In this document: one piece after another, positions 1 to 55,019 of the stretch
Position numbering within the stretch: the first letter of the stretch is position 1
How the letters are laid out: every line of letters starts with the position of its first letter
Assembly: GCA_963855085.1 (NCBI GenBank)
Contig: CAWLBR010000001.1
Coordinates: forward strand, 1-55,019
Source of the DNA: Gammaproteobacteria bacterium
GTDB lineage: Bacteria; Pseudomonadota; Gammaproteobacteria; Pseudomonadales; Porticoccaceae
Length of the DNA: 55,019 nt
Reading direction: 5' to 3'
Notes under the pieces: model-generated
Told to the model about the DNA's origin: nothing
The model's database searches: none
The model's input: only the letters and a program-made list of their open reading frames with translations
Position numbers and translations under genes: made by a program

Positions 1-1396
1 AATAATTTGCACCATTGGCCCGGCGACAGACTCGCTGGAAATGTTGGAAAATCTGGCCAATGCTGGCATGAATGTGGCGCGACTGAATATGTCCCACGGC
101 ACTCATGAGTCCCACCGTAAAGTCATTGACGCCATTCGCGTTCTCAACCTCAAGCTCAACCACCCAATCGCTGTATTGCTCGACACTCAGGGTCCTGAGA
201 TTCGCACCGGTGATATGGCCAATGATCTGCACCTCAACGATGGTGACACAGTCTCCATCGTGGCTCGCGGAGCCGAGGATGTGGAATCATCCTCAATCCA
301 TATCAACTACGAAGACCTAATTACAGATGTGGGTATTGGCGACATTATCACTGTGGACAATGGCCTGATTAATCTTGAAGTACTGAGTAAAGAAGAGCGG
401 GTCATGCAGTGCAAGGTGATCGATGGCGGCCTGCTGAAAAGCAAACGCCACGTCAATTTGCCCGGCATTCGTGTCAATCTGCCAGCTATTACAGAAAAAG
501 ATCGCCGCGATATCGAATTCGGCATGTCTCTGGATGTGGACTTTATCGCCCTCTCCTTTGTCCGCCAGGCTGAAGATATTCGTGAACTGCGCGAGCTGCT
601 CGGCGACAAGGCCGACACTATCAAAGTGATCGCCAAGCTGGAAGATCAGGAAGCGGTGACCAATATGGTCGAGATTATCGAAGCCGCCGATGGCGTGATG
701 GTGGCCCGTGGCGATCTCGGTGTTGAAGTGCCCCTCGAAGTGTTGCCTCGGATTCAGCGACGCATTCTGCGCACCTGCGCGGAGATGGGTAAACGCGCCA
801 TAGTCGCGACCCATATGCTAGAGTCGATGATTGAAAACCCCAACCCCACTCGTGCCGAGGTGACCGATGTTGCCAATGCGGTATACGAAGAAGCGGATGC
901 GATTATGCTCTCCGGTGAAACGACCGTCGGTAAGTACCCGGTTAAGTGCGTTGAGATTCTCGATCGCATTGCCCGTTCAACAGAAAGTAGTCGCGGCCTG
1001 AGATTTACCGACAACTTAGTGATCGAAGGGGACAAGCAGCAGATCGCCAAAGCGGCAGTCAATCTTGCGGAAGCGATTTCAGCGAAGGCGATTATTGTGC
1101 CCACCAAGCGTGGCCGCATGGCTAACCGCGTGACCAACTGTCACCCCCAGGAACCGATTATCTGCGCCTTTACCAACAGCGGAGTCACAAGACGCCAGCT
1201 GGTTTTGAACCGCAATGTGCTCAGCTATCAAATTGATTTTGGCCAAAATTCCGATGCAACTCTGGCAGCTGCCGCAGCAATTATGATTAATCGCGATGAG
1301 TTTTCGCCGGAAGATCGTGTGGTAGTGATATCAGATACGCTGGCTGGCGACGGTATTGAAGCAATTCAGATCCGCCAGATTGCCGACCTGCTTTAA
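1..1396 (+). CDS. pyk: Pyruvate kinase (5' end lies outside the window)
   Basis: Frame is open from base 2 (IICTIGPATDS) into ORF 41..1396; motifs ARLNMSHG, DTQGPEIRTG, MVARGDLG, MLSGET. Confidence 0.97.
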   Translation, partial: IICTIGPATDSLEMLENLANAGMNVARLNMSHGTHESHRKVIDAIRVLNLKLNHPIAVLLDTQGPEIRTGDMANDLHLNDGDTVSIVARGAEDVESSSIHINYEDLITDVGIGDIITVDNGLINLEVLSKEERVMQCKVIDGGLLKSKRHVNLPGIRVNLPAITEKDRRDIEFGMSLDVDFIALSFVRQAEDIRELRELLGDKADTIKVIAKLEDQEAVTNMVEIIEAADGVMVARGDLGVEVPLEVLPRIQRRILRTCAEMGKRAIVATHMLESMIENPNPTRAEVTDVANAVYEEADAIMLSGETTVGKYPVKCVEILDRIARSTESSRGLRFTDNLVIEGDKQQIAKAAVNLAEAISAKAIIVPTKRGRMANRVTNCHPQEPIICAFTNSGVTRRQLVLNRNVLSYQIDFGQNSDATLAAAAAIMINRDEFSPEDRVVVISDTLAGDGIEAIQIRQIADLL

Positions 1397-1400
1397 TGGA

Positions 1401-1433
1401 TTCAGCATTCGGCCCCTTGGGGCCGAATGTGAA
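1401..1433. terminator. Strong hairpin between convergent pyk and ilvA, probable terminator
   Basis: CATTCGGCCCC-TT-GGGGCCGAATG (1406-1429), extendable by TTCA/TGAA; no clear U-tract on either strand. Confidence 0.65.
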
Positions 1434-1454
1434 AATCTAGAAGGTTTAATTTTA

Positions 1455-1512
1455 AAAGACTCAAGATTCCAAAGACTCAGACTCTTAAATCCTAAAGCCT
1501 AAGATCCAAGAA
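1455..1512. repeat. Degenerate 6-8 bp tandem repeats (AAGACTC/AAGATCC-like) at the ilvA stop
   Basis: aaagactc aagattcc aaagactc agactc ttaaatcc taaagcc taagatcc. Confidence 0.55.
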
Positions 1513-3013
1513 AGAACTGATAGGCTTCGTTTTCAGTTTCGTTAACATAGTGGTAACCCAGGTTGTCGAGAAACCCCGACAACGTCTTAAGGTCTTTCTT
1601 CGATGCCTGAATGCCCACCAATACGCGACCAAAAGCCGAACCATGGTTGCGATAGTGAAACATCGAAATATTAAACCCACCACCCAGCTGAGTGAGAAAG
1701 TTCAATAGCGCACCGGGTCGTTCGGGAAACTCAAAGCGAAATACCTGCTCTTCTCCCACCTGGGGTGAACGCCCACCAACCATATGGCGGATATGAGATT
1801 TTGCCACTTCGTTGTCAGTCATATCGGCCACTCTGTAACCCTGTTCACGCAGCTCAGCCACTAGCAGGTGACGATCTTCATCATCAACTACCTGGGCACC
1901 AACAAAGATATGGGCTTTATTGGCATCGCTAAAGCGATAATTAAATTCAGAGATATTGCGCTTCTGCATGGCCTTACAAAATAATTTAAAACTGCCCGGC
2001 TTTTCATCGATGGTCACTGCTAATACCGCTTCGCGCTTTTCACCAATTTCGGTGCGCTCAGAAATATAGCGCAGACGATCAAAATCTATATTCGCGCCGC
2101 ACTGGATCGACAGCAATGTCTTTCCCTTTACCCCGTCCCGCTCGACATATTTTTTAAGGCCAGCCAAACCCATAGCACCAGACGGCTCGCAAATGGCTCG
2201 AGTGTCGCTGTAGACATCTTTAATTGCCGCACAGATTTCGTCAGTACTAACGGTGATCACTTCATCCACCAAGTCTTTCAGTAAACGGAAGGTCTCTTTA
2301 CCAATTTGTGCCACAGCAGTGCCGTCGGCAAAAATGCCCACTTCTTTCAGGCGTACTCGCCGGCCAGCTTTTAAGGCCGCATCCAGGCAAGCGCTATCGT
2401 TGGCTTCCACAGCAATAATTTTTACATCCGGGCGCACATATTTAACATAGGCTGCGACGCCAGCACAGAGACCACCGCCACCCACAGCGATAAAAATCAC
2501 ATCCAAATCACCGGGTAACTGACGCAAGATCTCCATACCAATTGTGCCCTGCCCAGCAATAACGTCCGGATCATCAAAGGGGTGGATATAAACCAAACCC
2601 TTTTCTTCAACCAGCTTTTGCGCATGAGCGGATGCTGCATCGTAGTTGTCGCCAATCAAAACGACTTTGGCACCGCGAGCGCGGACCGCGTCCACTTTAA
2701 TTTGCGGAGTTGTCTTGGGCATCACAATGGTTGCCTTAACACCCATCTTTTTTGAGGCAAGAGCCAGACCCTGAGCATGGTTTCCCGCCGAGGCGGCAAT
2801 CACACCGGTGGCGCGCTGCTCATCAGTGAGCTGACGCAGCTTGTTGTAAGCCCCGCGCAACTTAAAAGAGAACACCGGCTGCAGGTCTTCGCGCTTTAAC
2901 AACACATTATTATTCAGTCGCTGAGAGAGCAGTGGCGCTGGATCGATTGGCGTTTCGATTACCAGGTCATAGATACGCGCATCGAGAATTTTTTTCACGT
3001 ACTTGTGGGGCAT
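1499..3013 (-). CDS. ilvA: Threonine ammonia-lyase, biosynthetic
   Basis: KREDLQPVFSFKLRGAYN (PLP lysine), SAGNHAQG, C-terminal ACT-like repeats (FPERPGAL); divergent from rpiA as in Pseudomonas. Confidence 0.98.
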   Translation of the reverse strand: MPHKYVKKILDARIYDLVIETPIDPAPLLSQRLNNNVLLKREDLQPVFSFKLRGAYNKLRQLTDEQRATGVIAASAGNHAQGLALASKKMGVKATIVMPKTTPQIKVDAVRARGAKVVLIGDNYDAASAHAQKLVEEKGLVYIHPFDDPDVIAGQGTIGMEILRQLPGDLDVIFIAVGGGGLCAGVAAYVKYVRPDVKIIAVEANDSACLDAALKAGRRVRLKEVGIFADGTAVAQIGKETFRLLKDLVDEVITVSTDEICAAIKDVYSDTRAICEPSGAMGLAGLKKYVERDGVKGKTLLSIQCGANIDFDRLRYISERTEIGEKREAVLAVTIDEKPGSFKLFCKAMQKRNISEFNYRFSDANKAHIFVGAQVVDDEDRHLLVAELREQGYRVADMTDNEVAKSHIRHMVGGRSPQVGEEQVFRFEFPERPGALLNFLTQLGGGFNISMFHYRNHGSAFGRVLVGIQASKKDLKTLSGFLDNLGYHYVNETENEAYQFFLGS

Positions 3014-3113
3014 GAAGATTCCATAATCTGAGTCTGAAGAATCAATGGTAAGTTGATAAGCAGATTTACGCCAGCCTGAAAGCGATGAATCTGTTTTATT
3101 GCGCTTATCACCG

Positions 3114-3119
3114 TATAAT
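3114..3119 (+). promoter_or_regulatory. Sigma70 -10 box for rpiA
   Basis: Perfect TATAAT followed by a GC-rich discriminator (TGCGCCC), about 40 nt before the start. Confidence 0.55.
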
Positions 3120-3157
3120 TGCGCCCTTACAAAAACATTTAACCGGTGAGGTCACAG

Positions 3158-3838
3158 GTGGATCAGAATCAATTAAAACTCGCGGTAGCTGCCGCTGCAG
3201 TCGAGTACACATTAAGTAAGATCAACCCCGAGAGTATTGTTGGCATAGGCACGGGTTCAACAGCCAACTGCTTTATTGATTTGCTCGCCGAGCACAAAAA
3301 TAGCTTCCAGGCTGCAGTAGCAAGCTCGGATGCCTCAGCAGAGCGCTTGCGCAGCCATGGTATCGAGGTTATCGAGCTCAATGCGGCAGCAGAAATTACC
3401 ATCTATATAGATGGCGCCGATGAAGCCAATCCCCACCTTGAGTTGATTAAGGGCGGCGGCGCAGCACTGACCAGAGAAAAAATTGTCACTGCAGTAGCCA
3501 ATGAGTTTGTCTGCATTGCCGACGAGAGTAAGTGGGTCGATTACCTGGGTCAGTTTCCACTACCAGTGGAAGTGATTCCAATGGCCCGCAGCTATGTAGC
3601 AAGGGAACTGGTCAAGTTAGGCGGCGATCCAGTGTGGCGTGAAAACGTTATCACTGACAATGGCAATCAAATTCTCGATGTGCATCATCTCTATCCGGTG
3701 GCATCTGCTCAAGCCCTGGAAGAAAAGATCAATCAAATTACAGGTGTGGTGACCAATGGCTTCTTTGCTCTAAAAGCGGCGGATGTATTATTTCTGGCAA
3801 CCCAACAGGGCATTGTCACTCACTATCCCAAAGCATAG
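3158..3838 (+). CDS. rpiA: Ribose-5-phosphate isomerase A
   Basis: [24 protein letters not shown]; start set at GTG 3158 after GAGG (ORF track starts 3146). Confidence 0.97.
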
Positions 3839-3856
3839 ACAGCGGCGATTATAATA

Positions 3857-4852
3857 ATGAAGAAATATCACGTCTGTGGTCTGGGCAATGCCTTGGTCGA
3901 TACAGAAATTGAAGTCAGTGCAAAAAATCTCAGCGACCTTGGAATTGAAAAAGGCTTGATGACTCTGGTCGATGAAGAGCGCCAGCATTTTTTACAGGAC
4001 AATCTCAGTGATCACCTGGTGATGTCGAAGCGCGCCTGTGGCGGTTCTGCAGCAAACACCGTTATCTCCCTTAGCCAGTTTGGAGGCAAGGGGTTTTTAT
4101 CCTGCAAGGTAGCAGGCGATGAAAACGGTCGTTTCTATATGCAGGATCTAATGGATAACGGTGTCGACCACAATTCTGATGCGCAGATGTCACAGGGCAT
4201 TACCGGAAAATGCCTGGTGATGATTACTGATGATGCCGACCGTACCATGAATACCTTTCTTGGAATCAGCTCCGACCTGGCCTCTGCCGATGTAAATCCA
4301 GAAGCCATTGAGGATTCAGAATATCTTTATATTGAGGGCTATCTGGTTACCGGAGAGAGCTCACTCAACGCGGTTCTTGAAGCCTGCCAAGTCGCTAGAC
4401 AGGCAGGCACTAAAATAGCCCTGAGCTTATCTGATCCAGGCATTGTCGAATATTTTCGTGACGCTTTAAAAACCATTGTTGGAGATGGCGTCGACCTGTT
4501 GTTCTGCAATAAGCAGGAAGCTCTAAGCTGGTGCCAGACCGACAACTTAGATCAGGCCCTAGAACAGCTGCAAAATAGCGCAGCACAGTTCGCAGTCACG
4601 CTTGGCAGCGAAGGCTCAGTGGTATTTGATGGCAGCGACTATCTGCGCGCAGCGGCACAGCCTATTACCGCCGTTGATACTAATGGCGCAGGTGATATGT
4701 TCGCCGGCGCCTATCTCTACGGTATTACCCAAGGTTATTCATGCCTGTCCGCAGCAGTATTTGCCAATCGTGCCGCCAGCGCGGTGGTCGGTCAATATGG
4801 CCCACGTCTGCACAGCGCCGAGTACGATGGTCTCAAAGAAGGATTGAAGTAA
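3857..4852 (+). CDS. PfkB-family kinase (adenosine kinase-like)
   Basis: GNALVD, GGSAANT, PfkB signature DTNGAGDMF. Confidence 0.9.
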   Translation: MKKYHVCGLGNALVDTEIEVSAKNLSDLGIEKGLMTLVDEERQHFLQDNLSDHLVMSKRACGGSAANTVISLSQFGGKGFLSCKVAGDENGRFYMQDLMDNGVDHNSDAQMSQGITGKCLVMITDDADRTMNTFLGISSDLASADVNPEAIEDSEYLYIEGYLVTGESSLNAVLEACQVARQAGTKIALSLSDPGIVEYFRDALKTIVGDGVDLLFCNKQEALSWCQTDNLDQALEQLQNSAAQFAVTLGSEGSVVFDGSDYLRAAAQPITAVDTNGAGDMFAGAYLYGITQGYSCLSAAVFANRAASAVVGQYGPRLHSAEYDGLKEGLK

Positions 4853-4871
4853 ACGTTTTAGGCTCGCGAAC

Positions 4872-7457
4872 TTAGCGGCCAAATTGATCCAGCGGCTGTG
4901 GGTGCTGAAAGAGAAAGCCCTGCAAGTAGTCGACACCGATTTTCTTTAGCAGGCGCAGCTGATTTTCATTTTCCACTCCCTCCGCCACCGTGGTGACACC
5001 CATGATATGACCCAGGTGATTGATGGTGCTGACCACGGAATAGTCCACATCGCTGTTTTCCATGGTGTTGATAAAACTCGAATCAATCTTCAGGCAGTCG
5101 ATGGGCAATTCCTTTAGATAGGCAAATGACGACAGCCCACTACCAAAATCATCCAGTGCAATGGACACACCCACCGAGCGCAATGTGGAGATCAGTCGCT
5201 TGGCTTCTTGCAGATGTTTGACCGCTGCAGTCTCGGTGATTTCGAACTGAATATGCTTTGGTGAGATTCCGGTGTCACTAAAACCCCTGAGAATATAGTC
5301 AATGGCATTCTCATCTCCAACAGTGCTGCCGGAGAGGTTTACCGAGAGCAGTGGCAGTGGTGAGCCTTTGGCCTGCAGGCGCTGAAGAAACTTTAATGAA
5401 TGACTGAATACCCACTTATCCAGATCATCGATCAATGAAAAATGTTCGGCGCCGGGAATAAACTCTGAGGGCGGTAAAATAGTGCCGTCACTTTCACGCA
5501 TTCGCACCAGTACCTCATAACATTTAGCCGTTGCGGCAGTGCCATTTAGAGGTACGATCGGCTGGGCAAATAGCGTGAAGCGATCTTCGTCCAGGGCCGA
5601 GACAATTTTCGGCATGCTGGTAGCAAGACTGCGCCGCCGAGCAACCTCTTCATTAAATGACTGGAAGTGAATTTTGTTTCTGCCCTTGTCTCGCGCCGTG
5701 GCGCAGGATGAGCCTGCCGAGATCATCAGGTCTATATCTGAAAGTGCTGTGTCATCAATCAGTATGGCGCCAATACTCGCGCCAATTTTCAACACCTCCC
5801 CTTCCCAGGGAACCCGCAGCTCTTTGAGCTCGGCCAGAATACGCTCTGCCAGCATCATTGCCTTGTCGTAATTGACTCTATGTATCAGCAGGGCAAACTC
5901 GTCATTGCCGATACGCGCGGCAATATCACTGGGCCCTGCAAGTCTAATCAGCAACTGAGCAAATTCTTTTAACAGTTCATCGCCGGCGGTGTGCCCACTG
6001 GTATCGTTGATCACTGAAAAGTTATACAGGTCGATATAGAGCAGCGCGTGCATTGCTCCCTCCTGGCGAGCAATTTCAATGGCTTTTTGAATGCGTTTAG
6101 AGAGTGATGTTCGGTTTGGTAATCCGGTTAAGGAATCATGCATCGACTGCCACTGCAGGCGACTGGAAACCCGGCGCGCTTCACTGAGAGGCCTAAAGAT
6201 AACCAAGCACTTAACAATACGGCCCATGGCATCGCGCAATGGAAACGCGGACACCGAAACACTCACCGGCGCTGCGCCACGCACCTTTAATAACAGCGAC
6301 TGATTGGATTCAACATTGAGGGCCTTGTTTAGGGCATCCTGAACCGGCGTTTCAGCAATGCCTGAGTCTTCATTAGCCAGAGGCATGGCCGCATGAATCT
6401 GTACAGGCTTGGATTTGTCCAATTTAAAACCCAATAGCTGTTCAGCAATCGGGTTCATCTCCAAGACAAAACCTTCGGCATCGACAAGCGCCACGGCGTC
6501 GGCAATATGACGAGAAGTGAGATCGTACAACTCGCCGCGGTTAATTAGCTCCTCGGCCTGCTGACTAACCCGAGTGCAATCGTTACAGAGAATAATCATC
6601 TGACCTTCATCGGTCGCCGAATGAAATAGTTTGATATCCAGATAACGACTTTCACCATGGCATGTGGCGGCCAGTACATAACCCTGATTATGCTGAGTAG
6701 CAAGGCTATTAATATTTTCCACCAGGTCAAGCCCATGCATGTCATCGAGGCCGGGGAATAGTGTGCGCACCGAACTGCCGAGTAATAGTTCACTGCTGTA
6801 GCCAAATAATGTTTCTGCGGCAGTGCTAATCTGAGAGATAAAACCAAATTGATCGGCGGTTATATAAGCGCAGTTTTTATCAACAACGAATGTTTCAGGA
6901 TGATGATCAGTTAGCTCGGTGCTTTCTGTTTCTGGATTAGTTTTTAAACTAGCTTTTGCACCATTTTTTATACCATTTTTTAAACTGGCGTTATCTAGAG
7001 TCCTTTCGTCCGCGAGGGTTTTTTTGTCAGTAGTGTTTTTGGTCGCAGCCTGCAGAGTAAAGCGGATCAGACAGTAGTTATTAGAACCATCATCATAAGC
7101 TGTCATAGACACCCCCAACAGTGAAGAACTGTCGCGGGAAAAAGCCTCAGTGAATTGATCCAACAGACTGTTGTCCGCTGGCCGAGTAAAACGGCTGTTG
7201 CCGGCGGAGCTGATAATTTGATGTAGCTCTCCAGAGAAGCCACTGCCCAATAGCCCTGGAAATAGCGCGTAGAAACGCTTGCCTTGAGACTGACCTGAAG
7301 AGACCTGACAGAAATCCGCGGCTTTGCGGTCGATCATCACCACCCTGAGATTGCGATCCACAACCATCACGCCCCCCTGTAGGCGCGCCGCAATTAGGGC
7401 TCGACTTAACTCGGACCCTGCTCCACCAACTCCTTTCATGTGGAAGATATCGTTCAT
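4872..7457 (-). CDS. PAS-GGDEF(degenerate)-EAL protein, probable c-di-GMP phosphodiesterase
   Basis: PAS-like segments (AETLFGYS, AEQLLG), HDSLTGLPNR, ARIGNDEF, EAL domain YEVLVRM, FEITET, DDFGSG, KIDSSF, AEGVE, QGF. Confidence 0.92.
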   Translation of the reverse strand: MNDIFHMKGVGGAGSELSRALIAARLQGGVMVVDRNLRVVMIDRKAADFCQVSSGQSQGKRFYALFPGLLGSGFSGELHQIISSAGNSRFTRPADNSLLDQFTEAFSRDSSSLLGVSMTAYDDGSNNYCLIRFTLQAATKNTTDKKTLADERTLDNASLKNGIKNGAKASLKTNPETESTELTDHHPETFVVDKNCAYITADQFGFISQISTAAETLFGYSSELLLGSSVRTLFPGLDDMHGLDLVENINSLATQHNQGYVLAATCHGESRYLDIKLFHSATDEGQMIILCNDCTRVSQQAEELINRGELYDLTSRHIADAVALVDAEGFVLEMNPIAEQLLGFKLDKSKPVQIHAAMPLANEDSGIAETPVQDALNKALNVESNQSLLLKVRGAAPVSVSVSAFPLRDAMGRIVKCLVIFRPLSEARRVSSRLQWQSMHDSLTGLPNRTSLSKRIQKAIEIARQEGAMHALLYIDLYNFSVINDTSGHTAGDELLKEFAQLLIRLAGPSDIAARIGNDEFALLIHRVNYDKAMMLAERILAELKELRVPWEGEVLKIGASIGAILIDDTALSDIDLMISAGSSCATARDKGRNKIHFQSFNEEVARRRSLATSMPKIVSALDEDRFTLFAQPIVPLNGTAATAKCYEVLVRMRESDGTILPPSEFIPGAEHFSLIDDLDKWVFSHSLKFLQRLQAKGSPLPLLSVNLSGSTVGDENAIDYILRGFSDTGISPKHIQFEITETAAVKHLQEAKRLISTLRSVGVSIALDDFGSGLSSFAYLKELPIDCLKIDSSFINTMENSDVDYSVVSTINHLGHIMGVTTVAEGVENENQLRLLKKIGVDYLQGFLFQHPQPLDQFGR

Positions 7458-7534
7458 CCTTTGCCCCTTTAATCCTTTGAGCTTTTACCCCTTTATATGG
7501 GGGCTGAATCTACAGCCTTATTGTTACGTCAATC

Positions 7535-8605
7535 TTATCCCTGAGAGAGCAGCTCCCGAAGATCAATAATCGCCGCATTGGCACGACTGATATAAGAGGC
7601 CATAACCAATGAATGATTAGCTAGCAAACCAAAACCTTCACCATTGACAATAACCGGCGCATTAACTGGCTGCTGGCTCATTTCCAGTTCGCGGATAATC
7701 TGCTGCAAACTGGTAATCGCATTTTTACGATTGAGCACATCGGCAAAGTCGACTTCCACAGCTTTTAAAAAGTGCAGCAGTGCCCAGGTGGTGCCACGGG
7801 CTTCATAGAACACATTATCGATCTCAAGCCAGTTGGTTTTTACCTCGATTTCCTGTGCGCTCTGGGTCGACTGACGACCTGCAGCATCACCGGAGAGATC
7901 GGTATTAATACGCCGCTGACCAACACTGGCGGAGAGTCTCTGAGACAGGCTGCCAAGACGGGTTTCAACTGTGCTCAACCAATAGCGAAGGTTGTCCGCT
8001 CGAGCAAAAAACTGTGCGTCTGGGGCCTGTGTATCCGCGAGCCGCTCGAGGTAGCGGCGAAAATATTGCTGTCCCTCAGCATATTCAGACTCAGGCCAGG
8101 GCACTGCCCACCTGCTGTGATCAATATGCAGTCGCGGCTCGGCGATGGCCAGATCATGATCTTCGGTTGACTGGGATTGCGAGCGACTAAATGCCTCTCG
8201 GTTAGCTTTGCTGAGATCGCGAATCTGGACCAGAACGCCAAACTCCCAGCTGGGAATATTATCTAACCAAACACCAGGGGGCATCATGTCATTACTGAGA
8301 TAACCGCCGGGCTTGTGCAGCAGTACTTCAATAGTATGGATCAAGGTTGCAGTAGTCGTGGCGCCTACAACCAGAGGCTTACCCGCCAGTGCTTTTTCTG
8401 TTTCGGCACGTACATCAAAAAGGTCGGGCTCATCACTCCAGTACCAACCGAGGCCGAGTAACAACAAGCCGACAATCAATAAGGTAACCAGTGTGTAGCG
8501 CAGATAGGCCGATCTCTGATTATCCACATAGCCATCGGCAATTTTCTCGGCGGCATCCAGAAAGGGTTTTTGCCTAACGCTTTTTACTCGACGCCAAAAT
8601 CTCAT
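7535..8605 (-). CDS. DUF2333-family membrane-anchored protein
   Basis: One N-terminal TM, KPGGYLSND, DNIPSWEFGVL, ANHSLVMASYISRANAA; usual neighbour of PCuAC genes. Confidence 0.85.
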   Translation of the reverse strand: MRFWRRVKSVRQKPFLDAAEKIADGYVDNQRSAYLRYTLVTLLIVGLLLLGLGWYWSDEPDLFDVRAETEKALAGKPLVVGATTTATLIHTIEVLLHKPGGYLSNDMMPPGVWLDNIPSWEFGVLVQIRDLSKANREAFSRSQSQSTEDHDLAIAEPRLHIDHSRWAVPWPESEYAEGQQYFRRYLERLADTQAPDAQFFARADNLRYWLSTVETRLGSLSQRLSASVGQRRINTDLSGDAAGRQSTQSAQEIEVKTNWLEIDNVFYEARGTTWALLHFLKAVEVDFADVLNRKNAITSLQQIIRELEMSQQPVNAPVIVNGEGFGLLANHSLVMASYISRANAAIIDLRELLSQG

Positions 8606-9132
8606 TTATTCATACCGTCTTTTTTCATCTTGTGCATGCTATGGCCCGAGTGATCGTGCATGGAATGATCATGAGTATTCTCTGCAGGAGCAGATCTATT
8701 AAACAAGCTACGCACCTCAGCGGTGATTTCGATAGCGCCGCAGTCCTCGGTTTGCAAACTCACGCCATGAGTTTCACCCGGCACTAATTCAGCGTCTATA
8801 CCGAGCAACATCAGGTGAAATCCACCAGGCTGCAATAGAAGGGTTTCACCAGCGGCAACTGTCAGCGCAGTAACCGGTCGCATTTTCATCATACCGTCGC
8901 TCATCAGTTGCTGGTGGATCTCCAACTTAGCCGCGATCGCAGTACTGCCGCCGATAATAGAACAGGCTTTGTCATGGTTATTGGTCACCGACAAAAAGGC
9001 CGCCGTTGCCGTTCGCCCTGGAGGCATAGCCCGCATGTAGGCGTTCTCAACCGAGAAGCCAGAGGCGCTTGCCGCCAGACCAAAAGGAATGGCAAGACAA
9101 AAAACAAAACAATAGATTAATCGAGTATTCAT
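8602..9132 (-). CDS. Periplasmic copper chaperone PCu(A)C
   Basis: Signal peptide, H-x10-M...PGGFHLML copper motif, His/Met-rich tail; 4-bp overlap with the DUF2333 gene. Confidence 0.9.
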   Translation of the reverse strand: MNTRLIYCFVFCLAIPFGLAASASGFSVENAYMRAMPPGRTATAAFLSVTNNHDKACSIIGGSTAIAAKLEIHQQLMSDGMMKMRPVTALTVAAGETLLLQPGGFHLMLLGIDAELVPGETHGVSLQTEDCGAIEITAEVRSLFNRSAPAENTHDHSMHDHSGHSMHKMKKDGMNK

Positions 9133-9313
9133 AGGATTCCTTGTTGAAACTATAGCATGTGATCAGAATATTGATCGCAAACCGGCATTATTGATCTGAC
9201 TTAAATCGCGCCTGATAAAGAATTGAAATCAGTTTAGCGCGCGGTTACGTATCTCCCTGCATTATACTAGCGCTATACCGAAATACAGTTATGAATAATA
9301 CAGCGAAAAGGCT

Positions 9314-11047
9314 ATGAAAATAACAATGCGGAACCTCCTACTGAGCCTAGCTCTGATGTCCGTCTGGATAACTGCCACGGCAGAGAATGATTTTCTCTCC
9401 AAGGCTGACCAAAACAGCTGGGCAAACGAGATCGCTAGCCCGGAGTTTGTTCCGGTTGAACAGGCCTATAGCGTCAATGTTGTAGTTGAAGACCAACGAC
9501 TTTTACTCAACTGGACTATCCGCGACGGCTACTACTTATACCGTGATCGCTTTAAGTTTGGATCTATGGATAGCAGTGCTGTTCTGGCAGCGCCACAATT
9601 TGGCAGCGGCCTAGTGAAGTGGGATGAGTATTTCGAGAAAGAACTCGAGGTCTACTATAAGCAGACCACCGTTGAGCTGCCCTTCACCACCGAGGCAACT
9701 CGACTAAGCCTGGAAATTGAATCTCAGGGCTGCGCCGATGCAGGACTCTGCTACCCCCCCTATAAACAGTGGCTGGATATAGATCTGATAAACGGCATTG
9801 TTGAAATCAGCAGCCAACCTTTTACTGCACCACAAACAGCCAGCAACAGTAGTGATACCGAATCTCTGCCTCTGGCCCTGGTGCTACTCTTTGCCCTGGC
9901 TGGCGGCATGATTCTCAACCTGATGCCCTGCGTATTTCCGATCCTGTCGATCAAGGTATTGAGCTTCACCATGAATCACAAAACCGATCGCAGCCGACAT
10001 ATTCACGGACTGGTCTACACCGCAGGTGTAGTCTCCAGCTTTGTGGTAATTGCTATAGCTATGCTGTCTCTGCGCGCTGCGGGAGAGAGCATTGGCTGGG
10101 GCTTTCAACTGCAGTCGCCGCTATTTGTCATCTTTTTGATCTATTTGTTTTTTGTTATGGGCCTTGGGCTCTCTGGATATCTCGAGATCGGCAGCAGCCT
10201 GATGTCGGTGGGGCAAAACAGCCAAGGTGAAGAAGGCCTGCGCTCTTCCTTCATGACTGGTGTACTGGCCACCACAGTTGCCAGTCCCTGCACTGCACCT
10301 TTTATGGGTCCGGCACTGGGCTTTGCAATTAGCCAGTCGGCCTCTATCGCCGTATTAGTGTTTGCCTTTCTCGGCCTCGGCATGGCGCTACCCTTTATTC
10401 TGCTGGCCTGGATTCCCGGTCTCACCAAGCGACTGCCGAAGCCTGGTCCCTGGATGGATGTGTTTAAGCAGTTTCTCGCCTTCCCAATCTATATGACCGC
10501 CGTCTGGTTGCTCTGGGTTGCTGGGCGTCAGACCTCTATAGATGTCGCAGCAGCGGTGATCATCGGCCTAATTCTACTGGTGATGGGCATGTGGATATGG
10601 AAACTCAACAGCAAGCCATTAACCCGACTTTTAGCAGCTGCGACATTTGCGGCCGCTCTGGCTGTGCCTGTAGCGGCTATCTCTGAATCGAAGGTGGAAC
10701 CGGAATTTCTGACTTACTCACCAGAGCTGCTCGCTGAGTTGCGCGACGACAATCAGCCTGTATTTATCAACCTTACTGCGGATTGGTGCATTACCTGTTT
10801 AGTGAATGAGCGCGTTGCACTGAACTCAGAAAAGGTGATGGGATTGATGCGCGACAACGGCATTAGCTATCTCAAGGGCGACTGGACCAACAGCGACCCG
10901 CAGATCACCGAACTGCTTGGGCGCTTCAATCGCAGCGGCGTGCCACTTTACCTGCTCTATCCTCGAGGCCAAGGTGAGGCGGCAATTCTTCCGCAAATTC
11001 TCACCGAATCAACGGTTATTGATGCACTCAACCAAGCGATTAATTAA
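9314..11047 (+). CDS. dsbD: Thiol:disulfide interchange protein DsbD family
   Basis: N-domain QGCADAGLCYPP, TM domain LMPCVFP and SPCTAP, thioredoxin ADWCITC. Confidence 0.92.
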   Translation: MKITMRNLLLSLALMSVWITATAENDFLSKADQNSWANEIASPEFVPVEQAYSVNVVVEDQRLLLNWTIRDGYYLYRDRFKFGSMDSSAVLAAPQFGSGLVKWDEYFEKELEVYYKQTTVELPFTTEATRLSLEIESQGCADAGLCYPPYKQWLDIDLINGIVEISSQPFTAPQTASNSSDTESLPLALVLLFALAGGMILNLMPCVFPILSIKVLSFTMNHKTDRSRHIHGLVYTAGVVSSFVVIAIAMLSLRAAGESIGWGFQLQSPLFVIFLIYLFFVMGLGLSGYLEIGSSLMSVGQNSQGEEGLRSSFMTGVLATTVASPCTAPFMGPALGFAISQSASIAVLVFAFLGLGMALPFILLAWIPGLTKRLPKPGPWMDVFKQFLAFPIYMTAVWLLWVAGRQTSIDVAAAVIIGLILLVMGMWIWKLNSKPLTRLLAAATFAAALAVPVAAISESKVEPEFLTYSPELLAELRDDNQPVFINLTADWCITCLVNERVALNSEKVMGLMRDNGISYLKGDWTNSDPQITELLGRFNRSGVPLYLLYPRGQGEAAILPQILTESTVIDALNQAIN

Positions 11048-11120
11048 TTTCGCAGATTTTAGGCTATTTATTTAAGATTTTTATAGATTTTAGCGGATTT
11101 TATCGCTTTTTAGCCTTTTT
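11048..11120. promoter_or_regulatory. Phased T-tracts (~10 bp period), probable bent DNA upstream of aroQ-accBC
   Basis: T-runs start at 11048, 11057, 11067, 11078, 11088, 11098, 11107, 11116. Confidence 0.55.
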
Positions 11121-11324
11121 GGCCGTGAAAACTGCCCTAAAAAACGCTAACGTCGCCGTTTCAGTAAAAGCGCAAAAAGAAAATACGGCCATAATGTTAA
11201 ATAACGTCGGCATTTTCTGCTAAGTTCGTCGAAAATAGTATTTATCCAAGTATTCATGGACAGTACTTTTATTTTCGGGCAGACTTCCCTCAATCTGGTA
11301 ACCAACCTATTTCCGAGGGATCCA

Positions 11325-11762
11325 ATGGCTTCACTACTGGTACTTCATGGTCCAAACCTAAATTTACTCGGCTCTCGAGAGCCAGAAATTTATGGCGCCG
11401 AATCTCTTGAGCAAATTAATGCTGCCCTGGTTACTCAGGCAGCGGCAGCCGGGCACAGTCTTGCGACACTGCAAAGCAACGCCGAATTTGAGCTCATCCA
11501 GAGAATTCACGACGCTCGCAACGAAGCCGTCGACTTCATTATCATTAATCCCGGCGCTTTCACTCACACCAGTATTGCCCTGCGCGATGCGCTACTGGGT
11601 GTTGAAATTCCGTTTATCGAAGTCCACCTCTCCAATGTTCATGCTCGAGAGGCCTTCCGCCACCACTCCTATTTTTCCGATATTGCTGAAGGCGTAATTT
11701 GCGGCTTCGGCGCGAACAGTTACAAGCTAGCCCTACAAGCAGCGCTCGGCAAGCTAAACTAA
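11325..11762 (+). CDS. aroQ: Type II 3-dehydroquinate dehydratase
   Basis: [32 protein letters not shown]; ATG 11325 follows GAGGGA. Confidence 0.97.
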
Positions 11763-11820
11763 GCTTTTGATAGCTGATTTAAACCTCATTTTAGAATTCA
11801 TTTAAGAAAGAGAAAACTAC

Positions 11821-12279
11821 ATGGATATTCGTAAAGTAAAAAAACTCATTGAACTGCTCGAAGAGTCGAACATCAATGAACTGGAAATTACCGAAGGTGA
11901 GGAATCCGTACGCATCAGTCGCGGCGTGCCCATGCAAGCTTACGCTGCTCCAGCACCAGTTGCACAGCAACCGGCAGCTATTGCAGCGCCCGCTGCAGCT
12001 CCCGTCGTTGCAGCCGCTGTAGCCACAGCCCCTGACGAACTGGCTGGACACGTTGTTAAATCACCTATGGTTGGCACTTACTATGCATCGCCTTCACCAG
12101 ATTCCGCTGCCTTTGTTACTGTCGGCAGCACAGTCAAAGCGGGTGACGTGCTGTGCATACTCGAAGCCATGAAAATGATGAATCAGATCGAAGCCGATAG
12201 AGCCGGTACCATTGGTGCCATACTTGCCGAAGACGGCGAGCCTATCGAATACGATCAGCCACTGTTCACCATCGTTTAA
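11821..12279 (+). CDS. accB: Acetyl-CoA carboxylase biotin carboxyl carrier protein
   Basis: [12 protein letters not shown], Ala/Pro linker, EAMKMMN biotinylation motif. Confidence 0.98.
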
Positions 12280-12299
12280 TTGTAGCCAGGGATAAAATC

Positions 12300-13640
12300 A
12301 TGCTCGAAAAAGTCCTGATCGCAAATCGCGGCGAGATTGCTCTGCGCATTCTGCGCGCCTGTAAAGAATTGGACATTAAGACCGTTGCCGTTCACTCGAA
12401 AGTGGATGCCGATCTAAAACATGTCATGTTGGCTGATCAGTCGATCTGTATCGGCCCCAACCCTTCAGCAAAAAGCTATCTGAATATTCCGGCTATTATC
12501 AGCGCCATGGAAGTGACCGGCGCCACAGCGGTCCATCCAGGTTATGGTTTTCTTGCCGAGAACGCTGACTTTGCAGAGCAGGTAGAAAATAGCGGCTTTG
12601 TCTTTATCGGACCAACCGCCGGCTGCATCCGCATTATGGGCGACAAGGTTGCGGCGATTAAGGCAATGAAAGCGGCTGGTGTCCCTACTGTACCTGGCTC
12701 CGACGGCCCATTGAATGATGACCCGGCTGCTCTTCGCGCGATGGCCAATAAAATTGGCTATCCGGTTATTATCAAGGCAGCTTCAGGGGGCGGTGGTCGC
12801 GGTATGCGTATTGTCGAACGTGAAGAGACTCTGGTTAACTCTGTGGCAATTACCAAAAGCGAAGCTGAGGCAGCATTTGGTGATGGCACTGTTTATATGG
12901 AGAAGTTTCTACAAAATCCTCGTCATGTTGAAGTTCAGGTGCTCTCAGATGGTCAGGGCCATGCGATTCATCTGGGTGATCGTGACTGTTCGTTGCAGCG
13001 ACGTCACCAGAAGGTTTTAGAAGAGGCTCCAGCTCCAGGCATTCCCGAAGAAGCGCGCCAGGCAGTATTTGAAAGCTGCACCAAAGCCTGCATCGAAATT
13101 GGTTATCGCGGCGCCGGCACCTTTGAATTTCTCTATGAAAATGGTGGCTTTTACTTTATCGAAATGAACACTCGGGTTCAGGTAGAGCATCCTGTTTCGG
13201 AAATGATTACCGGAATCGACATTGTTAAAGAGCAGCTACTGATCGCCAGCGGGCGGCCCCTTAGCTTTGCTCAGAAAGATGTTATCTTCCGCGGCCACTC
13301 GTTTGAGTGCCGAATTAATGCTGAAGATCCAGTGACCTTTATGCCACAGCCCGGCACAATTACCTCTTATCATGCCCCTGGTGGCAACGGTGTGCGCGTG
13401 GACTCCCATATCTACAACGGCTATCGCGTGCCACCGAATTACGACTCCCTTATAGGCAAGATTATTACCTATGGTCGTGACCGTGACTCGGCGCTTTCGC
13501 GTATGCGCAACGCCTTAGACGAAATGATGATTGACGGTATAAAAACCAATATTGAATTGCATCAGGATCTGGTTCGCGATCCTGAGTTCAAGAAAGGCGG
13601 CGTCAATATTCATTATCTTGAGAAAAAACTCGGGCTGTAA
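12300..13640 (+). CDS. accC: Biotin carboxylase
   Basis: [36 protein letters not shown]. Confidence 0.98.
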
Positions 13641-13658
13641 TTTACAGCCCCGCGTTTT
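13632..13658 (+). terminator. Hairpin over the accC stop; weak terminator or mRNA stabiliser
   Basis: GGGCTGTA-ATT-TACAGCCC then CGCGTTTT. Confidence 0.45.
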
Positions 13659-13690
13659 ATCTAACTCGCTCTCCAAATTAGGCCCCTCCT

Positions 13691-14572
13691 ATGCAATGGC
13701 TCCAGCTGATTGTTGCTAGCACCCGTGATGCCAGCAGTGCAATTGAAGATGCACTGCTCGAACTGGGCGCCGTTTCAGTGACCCTTGAAGACGCCGCCGA
13801 CCAGCCTATTTTGGAGCCCGGCGTTGGCGAGACGCCGCTGTGGGATAACTGCATTATTAAAGCCCTGTTCGCCGACGACACAGATACAGTGGAGACATCG
13901 GCACAGCTCGAGCAACTCACGACTCAAACACTGCAGCAGAGCTGGCAGCAACTGGAAGATAAAGACTGGTCTCAGGAGTGGAAGAAATATTTTTCACCAA
14001 TGAAATGTGGCGAACGCCTGTGGATCTGTCCCAGCTGGATTGCACCGCCAGATCCTGACGGCATTAACCTCAGTCTGGATCCAGGCCTGGCCTTTGGCAC
14101 CGGCAGTCATCCGACAACGCACCTCTGCCTGCGCTGGCTCGACAGGCAAGATTTAACCGGGCAAACAGTAATCGATTACGGCTGCGGCTCGGGTATTTTA
14201 GGTATAGCCGCACTGCTGCTGGGTGCGAAAAAAGTGATCGCTGTAGACAATGATCCTCAAGCACTGCTGGCCACAAGGGATAATGCCGAGCGCAATAATA
14301 TCGCCGCCGAACGCATTAGCACCTACCTGCCTGAAGATCTTCCCAGCGACGTTATTGGGCAGACCATGTTAGCCAATATTCTTGCTGCGCCATTAATTGA
14401 ACTGGCCCCCAAGCTTACAGCGCTGACCGCGAGCAATGGCTTGATCTGCTTGTCCGGTTTACTTGAGCATCAGATTGATGCGGTTTCGCAACCCTATCTC
14501 GCCAATTTTAACTTCGATAATCCGGCAATCGAAACCGAGTGGGCGCAGCTGGCAGCGCGTAAAACAGCCTGA
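13691..14572 (+). CDS. prmA: Ribosomal protein L11 methyltransferase
   Basis: LDPGLAFGTGSHPTT, DYGCGSGIL, ANILA. Confidence 0.97.
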   Translation: MQWLQLIVASTRDASSAIEDALLELGAVSVTLEDAADQPILEPGVGETPLWDNCIIKALFADDTDTVETSAQLEQLTTQTLQQSWQQLEDKDWSQEWKKYFSPMKCGERLWICPSWIAPPDPDGINLSLDPGLAFGTGSHPTTHLCLRWLDRQDLTGQTVIDYGCGSGILGIAALLLGAKKVIAVDNDPQALLATRDNAERNNIAAERISTYLPEDLPSDVIGQTMLANILAAPLIELAPKLTALTASNGLICLSGLLEHQIDAVSQPYLANFNFDNPAIETEWAQLAARKTA

Positions 14573-14629
14573 GCCTATAAACAGCCTGAGCCTGTAAATA
14601 GCTTGAGCCGACAGAAAGCCTGAGGCCGT
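14562..14629 (+). repeat. 17-bp tandem repeat x4 containing the prmA stop codon
   Basis: AAACAGCCTGAGCCTAT / AAACAGCCTGAGCCTGT / AAATAGCTTGAGCCGAC / AGAAAGCCTGAGGCCGT. Confidence 0.85.
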
Positions 14630-14700
14630 TAATAGCACGATCTAATAAGCGACAGGCTTCTTATGCTGCTAAACTCAGCGAAACACCAGCTGGAAACTCC

Positions 14701-15435
14701 ATGTCACAACTCACCACTGGCTGCCCTAACTGCGCCATCAAATTCCGCCTAACCCCTGAGCAACTAGCGGCAGCTGGCGGCATGGTGCGCTGCGGAAAGT
14801 GTATGACTGTCTTTAATGCCAACGACCATAAGATTGCCTCCCAACAAGAGAGCAGAGAACAACCTGAAGATACGGCTAAACTTCCGGTTATGACCGAGCT
14901 GCTTCATAGTGAATTTGGCCAGCAGCAAGCTTTAACAGAAGATCAGAAACCCAGCAGAATTTGCGCCAAGCTAGTTGTGATTTTAATCGGCGCAATACTA
15001 TTGGCCGCACAGTACAGCTACTTCTTTAGCCGCGAACTCAGCCAGACTGAAAGCTATCGCGAACCATTGATTGAATTCTGCAACTACAGCGGCTGCACAG
15101 TTGAACTGTTTCGCGATATAGATAAGCTCGCAGTCAAACAACTCCTTGTTCAATCTCATCCAAGCCAACCCGGCGCCCTAGCGGTGGATCTGATTATTGA
15201 GAACCATGGGCTGTTTGACCAACCCTACCCCAAAATTACTCTGCAGTTTTCCGATATGGAAAACCAGCTTGTCGCCGAGCGCATGTTTTTAGCTAGTGAG
15301 TATTTACAGGACGACACAGGGAGCCTTGGAGCAGAGGCCAGCTTGATTCCCAATGGCAACCAAAGACGAGTCAATTTCAGCCTCGTCGACCCCGGCGCAA
15401 CGGCGATCAATTATTCTGTCGAGCTGAAAGAATAA
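14701..15435 (+). CDS. Zinc-ribbon and DUF3426-domain membrane protein
   Basis: CPNC...VRCGKC zinc ribbon, one TM segment; conserved position between prmA and dusB. Confidence 0.85.
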   Translation: MSQLTTGCPNCAIKFRLTPEQLAAAGGMVRCGKCMTVFNANDHKIASQQESREQPEDTAKLPVMTELLHSEFGQQQALTEDQKPSRICAKLVVILIGAILLAAQYSYFFSRELSQTESYREPLIEFCNYSGCTVELFRDIDKLAVKQLLVQSHPSQPGALAVDLIIENHGLFDQPYPKITLQFSDMENQLVAERMFLASEYLQDDTGSLGAEASLIPNGNQRRVNFSLVDPGATAINYSVELKE

Positions 15436-15530
15436 TAAACCATTCTTTTTCAATTGATCACTTTTTAATCAGCTAATCTCAGGGTATCATTGTCGCCCGT
15501 CAAGCCCAGCCCATTAACCCCGAGGCGAAT

Positions 15531-16520
15531 TTGTTTAGTATCGGCCCCTATCAGATCAACCGAAAGACAGTGTTGGCACCTATGGCAGGTGTAACTGATC
15601 TCCCCTTTCGTCAGCTCTGTCGTGAGATGGGTGCGGGAATGGTGGTATCGGAAATGGTCGCTGCGGATCCCAGTACCTGGTCCAGTAGAAAGTCCAAATT
15701 GCGCATTCAGTTTGCCGATGAACCGGCACCGCGATCGGTTCAGATTGCCGGCTATGATCCTCTTATGATGGCTGAAGCTGCCCGCTTTAATGTTCAGCAA
15801 GGCGCTGAAATTATCGATATTAATATGGGCTGCCCAGCCAAAAAAGTCCTCAAAAAAGCAGCCGGATCGGCGTTGCTGCAACATCCAGATTTGGTGCAGG
15901 ATATTCTCCGCGCAGTTGTCGACAGTGTCGATGTGCCAGTGACCCTAAAGATTCGCACAGGCTGGGACCGACAAAATCGCAATGCCGTGACCATTGCCAA
16001 GATAGCTGAAGATGCTGGCATTGCCGCTCTGGCTATTCACGGTCGCACCCGCGCCTGTCGCTTTGTCAAAGAAGTGGAATACGACACCATAGCCAACGTT
16101 GTCGCGGCGCTGTCGATTCCGGTGATCGCCAATGGCGATATCACCACTCCGGAAAAAGCCCTGGCTGTTTTAGAACATACCGGCGCCGCCGCAGTGATGA
16201 TTGGTCGAGGCGCCCAAGGCAATCCTTGGATCTTTAATCAAATAAACCATTTTCTTGAACATGGCGAAGCCTCAGCCAAACCGTCCACCGAAGAAATTGG
16301 TCTGGTGGTCTGCCGCCACCTATTAGCACTGCATGAATTTTACGGTGCCTATGCCGGGGTAAAAATTGCCCGCAAGCATATCGGCTGGTATTTCAGTGTG
16401 CTGCCAGGTGGAAAGGAATTTGCCCGCCATTTTAACAAGATAGAAGATCATCTTGAGCAGCAGCACCTGCTGCAACAGTTCTTCCAGCAACCCCATATTT
16501 TTCAGGAATTAGCGGCATGA
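15531..16520 (+). CDS. dusB: tRNA-dihydrouridine synthase B
   Basis: LAPMAGVTD, DINMGCP, HGRT, GRGAQGNPW; TTG start; ATGA overlap with fis. Confidence 0.97.
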   Translation: MFSIGPYQINRKTVLAPMAGVTDLPFRQLCREMGAGMVVSEMVAADPSTWSSRKSKLRIQFADEPAPRSVQIAGYDPLMMAEAARFNVQQGAEIIDINMGCPAKKVLKKAAGSALLQHPDLVQDILRAVVDSVDVPVTLKIRTGWDRQNRNAVTIAKIAEDAGIAALAIHGRTRACRFVKEVEYDTIANVVAALSIPVIANGDITTPEKALAVLEHTGAAAVMIGRGAQGNPWIFNQINHFLEHGEASAKPSTEEIGLVVCRHLLALHEFYGAYAGVKIARKHIGWYFSVLPGGKEFARHFNKIEDHLEQQHLLQQFFQQPHIFQELAA

Positions 16521-16798
16521 AGTATGCACAGACCGGCACTGGCTCTCCATCCAAAGACCCGACCAGCAAACAGCAGTCTCTGCAGCAGAGTGTTACTGAA
16601 GCCATGCAACGCTACTTTTCCGATCTCGACGGTCAGGCAACTCACGATCTCTATGACATAGTGATGGCCGAAGTCGAACCACCGCTGCTCAAAGCAGTAA
16701 TGGCTTACACCAGACAAAATCAAAGTAGGGCCGCGGAAACTCTCGGCCTTAATCGCGGCACCCTGCGTAAAAAATTAAAACAATACGACCTTCTGTAA
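16517..16798 (+). CDS. fis: DNA-binding protein Fis
   Basis: [23 protein letters not shown] helix-turn-helix; dusB-fis-purH order. Confidence 0.97.
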
Positions 16799-16815
16799 TC
16801 TTCCTTGAGGACTCT

Positions 16816-18390
16816 ATGAGCGACCTGAAAAAAGTTTCACGCGCCTTAATCAGCGTTTCTGACAAAACCGGCATTGTCGACTTTGCCCGTGCACTCACCG
16901 CACAGGGTGTTGAAATACTCTCCACTGGCGGCACTTTTCGCCTGCTCAGAGAGAACGATATTGCAGCAACTGAAGTATCGGATTACACCGGTTTTCCGGA
17001 GATGATGGACGGTCGCGTTAAGACTCTGCACCCGAAAGTTCACGGCGGTATTCTCGGACGTCGCGGCACCGATGATGAAGTGATGGCAGAGTATGGCATC
17101 AAGCCCATCGACATGGTTGTGGTTAACCTCTACCCGTTCGCCGCAACCGTTGCCGACCCCAACTGCACCTTGCCCACCGCGATTGAGAATATTGATATCG
17201 GCGGTCCGACCATGGTTCGTTCAGCAGCTAAGAACCACAAAGACGTGGCCATAGTGGTTAACGCCGACGACTATCAAGCAGTGATCGATGAGATGTCTGC
17301 CAATGACGGCCAGCTGGATTACAGCTCGCGCTATCAGCTGATGGTTAGAGCCTTTGAACACACAGCGGTGTACGACGGCATGATCGCCAACTACTTTGGC
17401 GCCCGTGATATCGACAACCAGGCGCGCAACTTCTCGGACACGTTTAATGTTCAGTACTACAAGACGCAAGAGATGCGCTACGGTGAAAACCCTCACCAGA
17501 AAGCCGCGTTCTATGTTGAAGCCAATCCCACTGAAGCCAGTGTCGCCACCGCCAAACAGTTACAGGGTAAAGAATTATCCTTTAACAATATTGCCGATAC
17601 CGACGCTGCATTGGAATGTGTAAAGCAATTTGATCAACCGGCCTGCGTTATCGTCAAGCATGCCAATCCCTGCGGTGTTGCCGTGGCTACGGATATTAAC
17701 CTGGCTTACCAGCTGGCTTTTGCCACGGATCCAGAATCCTCCTTCGGCGGCATTATCGCTTTTAACCGTGAGTTGGATGCAGCCACTGCTGCAGATATCT
17801 GCGAGAAGCAATTTGTTGAAGTGATTATCGCCCCCTCGGTATCTGCGGAAGCAGTTGCCGTGATCACGGCGAAAAAGAATGTACGTCTGCTGGAGTGCGG
17901 AACCTGGGGTGCTGAGCGACCACAGGACTTTGACTACAAGCGTGTTAATGGCGGCCTGTTAATTCAGGATCGCGATAACGGTATGGTTGCAGAGAAAGAT
18001 CTGAAAGTTGTCAGCGACCGGGTGCCAAACAATGACGAAATGGCCGATATGATGTTCGCCTGGAAAGTCGCCAAGATGGTCAAATCTAACGCGATTATTT
18101 ATGCCAAAGACAACCGTACTGTAGGTGTTGGCGCTGGCCAGATGAGCCGTATTAATTCCGCGCGTATTGCTGGCATTAAAGCCGAGCATGCAGGACTTGA
18201 AGTGGCCGGTGCGGTAATGGCATCAGATGCCTTCTTCCCCTTCCGCGACGGTATTGATAATGCAGCAGCTGCTGGTATTAGCTGTGTGATTCAGCCCGGT
18301 GGTTCGATGCGTGATGATGAAGTGGTTGCCGCCGCAAACGAACATGGTATGGCCATGGTCTTTACCGGCATGCGTCACTTTCGGCACTAG
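16816..18390 (+). CDS. purH: Bifunctional AICAR transformylase/IMP cyclohydrolase
   Basis: [42 protein letters not shown]. Confidence 0.98.
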
Positions 18391-18528
18391 TACGCTGGTT
18401 ATTTTGTCTTCTGACGGCGTTAAAAATGTACTCAGTCGGTCGCTTATAAACATAAGCTTTCTCCCTGCGTGCATTTTTGCCTTGTCAGAAAAAAAATCCC
18501 TGCCCGCACAAGCGCCTACTACTAGTAC
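18386..18528. mobile_element. Non-autonomous palindromic (MITE/REP-like) element with possible 8-bp target duplication
   Basis: Imperfect inverted repeat 18401-18497 (TTCTGAC/GTCAGAA; GGC..AAAAATGTAC/GTGCATTTTTGCC; GCTTAT-AAAC-ATAAGC); ACTAGTAC at 18386-18393 and 18521-18528. Confidence 0.55.
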
Positions 18529-18592
18529 CTAACTTCTAGCACCTAACTTCTAGCACCTAACTTCTAGCACCTTTCCTTTTTAGCACCTAACT
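18522..18592. repeat. 14-bp tandem repeat (CTAGCACCTAACTT), about 5 copies
   Basis: Copies at 18522, 18536, 18550, 18564 (partial), 18580 (partial). Confidence 0.9.
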
Positions 18593-18622
18593 CCCGTGCT
18601 AACCAATAGATATTTTTTATCT

Positions 18623-20056
18623 TTAGAGTATATCGTTCTTGGTCATTTTAAAGGCCGCCAGAGCGCGCTCTCGAGACTCTTTGATATCGATAATCGGCGC
18701 TGGATAGTCAGTGCCAATTTCCACTCCTGCCGCAGCCAGAATCTCCGCCGGCGCCAACCAAGGCGCATGAATATATTTGGCCGGCATCTCCGCCAGCTCG
18801 GGAACATGGCGGCGAATATAGTCACCCTGTTTATCAAATTTTTCACTCTGAGTGATGGGATTGAAAATTCGGAAAAAGGGTGCGGCATCAGCACCGCAAC
18901 CAGCGATCCACTGCCAGCTTGCGCTGTTGGCCGCCAGATCCGCATCCACCAGACAGTCCCAAAACCAGCGCTCGCCACTGTGCCAGTGAATCAGCAAATT
19001 CTTCACCATAAATGAACCCACCACCATGCGCACACGATTGTGCATATACCCGGTGTCGTAGAGTTCACGCATACCAGCATCCACCAGGGGATAACCGGTT
19101 TTACCTTTTTGCCAAGCTTTGAGCTCGACGTCGGTATTGGCAGCCCAAGGGAAAACATTAAAACGCTGCTGCAAGTTATCAGTGGGTAATTTGGGAAAAT
19201 GGTAGAGCAGGTAATAGGAGAACTCACGCCACCCCAGTTCGCTCAAAAACGTATCCAGATTACTTTCGTTGTCGATTAAGGCTGCCGCATCATTGGCTGC
19301 ATACCAAGCTGTGTTGACCGACATCTGACCGAAGTGAAAGTAAGGTGACAGGCGTGAGACATTTTTCTTATTGGGAAAGTTGCGACCTTCGCGATAATCT
19401 TGAATACCGTTAAAGACAAAATCATCTAAGCGATCTCTGGCGCCATCTTCACTGATATTCCAATCACCATGGAGCTTTTTATCCCAGTCGATAGTCGGCA
19501 ATAGGGACAGGTCTTCGACAGTCAAACCCTTGTCGGCCTTAACCAGATCCATAGTCGTGGGGACTGGCAGCGGTTGCCGAGGCGCGACCTTTTGCAAACA
19601 GCCTCTGCGGTAATAGGGGGTGAACACCTTATAAGGGGTGCCATCTTTTTTCAGCACCTGCCAAGGCTCCCAAAGCAGAGAGCCATTAAAGCTCTGCACG
19701 TCGAGTCCCACCTCTTTTAAACTGGTCTTAATATTGGCATCGCGCTCGATGCTTCGCGGCTCGTAACAGCGATTCCAATAAACCGCTTTCGCCGACATGT
19801 CGGCACTTAGATCCGAGAGAATCGTCAGAGCATCGCCGGTGTAAATATTCAGCTTACCGCCGAGACTTTTATCCAGAGACTGCAATGCATGGTGCAACCA
19901 CCAACGGCTGGCGCCACCGAGAGTCCAATCCTGCTCGCTGCTCTCGTCAAAGATAAACACAGGAACAACCACGCCAGATTCACAGGCTGCAGCTAGTGCG
20001 GGATTGTCGGCAAGGCGAAGGTCCTGGCGAAACCAGTAGATAATAGGCTGTGTGAT
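18623..20056 (-). CDS. phrB: Class I CPD photolyase; start uncertain (ATC 20056 or TTG 20125)
   Basis: YWFRQDLRLADN, SRLSPYFHFG, ELGWREF, GKTGYPLVDAGMREL, GYMHNRVRM, FRIFNP. Confidence 0.93.
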   Translation of the reverse strand: MTQPIIYWFRQDLRLADNPALAAACESGVVVPVFIFDESSEQDWTLGGASRWWLHHALQSLDKSLGGKLNIYTGDALTILSDLSADMSAKAVYWNRCYEPRSIERDANIKTSLKEVGLDVQSFNGSLLWEPWQVLKKDGTPYKVFTPYYRRGCLQKVAPRQPLPVPTTMDLVKADKGLTVEDLSLLPTIDWDKKLHGDWNISEDGARDRLDDFVFNGIQDYREGRNFPNKKNVSRLSPYFHFGQMSVNTAWYAANDAAALIDNESNLDTFLSELGWREFSYYLLYHFPKLPTDNLQQRFNVFPWAANTDVELKAWQKGKTGYPLVDAGMRELYDTGYMHNRVRMVVGSFMVKNLLIHWHSGERWFWDCLVDADLAANSASWQWIAGCGADAAPFFRIFNPITQSEKFDKQGDYIRRHVPELAEMPAKYIHAPWLAPAEILAAAGVEIGTDYPAPIIDIKESRERALAAFKMTKNDIL

Positions 20057-20166
20057 AATGTGATCCTTTATATTTATTATTATATTTACGGCTGCTGAGT
20101 AGTGAGTAGATCCTCTAATGGGCAATAAACCCAGACCGCTATTACAGCATATTTAGCGGTTTACTC

Positions 20167-20175
20167 TGCTACAAT
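20167..20175 (+). promoter_or_regulatory. Extended -10 promoter for purD
   Basis: TGcTACAAT followed by the GC-rich CTGCGCC, 35 nt upstream of the ATG. Confidence 0.55.
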
Positions 20176-20210
20176 CTGCGCCATTATTTTTTCACTTTGG
20201 ATTTAGACAA

Positions 20211-21518
20211 ATGAATGTATTGGTTATTGGCTCAGGTGGTCGCGAACACGCTCTTGCATGGAAAGCCGCTCAGAGCAGCGATGTGGAAACTGTCTATGTG
20301 GCACCGGGTAATGCCGGCAGCGCCAGAGAAGCCAAGGTGGAAAATGTCGCCTTGGGTATAGATGATTTTGCGGCACTGGCTGATTTCGCTGCCAACAACA
20401 ATGTCGGCCTGACCATTGTCGGTCCGGAGCAGCCATTGGTCGACGGTATTGTCGACTTTTTTAACCAGCGTGACCTTCCAATATTCGGCCCATCAAAAGG
20501 CGCTGCGCAACTTGAGGGTTCCAAAGCCTTTACCAAAGATTTTTTGTTGCGCCAAAATATCCCCACCGGCTATTACCAGAACTTTACCGATATAGATGAG
20601 GCTATGGCTTACCTGCAAAAGGTAGGCGCGCCAATTGTCATTAAAGCCGACGGCTTGGCCGCGGGTAAAGGCGTGATCGTGGCAATGACCTTAGCCGAAG
20701 CGGAAGCTGCGGTGAAAGATATGCTAGCTGGCAATGCGTTTGGCGAAGCCGGCCATAGAGTGGTTATAGAAGAGTTTCTCGACGGCGAAGAGGCGAGCTT
20801 TATTGTCATGGTGGACGGCAAAAATGTTCTACCCATGGCCACAAGCCAAGATCACAAACGCGCCAGCGACGGCGACACCGGTCCTAATACCGGCGGCATG
20901 GGGGCTTACTCTCCCGCACCAGTGGTCGATGATGTGATTTATCAGCGCATTATGAACGAAGTGATTTATCCCACGGTTAAGGGCATGGCCGACGAAGGCA
21001 ATGATTACACAGGCTTCCTATACGCCGGACTGATGATCATGGCCGATGGCACGCCCAAGGTGATTGAATACAACTGTCGCTTTGGCGATCCAGAGACTCA
21101 GCCCATCTTGATGCGCTTAAAATCCAACCTGGTCAGCCACTGCCTTGCGGCACTGGATGGCGCATTGGATTCAGAGCAGGCAAGTTGGGATGCCCGTCCG
21201 GCTGTGGGGATTGTTCTGGCCGCCGGTGGCTATCCCGGTAGTTATGCAAAAGGTGATGCCATAACCGGTCTCGATACTAAAAGCACTGGTTCCATTGGGA
21301 ACAGTGAGAGTGCAAAAGTCTTTCACGCTGGTACAGCAAACAAGGACGGCCAGGTTGTTACCAACGGCGGCCGTGTGCTCTGCGCCACCGCACTGGGCAA
21401 TACGGTTGCCGAGGCGCAGCAGGCAGCCTATCAGCTGGCAGCTAGTGTCGATTTCAAGGACCTGTACAAGCGTTCTGATATTGCTTGGCGCGCCATAGAG
21501 CGCGAGCAGCAGGGCTAA
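20211..21518 (+). CDS. purD: Phosphoribosylamine-glycine ligase
   Basis: GSGGREHAL, KADGLAAGKGV, GPNTGGMG, RFGDPE. Confidence 0.98.
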   Translation: MNVLVIGSGGREHALAWKAAQSSDVETVYVAPGNAGSAREAKVENVALGIDDFAALADFAANNNVGLTIVGPEQPLVDGIVDFFNQRDLPIFGPSKGAAQLEGSKAFTKDFLLRQNIPTGYYQNFTDIDEAMAYLQKVGAPIVIKADGLAAGKGVIVAMTLAEAEAAVKDMLAGNAFGEAGHRVVIEEFLDGEEASFIVMVDGKNVLPMATSQDHKRASDGDTGPNTGGMGAYSPAPVVDDVIYQRIMNEVIYPTVKGMADEGNDYTGFLYAGLMIMADGTPKVIEYNCRFGDPETQPILMRLKSNLVSHCLAALDGALDSEQASWDARPAVGIVLAAGGYPGSYAKGDAITGLDTKSTGSIGNSESAKVFHAGTANKDGQVVTNGGRVLCATALGNTVAEAQQAAYQLAASVDFKDLYKRSDIAWRAIEREQQG

Positions 21519-21525
21519 CCGCCCA

Positions 21526-22254
21526 ATGACACTGTGGCAGCAGTTTCTCAGCGTCGAGATTGAGTTCCATTCGTTTAGTGCGCAACATCTCGGCGCCCTG
21601 ACTGTGTTTGCACTCTGCATGCTGGCAACAGTCTGGTGTATCCTCAATTTTGATGAGCGGCAGAATCTGCTTTTTAGCCGCCGAATATCGATCTTTTTGG
21701 TCATCACCGTGGTGATTTTTAGCACCATTAAAATCTACTTTAATCGCTTTAACCTGCTCATCGATCTGCCCATATCCCTGTGTAATCTTTTTGCTGTATT
21801 GGCACCGCTGCTATTTTGGCGCCCCAATCAGCGCCGCCTTGAAGTGATCTACTTTTTGGTCATGGCGGGTACACTACAGGCGATGCTAACGCCCGATCTC
21901 TATGTGGGTTTCCCCAGCAATGAGTTCTTTAAGTATTGGATTGTTCACGGAGGTCTGGTGGTGCTGGTGATACACAATATCTTTGCCTTCCAAATGTATC
22001 CGCGATTCAAAGGCGTAGTGATTACCTTTGCCTGGGTGAATGTTTACTCCGCTGCTCTCTATGGACTTAATCTGCTGATGGACGCGAACTACTTTTATTT
22101 GGTGCACAAGCCAGGCAATGCATCGATTCTCGATTTGCTTGGACCCTGGCCACTGTATATCCTGGTGGCCGAACTGGTGGCGATGGTTTTCTTTGCGCTG
22201 TTTTATCTGCCGTTTATCTTCGTCAACAAGACTGATCAGGCGGCCAAGGCGTAA
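21526..22254 (+). CDS. YwaF/TIGR02206-like integral membrane protein
   Basis: Multi-TM; LPISLC, QAMLTPDL, YWIVHG, ANYFYL, SILDLLGPWPLY. Confidence 0.75.
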   Translation: MTLWQQFLSVEIEFHSFSAQHLGALTVFALCMLATVWCILNFDERQNLLFSRRISIFLVITVVIFSTIKIYFNRFNLLIDLPISLCNLFAVLAPLLFWRPNQRRLEVIYFLVMAGTLQAMLTPDLYVGFPSNEFFKYWIVHGGLVVLVIHNIFAFQMYPRFKGVVITFAWVNVYSAALYGLNLLMDANYFYLVHKPGNASILDLLGPWPLYILVAELVAMVFFALFYLPFIFVNKTDQAAKA

Positions 22255-22343
22255 AAATAGACAAGCGCAGTCAAAGTCACTACAGTTCTGATAGAAACTT
22301 GGCCAACCAACACACTCTTTAGAAGACTCATAGAAGACCGATT

Positions 22344-22994
22344 ATGTCCCAGTCAAAACTCAAACTTTCTGCATTTGATCAGTTTATAGTTCAAGCTGAT
22401 CAAGCCCTGCGCACCATCGCTGGCAGTGCCCCAACGCCACAGCGTAGTTCGCCAGCCAAGGACGCGGTAGAGGGCGAGTTGTCTGAGCAGGAACGCAAAC
22501 ATGCTGCCGGTTTGATGCGAGTTAATCACGCTGGTGAAGTCTGCGCTCAGGCGCTCTATCAGGGCCAAGCGCTAACCGCCAAATTGCCCGAAGTGGGTCA
22601 GCAAATGGAAGAGGCTGCAGCGGAAGAGATCGATCATTTGGCTTGGTGTGAAGAACGAATTAATCAGCTTGATGGCAGTACCAGCCTATTAAATCCAATT
22701 TGGTACGCCGCTTCATTTGGTATTGGCGCAGCTGCAGGGCTAATCAGTGACAAGCTGAGCCTTGGTTTTGTCGCCGCCACTGAAGAGCAGGTATGTAACC
22801 ATCTGCAAGAGCATTTAGATCAACTGCCTGAAGATGACCACAAAAGTCGCGCGGTGATTGAACAGATGTTGATCGATGAAAAACATCATGCCGAAAGCGC
22901 CCTTGATGCTGGCGGCTATCCCTTTCCAAAACCGGTCAAGAAACTGATGACCCTGGTTTCAGGTGCTATGACGGCGAGTAGTTACAGACTCTAG
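22344..22994 (+). CDS. coq7: Demethoxyubiquinone hydroxylase (di-iron)
   Basis: [38 protein letters not shown]. Confidence 0.96.
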
Positions 22995-23051
22995 TCACCG
23001 CCTACATTAATCAAACTAGCTTTCATTTAAGAGTTCGGAATCAAACCGCCC

Positions 23052-24026
23052 TTAATCGAAAAGCATTGACTGGGGCGCGTGGGGGTTTTCCATATCCCGA
23101 GCCAGATCGACAATCTTCTCTGACAACCACTGATGAATAGGCGAGCCCAGCGTTCGCTTGTGCTGTAGTAGCACCAGAGGAACCGTGCCCTCGTGGGGAA
23201 GGTCATCTGGATAGGTTTTAGTAACAATACGATAGAGCTCGCGCTCCATACCAGAACCAAACTTGGCAGATACCATCAAACAATCAGATGCGCAGATGGT
23301 TTCAATCGCTGTCATCAGCTGATTAGTCACCATCGCCTTAGAACGACTGCGCCCCTGCTCTCGCAAGGCGCGATCAAAACGGGCGTCGGTGCGGGCACTT
23401 ACCCGCTTGGCAATCAACAGATAGTACTGCACAAAGGGATATTGAAGAATTTCATCAAGGGTCACGCGGCTCTTTTTCGCCAGAGGATGTCCCTCGCGCA
23501 TCCAGATGGAGGGACTAAAGATCGCCAAGTGACGAGTCGTCACCTCCGCGGTGATCTCTCTTTTTATATCGATGGCGAAATCCAGCACACCCGCCGATAA
23601 CTCTCCAGCTACAGAGTCCGTCTCACTGGAGATCGATAAAATCACGCCTGGGGCATATTTGTTTAGCAGTGCAGTTAACTGGGATGCCAGTGATATAGCA
23701 ATAAATTCAGGGACAGCGATGGTGATCTCACCAACATAGCTAGCGGGGTCAAATTCCCCATCGGTGACCATATCGAGAATGCCATCCAACAACATTGGCA
23801 ACCGCAGCTGCAATTCCTGCGCCTTGGGGGTGGGAATTAATATATTGCCAGTGCGTGTAAATAGCGGATCATCGAGCTGCTGGCGCAGACGCTGCAGTAC
23901 CCGACTCATGGCCGGCTGGGTAATAAATAGCCGCTGTGCCGCGCGGGTAACGCTTTTCTCTTCCAACAGCGCCTGAAGAGCCACCAGTAAATTGAGGTCG
24001 AGGCGGGACAGTTTTTGTAAGTTCAT
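23052..24026 (-). CDS. LysR-family transcriptional regulator (NodD/YidZ-like branch)
   Basis: LDLNLLVALQALLEEKSVTRAAQRLFITQPAMSRVLQRLR...DPLF HTH, FDP linker, C-terminal HQWL. Confidence 0.95.
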   Translation of the reverse strand: MNLQKLSRLDLNLLVALQALLEEKSVTRAAQRLFITQPAMSRVLQRLRQQLDDPLFTRTGNILIPTPKAQELQLRLPMLLDGILDMVTDGEFDPASYVGEITIAVPEFIAISLASQLTALLNKYAPGVILSISSETDSVAGELSAGVLDFAIDIKREITAEVTTRHLAIFSPSIWMREGHPLAKKSRVTLDEILQYPFVQYYLLIAKRVSARTDARFDRALREQGRSRSKAMVTNQLMTAIETICASDCLMVSAKFGSGMERELYRIVTKTYPDDLPHEGTVPLVLLQHKRTLGSPIHQWLSEKIVDLARDMENPHAPQSMLFD

Positions 24027-24043
24027 GGGGTATTCTCAAGGTC

Positions 24044-24109
24044 ATTACAATTTGGTATATAAATAATGCGGACAATGCATTTGGATTATGACATAGCTAT
24101 GCGTATATT
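24044..24109 (+). promoter_or_regulatory. LysR-type operator pair and sigma70 promoter, copy 1
   Basis: ATTACAATTTGGTAT (24044-58), ATGC-N7-GCAT (24066-80), TTGGAT (24081-86)-N17-TATATT (24104-09). Confidence 0.75.
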
Positions 24110-24155
24110 GTCACACATAGGGCGACTTGCCCATAAACACCCACGGAGATAGACC

Positions 24156-24278
24156 ATGACACTCGTATACATACTAATCGGATTCACTGGATTAGCGGGT
24201 GCTGCAATTGCGAAAGATGACTTCGCGAACGTTAAAGCACCAAAACTCAAAGCTTCAGATAAGACGCTGACCCACTAA
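24156..24278 (+). CDS. 40-aa small protein with hydrophobic N-terminus (below the ORF-track cut-off)
   Basis: GGAG RBS before the ATG; MTLVYILIGFTGLAGAAIAKDDFANVKAPKLKASDKTLTH; has its own promoter and terminator. Confidence 0.7.
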   Translation: MTLVYILIGFTGLAGAAIAKDDFANVKAPKLKASDKTLTH

Positions 24279-24331
24279 ATCAGCGGCTTCGTACCAAACC
24301 CCTCTTAATCCTTGCTATAGGATTCTTTTAT

Positions 24332-24359
24332 AGGGGCCCTTCTTGGGCCCCTTTTTTTT
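24332..24359 (+). terminator. Rho-independent terminator of unit 1
   Basis: AGGGGCCC-TTCTT-GGGCCCCT followed by a T-run. Confidence 0.92.
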
Positions 24360-24441
24360 ATCTCGAAAAACTCATCTGGCCTATTCGCTAATTTCGCCAG
24401 AAGTAAGGAAAACCCTAAGCTATACCTTATGTACCAATACT

Positions 24442-24507
24442 ATTACAAAATGGTATGACTACGATGCAAAGAATGCATTTGCAGTATGGGGCGCAGATTT
24501 CTAATAT
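24442..24507 (+). promoter_or_regulatory. LysR-type operator pair and sigma70 promoter, copy 2
   Basis: ATTACAAAATGGTAT (24442-56), ATGC-N7-GCAT (24464-78), TTGCAG (24479-84)-N17-TAATAT (24502-07); same spacing as copy 1. Confidence 0.75.
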
Positions 24508-24513
24508 ACCCGT

Positions 24514-24637
24514 ATTGAAGTTGTACAGAGTTTTATAGATTTGCTGATTAGCAGGTCTTACACCGTTTTACCCCTACCCCTTCCTTTGAGACTTTCTCAG
24601 GATTTTTTAGGAGCCTACCTTTAGGCTCCTTTTTTTT
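24514..24637 (+). ncRNA. Candidate Hfq-type small regulatory RNA (~125 nt)
   Basis: Lies between promoter copy 2 and a + strand-only terminator; no credible ORF; hairpin 24537-24558, C-rich segment, hairpin 24582-24602, U-tract, terminator. Confidence 0.7.
24609..24637 (+). terminator. Rho-independent terminator of unit 2
   Basis: AGGAGCCTA-CCTT-TAGGCTCCT followed by a T-run; on the minus strand the stem is followed by A's, so it does not look like the osmC terminator. Confidence 0.9.
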
Positions 24638-24699
24638 GCCTGGGATTTGCTGAGAGGCTAAGGCCTGGAGATAAAGAGCCTTTTAGTTCAAGAGCTAAG

Positions 24700-25119
24700 T
24701 CAGGCCTCTATCACCTCATAGCTATGGCTCATCTCAACACCGGCGGCATTGAGCATAATCGAGGCCGAACAATATTTCTCAGCTGACAGCTCCACGGCCC
24801 TCTTAACCTGTGACTCTTTAAGGTTTGTTCCGCTAACTAGAAACCGCAGATGGATCTTGCTAAACACCGCTGGCACCGCATCAACGCGCTCAGCCTCTAC
24901 CTCAGTACGGCAATCAGTTACCTGCTGACGGCTCTTGGTGAGCATACTCATCACATCAAAGGACGCACAGCCGCCCAAGCCTAATAGCAGCATCTCCATG
25001 GGGCGAACGCCCATATTACGACCACCCTGAGCTTCAGCACCATCCATCACTATACTGTGGCCACTACCGGATTCGCCGAGAAACATTACGCCATCTACCC
25101 ACTTAATTGTTGCCTTCAT
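24700..25119 (-). CDS. OsmC-family protein (YhfA-like)
   Basis: MKATIKW, SGHSIVMDG, RPMEMLLLGLGGC, EKYCSAS; ATG 25119 after GAGG; divergent from crp. Confidence 0.92.
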   Translation of the reverse strand: MKATIKWVDGVMFLGESGSGHSIVMDGAEAQGGRNMGVRPMEMLLLGLGGCASFDVMSMLTKSRQQVTDCRTEVEAERVDAVPAVFSKIHLRFLVSGTNLKESQVKRAVELSAEKYCSASIMLNAAGVEMSHSYEVIEA

Positions 25120-25272
25120 ATACAGCCTCACTTTCAGAAGCTCAAAGATTACCATAGGGTCGATGTAAATTTTACTCGCGAGCATTATTTTTTGACTACT
25201 ATTAAATTCAGTAGTCGCAGACAAACAGTATATAAAGCGGCATGTTGCTAAACTTGTAAATGGAGAAACAAA

Positions 25273-25908
25273 TTGGCGCCTGCACCTCTAACACCACATA
25301 TTGAAAATGTGGAAGAGTTTTTATCCCATTGCCACAGACGCCGATACCCGGCGAAAAGCACCATAATCTACGCTGGTGACCAAGGAGATACCCTTTATTA
25401 CATTATTAAGGGTTCGGTCACAGTGATGATTGAAGATGACAGTGACGGCAAAGAGATCATTCTCGCCTACCTTAATCCGGGTGATTTTTTCGGCGAAATG
25501 GGCCTCTTCGACCAGGAGCATCGCAGCGCCTGGATTCGCACCAAAACCGAATGTGAAGTAGGGGAGATCAGCTACGCAAAATTTATGGAGCTGAGCAATA
25601 AACATCCCGCATTTCTCTTCGCTATCAGCAAGCAAGTTGCTCAGCGTCTCAGAGATACCACCCGCAAAGTCAGAGATTTAGCTTTTCTTGATGTGACTGG
25701 CCGAGTGGCGAGAACCTTGCTCGATCTGTGCAAAGAGCCAGATGCCATGACCCACCCAGACGGTATGCAGATTAAGATTACGCGCCAGGAGATCGGACGC
25801 ATAGTTGGCTGCTCAAGAGAGATGGTTGGCCGTGTGCTGAAAGAGCTTGAGACTCAGGGACTGGTTTCCGTGTCGGGCAAAACCATGGTGGTGTTTGGTA
25901 CTCGTTAA
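25273..25908 (+). CDS. crp: cAMP receptor protein (CRP/Vfr)
   Basis: [41 protein letters not shown]; TTG start after GGAG. Confidence 0.97.
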
Positions 25909-26705
25909 CCAAACATCTCCGCCAGCCGCTGACCCGGCTCTTCGCTGCGCATAAAGGCCTCACCCACCAAAAAACTGTTCACATTGTGGGCGCGCATAGC
26001 GACGACATCGTCGGCGCTGTGTATGCCACTCTCGGTGATAACAATTTTGCCGGCGGGGATTTTATCGAGCAACTGATAGGTGTTGTCGAGGGAGACCTCA
26101 AAACTGTGTAGGTTGCGGTTATTGATACCTATCATTGGGTTATCCAACTTAAGCGCTATTTCCAGCTCGGCTCCGTCATGCACCTCAATCAATACATCCA
26201 TACCCAGTGACACCGCCAACTCATGAAGGTGAGTAAGCTGTTCTTCGGTCAATGCTGAGACAATTAATAGAATGCAATCGGCGCTCATGGCTCGAGCTTC
26301 GTAAACCTGATAATCATCGATAATAAAATCTTTGCGGATAACCGGCAGTTGCGTAGCGGAGCGCGCCATCTGCAAATACTCATCTGCGCCCTGAAAGAAA
26401 TCCACATCAGTCAGTACGGACAGACAGGCCGCCCCACCCAGCTCATAGCTCTCGGCAATGGCAGCTGGGTCAAAGTCTTCACGAATAACACCTTTGCTCG
26501 GAGAAGCCTTTTTAATTTCTGCAATCACTGCAGATTGGCCGGCGGCAAGCTTGGCTGCCAGTGCTGCGGCAAATCCTCTGGGTGATTGGGCGGACTTGGC
26601 GTTTTCAATTAGCTGGGCAATCGAAATCACGGCACTGCGCTCGGCAATTTCTTCCTGCTTGCGGGCGAGAATCTTTTTTAAGATGGTCGGTGTATCTGAG
26701 CTCAT
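25905..26705 (-). CDS. trpC: Indole-3-glycerol phosphate synthase
   Basis: [33 protein letters not shown]. Confidence 0.98.
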
Positions 26706-26724
26706 TCGAATTTCTCGTTATTTT

Positions 26725-27762
26725 CTAGGCGTCTTGCTGAACCTGAGTAAAGGTTGCAAGATCAGTTAGTTTGGCTCGGGCTAATCCTGCACCTATGGCG
26801 TCCTGCGCCATAGCAACGCCCTCTTTGATGTCACCGGCACAGCCAGCAACATAAAGTGCCGCACCGGCATTAAGGGCGATCAGGTCCGCGGCCTTGGTGC
26901 CATTGGCACTTGCCTGCTTGCCCAGAGCATCTTTAATCAACTCTAGGGACTGCTCGGCGTTATCGACGCTCAAGCCATCGAGACTCTGGCGCTCGATCAT
27001 AAAATCTTCAGGGGCAATGCTGTATTCACTGGCAACGCCATCTTTGAACTCAGCCACTGCAGTTTCTGCGGCAATGCTGATTTCATCTAGGCCGTCGGCG
27101 GAGTGCACCACCATAATATGTTCGGCTCCCAAACGTCCGAGCACCTCGGCCATGGGCTTGCACAGGGCTTGATCGTAGACGCCAATTAGCTGGCGGGTGA
27201 CGCCGGCAGGATTGGTCATGGGGCCAAGAATATTAAAGATGGTTCGCAGGCCCAGCTCCCGGCGCGGACCAATGGCATGTTTCATGGCGCTGTGATGGGC
27301 CGGTGCAAACATAAACCCGACACCTAATTCCTGTACGCAGAGCGCCACTTGATCGGGGCTGAGATTTAAATTAACTCCGGCGGCTTCGAGGACATCGGCG
27401 GCACCACTGTTACTGCTCACTGAGCGATTGCCATGTTTGGCAACTGATCCACCCGCGGCGGCCACCACAAAGGTTGAGGCCGTGGAGACATTAAAGAGAT
27501 TCGACTCATCGCCGCCAGTGCCCACTATATCTACTAAGCCTTCGCCTGACACTTTGACGCCAGTCGCTAACTCACGCATGACTTCAACCGCGCCAGTGAT
27601 CTCATCGATGCTTTCGCCTTTCATGCGCAGGGCAACGAGAAAACCACCGATCTGAGCTTCGGTAGCATTGCCTGTCATAATCTGGCGCATCACATCGCGC
27701 ATTTCCGGGGCGCTAAGATTTGTACCCTGCACAACGATTTCTAATGCTTGTTTAATATCCAT
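26725..27762 (-). CDS. trpD: Anthranilate phosphoribosyltransferase
   Basis: [30 protein letters not shown]. Confidence 0.98.
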
Positions 27763-27764
27763 GC

Positions 27765-28343
27765 TTAACCTTCGAGAAAATTATTCAGCAGATCATGGCC
27801 ATGCTGGGTCAGGATTGATTCCGGGTGAAATTGCACGCCTTCGATGGGCAGCGTTTTGTGACGCACCCCCATAATTTCGTCGAGACTGCCATCCTCATTT
27901 TCGGTCCAAGCTGTAATTTGAAGACAGCTGGGCAGACTGCTCTGCTCGATCACCAAGGAGTGATAGCGAGTGGCCTCAAAGGGATTAGTCAGCCCGGCAA
28001 ACACGCCACTATTACTGTGGTGCATGGGCGAGGTTTTGCCGTGCATCACTTGTTTGGCGCGAACAATCTTGCCGCCAAAGGCCTGAGCAATACTCTGATG
28101 GCCAAGGCAGACTCCGAGAATTGGAAGGCGACCTGCGAAGTGGGTAATCACCTCTACCGATATGCCCGCTTCATTAGGTGTGCAGGGGCCAGGTGAAATA
28201 ACGATCTTTTGCGGCGCCAGGCGCTCTATATCGGCAATACTAATTTCGTCGTTGCGATAGACCTGAACCTCTGCTTTTAGCTCGGCGAGATACTGAACAA
28301 TGTTGTAGGTGAACGAGTCATAGTTATCGATCATTAAAATCAT
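27765..28343 (-). CDS. trpG: Anthranilate synthase component II (glutamine amidotransferase)
   Basis: [31 protein letters not shown]; ATGA overlap with the trpE stop. Confidence 0.95.
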
Positions 28344-29830
28344 TTCGACTCTCCAGAAGCTTTCTCGCACACCATGGCTGCGGCACGCATTAGGGCTCGG
28401 GCTTTATTGTTGGTCTCTTTCCACTCCAGCTCGGGAACCGAATCGGCTACTACTCCAGCCCCGGCCTGAACATACAGCATGTTGTCTTTAATCACGGCAG
28501 TGCGGATGGCGATGGCGGTATCCATATTGCCATTCCAGCCGATATAACCCACTGCGCCACCGTAGATATTGCGTTTAACGGGCTCAAGCTCGTCGATAAT
28601 TTCCATTGCACGAATTTTTGGCGCACCGCTCAGGGTACCGGCGGGCAATGTTGCCTTTAACACTTCCATGGCACCCATATCGTCGGTCACCTGACCTACC
28701 ACATTAGAGGTAATATGCATTACGTGGGAGTAGCGCTCAACGACCATCTTTTCAGTGACTTCAACTGTGCCTGTTTTACTGATGCGGCCAACATCGTTGC
28801 GCCCCAAATCAATCAGCATCAGGTGCTCAGCAATCTCTTTAGGGTCGGCGAGCATCTCATCTTCCATTGCCTGATCTTCTTCCGCCGTTGCACCGCGCTT
28901 GCGAGTGCCAGCTATAGGTCGAACCGTAACTTCTCCGTCTTCAAGACGGGCGAGAACCTCTGGCGATGACCCGACAATATGAAAGCCATCGAGGTCGAGG
29001 AAGTACATATAAGGAGAGGGATTCAGGCGGCGCAGTGCGCGGTAAAGATTGATCGGCTCGGCATGAAAAGGCGCTGACAGACGCTGGGATGGCACCACTT
29101 GCATGACATCACCGGCCATCACATAGTCTTTAACTTTATTCACTGCGGCTTTGAAGTCCTGCTCGCCAAAACTCGAGACAAAGTCTTCTTCAGATATTCC
29201 ATCACCCGCCATATTCATCGTCGGCAGTTCCGGTGTCGGCTGTTCAAGCTTGGCCTCAAGCTCATCTAGGCGAGCTTCCGCTTTGGCCAAGGCCTCTTTA
29301 TCTTTGGCGTCCACATGGACCACTAACATGATGATGCCAGAGAGATTATCAAAGATCGCCACCTCATCCGAAGCCATTAACAATATATCAGGGGTTCCCA
29401 GTTCATCGGGGGGCGCGCTGTGGGCTAATTTAGGCTCCACAAAACGTACGGTGTCATAGCCAAAGTAGCCTACTAGGCCACCAGTAAACCGCGGTAGATT
29501 AGGCAGGTCGGGCATACTAAATAGCTTTCGGAACCGCTCCACTTCACCCAGGGGGTCGCTGGTCTGGCGATTGACCATCGGCTTACCGTCGCGAATAATT
29601 TCCAGCCGGTTGCCAAAGACTTTGAGAACCGTAGAAGTATGCAGGCCAATCAAAGAGTAACGGCCCCACTTCTCGCCGCCCTGCACTGATTCAAATAGGT
29701 AGGAGTTTGGCCCAAAAGCCAACTTTAAATAAACACTAAGGGGGGTTTCTAGATCAGCCAGCACTTCGCGGGTAACGGGAATACGGTTGTATTCTTGACG
29801 GGCTAATTCAGCAAATTGTTCGGGGGTCAT
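28340..29830 (-). CDS. trpE: Anthranilate synthase component I
   Basis: [49 protein letters not shown]. Confidence 0.98.
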
Positions 29831-29891
29831 AATAGGATCCTTGTTCTTTAACAGAATGTGGTGGTACAGGCGTCACAACGCCTCGATGGCT

Positions 29892-29954
29892 CTAGTTGCG
29901 CCAACGCCAAGTGTGACAATTGCTGTCAAACTGTTTAGAACTCGAACCTTTCAC
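29892..29954 (-). CDS. trpL: Trp leader peptide (20 aa, MKGSSSKQFDSNCHTWRWRN)
   Basis: GGGGA RBS, GTG start, TGG-CGT-TGG-CGC near the end, stop 61 nt upstream of trpE; hairpin AGGCGT-N4-ACGCCT (29868-29883) follows. Confidence 0.8.
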   Translation of the reverse strand: MKGSSSKQFDSNCHTWRWRN

Positions 29955-30098
29955 AAACTATCCCCGAAACTTAAGTTGCTATTGTAAGCATTTGCACCGA
30001 CGCGACAACCGTCAGTGCGAAAGATTATCAATTAACCCTGCTTTCTATGAGCTATAGGTACTTTTTACGCTGCAGGCACTTGATGAACTGTGGGCACT

Positions 30099-30767
30099 TT
30101 ATGCCTGCGCCAACTCGCGGCGCATCTTGGCAATAACCTCAGCATAGTCATCAGCGCCATAGATTGCCGAACCGGCGACAAAGGTATCAGCACCTGCCGC
30201 AGCAATCTCGCGAATATTGTTTACGGTTACACCGCCATCTATCTCTAGCCGAATATCATGGCCACTGCTATCGATCAGCTGTCGCGCTGCTGCTAATTTA
30301 TCCAGTGTAGCTGGAATAAATTTCTGACCGCCAAAACCTGGGTTAACTGACATCAGTAACAGCATATCCATTCGGTCCATCACCCAGCGTACAGTTTCTA
30401 GACTGGTTGCTGGATTTAATACCAAGCCGGCCTTACAGCCAAGATCGCGAATCAGCTGCAGTGAGCGATCTACGTGATTGGAGGCTTCGGGATGGAAGGT
30501 AATGTAAGTTGCGCCAACATCGGCAAACATGCGGATCAGATCATCCACCGGCTGCACCATCAGATGCACATCGATTGGTGCGGTGACACCATGGTCGCGC
30601 AGTGCTTTACAGACCATAGGCCCGATCGTCAGGTTGGGCACATAATGGTTGTCCATAACATCGAAGTGGACAACATCTGCACCGGCTTCAAGAACGGCAT
30701 CAACCTCTTCGCCGAGGCGGGCAAAGTTGGCAGATAGGATGGATGGAGCAATCAAAAAATCAGTCAT
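30099..30767 (-). CDS. rpe: Ribulose-phosphate 3-epimerase
   Basis: [41 protein letters not shown]. Confidence 0.98.
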
Positions 30768-30870
30768 ATAACACCAGGAGTCAATTCAGGCACAATCATG
30801 CGGGACTTCGGTATGGGGTGCAAATACTTTGCCTGTGAAAGAGGCTTGAGCCTCAAGAAAAGCCCAAAAG

Positions 30871-30902
30871 AAAAAAGACCATCTGTTTCCAAATGGTCTT
30901 TT
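30871..30902 (-). terminator. Rho-independent terminator after the EF-hand gene
   Basis: AAAAGACCAT...ATGGTCTTTT stem, T-run on the minus strand. Confidence 0.8.
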
Positions 30903-30925
30903 CACGGCTGACAACTTATTGTGGC

Positions 30926-31240
30926 TTAGTGGTGCTTTTGCTGATGCTTTTCTTTCATTTTCTCTCGATGTTGCTGCTTGGCTGCGCGAGCCTCTTCTTC
31001 CGTTAGAGAGCCATCGGCATCGCTGTCCATTTTCGAGAAACGCTCACGGCGCTTATCCGCCATTCCCTCCAGAGCCTGTTCGTGCTCCTCAGTGGAAACG
31101 ACACCGTCACCATCTTGATCCGCATGCTTAAACATACTTTTATGATGACTAGCTTTGCCTTGGTGATCACCGCCGTGGTGATCGGCAACAGCTCCCAGAG
31201 AGAACCCAGCCAACAGTGTTAAAACCAGTAAATTACGCAT
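30926..31240 (-). CDS. Small secreted His-rich EF-hand protein
   Basis: Signal peptide (AVA/D), EF loops DQDGDGVVSTEE and DSDADGSLTEEE; GAGG RBS. Confidence 0.85.
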   Translation of the reverse strand: MRNLLVLTLLAGFSLGAVADHHGGDHQGKASHHKSMFKHADQDGDGVVSTEEHEQALEGMADKRRERFSKMDSDADGSLTEEEARAAKQQHREKMKEKHQQKHH

Positions 31241-31260
31241 AAAACCACCTCTTAATTAGA

Positions 31261-31309
31261 TTAGTAGAGCCTTTTTAGTAGGGCCTTTTTAGCACAGTCT
31301 TTTTAGAAC
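31261..31309. repeat. 14-bp tandem repeat x3.5
   Basis: TTAGTAGAGCCTTT / TTAGTAGGGCCTTT / TTAGCACAGTCTTT / TTAGAAC. Confidence 0.8.
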
Positions 31310-31335
31310 GTCAGACCCTACCAATCGGTTGACAC

Positions 31336-32958
31336 TCAAGAGTAGGAATAGTCCTTAAACTGGTCACGCAGATCTTTCTTACTGATTTTTCCGGTTGCTG
31401 TGTGCGGAATTTCCTCGACAAAAACACAGTCACCAGGTATCCACCACTTGGCGATCTTGCCCTCAAGGGAAGCTAGAATAGCCTCCTTATCGGGGTTAGA
31501 TCCTTCCACCGGAATGACAATCAGCAATGGTCGCTCGGTCCACTTCGGGTCCGACACGCCGATAACCGCTGCCTCTTGAACATCTGGGTGGCCCATGGCG
31601 GCATTCTCAACATCAATAGAGCTGATCCACTCGCCACCGGATTTAATCACATCTTTAATACGGTCGGTAATGGTCACATAACCCTGTTCATCTATAGCGG
31701 CCATATCGCCAGTGTTAAACCAGCCGTCTTCATCTACTGCTGGTTTGTCATCGAGACGGTAGTAGCCGCTGCAGACCCAGGGGCCTTTTACTAGCAATAC
31801 ACCAGAGGCAACGCCATCCCAGGGCAGCTCGTTGTTATCACCATCGACAATTTTCATTTCAACACCAAAGACCACACGGCCAGCTCGAACACGCCAGCTA
31901 TCCTGCTCTTCTTGGGTGCCATCCTGCATCCACTCCTGGGGTCGATTGTAGGATCCGAGCGGACTCATTTCAGTCATGCCCCAACCCATATGGACCATAA
32001 TGCCGTGGCGTTCCATTTCCTGCATCAGTGACAGCGGGCACGCGGATCCACCAGAGACTACAGACTTAAGCGACTCTACGGTTTTTCCTGTGGCATTAAG
32101 GTAACCCACCAGGGCCAGCCACACTGTGGGCACGCCGAGAGAGTAGTTCACTTTTTCTGAGTTAATCAGTTTGGTCAGGGTTTCACCGTCGGCCATTTTC
32201 GGCCCTGGGAACACCAGCTTGGCGCCAACCATCGGACCGTTGTAGGCCGTTCCCCAGGCGTTAACATGGAACATTGGCACTATGGGCATCACCACATCTT
32301 GCATAGAGAGGTTCATCACTTCTGGCGTTGAGCCAACAATGGAGTGTAAAACCGTACTGCGGTGACTGTAGAGAACACCCTTAGGGTTGCCTGTGGTACC
32401 AGAGGTGTAACACATGGAGCTGGCGCTATTCTCTTCCAAATCTGGCCACTCAAAACTATCTGGCTCGCCTTCAATAAAGGTCTCGTAGCAGTGGGCATTT
32501 TTAAGACTGGTCTCCGGCATGTTTGCCGCATCAGTCATTACCACAAAGCCTTTGACGGTAGAAAGCTTATCTTGAAGCTGCTCCAACAGAGGCACAAACA
32601 TGGGGTCAGTGAAGATAAACTGATCTTCCGCATGATTGATAATATATTCGATCTGCTCTGGAAAAAGACGCGGGTTAACCGTATGACAGACCTGTCCTGA
32701 ACAAGAGATTGCGTAGTAGAGTTCAAAGTGACGGTAGTCATTCCAGGCTAGAGTGGCGATCCGGTCTCCTGAGTCAAAACCCACCTTTTGAAGAGCATTA
32801 GCCATCTGACGCACACGTCGAAAGGCATCTTTATAGGTGTATTTGTGCAGCGGATTGTCGCCAGTTACTGAAACAATTTCGCTCTTCCCGTTGATTCGAT
32901 CAGCGTGTTTCATTATCGACGTTATAGTCAGCTGGGAGTCCATCATTAAGCCATTCAT
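31336..32958 (-). CDS. Acyl-CoA ligase (medium-chain fatty acid / DmdB-like)
   Basis: [47 protein letters not shown]. Confidence 0.9.
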
Positions 32959-32977
32959 GCTCTGTTCCTTAAGGTGT

Positions 32978-33007
32978 CTTTCTTATTATGGTTTTAATTA
33001 TTATTGT
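32978..33007 (-). promoter_or_regulatory. A-rich (ARN)n leader, candidate Hfq/Crc site
   Basis: ACAAUAAUAAUUAAAACCAUAAUAAGAAAG just upstream of the AAGGA RBS. Confidence 0.5.
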
Positions 33008-33117
33008 AGGGTCAGAGCTAAGACTAACATTGAGGCAGGCTGCTTAATACTATTAATCTGTGGACGGCAGGTCACCCCACCCTGTGAGGATACAGAGCAG
33101 GGATTGTGTTCAGAGAA

Positions 33118-33612
33118 TTAATTACTGGTTGTGGGAATGCTGCGCAGGTGAATTTCAATCTCTTCGAAATCGGGCAAGTCCAAGTGCTGGCCATCGAGGT
33201 CAAAGCTCAAACTGATACAGGTGGCGATTTCCACTTCGTCCTGAGCCGATAGAGCGCTGTCTTCCTCAACTTTAATCGTATGGGGAAATCCTTTGCAAAT
33301 AATCGCATAGTAGCGATGCTCATGCCCTTCTACCAGGCTATTTAGCACCACAATACGTGTGCTGCTACCGAAATCTTTGCAGGGTTTTGCCTGCTGCAGA
33401 GCAGCAAAATCGATCAACGGAATAGTGAGATTGCGCCATTTAATCCAGCCGCACATCCACTGAGGTTTTTCTTCGTCGGCAATCAGCTCCTGATTGAGAA
33501 TAATCTCGGCGATGGCCGGCATGGGAACCAATAGGTTTGAGTGCCCTGTATTGATCGACAGGCAGTCGACCTGAGCAATAGGATTTTTTTGATCTAGAAA
33601 AAACAAACTCAT
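33118..33612 (-). CDS. chpC: CheW-like protein ChpC
   Basis: LLVPMPAIAEI, GWIKWRNLTIPLIDF; last gene of the Pil-Chp cluster. Confidence 0.8.
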   Translation of the reverse strand: MSLFFLDQKNPIAQVDCLSINTGHSNLLVPMPAIAEIILNQELIADEEKPQWMCGWIKWRNLTIPLIDFAALQQAKPCKDFGSSTRIVVLNSLVEGHEHRYYAIICKGFPHTIKVEEDSALSAQDEVEIATCISLSFDLDGQHLDLPDFEEIEIHLRSIPTTSN

Positions 33613-34229
33613 TGGCTACAAGCCTCCATTTGAATAACGTCTGCATTAAATTTTTTCGCAAGCTCTTCAACAGTCCCAATAAAATCGGTGTTGCAGCGCT
33701 GAATTACTGCTTGAGGCATGGCCGACACTGTGCAAGCAGTCGGCTCCTGAACCCAGACCTGCCCCCCATACTGCTTGATCGCCTGACAGCCTCTGGCGCC
33801 ATCATCACCCATACCTGTAAATATAATGGCTCCGCAATCGCGCCTGTATAACAGAGCCAGGCGATTGGCTAACTGGTCGATGGAGGGTGCGTAATGGCCC
33901 TGCCATGAAGATGCAAAGCGCAATATCCAACCCTGTCGACTCACTCGGGTCTCAAACTCTGGGGATATCAGCGTCACTGTGCCGGGTTTTATAAACTCTC
34001 CTGTAGCCGCCACTCTTGCCCGCCAGCCGGTATGAGTTTCTATCATCTTCACTAAAACCCCTACCTGCTGCACCCCTATATGTTGAGCATAGACGAAAGC
34101 TAGATCGTCGCGCGGAGGAATTTGACTTAGAAACTGACGGATAGCCTGCAGGCCTCCAGTAGACGCTCCCAGCAACCAGACTTTTTTAGCCTTGCCCTGG
34201 GCTTTCCCTTTGGCCTTTGGCTGGTGCAT
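33609..34229 (-). CDS. chpB: CheB-type methylesterase, catalytic domain only
   Basis: GASTGG, AQHI, PSID, TGMGDDG, SAMP. Confidence 0.87.
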   Translation of the reverse strand: MHQPKAKGKAQGKAKKVWLLGASTGGLQAIRQFLSQIPPRDDLAFVYAQHIGVQQVGVLVKMIETHTGWRARVAATGEFIKPGTVTLISPEFETRVSRQGWILRFASSWQGHYAPSIDQLANRLALLYRRDCGAIIFTGMGDDGARGCQAIKQYGGQVWVQEPTACTVSAMPQAVIQRCNTDFIGTVEELAKKFNADVIQMEACSQ

Positions 34230-34237
34230 AGGTTGCT

Positions 34238-37200
34238 CTAAGTTTGCGTGGAAAGCAGCTCGCCCAGTGTCTCCAACAAGTGCTCCTCTTGATAGGGCTT
34301 GCCCATATAGTGGTCGACACCCAGTTCCATGGCGCGTTGCCGATGCTTATCACCAGTTCGCGAGGTAATCATAATAATTGGAATATTACGCAACTCATCG
34401 CTGGCACGAACCCGGGTGGCAACTTCAAAACCATCCATTCGCGGCATCTCAATATCCAGCAGGATTACCGCGGGGATCTCATCTTGCATTGCCTTTAAGG
34501 CTTCAATACCGTCTTTAGCCGTCAGCACTTTATAGCCTTGGCGCCGCAGAATACGGCTGGTGACTTTTCGCACCGTAACCGAGTCATCCACCACCAATAT
34601 ACTGGTTGAGGCCTCATTGGTTGAGCGCGAGTCATGTTCAAGCATTTTGTCACCGCTCTGGCCAATACGCGGCAGATCGACAATGGACACTCGCGCTAAC
34701 TCATTGAGATCAATAATCACAACTACCTGACCATCACTCAAAATAGTCGCGCCGCCCAATCCTGGAACACTGGAAAACTGAGATCCTATGGTCTTCACAA
34801 CAATCTCTTTAGTGCCAATAATTTCATCAACCTGTACCGCAAAGCGTCGATTATCGGAATGGAACAGCACCAGAGCAGCGTCCTCATCGAGACTGTCTGG
34901 CCGCTTTAAAATCTCTGGGTTGAGCAAGGTTCCCAGATAACAGAGTTCATAATCCACACCGCCGTAATTGATCAAACTGCCATTGGCCACAGCTTCATCC
35001 ACAGCACTGCGCAGCATATAGTGAACGCCATCAATTGAGTTGAGGGACAAGCCGTAATGATCACCAGTGACATTGATCATCAGTGCGCGGTTAACCGATA
35101 AGGTAAAGGGCAAGACTATGGTGAACTGAGTGCCAAAACCCGCCGAGGTTTCAATATCTACCCGACCACCGCATTGGCGCACTTCACTATTGACCACATC
35201 TAGTCCGACACCGCGGCCAGATATCTGACTCACTGAGTCAGATGTTGTAAAGCCGGGATGAAAAATAAACTGAGCAATTTCATAGGCTGATAGCGCAGCA
35301 TCCTCTGCCATCAGATCTTTCTCTAGGGCGCGGCGACGAATCTTTTCCACATTTAAACCGCGACCATCATCAGCCAAGTGGATAACGATGTCGCCACCTT
35401 GGCGATAGGTGGTAATAACAATACTGCCACTCGCTGGCTTGCCCGCTTTTAAGCGCTCGGCTTCAGTTTCTATACCGTGATCCACGGAGTTACGGATCAT
35501 ATGTTCTAGGGGGGCGACCATCCGATCGAGAACCGATCTATCCATCTCTCCCTGAATATTATCCATGCGCAATTCAACTTTTTTACCCAGCTCTATGCCC
35601 ACCTGCCGAACAATGCGACGCAGTCGCGGAACAATTCTGGCGAAGGGAACCATGCGGGTTTTCATCAAGCCTTCTTGCAGGTCAGTGTTGATCCGTGACT
35701 GATGTAAAAGTAGAGTTTCGGTGCCAATTAATTTTTCATTCAGCGTTTCTTTGAGATCGTGTAAATCAGATGCGGACTCCATCAGCGAGCCGGTCAACTG
35801 CTGTAAGTGCGAGTAGCGATCCATCTCTAGTGGATCAAAATTATCCGCCTCACCCGAGGCTTCAATCTGCTCGCGACGGTAATCAATCTGCGCTTCGGTT
35901 TCAGTGCCCAGGCGTCTGACCTGCCCCTGAAGGCGATCCACTGTGGCATCCATTTCATCGAGGAACTGAGTGAACTCACTGAGCTGTTCTTCGACTCGGC
36001 CGCGGAAAATAATATTTTCTCCGGACAGATTAACTAGAGTATCCAATACCTCGGCACCAATTCGAACAACCTCTTTGATTTCACCTTGAATGGCATTCTG
36101 ATCAAACACAGACTTTTGCTTTGCACCAGAGGAACCTGATAATGCCTGCGTTGACTCACCCGACTTTTCGGCCTCCGGGATAGCCAGAGATTTCATGAAA
36201 TCAGCGGCAGAGTGAGCGCTGTCCTGACTGTTACTCTCACCCTGATCATCGGCAGCGATATCTGTATCCGCTAGGTCGCCCTGTTCAAAATCAACCAGCT
36301 GTTTACGCAGCGCGTTGATATCGCCACCCCGAGCCATCTGCCGAACAATATCGTAGACGCTGACCAACATTTCCTGATGAGAAATAATCGCCTTAAAAAA
36401 GCGCTTGTCGTAATCTTTGGTGTCGTCGACTAGGGATTCGATGGCGTGGGCTCGATCTCCCAACCCATTAAACCCAGCCATACGCGCACCGCCCTTTAAG
36501 GTGTGCAAGTCGCGCTTGAGTCGATCCGCCAGTTCGATCTCTTTGGGGCTGGATCGCCAGGCCATCACTAACTCTTCAATATGGCTGACAATATCATCTG
36601 CCTCTTCCACAAAGACGCCGACAATTTCATTGTCGAGCTCTATATCAACCAATGACATTGAGCTAGAGGCAGTTGCTGCAGGTTCACAAATAAGTGCACC
36701 CTTAGGTTCGTCTTCGCAGCTCTCATCACTGCCATCCAAATCGATCAATGGTTGGCCAATATTTTCTTCTGGGAGTATTAGTTCAGGCTCATCAGATATT
36801 ATCGGCTGATCATCTTCGGACTGCTCTTTAACAGGGAGTGTCGTAACAGGAAGTGTCGTAACCGGGAGTATCTCGACAGGTTCTTCGACAGCGCTTGTAG
36901 CGGACACTTGATCTTCAGAGACCTTAGTTACCTCGACCTTTTCTGCTAACTGCTCGGTAAGTTGCTTTTCTATATCCCCTAAACGTTTTTTGTCTGCATC
37001 AGATATTGAACTTAAATCCTGATCTGCAGCGAGCATATCAAAGAGATTCAATAGATCTTCATGGCTCTCTCTCAATGTATCTATAACAACCTGATCGGGT
37101 ACCGAACCTATGTCCAACAGCAGGCTATAAATCGGTGCCATCAGTCCAGAAAGCTCTAGGATAGGCGCTATATCCGCATCTACAAGCTGTTCCTGAATCG

Positions 37201-40200
37201 CTTGCAAATCAGCCAGCAGTTGATTGAAAACAACTCTAGGCGGAGCGGTTTGGCGCTGGAGATAATCGTACAGAGCAGGATAATTTTGTAGCGCTAGGAG
37301 TCCTTCCGCCATCAGCCGTTTGACTGCGGAAAAATCCTTGCCGTCACTATCGTTATTGGCGCCGCGCAATAGATGGCCAACGGCTTTTTCACGCAACTCT
37401 GACAGCCTTGCACGGAACAGCTTCAGCCCATGCAGTTCGATTAATTCACCGCCTGTCATTCGCGCAAGAATGGCACGGAAAAAATCTGCCGCATCTTCAA
37501 CTAGGTGGACAATATCTTCATCGAGACAAATCTGGTGGTGATGTAATTCTTTAACGAACTCTTCAAGAGGTGTAACCAACTCACTCAGCTCTGAGAAGTC
37601 GGCCATTTCTGCAGTACCTTTTAAGGTGTGCAATGCTCGCTGGAGTGCCAGAGAGGGTGTTTTATAGAGTGGTGCGGAGCTGCGAGTTTGTAAGACAAAA
37701 TCGTCAATGGTTTTTAAATGGCCCTGAGCTTCGTTGACGAACATCTCTAACAATATGGCTTCGTGCTCTCCTTCATCATCAAACTCATGGGCATTTACCT
37801 GAGTCTCGACTGGATCCTGCTGATCGACAATCTCTGGTTTGCTTTCAACTTCTATAGTCACATTCGGGTCTTCGAGCTCTTCAGTACCAGGTTCTTCAAC
37901 ACCAAGATCATCAGCAACGAGCTCTTCAACGTCAAGCGCCTCAACCTCAACTTTTTCTTGCGGCTCTGGCTCGACATTAGAAGTGGCGTCTAGACCCAAT
38001 AATGCGGCGGCTAGTGGGCTCATGGCTTCGCTATTAGCGAGTGATTTAGCCGCTTCAGTAATAGCCTTTATGCGCTGCTCTGGATCTTCATCTGGCTGAT
38101 TCGCGGCAAAAGCAGGGACCATTTCTGTAATTGATTCAACCGCCATAGCCGAAACATCAACCATCATCTCAGTACATTTTAAGCGCCCATTAGTGACGCC
38201 ATTCAACAGCTCTTCAATCGACCAAGCTAAGTCTCCGATGGCCATGGCGCCGACCATGCGGCCGCTGCCTTTTAGGGTATGAAACGAACGTCGGGCAGTA
38301 GCCAGTAACTCTTCATCCTGCAGCTGACTTTTCCACTGGGGTAATAATGCAGTCAGGGTCCCGAGAACTTCATCGGCCTCTTCGACAAAAATTTCGATTA
38401 TTTCTGGGTCAACAATATATTCATCATCTTGGTCTTCAGAAAATGATTTAGATTGTGAAGCATCATCAGCTTTTGATTCTGAATTTTGGCCTATATGTGT
38501 TTCTTCAAACAAAACCAATTCATCAATAATTTCTTCAGGCTCAGCGTGGAAATCGGTTTCGTCGGACGCCGCATGCTGCACCTGTGATTGCTCTGCTTCG
38601 CCTTCCTGTAGCAGGGAGTAAACGCTCTCTTCTGCAGCGATCAAAACATCATCTTGTTCGGTATCACTATTATTATGGTTATCAGCGGGTAATTGCTCGA
38701 GATAGTATTCAACAATGGTGATTGCATCAGCAAACGTGTCCAGAGCATGCCACTCCAATTGCTGGCTCTGTTCTGCAATAAGCTTTTCAACATAGCTTGT
38801 ACAGCCCGTTACAACCGATGCCGCTCGGGACAATCCTATAATCTGCAGGGCGCCCTGGAGCTGGTTAAACATACCCGGCACATGAGAGAGTAATTGTAAA
38901 TCCCACTGGGAATTTATAAAGGCAACAACAGCTTCTTTGATACGTTCAATGCCTGTGCGCGACTCAGCTAAAAGTACCTGACTGGCGCTGTCGAACTCAA
39001 ATTGATTCTGCTGGCTATCCAGATCTACTGTACCTGAAAATTTATCGGGACTAGCGGCCCAGGTATTTAAGGCTAATTCTATTTCAGCAAGACTTTGAAC
39101 TGCATCGGCAATATCCTGATCTTCGACTCCCGAGGCTTCTGTAGAGAAAATTTGGTGTAACTTTGTATCTACATTAGTCGTCGCATCACGCAGTTTTCCC
39201 TGACCTACCAGGGCCAGAGTGTCGGCCATGTTGGCGAGTACTGGCAGAGCCTCTCTAACTTCGTCAGCAGAGAGTCCGCCCTCAATTGAAAACCTTTCTA
39301 GGGCGGAGCGCACGGTGGCCAATTCACCTTGAATTGCCACAACTAGAGATCGGACAACCAACGGATCATACTGTGGCACTAAGCGCCCATGATCTGGATT
39401 GATGGTTCCACTAGGGAAAGCTTCAGCGAGATTATATTTTTCCCAGATAGCCTTCAATGCATCGGAAGCCGGCTGGATTGTCGCTAGATAATAGAGCAGG
39501 TTCTTAAACAGTGCGTTCTCTGGAGCACTGTATTGCCCTAGGGCGACTTCCTTGGCCTGAAGTTTTAATTGGGTATCCAGTGTTCGAAAAAGTTTTTTAA
39601 GTGCCAGGCTAAATTTGATTTCGCCGGATGCCACTAACTTGATAGTTTCACCGGAAACAGACCATAAATTTTGACGCCAGCTATCTTTTGAAAGTTCCTG
39701 CATGCGCTGTAGGACTTTCTCAAGATTGGAATAATTAGCCGCTTTTCCCTGGTCTTTTATCACTTTTATTAACGATAACTGATAGACCTGACGCAGACGT
39801 TTTATCATATCGCTGGTTGGAGAGTTGGGGTCGGCCGCAGCCTGATTCTCACCTAGGTTTTTTAAGCTAGATATATCCGGTGAAAATAAAACCCCTTCTG
39901 AGACTAGGGACTGCCCCTGTGCAGCGCGCAAGTCATTTAACAATAGAATCAGTGTCTCGGGACGGTCTTCTCGATTGGACAGTATCTGTCGAAGATAGAT
40001 TGGCAACTTAACAATGGCCTGAACCAAAATTTCGCAGGCTTCATTAATATTGGACACTTTTCTATCAATAATGGCCTGGGTTAAAGCTTCCATTTCTTCA
40101 ACTAAAAAAATGCAGCCTTCGTATTCCAGTATTTTAAACGGACCGGTTATTTGATGCAGGTGGCCAAGACAAAAACGTATTTTTGTTTCATCACTATTAT

Positions 40201-40315
40201 TCTGAGTGAACGCTTCCAGCTCATTAAAGGCAGCGTCCAGACTATTTTCAATTTCGCCTATTAGCCATTCAAGCCCGGTGAATGTCTTGATTCTTTTTAT
40301 TTGAACCTCGCTCAT
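34238..40315 (-). CDS. chpA: Chemosensory kinase ChpA (multi-Hpt, HATPase, CheW, REC)
   Basis: Three HTLKG Hpt motifs, FDPLEMDRYS, HMIRNSVDHGIE, SGRGVGLDVV, C-terminal VVDDS...LLDIEMPRMDG. Confidence 0.95.
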   Translation of the reverse strand: MSEVQIKRIKTFTGLEWLIGEIENSLDAAFNELEAFTQNNSDETKIRFCLGHLHQITGPFKILEYEGCIFLVEEMEALTQAIIDRKVSNINEACEILVQAIVKLPIYLRQILSNREDRPETLILLLNDLRAAQGQSLVSEGVLFSPDISSLKNLGENQAAADPNSPTSDMIKRLRQVYQLSLIKVIKDQGKAANYSNLEKVLQRMQELSKDSWRQNLWSVSGETIKLVASGEIKFSLALKKLFRTLDTQLKLQAKEVALGQYSAPENALFKNLLYYLATIQPASDALKAIWEKYNLAEAFPSGTINPDHGRLVPQYDPLVVRSLVVAIQGELATVRSALERFSIEGGLSADEVREALPVLANMADTLALVGQGKLRDATTNVDTKLHQIFSTEASGVEDQDIADAVQSLAEIELALNTWAASPDKFSGTVDLDSQQNQFEFDSASQVLLAESRTGIERIKEAVVAFINSQWDLQLLSHVPGMFNQLQGALQIIGLSRAASVVTGCTSYVEKLIAEQSQQLEWHALDTFADAITIVEYYLEQLPADNHNNSDTEQDDVLIAAEESVYSLLQEGEAEQSQVQHAASDETDFHAEPEEIIDELVLFEETHIGQNSESKADDASQSKSFSEDQDDEYIVDPEIIEIFVEEADEVLGTLTALLPQWKSQLQDEELLATARRSFHTLKGSGRMVGAMAIGDLAWSIEELLNGVTNGRLKCTEMMVDVSAMAVESITEMVPAFAANQPDEDPEQRIKAITEAAKSLANSEAMSPLAAALLGLDATSNVEPEPQEKVEVEALDVEELVADDLGVEEPGTEELEDPNVTIEVESKPEIVDQQDPVETQVNAHEFDDEGEHEAILLEMFVNEAQGHLKTIDDFVLQTRSSAPLYKTPSLALQRALHTLKGTAEMADFSELSELVTPLEEFVKELHHHQICLDEDIVHLVEDAADFFRAILARMTGGELIELHGLKLFRARLSELREKAVGHLLRGANNDSDGKDFSAVKRLMAEGLLALQNYPALYDYLQRQTAPPRVVFNQLLADLQAIQEQLVDADIAPILELSGLMAPIYSLLLDIGSVPDQVVIDTLRESHEDLLNLFDMLAADQDLSSISDADKKRLGDIEKQLTEQLAEKVEVTKVSEDQVSATSAVEEPVEILPVTTLPVTTLPVKEQSEDDQPIISDEPELILPEENIGQPLIDLDGSDESCEDEPKGALICEPAATASSSMSLVDIELDNEIVGVFVEEADDIVSHIEELVMAWRSSPKEIELADRLKRDLHTLKGGARMAGFNGLGDRAHAIESLVDDTKDYDKRFFKAIISHQEMLVSVYDIVRQMARGGDINALRKQLVDFEQGDLADTDIAADDQGESNSQDSAHSAADFMKSLAIPEAEKSGESTQALSGSSGAKQKSVFDQNAIQGEIKEVVRIGAEVLDTLVNLSGENIIFRGRVEEQLSEFTQFLDEMDATVDRLQGQVRRLGTETEAQIDYRREQIEASGEADNFDPLEMDRYSHLQQLTGSLMESASDLHDLKETLNEKLIGTETLLLHQSRINTDLQEGLMKTRMVPFARIVPRLRRIVRQVGIELGKKVELRMDNIQGEMDRSVLDRMVAPLEHMIRNSVDHGIETEAERLKAGKPASGSIVITTYRQGGDIVIHLADDGRGLNVEKIRRRALEKDLMAEDAALSAYEIAQFIFHPGFTTSDSVSQISGRGVGLDVVNSEVRQCGGRVDIETSAGFGTQFTIVLPFTLSVNRALMINVTGDHYGLSLNSIDGVHYMLRSAVDEAVANGSLINYGGVDYELCYLGTLLNPEILKRPDSLDEDAALVLFHSDNRRFAVQVDEIIGTKEIVVKTIGSQFSSVPGLGGATILSDGQVVVIIDLNELARVSIVDLPRIGQSGDKMLEHDSRSTNEASTSILVVDDSVTVRKVTSRILRRQGYKVLTAKDGIEALKAMQDEIPAVILLDIEMPRMDGFEVATRVRASDELRNIPIIMITSRTGDKHRQRAMELGVDHYMGKPYQEEHLLETLGELLSTQT
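36831..36880 (-). repeat. In-frame 15-bp repeat in the ChpA linker (PVEILPVTTLPVTTLPV)
   Basis: ACAGGGAGTGTCGTA / ACAGGAAGTGTCGTA / ACCGGGAGTATCTCG. Confidence 0.8.
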
Positions 40316-41196
40316 AGAGCTTCTCCCTGTTCAACGGTCTTAACTTTGGTGTATGCCTGAACAACTCGGGGCGCAACTCGCGCAAATCCCTCTGGCGTCC
40401 AATTTGCCAATTCGCCTAGCCCCAACATCAGACAACCGCGATTATCCAAGTGACCGGTTAATTGATTAACCAGTTCTCGGCGCTTCCAGCGGCGAAAATA
40501 AATCAACATATTCTGACAGTAAATAAGATGTATTTTGCGCCCAATCAAGGGCGACTTATCGGCCAATATATTGCTTGTCAAAAAACAGACTCGGCGTCTT
40601 AAATCGGCTTTCACACGCCACAGCTGCTTGCCAACTTGGTCGAAATAATTCTCCCTTGTAGACTCATCAACCGCGTTCATTTTTGCTCCGCGATATATGC
40701 CGCGCCGCGCTTGAAAAATCGCTTCGTTGCTAATATCTGTGCCAATAATGCCAAAACCCAGCTCACAGCCCACTTCACGCATAGCTCGGTCAACAGTTAT
40801 CGCCAGTGAGTAAGCTTCCTCACCGGTTGAACAGCCAAGACTCCAAACCCACAGTGGGCCGACAAAGCCGGGGGCAGTAACGGTCTCTTTGACCCATTGG
40901 GCGACATAATCAAATGAGGGGGCATGTCGAAAGAAGCTAGTTTCTTTAACTAGCAAACGATCCACCAGCCCGCTCCACTCTTTGGCACCTCTGGTGATAT
41001 CTAGGGCTTGGTTGAGATATTCGTCAACATCGAGAAGATCCAACTCGACCATTCTTCGATTGAGTAAGAGCCCCAAGGCGCGCTCACGATCAGGTGTAAT
41101 CTGGACACCTGTCCGCTCTTCGATAGCAGTTTTCCAAATATCGAAATATCCGAACTCACTGTTCTGAAGGAGCGCCTGCCCTGCTTTGATGGCCAC
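40312..41196 (-). CDS. pilK: CheR-type methyltransferase PilK
   Basis: LLVKETSFFRH, WSLGCSTGEEAYS, GTDIS, CQNMLIYF. Confidence 0.92.
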   Translation of the reverse strand: MAIKAGQALLQNSEFGYFDIWKTAIEERTGVQITPDRERALGLLLNRRMVELDLLDVDEYLNQALDITRGAKEWSGLVDRLLVKETSFFRHAPSFDYVAQWVKETVTAPGFVGPLWVWSLGCSTGEEAYSLAITVDRAMREVGCELGFGIIGTDISNEAIFQARRGIYRGAKMNAVDESTRENYFDQVGKQLWRVKADLRRRVCFLTSNILADKSPLIGRKIHLIYCQNMLIYFRRWKRRELVNQLTGHLDNRGCLMLGLGELANWTPEGFARVAPRVVQAYTKVKTVEQGEAL

Positions 41197-41226
41197 TTAT
41201 TAAGCCCTATTCAGTCGACTATTTAT

Positions 41227-43563
41227 CTATGTCTTTTTATTCTCACCATCACTGAGCATGGCTTCGATTTCAGCCTCAAACTCTTCTAGATGCAAAAGCT
41301 CTTCTGGGTCTTCAATGTCGACCTCAAGGTCTTCGTTAAAGTCTTGGTCCATATCGGTGCTGGCAACGAAATCAAGGTTCAACCGCTCCTCGTCACTGCT
41401 GTGAGTAGACTTCTCGCCAACTGTCTCAACCTGATCAGAGTCTGTATCAGTTGCGACGGCAAACATGGCCCCTAGCTGATCGTCATCGTGCTCTTGCTCG
41501 GGTCCAGAGGCGCTGTCGTGCTCCTCGCGAAGGTCATCACCAAGGGATGCGCTGCTATTCGAATCCGGCAGAATAAATCCACTCACCGAGTGCTTCATTT
41601 CTACAGCCATCTCAGCCAGCTCACCAATAGAGGTCGCAGTATCATTTGTGCCGGATAGCGTTTGCGAGGTAATTTCCTGAATCACGTTCATGGTGTTGGA
41701 AATATGCGCAGAGGTGGTGGCCTGGTGTTTCGCCGCTTCGGAAATATCCTGAATTAACTCTGCCAGGTTGGTCGATACAGTTTCAATTTCTTCCAGGGCG
41801 ATACCGGCACTGTGGGCTAACTCAGCACCTTTAACCACTTCGGCTGTAGTCTGCTCCATGGAGCTTACAGCCTCATTGGTATCACTCTGAATAGTTTTTA
41901 CCAGTCCGGCGATCTGCTTAGTGGCTGTGGCCGAGCGCTCAGCAAGACGCTGAACCTCATCGGCTACTACAGCAAAACCACGACCAGCTTCACCGGCCAT
42001 GGCGGCCTGAATCGCGGCGTTTAGGGCGAGGATATTGGTCTGTTCCGCAATCTCATTAATCAGCGAGACTATATCGCCAATTTCTTGAGAACTTTCACCC
42101 AGGCGTTTGATCCGCTTTGAGGTGTCTTGAATCTGCTCGCGAATAGTATCCATACCTTCAATGGTATTGCGTACAACCTGAGAACCATTTTTGGCGATAG
42201 ATACCGAACGCTCCGCAACCGCTGCTGATTCGGCAGAGTTGGAAGAGACCTGATCAATGGTGATAGCCATTTCGTTAATCGCCGCTGATACACCGGCAAT
42301 TTCCTGAGCCTGATGCTCGGCGCTCTCTGCCAGCTGTAAGGATGTGGCCCGGGTTGCGTCGGCGGATCCGGTTAGTTTTTCCGAGGAGCTGGCGACGTTT
42401 TCCACCAGGCTTCTAAGCTCGCCGATAGCGAAGTTAATCGAGTCGGCAATGGTACCGGTGAAGTCTTCTGTCACCGTGGCTTCCGCGGTCAAATCGCCAT
42501 CTGCAAGATCCGAAATATCATCCAGAAGCTGTAAAATCGCCTGCTGGTTTTTATCTTTGGTTTGCTCAGATTCAATCAGATTGCGACGGGTCGCTCTAAA
42601 GTTAATAAAGCCTAAAATTACCAGGGCAGTAAAGAATCCGGCGATAGCCGAAAGACTGGTCAAATCATTAAACAGACGCTGCTCGGAATCAGCTAGATCT
42701 GCCACTGTGTTATCTAAGTTGTCGAGCTTGGTTAGCAACACAGGCACATCGGCTAGCAGAGCTTCGGCAGATTGGCGCGCGGTGGAGAGGTCATTGGCTG
42801 AGTTATAGATCCGATCAATATCGTTGGCGACCACATCAAATGATTCTTGAATCTGCTCAATACTCGCTAGGGCTTCCTTATTGGTCACCTTGGTAATGCC
42901 GAGAATAAAGTTGCCATTTTTCATCGAGTCCAATGTGTCGCGAAACACATTAGAGTCACCTTTAAACTGGTCCGCAGCCAAATTGGCATCACCACTTGCG
43001 AGGATCATCTTATCGATATTACGGCCAATGCGTTCGATCAACCAGAGCTGCTCCTGGGCAATAGCGATCTGCCCAGCAGGGGCAGACTGGGCGATCAGTG
43101 CGTCTACAACCTGACCGGCGTTATCCTGCACCTGAGGTAGTGTTTCATTGAGTTTACGGGCAACAGTGGATACAAAAATAACCGTTTCACGGCTATCTGC
43201 TAACTGATTTAATTCCTCTTGTACCTTGCCCCAACTGTCGGCGACAAATTTAATCTGCGTACGCGAGATTTCATCTTGAGTGTTGAGGCGCTGCTGCAAT
43301 GTTTTCCAGCCGCGTTCCATCTCCGTGGTCAAGCCGGTTAGAGAGTCAAAAGCTTCCTCTCGCGCAGCGCCTGCATCGTCGGCCAACTTGGTAATTCGCA
43401 ACGCTTTAATGCGCAGATTGGCGATACTCTGAATGTTAGTTTTGTCGTTTTTTGCCTGCCGGTTAACTTCGACAATGCTATATGCCGCAGCACCTATACA
43501 GATAATTCCCAGCGTGATAATTAGGCTGCGAAAAAGCGATCCCTTGCCAGTAGTTGTACTCAT
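41227..43563 (-). CDS. pilJ: Methyl-accepting chemotaxis protein PilJ with long acidic tail
   Basis: Two TMs, [44 protein letters not shown]; start at ATG 43563 after GGAGG (track: 43575). Confidence 0.95.
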
Positions 43564-43633
43564 ATAATCCTCCATGTTTATTCTGTTTTGCAGTTACTTT
43601 TTTCGAGTTACACAATTCAATAATCCGCAGATT

Positions 43634-44167
43634 TTAAATAGCAACAGCCATAAACTGATCGTCTTCAATCAGTTTTCTCGCACAAAAAAGTGCCAGTGAT
43701 TGCTCTTCCTCGATAAAGACTCCATCGGTAAAACTGGCCATTGGACACTGGCTAGATGTTGTTCGATGCTGATCCACAGGGAGAGATTTAATCCCCTGAA
43801 CCGCATCTACCGCCACACCCACATAGACATTATTAATATCCAGCACCAATACTCGTCGATCCCGTACCGCACTAGTTAAGCTGCCACCGAGAAAAGCAGC
43901 CAGATCGATAATCGGTAATAGACGGCCCCTTACATTAGCCAGGCCAGTCACCCAGGATTTTACGCGGGGCAATTTTGTCGATTCGGGAACTTCAAGTATC
44001 TCACTCACCTCATTCAACGGAATCAGGTAGTTATAGCCCAGCAGTCTAAAGGCGATTAACTTGCGTGCCTCAACGATCTGCTTTTGCGCAGGCAAGCCAT
44101 AAACCGACTCACTGAATCGGCTGGCGACACCACTAATGGTTGAAAAGAGTTTTTTGACTTTAGACAC
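43634..44167 (-). CDS. pilI: CheW-like protein PilI
   Basis: LPRVKSWVTGLANVRGRLLPIIDL. Confidence 0.93.
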   Translation of the reverse strand: MSKVKKLFSTISGVASRFSESVYGLPAQKQIVEARKLIAFRLLGYNYLIPLNEVSEILEVPESTKLPRVKSWVTGLANVRGRLLPIIDLAAFLGGSLTSAVRDRRVLVLDINNVYVGVAVDAVQGIKSLPVDQHRTTSSQCPMASFTDGVFIEEEQSLALFCARKLIEDDQFMAVAI

Positions 44168-44178
44168 GGCGCGACGTC

Positions 44179-44541
44179 CTAATTTAGGACGTTAGTGATC
44201 GCGGCGACTAGTTGCTTCTCATCGATCGGCTTGACGAGATAGGCCTTGGCACCTTGGCGTTCACCCCAGACCTGATCCGCCTGCTGGTTTTTGGCTGTCA
44301 CTATAATGACTGGGATATGCTGGGTTTCCTTGCCGCGACTAAGCTGTCGAGTTGCCTGAAAGCCATTCAGTCCAGGCATCACTATATCCATCAAAACCAC
44401 ATCGGGCTGCTCATCTCGCGCCAAGTTAAGCCCCTGTTCACCAGAATCTGCCGAGAGCACAGAAAATCCATTGCGCTCAAGAATATTAGCCAACTTATAT
44501 GTTTCAGTAGGTGAGTCATCCACAATCAATACTTTTGCCAT
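44179..44541 (-). CDS. pilH: Response regulator PilH
   Basis: LIVDDSPTE, MDIVMPGLNGFQATRQL, WGERQGA. Confidence 0.96.
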   Translation of the reverse strand: MAKVLIVDDSPTETYKLANILERNGFSVLSADSGEQGLNLARDEQPDVVLMDIVMPGLNGFQATRQLSRGKETQHIPVIIVTAKNQQADQVWGERQGAKAYLVKPIDEKQLVAAITNVLN

Positions 44542-44566
44542 TTGATAAAACCTCTAGATCCTTTAG

Positions 44567-44944
44567 TTAGTTTTGGGTATGTTTTTCTAATACATCGAGC
44601 AATTCTGCGCGCCCAAAGGGCTTGGTCAGATAGTCGTCAGCGCCAACTATGCGGCCTTTGGCCTTATCAAAAAGGCCATCTTTGCTCGACAGCATGATTA
44701 CTGGAGTAGATTTATAGTCGGGATTATTTTTTATTAGTGCGCAGGTTTGATAGCCGTCGAGACGCGGCATCATGATGTCGATAAAAATGACATCTGGTTT
44801 GATATCGACGATTTTCGACAATGAGTCGAAACCGTCTGACGCTGTTGAAACATCACAGCCAGCTTTTGCCAACAATGTTTCTGCGGTGCGTCTTATTGTG
44901 TTGCTGTCATCTATGACGAGCACTTTAAGGCCCTGAACATCCAT
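44567..44944 (-). CDS. pilG: Response regulator PilG
   Basis: IDDSNTIRRTAETLL, DIMMPRLDGYQTCALIK, SSKDGLFDKAKGRIVG. Confidence 0.97.
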   Translation of the reverse strand: MDVQGLKVLVIDDSNTIRRTAETLLAKAGCDVSTASDGFDSLSKIVDIKPDVIFIDIMMPRLDGYQTCALIKNNPDYKSTPVIMLSSKDGLFDKAKGRIVGADDYLTKPFGRAELLDVLEKHTQN

Positions 44945-45154
44945 ATTATCACCATTGTAAAACCACTTAACGCCTTAAGCATTGCCAACATCACTTAAGT
45001 TATGGAATTTTAAACACACTTGTAATATATAATCCACAAGCCTCTAAAGTTAATAAAATAATTGATTTATAGGTCACAGAAATTTTCAGGGCATCGGCCA
45101 TATCAGTTGCCACACTTAGTTATAGCGCAAATATCAACCTAAGGCTGTCATTTT

Positions 45155-46114
45155 ATGGGCACTTCCCTCGGCGTAGTTATGGATCCCATCCAATCCATTT
45201 CTTTTTACAAAGATTCAACCCTGGCGATCTTGCTGGCAGCTCAGGCTCAGGGGCTCGATCTCTTCTATATGGAACAGTCTGACCTCTATATAGATAACAG
45301 TGGCCCCAGAGCCAATCTGCGCCCCTTAACAGTCTTCGATGACGCCAACAAATGGTTCGAACTGGGAGACAGCAGAGACGCCGCTCTCGAAGAGATGGAT
45401 GTCTTGGTAATGCGCAAAGACCCGCCATTCGATAGCGAGTTTATCTATTCCACCTATATCCTCGAAGCTGCGGAACGGCGCGGCTCACTGGTGGTGAACA
45501 AGCCCCAGAGTCTGCGTGACTGCAACGAGAAGGTCTTTGCCACAGAATTTCCCCAGTGCACTCCGCCCCTATTAGTCAGCCGTGACCAAGAGCGGCTGAA
45601 AGGTTTTTTAGCCGAGCATCAGGATGTGGTCTACAAGCCGCTGGACGGCATGGGCGGCACCTCGATCTTCCGCGTCAAAGAAGGGGATCAGAATCTCAAT
45701 GTGATTCTCGAGACAGTCACCAAATACGGTACCGAGACCATTATGGCGCAGAAGTTTATGCCTCAAATCACCGAGGGGGACAAGCGAATCCTAGTGGTCG
45801 ACGGGGAGATCATTCCCTTCTGTCTGGCACGCATACCCACAGGCAGTGATTTCCGTGGCAACCTTGCCGCGGGTGGCCGCGGTGTTGTACAGCCACTCAG
45901 TGAGCGAGATCTGTGGATTGCTCAGCAGGTTGCAGCGACATTAAAAGAGCGCGGACTGATATTTGTCGGCCTCGATGTGATTGGCGACTATCTCACCGAG
46001 ATTAATGTCACCAGCCCAACCTGTATTCGCGAAATTGATAATGCTGAAGACACCCAGATTGGCGAGCGCCTTATAAAGGCAATAAGCGCAAGACTGGGCC
46101 AGCGGGGTGGATAG
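45155..46114 (+). CDS. gshB: Glutathione synthetase
   Basis: VMDPI, MRKDPPFD, KPLDGMGG, RGNLAAGG, EINVTSPT. Confidence 0.98.
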   Translation: MGTSLGVVMDPIQSISFYKDSTLAILLAAQAQGLDLFYMEQSDLYIDNSGPRANLRPLTVFDDANKWFELGDSRDAALEEMDVLVMRKDPPFDSEFIYSTYILEAAERRGSLVVNKPQSLRDCNEKVFATEFPQCTPPLLVSRDQERLKGFLAEHQDVVYKPLDGMGGTSIFRVKEGDQNLNVILETVTKYGTETIMAQKFMPQITEGDKRILVVDGEIIPFCLARIPTGSDFRGNLAAGGRGVVQPLSERDLWIAQQVAATLKERGLIFVGLDVIGDYLTEINVTSPTCIREIDNAEDTQIGERLIKAISARLGQRGG

Positions 46115-46139
46115 ACATTAATTACCCTTGGAACAGATT

Positions 46140-46251
46140 ATGGACAGCCTGAGCTATGGATAGCCTAAATAATGGAGAACCTAAGCCATGGATAGCTTTG
46201 TAGATGGATAGCTTTGTAGATGGATAGCCTGACTGACGGACTCTGGAACAC
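46140..46251 (+). repeat. 16-bp tandem array x7, each unit starting A(T/C)GGA
   Basis: Units at 46140, 46156, 46172, 46188, 46204, 46220, 46236; two identical ATGGATAGCTTTGTAG. Confidence 0.9.
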
Positions 46252-47014
46252 CAGCCAGCAACGCCTGCGGAAAACATTCTCCCTGGCCCTGGTGGCTCAT
46301 GGCCTGTTGCTAATCGGCTTGAGCTTTGCCATGCCAGCCGGATCTCCCCCCAACCCATCCATAGATATCACGCTAGCGCAGCAGCCAAGTGACGAGGCAC
46401 CAGATCAAGCAGACTTTATTGCCCAGACCCATCAGCTGGGAACTGATGATCAGCAACAAGTTTTGCAACCGCAAGACCAAGGGCAGCAGCCGGCAATTGA
46501 GCAACAACGCTCTGACTCAGCCGAGCAGGCAGTCTTAAGCCGTGAGGGCGACAGCCAAACCAACAAGTCCGTAGAACCCCGCAACGCAGATCAGCAGCCG
46601 GACAGAGTAGCAATGCAAGCAGAGCTTGATCGCTTAAAGCAGGCATACAACAAAATGCCCCAGGTGCTGCGCATGACCTCAGTATCGGCTAAGTCTGCAG
46701 ATGCAGCAGCCTACATGGTTTATTTTGAAGAAAAAGTAGAGCAGATCGGCAATGTACATTACCCCAGAGAAGCGCGCACTCAGGGCATTTTTGGCCAGGT
46801 GCAATTAATTGTAGTGCTACTAGCCGACGGTCGCATCAAGCGCATTGAAGTCTCAAAAGGCTCAGGATCGCGACTGCTTGATCAAGCCGCGGTGCGTTCG
46901 GTTCAACTGGCTTCGCCCTTTAAGGCCTTCCCCAAAGAGCTGCGCAGCCGCGATGAAATCCATATTATTCGCACCTGGCAATATCAGTCTAACAATGTAC
47001 TAACAACAAACTAA
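46220..47014 (+). CDS. tonB: Energy transducer TonB (TonB3-like)
   Basis: TM helix SLALVAHGLL, DFIAQ, C-terminal YPREAR...SGSRLLDQAA...IIRTW; gshB-tonB-algH order. Confidence 0.88.
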   Translation: MDSLTDGLWNTSQQRLRKTFSLALVAHGLLLIGLSFAMPAGSPPNPSIDITLAQQPSDEAPDQADFIAQTHQLGTDDQQQVLQPQDQGQQPAIEQQRSDSAEQAVLSREGDSQTNKSVEPRNADQQPDRVAMQAELDRLKQAYNKMPQVLRMTSVSAKSADAAAYMVYFEEKVEQIGNVHYPREARTQGIFGQVQLIVVLLADGRIKRIEVSKGSGSRLLDQAAVRSVQLASPFKAFPKELRSRDEIHIIRTWQYQSNNVLTTN

Positions 47015-47063
47015 TCTGCCTCAGCGCTTGAGTTTGAGGCGATAAAACTCCATATTGCTTACC

Positions 47064-47642
47064 ATGACGACATTGAAACCGAAAAAAATAAGTAGCCTGA
47101 AAAATCACTTCTTGCTGGCTATGCCAGGCCTCGAGGATCCGACCTTTTCGGATTCTGTGGTGTATATCTGCGAGCACAATTCAGATGGCGCCATGGGGCT
47201 GATTATCAATCAGCAGATGGATATTCCGGTGAAGGCTATATTTGATCAACTAAAACTCGACTACCAAGACGAGTGCGGGCGGCCACTGCTATTTGATGGT
47301 GGCCCAGTGCAGCGGGATCGCGGCTTTATCTTGCACGCCAACTGCGAACAGCAGTGGGAGTCGACGCTGATGATCTCTGATCAGGTTTGCCTCACCGCAT
47401 CCCGAGACATACTCACAGATATGGCACTGGGAAAAGGCCCCAAAGACTCTCTTGTTACTCTCGGCTACTCAAGTTGGGAAGCCGGGCAACTGGAAAGAGA
47501 ATTGGGTGAAAATAGCTGGCTGACAATCCCAGCTGAAGCCGAGATTATCTTTAAAACAGACTGCGCTAAGCGGGCTTCGGCCGCGGCCCTGAGTATTGGC
47601 TTAGACCTGCGCATGCTTTCCCATCAGGCCGGTCATGCCTGA
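47064..47642 (+). CDS. algH: YqgE/AlgH family protein
   Basis: HFLLAMP, VVYICEH, GAMGLIIN, GGPV, GYSSWEAGQLE, AGHA end. Confidence 0.93.
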   Translation: MTTLKPKKISSLKNHFLLAMPGLEDPTFSDSVVYICEHNSDGAMGLIINQQMDIPVKAIFDQLKLDYQDECGRPLLFDGGPVQRDRGFILHANCEQQWESTLMISDQVCLTASRDILTDMALGKGPKDSLVTLGYSSWEAGQLERELGENSWLTIPAEAEIIFKTDCAKRASAAALSIGLDLRMLSHQAGHA

Positions 47643-48072
47643 AGCCACAAAACACAAAAGACTGCTGGGCTTTGACTTTGGCCTTAAGCAGATCGGCGTT
47701 GCCAGCGGGCAAACTCTAACCTCTTCAGCCACAGGTCTAACCATACTCAAGGCCGTGGACGGCATGCCCAAATGGGATCAGGTAGAGAAGCTATTAAAAG
47801 AGTGGAGCCCAGATCTGGTGGTAGTTGGGTTGCCGTTAAATATGGACGACAGTGAAAGTGACCTCAGCAATCGAGCACGTAAATTTGCCCGTCGCCTGCA
47901 GGGTCGTTTTGCTGTGGAAGTGGAAATGGTCGATGAGCGCCTAACCAGTCGCGAAGCCAAGTCTATAGGCCGAGATCAGGGCACTCAGGATTTGACCAAG
48001 ATTGACCATATAGCCGCATCACTGATTCTGCAGAGCTGGCTCGATGCACCATCGATCGGCACTGCGCCCTAG
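47635..48072 (+). CDS. ruvX: YqgF/RuvX pre-16S rRNA nuclease
   Basis: LGFDFGLKQIGVA, VGLPLNMD, VDERLTS. Confidence 0.95.
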   Translation: MPEATKHKRLLGFDFGLKQIGVASGQTLTSSATGLTILKAVDGMPKWDQVEKLLKEWSPDLVVVGLPLNMDDSESDLSNRARKFARRLQGRFAVEVEMVDERLTSREAKSIGRDQGTQDLTKIDHIAASLILQSWLDAPSIGTAP

Positions 48073-48083
48073 CACCAGGCCTT

Positions 48084-48114
48084 AGCTACCAGCTACCAGC
48101 TACCAGCTACCAGC
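48084..48114. repeat. Perfect heptamer repeat (AGCTACC)4 over the pilU stop
   Basis: agctacc x4 + agc; reads (GGTAGCT)n on the minus strand. Confidence 0.92.
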
Positions 48115-49255
48115 GTAGACTATCCGACCTATCTTCCTCTATCGACAGATCATCAGCACTGGCCCCAAGCTGGTCCACATAGTTTTCTGACTGCATCTTG
48201 ATCATCAGGCGCAGGTCATTTTTTGAGTCCGCATGGGCGATCGCATTCTCGTAACTAATCTGCTTTTCAATATAGAGCTCATAGAGCGCCTGATCAAAGG
48301 TCTGCATGCCGTGCTCGGTGGAATTACCCATAATCTCTTTTAGCTTATGCACCTCGCCCTTGCGAATAACATCAGCCACTAATGGTGTGTTGAGCAGAAT
48401 CTCAATCGCTGCGCGACGGCCCTTGCCCTCAATAGTGGGCACCAGTTGCTGAGCGACAATGCCACGCATATTTAGAGATAGATCCATCCACATCTGGTCG
48501 TGACGATCTGCCGGGAAGAAATGGCTGATGCGATCCAGGGCCTGGTTGGCGTTGTTAGCGTGAAGGGTGGCCAGCACCAGATGGCCGGTCTCGGCAAAGG
48601 TGATAGCGTGTTGCATGGTTTCTGGGGTGCGAATCTCGCCGATCAAAATAACGTCCGGCGCCTGGCGCAAGGTATTTTTCAGCGCCACATCAAAGGACTC
48701 TGTATCCACCCCCACTTCCCGCTGAGTAATGATGCAGCCCTGATGTTCATGGACAAATTCAATAGGGTCTTCAATGGAGACTATATGCCCGCGACTGTTT
48801 TTATTGCGGTGCCCGATCAGCGCAGCCAGGGAGGTCGACTTACCCGTGCCTGTGGCGCCAACAAAAATAACAATACCGCGTTTGTTCATTACCAGTTCTT
48901 TTAAAATAGACGGCAGCAGCAGTGAATCCGGCGAGGGAATTTGCGTTTCGATACGCCGCAACACCATGCCAATCTCGCCACGCTGATAAAAGGCACTAGC
49001 CCTAAAGCGTCCGGCACTTTCACTGACTACGGCAAAGTTGAGCTCTTTATGTTTTTTGAATTCTATTTGCTGCTCGGCATTCATGGTACCGAGAACAAAC
49101 TCTTCACAATCCGCCTGAGAGAGTTTGTTTTTACTCACAGGCATCACTGAGCCATTGAGCTTAAGGCAGGGTGGCAGGCCAACGGTGATAAACAGATCCG
49201 AGGCCTTTTTCTTGGCCATATAGTTAACCAGATTTTCAAAGGTCTGAGCTGACAT
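48107..49255 (-). CDS. pilU: Type IV pilus ATPase PilU
   Basis: ASDLFIT, GATGTGKSTS, EDPIE, LRQAPDVILIGEIR, HANNANQ. Confidence 0.96.
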   Translation of the reverse strand: MSAQTFENLVNYMAKKKASDLFITVGLPPCLKLNGSVMPVSKNKLSQADCEEFVLGTMNAEQQIEFKKHKELNFAVVSESAGRFRASAFYQRGEIGMVLRRIETQIPSPDSLLLPSILKELVMNKRGIVIFVGATGTGKSTSLAALIGHRNKNSRGHIVSIEDPIEFVHEHQGCIITQREVGVDTESFDVALKNTLRQAPDVILIGEIRTPETMQHAITFAETGHLVLATLHANNANQALDRISHFFPADRHDQMWMDLSLNMRGIVAQQLVPTIEGKGRRAAIEILLNTPLVADVIRKGEVHKLKEIMGNSTEHGMQTFDQALYELYIEKQISYENAIAHADSKNDLRLMIKMQSENYVDQLGASADDLSIEEDRSDSLRW

Positions 49256-49266
49256 AGTTTTTCTCC

Positions 49267-50301
49267 TTAAAAACTGTCTGGCATTTTGGCTTTTTCACGA
49301 GCCACTTCTACACTGATCACGCGCTGTGCCACCAGGTTGTGCAAACATTGGTCGAGAGTCTGCATGCCTAGGGCTCCGCCGGTTTGAATCGAGGAATACA
49401 TCTGTGCCACTTTATCCTCGCGAATCAGGTTGCGGATCGCCGGAGTGCCAATCATGATTTCATGAGCCGCCACACGGCCACCGCCGGTTTTCTTTAATAA
49501 TGTCTGGGAGATAACAGCCTGTAGAGATTCCGAGAGCATGGATCGAATCATTGGCTTTTCGCCCCCGGGAAAGGCATCCACCACCCGATCGATGGTCTTG
49601 GCTGCCGAGGTGGTGTGCAGGGTGCCAAATACCAGATGACCGGTTTCGGCGGCGGTCAGTGCCAACCTGATAGTTTCAAGGTCACGGAGCTCACCCACCA
49701 AGATAACATCCGGATCTTCCCGCAGTGCCGAGCGCAGAGCTTCGGTAAAACCGTGAGTATCGCGATGCACTTCACGCTGGTTAACCAGACATTTTTTACT
49801 TTGGTGAACAAATTCGATGGGGTCTTCGATGGTGAGGATATGGTCGTAGCGATTGTCATTAACGTAATCCACCATAGCCGCCAGGGTGGTCGACTTACCC
49901 GAGCCCGTGGGGCCCGTAACCAGTACTAAACCTCGAGGCATCAAGGCGAGCTTTTTAAAAATATCTCCCATACCTAGCTGTTCGAGGGTCAGTACATTTG
50001 AAGGAATGGTTCGAAATACCGCTGCCGCACCGCGGTTTTGATAGAACACATTGACACGAAAGCGAGCAACTCCCGGCACATCAAAAGAAAAATCTGTTTC
50101 CAGAAACTCCTCATAGTCCCTTCTCTGCTTGTCATTCATTATTTCGTAGATCAAACTGTGGACTTGTCGGTGTTCCATAGGCGGCAGGTTAATCCGCCGA
50201 ACATCGCCATCTATTCTAATAATCGGTGGCAGTCCTGCGGAAATATGTAAATCTGAGGCGCCCTCTTTGGCACTAAAGGCCAATAACTCCGTTATATCCA
50301 T
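49267..50301 (-). CDS. pilT: Type IV pilus retraction ATPase PilT
   Basis: MDITELLAFS, GPTGSGKSTT, LREDPD, AIRNLIRE; start at ATG 50301. Confidence 0.97.
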   Translation of the reverse strand: MDITELLAFSAKEGASDLHISAGLPPIIRIDGDVRRINLPPMEHRQVHSLIYEIMNDKQRRDYEEFLETDFSFDVPGVARFRVNVFYQNRGAAAVFRTIPSNVLTLEQLGMGDIFKKLALMPRGLVLVTGPTGSGKSTTLAAMVDYVNDNRYDHILTIEDPIEFVHQSKKCLVNQREVHRDTHGFTEALRSALREDPDVILVGELRDLETIRLALTAAETGHLVFGTLHTTSAAKTIDRVVDAFPGGEKPMIRSMLSESLQAVISQTLLKKTGGGRVAAHEIMIGTPAIRNLIREDKVAQMYSSIQTGGALGMQTLDQCLHNLVAQRVISVEVAREKAKMPDSF

Positions 50302-50390
50302 GCTTTTCTCGCTTAATCCTTGCGGCAATAAATGGTCCGTTAGACTACTCGTTAAAATGTCCGTTAACCTCTCAATAACCTGATAAGTAT

Positions 50391-51089
50391 ATGCCAAAGA
50401 TTGAAAATAACATTGCCGATGTAAACAAACGTATAGATCAGAGTGCCGCTGAGTACCGACGCGACCCCAGCGAGATACTTTTATTAGCGGTGAGCAAGAC
50501 CCGCAGTGTCGAACATATTCGCCAAGCTATGGGCGCTGGCCTGACGCATTTTGCCGAGAATTATCTTCAGGAAGCCCTGGAAAAGATCGCCGAGTTAGAG
50601 GCAGAAAATCTGTGCTGGCATTTTATTGGCCCACTGCAATCCAACAAAACCCGCAACGCGGCTGAGAATTTCAGCTGGGTTCACAGTGTCGATCGTTTAA
50701 AGATCGCCCAGCGCCTCAATGATCAGCGACCGGAATCACTGGGGCCTCTGAATATCTGTCTGCAGGTGAACATAGACAACGAGCCGAGCAAGTCTGGCTT
50801 TGCCGCCGATAGCCTGCTGCCCATTGCACTGCAAATAGCCAAACTACCCAATTTACGACTGCGCGGACTGATGGCAATTCCCCGGGCAGAAAACAGCTTT
50901 CAAGAACAGCAGCTCGCCTTTCAAAAACTCGCTGAACTACGCCAGCAGATCAATCAGTCACTGGACAATTCAGAGAAACTGGATACCCTCTCCATGGGCA
51001 TGTCCGGGGATCTTGAGGCGGCGATTTCACAGGGTTCGACAATGGTTCGCGTAGGTACTGATATATTTGGTAAAAGGGAGCAAAAGTAA
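50391..51089 (+). CDS. yggS: PLP homeostasis protein YggS
   Basis: LLAVSKT, ENYLQE, WHFIGPLQSNK, LSMGMSGD, VRVGTDIFG. Confidence 0.96.
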   Translation: MPKIENNIADVNKRIDQSAAEYRRDPSEILLLAVSKTRSVEHIRQAMGAGLTHFAENYLQEALEKIAELEAENLCWHFIGPLQSNKTRNAAENFSWVHSVDRLKIAQRLNDQRPESLGPLNICLQVNIDNEPSKSGFAADSLLPIALQIAKLPNLRLRGLMAIPRAENSFQEQQLAFQKLAELRQQINQSLDNSEKLDTLSMGMSGDLEAAISQGSTMVRVGTDIFGKREQK

Positions 51090-51904
51090 TGAGTAAAATC
51101 GCATTTATTGGCGGCGGCAATATGGCCTCGAGTATTATTGGCGGCATGTTGGCCAACGGCTTTCAGCCAGAGCAAATCTGTGTCGGCAATCGCGGTGCAG
51201 AAAAATGTCAGCGCCTGCAGCAGACCTACGGCATTGCCACAACCTCCGACAATCACGCTGCAGTGGCCGACGCTGACATAGTTGTCATGGCAGTCAAACC
51301 CCAGGTTATGGGCGCCGTGATCAAAGAGCTGACCCGCTCAATCAAGCCAGGCACAGTGGTCGTCTCTGTGGCCGCGGGCATTCAGCTGAGCAATCTTCAA
51401 GAATGGCTCGGCGAAAGTCGCGCCATAGTCAGAGTTATGCCTAACACGCCCTCAATGGTGCGCTGTGGCGCTGCTGGCCTATTTGCCAACGAACTGGTCA
51501 ATGACGACCAGAAGGCGTCTATCGAAGCCATGTTCAATGCTGTGGGCATCTCTTGCTGGGTTGATGATGAAGCTAAGATCGATGCAGTGACTGCAGTATC
51601 CGGAAGCGGACCGGCCTACTTTTTTCTGATGATGGAAACCATGCAAAAAGTCGGTCAAGAATTGGGACTGTCCGAGCAGGTGGCCCGAGAGCTGACTATT
51701 CAAACGGCGTTGGGCGCATCACAGATGGCCAGCACCAGTGAACACAACACCACTGAGTTACGTCTGCAGGTGTCATCACCTGGTGGCACCACTCAGGCGG
51801 CGATTACAAAATTCCAGTCACTGGATGTCGAAGATACCTTTCGTCAAGCCATGGAGGCAGCGCGGAATCGCGCCCGGGAAATGGCCGAAGAGTTCTCTAA
51901 ATGA
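51089..51904 (+). CDS. proC: Pyrroline-5-carboxylate reductase
   Basis: FIGGGNMA, AVKPQ, RVMPNTP, SGSGPAYF, SPGGTT. Confidence 0.98.
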   Translation: MSKIAFIGGGNMASSIIGGMLANGFQPEQICVGNRGAEKCQRLQQTYGIATTSDNHAAVADADIVVMAVKPQVMGAVIKELTRSIKPGTVVVSVAAGIQLSNLQEWLGESRAIVRVMPNTPSMVRCGAAGLFANELVNDDQKASIEAMFNAVGISCWVDDEAKIDAVTAVSGSGPAYFFLMMETMQKVGQELGLSEQVARELTIQTALGASQMASTSEHNTTELRLQVSSPGGTTQAAITKFQSLDVEDTFRQAMEAARNRAREMAEEFSK

Positions 51905-51983
51905 AGCGCTTTGAAAATAGAGCGGCCTTTAAAGTCGCCTACAGATTAGATTTTACAACAGACAATTAACCTAAGGATTTTTT

Positions 51984-52556
51984 ATGAACGCACTTGGCGG
52001 AACGCCGATTTATATTCTCAGCCTAGCGGTGCAGATCTGCAGCTTTCTACTGCTGATTCGACTGCTGCTACAACTGGTTCAAGCGGACTTTTACAATCCG
52101 ATCTCACAGACCATCTTTAAGCTGACTGCGCCAGTCGTAAACCCTATGAACAAACTGTTGCCCACCGTTGGAACCCTCAACTTAGGCGTTCTGGCAGCAG
52201 CAATTTTGGTCAAGTGGTCGTTCTATTTGATTATGGGTCTGGCCACCGGCGTCGGAATATTGGATATTATTATGACTATTCCAGTAGCCGCCTTTGACCT
52301 GCTCTATGCTTTGATCGAAGTGTATTTCTGGGGGATCTTTATTCTTGCCATATCCAGTTGGGTGGGTACAACCAGTCACCCCTCCGTGCAGTTAGTGGGG
52401 CAGATTACCGAACCCTATCTGCGCCCCTTTCGGCGCTTTATTCCGCCCATCGGCATGATGGATATCTCGCCAATGGTCGCCATTTTCAGCTTGATGATTA
52501 TTCGCAATAAACTGCTGCCAATCCTTGGCGGCACGGTGCAATCACTAGTTGGCTAG
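51984..52556 (+). CDS. yggT: YggT family membrane protein
   Basis: ADFYNPISQ, TEPYLRPFRRFIPPIGMMDISP. Confidence 0.93.
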   Translation: MNALGGTPIYILSLAVQICSFLLLIRLLLQLVQADFYNPISQTIFKLTAPVVNPMNKLLPTVGTLNLGVLAAAILVKWSFYLIMGLATGVGILDIIMTIPVAAFDLLYALIEVYFWGIFILAISSWVGTTSHPSVQLVGQITEPYLRPFRRFIPPIGMMDISPMVAIFSLMIIRNKLLPILGGTVQSLVG

Positions 52557-52580
52557 ATAAGATTAGTTAAGCAAGGTAAG

Positions 52581-53624
52581 TTAAACCGCCGGATCTGGAT
52601 ACTCCTGATAGACCGCATCCAGGTCCGCTTTAACCTCATCAGACAGCGCCACCTGGCAGGCATCAATATTTTGCTTAAGCTGTTCCATGGTGGTTGCACC
52701 GATCAAGCAGCTGGCTACAAAGGGCTGTTCGCAAACAAACGCCAATGACAGCTCAACCAGACTCAGACCATGCTTTTTCGCCACATCGTAATAGGCCTCT
52801 GTGGCAGCCTGTGAATTGGTGCCACTGTAACGCGCAAAGCGCGGGAACAGCTTAATGCGCGAACCCTCTGGCATAGCACCGTGCATATACTTGCCACTGA
52901 GCACACCAAAGGCCAGGGGCGAGTAAGCCAACAGACCTACCTCTTCACGAATACAGATCTCAGCGAGACCATTTTCAAATGATCGACCCAGTATGCTGTA
53001 GGGGTTTTGAATAGTGGCAATACGCGGCAGATCCATCTCACGAGCCAGACGTAAGTACTCCATCACACCCCAGGGCGTTTCGTTGGAGATACCTATATGC
53101 CCGATCAAGCCCTCGTCCACCAGTTGCGCTAGGGCAACGAAGGTCTCTTCAATGGCAATGCCATCGAGATGGGGTCTGTGGGTATAGCCGCGCTGACCAA
53201 AATAGTTAGTCGCACGTTCAGGCCAGTGAACCTGATAGAGGTCGATATGATCGGTCTGCAGGCGCTCCAGAGAACCCTCAACAGCACGGCGGATATGATC
53301 GGCGTTGAGTCGTGAACCGTCTCGAATATGGGTTACGCCAAGGGCGCTTGAGGGGCCGGCAACCTTGGTTGCCAAAACAACATCTTTGCGCTTGCCAGTC
53401 TGTCGCAGCCAGTCGCCGACATAACTCTCGGTCAGTCCGGCTGTCTCTGGCTTTGGTGGCACCGGATACATCTCGGCGACATCGAGCAAGTTAATGCCCT
53501 GTGCAACCGCGTAATCCATCTGCTCACCCGCTTCGTCTGAGGTGTTTTGTTCGCCGTAGGTCATAGTCCCTAAACCAACCAACGACACTTCTATATCAGT
53601 GTTTCCCAATTTTTTATAAATCAT
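52581..53624 (-). CDS. tas: NADP(H)-dependent aldo-keto reductase (Tas-like)
   Basis: LGTMTYGEQN, DVAEMYPVPP, LYQVHWPER, SNETPWG, QNPYS, YSPLAFG. Confidence 0.9.
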   Translation of the reverse strand: MIYKKLGNTDIEVSLVGLGTMTYGEQNTSDEAGEQMDYAVAQGINLLDVAEMYPVPPKPETAGLTESYVGDWLRQTGKRKDVVLATKVAGPSSALGVTHIRDGSRLNADHIRRAVEGSLERLQTDHIDLYQVHWPERATNYFGQRGYTHRPHLDGIAIEETFVALAQLVDEGLIGHIGISNETPWGVMEYLRLAREMDLPRIATIQNPYSILGRSFENGLAEICIREEVGLLAYSPLAFGVLSGKYMHGAMPEGSRIKLFPRFARYSGTNSQAATEAYYDVAKKHGLSLVELSLAFVCEQPFVASCLIGATTMEQLKQNIDACQVALSDEVKADLDAVYQEYPDPAV

Positions 53625-53812
53625 GCTTTTTTATCCGGGCAAATTTGAACCGCCAGTCTATCGGACAATGCAGAGATTAAAAATAGCACCGGCTTGTCTT
53701 TCTTAGCCTCAGCCGCCCTTAATTAAAAGCCTAGGCCCAAAGTTGCGTTAAACTAGGGAGCCTCTTAGACTCAACACCTATAACTAAGAGCGAACTCCCA
53801 GAGAATCCGTTA

Positions 53813-54970
53813 ATGACATCAGATATAAGCGCATCCTCCGTCGGCCTGGTAAGGGCGGAAAAAATTCTTATCGAAACGCCCCTCACACTGGCCTGCGGCG
53901 TCGTACTGCCCAGCCATGAGCTGATGGTTGAGACCTATGGCACCCTCAATGCCGACAAGAGTAATGCCCTATTGATCTGTCATGCCCTAAGCGGTAGCCA
54001 TCACGCTGCCGGCATTTATGCTGAGGATGACAAGCCGGGCTGGTGGGACAGCTATATAGGTCCCGGCAAGCCCATGGACACTAATCGCTTTTTTATTGTT
54101 TCGCTTAATAATATCGGCAGCTGCTTTGGCAGCACCGGCCCCACCACAATTAACCCTGCAAGCGGCGAGCCCTGGGGAGCAGAGTTCCCGGTGCTGCGCG
54201 CCAGAGACTGGGTAGAATCACAGCGGCTGTTGATGGAGCACCTCGGTATTCAATGCTGGGCGGCGGTTATCGGCGGCAGCCTCGGCGGTATGCAGGCGAT
54301 GCGCTGGGCCCTGGAATATCCAGACAAGCTGGCTAATAGCATTGTTATTGCCTCATCGATGAAGCTGACAGCGCAAAATATCGCCTTTAATGAGCTGGCC
54401 CGTCGCGCGATTCAATCGGATCCAGAATTCTGTGACGGTAATTACCTGCAAAACAATACAGCGCCACGTCAAGGTCTGGCACTGGCGCGCATGATCGGCC
54501 ATGTCACCTATCTGTCCGATGAACTAATGGGCCAGAAATTTGGTCGCGAGTTGCGCTCCGGAACCTTTGACCAGGGCGAAGCCGCACCGATCGAGTTCCA
54601 GATTGAAAGCTATCTCAACTATCAGGGTGAGAAGTTCTCCGGTGACTTTGATGCCAATGCCTATATCTTGATTACCAAAATGCTCGATTACTTCGATCTT
54701 TCACGGGAATATCAAAACGATCCGGTGCAGGCCTTTAGTCATGCCAGCTGTGACTTTCTGGTAGTGGCCTTCAGCAGCGATTGGCGCTTTTCACCCAAGC
54801 GCTCCCGGGAGATTACCGACGCCTTAATCGCCGCTGGGAAAAATGTCTCCTTCGCCGAGATTAATTCCGACCAGGGCCACGATGCCTTCCTTCTGCCCAA
54901 CCAGCGCTATGAGCAAGTGCTGGGCAATTATCTGAGCAAGGTCGCCGACAAACTGGAGGGCGCAGTATGA
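53813..54970 (+). CDS. metX: Homoserine O-acyltransferase MetX (acetyl vs succinyl not determinable here)
   Basis: ETYGTLN, CHALSGSHH, GGSLGGMQA, GHDAFL. Confidence 0.96.
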   Translation: MTSDISASSVGLVRAEKILIETPLTLACGVVLPSHELMVETYGTLNADKSNALLICHALSGSHHAAGIYAEDDKPGWWDSYIGPGKPMDTNRFFIVSLNNIGSCFGSTGPTTINPASGEPWGAEFPVLRARDWVESQRLLMEHLGIQCWAAVIGGSLGGMQAMRWALEYPDKLANSIVIASSMKLTAQNIAFNELARRAIQSDPEFCDGNYLQNNTAPRQGLALARMIGHVTYLSDELMGQKFGRELRSGTFDQGEAAPIEFQIESYLNYQGEKFSGDFDANAYILITKMLDYFDLSREYQNDPVQAFSHASCDFLVVAFSSDWRFSPKRSREITDALIAAGKNVSFAEINSDQGHDAFLLPNQRYEQVLGNYLSKVADKLEGAV

Positions 54971-55019
54971 ATCAAGCCGAAAGCACTCGCCAAATAAATG
55001 ATTCGATACACTCCTGGGT
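54967..55019 (+). CDS. metW: 5' fragment of a probable MetW
   Basis: ATGA overlap with the metX stop, frame open to the window end (MNQAESTRQINDSIHSW); call rests on metX-metW synteny. Confidence 0.55.
   Translation, partial: MNQAESTRQINDSIHSW

Follow-up and report, generated by a model that had tools for sequence, protein, structure and literature searches.

Few dual-function RNAs have been characterised, and according to PMC12612679 these come mostly from model or pathogenic bacteria. VcdRP of Vibrio cholerae is an RNA of about 250–300 nt with a small ORF, a 3' four-C seed, and an intrinsic terminator; VcdR pairs via its four cytosines with the start sites of uptake-system mRNAs, CRP represses the gene, its 29-aa protein VcdP acts as an activator of citrate synthase, and conservation extends to ORF and seed as a pair (PMC8672173). 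The same paper describes SgrS/SgrT of enterobacteria, a dual-function RNA divergent from the gene of its regulator SgrR, in which the pairing region is conserved and the ORF is present in only some species (PMC8672173). PhrS of Pseudomonas aeruginosa, a member of the order to which the window also belongs, is an RNA of about 210 nt that has a translated 37-aa ORF and a pairing region, is controlled by ANR, and activates pqsR (PMC12612679). In the Rhizobiales, a single LysR protein, VtlR/LsrB, is the direct activator of only a handful of short transcripts, among them sibling small RNAs as well as genes for small proteins, with a reported box GCAT-N3-TG-N3-T, and the VtlR-activated AbcR RNAs control transporter mRNAs (PMC7486931). 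C-rich anti-Shine-Dalgarno (SD) seeds directed at G-rich start sites are described for SisA-D of the alpha-r8 family and for sX13, which are non-coding and lack a shared LysR operator (PMC12559287, PMC3771888). SisA of Caulobacter represses TonB-dependent receptor mRNAs, prominent among its targets there (PMC12559287), and the C-rich loops of Xanthomonas sX13 repress G-rich start sites (PMC3771888).

We analysed a 55,019-nt stretch of DNA (the window) from a SAR92-group member of the Porticoccaceae, in which gene calls and Pfam/NCBIfam searches place a 40-codon ORF between a divergent lysR gene on one side and osmC-crp on the other. By analogy, its layout is closest to VcdRP and its regulatory logic to VtlR, and its target logic resembles that of SisA and sX13. 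An earlier sequence-only reading had likened the RNA to SgrS/SgrT and VcdRP, comparisons that hold as analogies of layout and find no link in Rfam, Pfam, or NCBIfam. Unlike VcdRP, the window unit has a LysR operator and a hydrophobic-helix peptide, and its ORF and tail have been lost independently. Unlike VtlR/LsrB and AbcR, which belong to another bacterial class, peptide and seed can share one transcript here, the operator differs from the reported VtlR box, and no AbcR match was found in Rfam. The label VtlR/LsrB was absent among the 60 listed PDB matches and the best 25 NCBIfam matches for the LysR protein, which among those listed is closest to other subfamilies. SgrS/SgrT, for its part, has no tandem arrays, and SgrR is, to our knowledge, not a LysR protein; neither Rfam SgrS nor Pfam SgrT matched here, nor did any Rfam model link PhrS to the window units. 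Across VcdRP, SgrS/SgrT, PhrS, AbcR, and alpha-r8, no Rfam or Pfam model matched (the libraries may lack some of these), and by the tests run the window system is a member of none of the compared families. From sequence comparison, it is best described as a hitherto unreported family of microproteins, encoded on a unit that has a LysR operator and a regulatory tail conserved in its own right. No paper on the locus was found in the open literature; subscription papers and supplements, possibly with small-RNA catalogues, lay outside the search.

Layout of the locus and its transcript

Features of the locus are given in Table 1. The sequence-only reading had listed a GGAG ribosome-binding site, an ATG, 40 codons, and 19 uncharged, mostly hydrophobic residues ending in A-I-A, all of which are present, and the Lys/Asp-rich tail that it saw after A-I-A contains five K and three D. 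Its 5' hairpin also exists, although RNAfold on the window retains four of the five pairs proposed. The 3' UTR is 81 nt long (24279–24359) and not 80. The unit-1 transcript most likely starts at 24117, and the stretch 24156..24359 singled out by that reading omits the promoter and the 5' leader. In the record of the cultured strain HTCC2207, the peptide is identical to that of the window at 39 of 40 positions, with one change.

Table 1 Features of the lysR locus, in window positions
Feature	Position	Strand	Remarks
LysR-type regulator	23052..24026	-	Pfam HTH_1 and LysR_substrate; divergent from the units; likely activator
Operator, unit 1	24043..24083	+	T-N11-A dyad at 24065-24081
-10 box TATATT	24104..24109	+	Conserved in homologues; predicted +1 at 24117
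5' hairpin	24120..24132	+	At least 4 pairs in 24/27 same-genus leaders, with compensatory changes
Shine-Dalgarno GGAG	24145..24148	+	Read from sequence; 7 nt before ATG at 24156
40-aa microprotein ORF	24156..24278	+	dN/dS 0.146; TAA ends at 24278
Hydrophobic helix, codons 1-19	24156-24212	+	Followed by K-D-D-F
C-rich single-stranded motif, predicted base-pairing seed	24296..24306	+	CCCC at 24299-24302; 38 copies
Small hairpin, then U-rich spacer	24307..24324	+	Stem in 38/38 copies
Intrinsic terminator and U-tail, unit 1	24332..24359	+	Terminator proper 24332-24352
Second operator and -10 box	24441..24507	+	Same register as the first, 398 nt further 3'
ORF-less small RNA, unit 2	24515..24637	+	Two CCCC runs, hairpin, terminator 24609-24630; conserved across the genus

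Several further features were observed around the locus. A promoter-like site for lysR (24085-24114, minus strand, 10/12 matches) overlaps the unit-1 promoter, as LysR autoregulation would predict. Database records P0008, P0011, P0012, P0126, and similar ones contain 66–84-aa calls whose first codon is an ATG within the operator, 5' to the predicted +1; these are likely mis-calls of the 40-aa ORF. In several lineages (L011-L016, L051-L058, and others), osmC and crp have been lost or moved from the array, and lysR and the units then abut trpC or a degenerating crp (L016). Elsewhere in the window, a photolyase/cryptochrome-like gene (labelled by eye; 18623-20125, minus strand) lies between purH-like and purD-like genes.

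Conservation of the ORF

The DNA upstream of lysR was examined in 90 loci, 30 from a family search and 60 chosen. ORFs of the family occur in 44 of these 90 loci and in 11 of 19 Porticoccaceae genera, as 56 copies with up to four in tandem. The ORF is complete in 27 of the 31 same-genus loci and absent from three; in the remaining locus a contig end truncates it. Two checks proposed by the sequence-only reading both came out in favour of a coding gene. Start codon and SD are kept in related loci with no in-frame stops, and an SD-like word precedes 55 of the 56 family ORFs. Pooled pairwise dN/dS over codons 2–23 indicates purifying selection, at 0.146 for the 26 distinct same-genus 22-codon cores and 0.168 for all 53, values drawn from pairs that are not independent and, for the distant copies, from sequences picked by motif. 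Third positions vary in all 22 codons, compared with 11 and 6 for the other two positions. Four other frames gave dN/dS values of 1.2–5.1; the antisense frame in register gave 0.27–0.29, yet it contains stops in 8 of 26 sequences. None of 1000 shuffles of the intergenic region produced a comparable ORF (SD, at least 30 codons, uncharged hydrophobic first 19). As judged from these sequence comparisons, the 40-codon ORF is a real gene under purifying selection.

Searches of peptide databases returned 119, 73, and 101 matches, essentially all short and named only hypothetical, with no Pfam domain where annotation was displayed. No Pfam or NCBIfam member scored above cut-off among 41 and 21 peptides, and Pfam, NCBIfam, Rfam, and PDB yielded no family for the peptide or the RNA. 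The ESM Atlas returned unnamed clusters only, under 0.9. DUF1328/PRK13682 and MamG were considered for the peptide and rejected, with weak scores far below cut-off that reflect generic hydrophobicity. In genus g3 (L074, L077, L085), unit 2 contains a 28–34-aa hydrophobic ORF that lacks I-A-x-D-D and has no clear SD; it may be a diverged or replaced peptide.

Outside the family, ORFs of 23–28 aa adjoin the same LysR clade, with an SD and the same operator register, in records from Halieaceae, Litorirhabdus, Pseudoteredinibacter, Exilibacterium, and other Pseudomonadales or Gammaproteobacteria. They have I/V-A-x-D/E/Q/N at the helix end and a stop 5–10 residues after I-A (n = 13). Against the family profile, 9 of 12 scored above all 100 of their own shuffles, and 6 of 12 above the best of 2331 N-termini of the window genome. 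The same profile run over 301 genomes of the order found no convincing match outside the family (three at E 0.005–0.01), so that it was the LysR gene alone that led to these short forms. They are likely homologous to the 40-aa family.

Nature of the peptide

The first 19 residues of the window peptide have a mean Kyte-Doolittle hydropathy of 1.95, and all 56 copies have one hydrophobic helix each with a mean of 1.5–2.5. AlphaFold predicts a single helix over residues 2–31, confident over residues 1–20 (pLDDT 94 and 91). In an alignment of 41 copies, I18 and A19 are invariant and L13, G15, A17, and D21 nearly so. Conservation is limited to the 19-residue hydrophobic helix and I-A-x-D-D; the tail after I-A ranges from 9 to 34 residues in the 56 copies and is unconserved beyond x-D-D.

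The sequence-only reading had offered two natures for this peptide, a single-pass membrane microprotein or a signal peptide that releases a 21-aa product. That a short secreted peptide is freed after A-I-A draws on the A-x-A found in most Porticoccaceae copies, which place small residues at -3/-1 and acidic residues next; acidic residues are common after signal peptidase sites. We nevertheless regard it as very improbable, since no copy among the 56 has K or R in its first six residues, the isoleucine at -2 is invariant (41/41) with no cleavage site requiring it, the tail is unconserved and variable in length, and the likely homologues outside the family would leave only 5–10 residues, 4 of 13 of them with M or F at -3. 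The short tails of these homologues and the lack of a basic N-region in any copy make a released 21-mer unlikely; together with M or F at -3, the short forms suggest that the conserved unit is a helix with an acidic boundary. The other option, an uncleaved single-pass membrane microprotein, is likely, being supported by purifying selection, the conserved start and SD, and the predicted single helix. Packing against a putative membrane partner is suggested by the invariant I-A-x-D-D and by small residues that form a stripe along the helix (G12, G15, A16, A19). MgtS and AcrZ are small regulators that act in this way.

The LysR-operator array

LysR matches were found in 141 of 151 family genomes, and the window protein scores below every NCBIfam cut-off for a named LysR. 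Only two copies of the operator pattern, whose T-N11-A dyad is the usual LysR box, are present in the entire genome (93.5% complete). One precedes the ORF unit and the other its ORF-less sibling, and the register of the operator to the -10 box is the same in distant families. From the position of the operator and its exclusivity to these two units we infer that LysR controls them, probably as an activator. Both units repeat the plan of operator, -10 box, short transcript, and terminator. The ORF is one unit of a small LysR-operator array, which the sequence-only reading did not describe.

Across the family, units are of three types: ORF plus tail, tail only, and ORF only (L034, L035, g9). Arrays with three or four peptides occur at L076, L086, and L087. 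Every retained two-unit array of the same genus includes an ORF-less sibling; three loci (L024, L025, L027) keep both units with no ORF, and two (L026, L028) have the ORF-bearing unit alone with its C-rich motif retained. Four g15 genomes without a unit beside lysR have copies elsewhere, two of which keep a 26-aa ORF and one of which (L417) has a decayed ORF and an intact tail; L414 and L416 are intact. Upstream of Arenicella-like and several further LysR homologues there is no unit. At L073, about 14 tandem copies of a 7-nt repeat lie directly 3' of the terminator of the third unit.

The RNA tail and the ORF-less sibling

The sequence-only reading had described the 3' UTR as built like the neighbouring non-coding RNA. 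Aligned to the 3' part of that RNA it scores 63, a value inflated by the shared terminator and U-tail, compared with 31 +/- 8 for 1000 dinucleotide shuffles, none of which scored as high. A 13-nt motif beginning with the C-run is present in 38 copies, on 24 ORF-bearing and 14 ORF-less units. The spacer from stop codon to motif varies from 14 to 62 nt on the 24 ORF-bearing units with the motif unchanged, and the stem after the C-run is retained in every copy with 8 different loops. CCCC is predicted to be unpaired with a probability of 0.97–0.99 in the full window transcript, 0.94 on average in isolated modules, and 0.21–0.99 across homologues. The unit-1 terminator shows compensatory change at 5 of 7 pairs in a covariation alignment in which the first hairpin was not retrieved for the two sibling types together. 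Its distribution marks the tail as a module of its own, kept whether or not an ORF is present.

Seed, hairpin, U-rich spacer, terminator, and U-tail are the usual layout of an Hfq-dependent small RNA, and an hfq gene is present in the genome. The conservation of the tail independently of the ORF and the presence of Hfq lend indirect support to the predicted base-pairing role that the sequence-only reading had assigned to the 3' UTR. No Rfam model matched the units at gathering level; the best score, 21.9 bits for either unit with the suhB/mmgR model, compares with a cut-off of 41. In four genomes of other families without this LysR, matches to a tail model were weak and mostly confined to the terminator.

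The transcript could instead be the mRNA of a small protein, with the tail a stabilising or Hfq-binding relic of duplication and the ORF-less sibling alone serving as the small RNA. ORF units without a C-rich tail do exist (L034, L035, L042-L044, L059), and the constant ORF-less partner in two-unit arrays of the genus would suit such a division of labour. Tailless ORF units, two in the same genus and four in g9, also indicate that the linkage of ORF and tail is not essential. A relic would not be expected to keep its motif constant while the spacer before it varies by tens of nucleotides, nor to persist where the ORF-bearing unit stands alone, as at L026 and L028, and we consider this account unlikely. 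Far less probable still is that the ORF is a leader peptide or translation-coupled switch for the tail, its product having no target of its own. Predicted folds do place the SD in a helix with the 3' spacer (unpaired probability 0.05 in the window and 0.05–0.59 across 27 homologues), but selection acts at the amino-acid level, some ORF units are entirely without a tail, tandem paralogues encode up to four peptides, and there is no downstream gene to attenuate. A dual function of the unit-1 RNA is likely.

Other tail variants were noted in the survey. Halieaceae units beside the same LysR clade (L128, L131, L141, L159, L179, L183) have a conserved TCCAGGTCC-like tail motif instead of CCCC, with the ORF present or absent in relatives. 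In genera g2, g8, g12, g17, and g18 (L046, L048-L050, L061, L065, L067-L072, L090), a single ORF-less RNA has a 5' hairpin whose loop bears a conserved motif with a core, CCTAGG, that is palindromic; this could be a second seed or a kissing loop. The window genome also contains a weak third match to the tail model (G000:C95:8336-8412, minus strand, E 0.013).

Traces of expression

Eight of 24 listed RNA runs were examined as assembled contigs, from which strand, ends, level, and processing are not readable. One RNA-library contig, which shows two differences, extends from the predicted +1 at 24117 to 24327, a weak hint of transcription from that site, and a second contig, from a separate study, joins ORF and tail. 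There is no terminator between ORF and seed and the contigs span both, yet contigs cannot prove one molecule. Contig depth over 24110-24355 is much above the flanks in X6, X8, and X13 and flat in X2, X7, and X24; in X20 it is greater over the tail than over the ORF. Depth of this kind is no basis for ranking expression, and the tail also attracts contigs of ORF-less paralogues; we therefore claim neither a level nor a processed fragment.

Candidate targets

In the window genome, GGGG lies at -20 to -3 of 13 of 27 TonB-dependent-receptor starts compared with 161 of 2304 other genes, a rate of 7% (p about 1e-8); 28 receptors were found, one was dropped as a truncated gene, and starts were chosen by signal-peptide score, not by SD. 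For the other groups, 24–30 loci were listed per search of 24–193 matches. Among the matches listed, GGGG precedes 13 of 30 receptor starts in the same genus, 8 of 21 in three distant genera (3 dropped), and 7 of 28 in g15 (2 dropped), the last rising to 11 of 28 if four apparently mis-picked starts are corrected by eye. Among those listed for other groups, the counts were 2/27 in genomes without this LysR, 4/29 in Halieaceae (1 dropped), 0/8 in Pseudoteredinibacter, 2/6 in G365 (1 dropped), and 3/15 in genus g84 of family f15, though its tail holds a C-run; g84 was left out of both pools. Pooled over the matches listed, 41 of 106 starts have GGGG in 11 Porticoccaceae genomes with a CCCC tail, compared with 8 of 70 in 10 genomes in which the unit shows no CCCC tail or this LysR is absent, a difference whose p-value is overstated by the kinship of the genomes.

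This enrichment makes TonB-dependent receptors likely targets, and they are the best lead among the candidates. It could also be a habit that the lineage has in its ribosome-binding sites. GGGGA is the form of most GGGG receptor sites, which leaves only 4–6 perfect pairs, and none of the 29 Halieaceae receptor leaders among the matches listed has the complement of its own tail motif. A genome-wide RNAduplex ranking was not specific, and a shared-target pattern search in five distant genomes found no common gene among 30 of 76 matches. Fur was rejected as a target, with GGGG retained in 1 of 30 relatives, as was the use of g15 as a natural knockout, since its genomes without units beside lysR carry units elsewhere. 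For a 104-aa His/Lys-rich exported protein with EF-hand-like repeats (labelled by eye; window 30926-31240, minus strand), a 13-nt pairing interrupted by a single bulge is predicted between its start site and the unit-1 seed.

Both functions may be real while the main tail targets are other than these receptors, the tail acting on proteorhodopsin mRNA or as a sponge for G-rich RNA. The proteorhodopsin gene (G000:C21:5714-6400, minus strand; L186) has an A-rich leader and an AGGGG complementary to both seeds, forming 7–8 perfect pairs with the two, and AGGGG is found at its start in 22 of 25 same-genus genomes, usually as TAGGGGTT after an A-rich leader. However, proteorhodopsin was a post hoc pick from 17 matches, it was found in only 13 of 55 further genomes, and its start is without GGGG in 9/9 g15, 2/2 g19, and 4/4 g7 cases, even though g19 and several g15 genomes have the tail. 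We rate such a shift of targets as quite unlikely, and TonB-dependent receptors remain our preferred candidates.

Proposed function and significance

We favour, at slightly better than even, a reading in which a conserved gene and a small RNA share one transcript. The neighbouring LysR regulator would sense a signal and likely switch on a transcript of ~243 nt. Its ORF would be translated into an uncleaved single-pass microprotein that inserts into the membrane and has its acidic x-D-D motif at the boundary. Working as an Hfq-type small RNA, the C-rich 3' tail would block ribosome-binding sites of the GGGG type, with TonB-dependent receptor mRNAs likely first among the repressed targets. The likely net effect would be a coordinated adjustment of envelope uptake.

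More tentatively, and with a probability that we place well short of even, the locus may represent a hitherto unreported LysR-driven cassette array of marine Gammaproteobacteria, in which microprotein and anti-GGGG modules freely join, split, duplicate, and move. The fused unit of SAR92 would then throttle TonB-dependent uptake and the synthesis of proteorhodopsin together, acting on their mRNAs, and the microprotein would tune a membrane complex.

No small-RNA study of SAR92 or the marine clade was found in the open literature searched, supplements being outside that search. A microprotein family and a small-RNA family, both new, come together in a single locus, with cultured carriers in HTCC2207, Pseudoteredinibacter isoporae, and Seongchinamella unica. 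Units with ORF plus tail, ORF only, tail only, a decaying ORF, and four-copy arrays are all present in nature, so that how dual-function RNAs originate can be tested directly. If the cassette-array reading is true, these states would form a natural series for the birth and decay of dual-function RNAs, and if the target lead holds, the locus would provide post-transcriptional control of nutrient uptake, perhaps including proteorhodopsin, in a marine clade.

Follow-up and report, generated by a model that had tools for sequence, protein, structure and literature searches.

A conserved and probable base-pairing small RNA beside a LysR-type regulator gene in SAR92 bacteria

What does an intrinsic terminator on the + strand terminate, if no + strand gene seems to precede it? 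In the window (the whole 55,019-nucleotide stretch that was analysed, from a SAR92 bacterium of the Porticoccaceae whose 2.55 Mb assembly we call G000), a preliminary description had reported such an "orphan" terminator at 24609-24637 and had suggested that it ends a trans-acting small RNA with a C-rich seed. The terminator is not an orphan: it belongs to one of two paralogous units that are linked to a gene for a LysR-type regulator. We think it quite probable that the second of these units (unit B, 24514-24637) is a conserved non-coding gene under predicted activation by the neighbouring LysR protein, and that its likely product, a small RNA that acts by base pairing, would repress the translation of mRNAs with G-rich ribosome-binding sites. 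Sequence comparison establishes the anatomy of the two units, an operator that is exclusive to them, a fixed -10 position, a conserved predicted fold around the seed, the lack of a conserved open reading frame (ORF), and the presence of hfq.

The LysR gene (23052-24026, - strand; Pfam domains HTH_1 and LysR_substrate), which encodes the predicted activator, is divergent from the units, and both units lie within the 670-nt gap between it and a convergent gene of the osmC/yhfA family (24700-25119, - strand). We place the osmC/yhfA-family gene outside of the module; it is absent from this locus in some relatives. The next gene after it is crp (25273-25908). Each unit contains, in order, two T-N11-A boxes, a -10 hexamer, a C-rich seed, a hairpin, a U-rich linker, and a terminator. 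In both units, the boxes are 22 nt apart and the -10 hexamer lies 38 nt past the start of the second box.

Unit A, on the + strand, has operator copy 1 (repeat D1, 24044-24080, with boxes at 24044-24058 and 24066-24080), the -10 hexamer TATATT (24104-24109, with a predicted start at about 24116-24117), a 40-amino-acid ORF with a hydrophobic N-terminus that is conserved in the genus (24156-24278), and a 3' part (24293-24359) that is identified as a paralogue of unit B by its fold and by its match to a model built from B. This 3' part includes the seed ACCAAACCCCTCTT, a hairpin (24307-24324), and a terminator (24332-24359).

Unit B is the second of the tandem units and is also on the + strand. 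The features that had been described for 24514-24637 are all present where the preliminary description placed them. Operator copy 2 (24442-24478, with boxes at 24442-24456 and 24464-24478) was recognized both as a repeat and by the operator profile; the second promoter copy that had been described (24442-24488) repeats 24044-24090, and the two are 72% identical. The -10 hexamer TAATAT follows at 24502-24507, and its position is fixed in relatives. The predicted 124-nt RNA (39 homologues of 99-130 nt) then has a 5' hairpin (24537-24558), whose structure is kept while its sequence varies; the C-rich seed CACCGTTTTACCCCTACCCCT (24561-24581, with the core ACCCCTAC at 24570-24577), which is predicted to be single-stranded; a second hairpin (24582-24602), with double-sided changes in two of its six consensus pairs; and the intrinsic terminator with its U tail (24609-24637), where four of the seven consensus pairs have double-sided changes. 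The terminator's stem is AGGAGCCTA/TAGGCTCCT (24609-24630), followed by seven T's (24631-24637).

The operator appears to be specific to these two units. A profile built from 55 distinct operators of relatives gave scores above 8 bits only for copies 1 and 2 across the 2.55-Mb genome. With a covariance model of B, the sole significant matches in G000 were B itself and A (the latter at E = 3e-8), so neither the profile nor the model found any further significant operators or sibling RNAs elsewhere in G000. Given that the operator is limited to two RNA genes and is kept even in genomes of 1.3-1.5 Mb, the regulator probably controls something important. Relative to the predicted start of unit B, the boxes of copy 2 are centred at about -65 and -43, which is the usual spacing for LysR activators. 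The motif TAnnnT lies at box+38 in 38 of 39 B units (four of these were re-registered by 9 nt, as our parser had caught an earlier box) and in 56 of 60 A units; all 60 A units have it within box+34 to box+40. The 5' end of unit B at 24514 is predicted from this -10 spacing. We propose that the LysR protein would bind both operators and activate both units in response to a signal, and that unit B would accumulate as a 124-nt RNA.

The best NCBIfam models for the LysR protein (BsrA, LelA, and YidZ) are all far below their cut-offs, and its best matches in PDB are LysR-type regulators (E about 1e-19). The nearest named records are from SAR92-clade Porticoccaceae, including the cultured strains MOLA455 (98%) and HTCC2207 (97%). 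Both of these cultured relatives carry unit B (loci L236 and L239), so the system is testable.

The 721-nt intergenic region had matches in 35 of 36 genomes of the genus and in none of 24 genomes of other families. We parsed 59 loci from the genus, and 39 of them have a B-type unit. Three of the 20 loci scored as lacking B stop at a contig edge inside the module (G010, G018, and G301); at least three genomes of the genus have a single A unit and have lost B (G011, G030, and G300); and the remaining B-less loci are from two lineages that have A-type units wherever the locus was resolved. More broadly, the B model matched 53 of 121 genomes of the family at E ≤ 0.01, many of them weakly, and inspection of 20 model-matched loci placed B-like RNAs beside the same LysR gene in two further genera. 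Upstream of more distant LysR homologues, a loose parser with no negative control found an operator-plus-terminator unit in 34 of 49 loci. These loci have a LysR gene, an AAT(A/G)CATT box, a short C/U-rich unit, and a terminator, with or without a hydrophobic small ORF (often 25-37 amino acids), and their seeds shift to forms such as CTCCCTC, CCTCTCCC, or ATCCCC. The layout of LysR gene, operator, and C-rich RNA recurs in other families of the order.

The predicted fold of unit B is also conserved. The 124-mer folds better than shuffled sequences (z = -3.2; 2 of 200 shuffles were as good). The C-rich stretch had been described as probably unpaired, and predicted folds of the 39 homologues agree: the mean unpaired probability of the seed is 0.91 (at least 0.8 in 33 of 39, and 0.80 in G000). 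In 38 of 39 B units, a hairpin with 8 bp or more ends immediately 5' of the seed, versus 15.4 expected from shuffles. (We used per-sequence folding for this hairpin; RNAalifold missed it because it was misregistered in the MAFFT alignment.) Across the 36 aligned sequences, double-sided changes affect 6 of the 13 consensus pairs that make up the 3' hairpin and the terminator, and the structure around the seed is kept while the sequence diverges. The preliminary description had set conservation of the seed as a test of its reading, and the C columns of the seed are invariant or nearly so.

Could unit B encode a protein? The preliminary description had stated that the + strand has no ORF between the two terminators. 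There is in fact a 53-codon frame that starts with TTG (24343-24504), but stops or indels interrupt it in close relatives, and we rejected a coding reading of it. Within unit B, no ORF is conserved: the longest frame is a different one from homologue to homologue, and several homologues lack it. Dual-function small RNAs contain a conserved small ORF; its sibling A has one, and unit B does not. Unit B does have several features of an Hfq-type small RNA, namely its own predicted promoter, a U-tailed intrinsic terminator, and a conserved seed that is predicted to be single-stranded, and the genome encodes hfq. A trans-acting small RNA with a C-rich seed is the best reading of unit B, and the sequence data support it, because the seed is conserved and predicted to be single-stranded, the surrounding structure is kept despite sequence divergence, no ORF is conserved, and hfq is encoded. 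In the mechanism that we propose, Hfq would bind the U tail, and the seed ACCCCU would pair with sites of the type (A)GGGGU at G-rich ribosome-binding sites and block the loading of ribosomes.

Alternatively, unit B might be a sponge or decoy, which would soak up another G-rich RNA or an RNA-binding protein with its exposed C-rich strand and would not repress mRNAs. The fold does hold the seed rigidly single-stranded, and no mRNA target stands out or covaries (see below). We consider a decoy improbable, as complementarity to Shine-Dalgarno-like sequences is maintained in the seeds found across the order (CCCCTC, CTCCCTC, and CCTCTCCC), and the U-tailed terminator and hfq fit with pairing to mRNAs.

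We also looked for unit B in RNA data, using metatranscriptome contigs from eight RNA runs, out of 24 listed runs. Level, strand, and ends cannot be read from such contigs. Contigs over unit A are deep in five of the eight runs, and one contig ends at 24117, next to the predicted start of unit A, which is a weak hint. Over unit B, contig depth is about as low as in the flanks in most of the eight runs, and several of the contigs run upstream over the operator and across the predicted start. Contigs from the eight runs do not include a separate unit B transcript; with cover this thin, its absence cannot be concluded, and libraries of this kind may lose RNAs of such a size.

A silent or nearly silent duplicate of A, retained chiefly for its terminator and as a spacer towards the convergent osmC gene, would explain why no contig marks B off as its own transcript. 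Such units are often duplicated in tandem at these loci, and B has been lost in some genomes, as would also fit. But the operator, the -10 hexamer, the seed, and the hairpins of B are kept in 39 genomes while the spacer and the loops diverge. Also, as the preliminary description had it, the terminator has its U tract on the + strand only: because the bases 5' of the stem are T's on the + strand, there is no U tract on the strand of osmC. We give this explanation only a small chance.

Which mRNAs might unit B pair with? A simple script called 2098 genes in G000, and we ranked their leaders by predicted pairing with unit B. The seed had been described as resembling an anti-Shine-Dalgarno sequence; it is not a generic one, because its runs of four C's need GGGG, which is upstream of only 110 of the 2031 scorable genes. 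These genes (about 5%, with GGGG before the start codon) would be the likely target pool, in which TonB-dependent receptors are frequent and to which proteorhodopsin belongs. In G000, GGGG is upstream of 8 of 17 TonB-receptor-like genes versus 102 of 2014 others (odds ratio 16.7, p = 9e-7). Using sets of at most 30 best-scoring receptors, with start codons chosen by script, we found GGGG before 12 of 29 receptors from SAR92, 9 of 30 from five genomes without a close orthologue of the LysR gene, and 5 of 30 from genomes with another seed. We rejected the enrichment as proof of targeting, as it is unspecific; since the control genomes also have GGGG (9/30), the mRNAs of TonB-dependent receptors are a plausible pool but unproven. 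We also note that GGGG in the ribosome-binding region of these receptor genes is frequent across the order (for example, L066 and L067 from G000 and control loci L346-L375).

We followed six of about 70 comparably ranked genes from G000 into relatives. Proteorhodopsin kept its site and the other five candidates lost it. For fur, GGGG was present in 4 of 30; for a dicarboxylate symporter, in 0 of 5; for mreC, in 0 of 5 (and its start in G000 was probably mis-called); for alanine dehydrogenase, in 1 of 4; and for a PAS-GGDEF-EAL gene from the window (4872-7457), in 1 of 16, which was G000 alone. We rejected these five as targets. As separate observations, the leader of the PAS-GGDEF-EAL gene (7458-7495, - strand) has two GGGG sites and the top predicted duplex with B in G000, and the mreC orthologues L173 and L171 appear to start at ATT, a rare start codon.

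The proteorhodopsin leader of G000 contains GTAGGGGT, which is an 8-bp complement of the seed core (24570-24577). Within the genus, 41 of 49 proteorhodopsin leaders have GGGG (we dropped one leader that was cut by a contig end). All 34 genomes that have B and a scored leader carry TAGGGG before proteorhodopsin, as do the three edge-truncated genomes (G010, G018, and G301); of the 12 genomes that were resolved in full or in part and scored as lacking B, none does. G011 and G030 have lost both B and the TA of TAGGGG. In G004, the predicted pairing spans both the site and the start codon (-22.0 kcal/mol), and two of three proteorhodopsin leaders from genus g132 fit as well. The shared presence and loss, the pairing in G004, and the g132 leaders would fit with unit B as a dedicated repressor of proteorhodopsin alone, instead of a regulator of multiple targets. 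But the co-occurrence of B and TAGGGG represents about two events on the LysR tree, and TAGGGG can itself be used as a Shine-Dalgarno sequence. In many genomes the pairing extends over just 6-8 bp, and we found no covariation between B and the proteorhodopsin leader, with cognate pairs no better than swapped pairs (fraction 0.61). Furthermore, genus g138 has B-like RNAs, yet 8 of its 9 proteorhodopsin leaders lack GGGG, and for five B-bearing genomes no proteorhodopsin leader was scored. A dedicated repressor seems very unlikely.

The pairing of the RNA with proteorhodopsin is at the median 5.5th percentile of G000 leaders, and within the top 2% for 7 of 34. Outside of the family, the leader in G167 matches that genome's own, different seed over 7 bp; in G076, which has the same seed, it does not. 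Scanning five genomes for TAGGGGT before ATG gave 87 matches, versus 98 in the reversed control. Our proposal for this target is tentative, and we consider it rather unlikely to hold: the LysR-activated RNA may pair with the GUAGGGGU ribosome-binding site of the proteorhodopsin mRNA and, with its sibling, may jointly lower light-driven proton pumping and a G-rich subset of the receptors for TonB-dependent uptake. If true, a small RNA would control phototrophy by proteorhodopsin in a streamlined marine bacterium that is abundant, and a proteorhodopsin target would add a post-transcriptional layer to marine phototrophy. We found no case of small-RNA control of proteorhodopsin in the literature searched, which covered few subscription journals and no supplements. 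In Vibrio campbellii, proteorhodopsin is controlled by light and RpoS1, according to the available portion of the source (PMC3380642).

The peptide from unit A has 36 homologues, which are "hypothetical" wherever they are named, and it matched no Pfam or NCBIfam family above the cut-off. A small hydrophobic ORF that adjoins a small RNA brings to mind a type I toxin-antitoxin pair, with a toxic 40-amino-acid peptide that is silenced by B. We consider this extremely unlikely: A and B are on the same strand with seeds of the same sense, the peptide's ribosome-binding site has no GGGG, B is retained where the A unit lacks the ORF (nine genomes), and the ORF is likewise retained where B is missing. 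Type I pairs have an RNA that is complementary to the peptide's mRNA and that always occurs with it, and unit B shows neither.

We also note that small hydrophobic ORFs of 25-40 amino acids are found at the same position after LysR homologues in several families (24156-24278 in the window; L038:1287-1367; L048:2577-2657; L052:2543-2617; L054:1274-1357; and L307:1282-1392). The hydrophobic stretch typically ends with A(I/F/L)xxD/E. Nine small ORFs from the distant loci matched no Pfam family.

How does this locus compare to known systems? In Rhizobiales, the LysR gene vtlR (or lsrB) lies beside two tandem sibling small RNAs, AbcR1 and AbcR2; VtlR activates directly via a short operator and has a small protein in its regulon; and the main targets of AbcR1 are transporter mRNAs (available part of PMC7486931). 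The SAR92 locus similarly has a LysR gene beside tandem sibling RNA units. Unlike in the VtlR system, both SAR92 siblings have near-identical operators (in Agrobacterium, VtlR activates abcR1 only), the small ORF is inside sibling A, and the operator is found at this locus only. The SAR92 LysR protein was not recognized as an orthologue of VtlR: it is below the cut-off of every NCBIfam LysR model, and its nearest named records are in SAR92/Porticoccaceae. The RNAs have no sequence or Rfam match to AbcR, and the host is a gammaproteobacterium, not a member of the Rhizobiales. The AbcR RNAs carry their C/U-rich anti-Shine-Dalgarno motifs in loops, whereas the seed of unit B is in a linker between hairpins. 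By analogy, the SAR92 pair would work like VtlR with AbcR1/AbcR2, yet it is not a member of that family.

GcvB is transcribed divergently from the gene for its LysR activator, GcvA, as unit B is from its LysR gene, and represses many uptake mRNAs near the ribosome-binding site. But GcvB is a single gene with a G/U-rich seed, while the SAR92 seed is C-rich, there are two siblings, and there is no Rfam match. SgrS-SgrT (with its regulator SgrR) and VcdRP of Vibrio are dual-function RNAs, and VcdR uses a seed of four C's. Unit A resembles these in having a 5' small ORF and a 3' pairing region; unlike them, unit B has no conserved ORF, the peptide of unit A has no known family, and the regulators are from other families.

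At the gathering score, no Rfam family matched the window or 14 related loci. There were 10 weaker matches up to E = 10. The best of these, suhB/MmgR (RF00519), was a match of the weakest level over the C/U-rich part and the terminator, with 21.9 bits versus the gathering score of 41; we attribute it to composition and the terminator and rejected it.

SAR92 bacteria are abundant coastal oligotrophs (available part of PMC10746254). Small RNAs of SAR92, including unit B, are not described in the literature searched (few subscription journals and no supplements), and the available text of the marine transcriptome papers examined for it does not mention SAR92. Unit B represents a real and conserved family of predicted small RNAs, apparently not described before, with a known regulatory logic.

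Some of the related loci have unusual arrangements. In L016, L020, L024, L026, and L034, the order is swapped, with an ORF-less A-type RNA first and the peptide unit second, and osmC is absent. In L023 (1004-2579), we parsed three units, two of them with the start of a peptide, spanning assembly gaps; this may be an expansion or an assembly artefact. L052 and L057, from another family, have near-identical tandem duplicates of the whole peptide-plus-seed unit. In genus g138, L440, L443, and L445 have an extra copy of operator, peptide, and seed that lies on a different contig, where the retrieved stretch contains no match to LysR. In genus g132 (L435-L438), the stop codon of the peptide ORF abuts the operator of unit B, with no terminator in between, so in that genus a longer transcript may also yield unit B at its 3' end. 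Elsewhere in the window, a 500-amino-acid ORF between purH and purD (18623-20125, - strand) looks by eye like a photolyase or cryptochrome.
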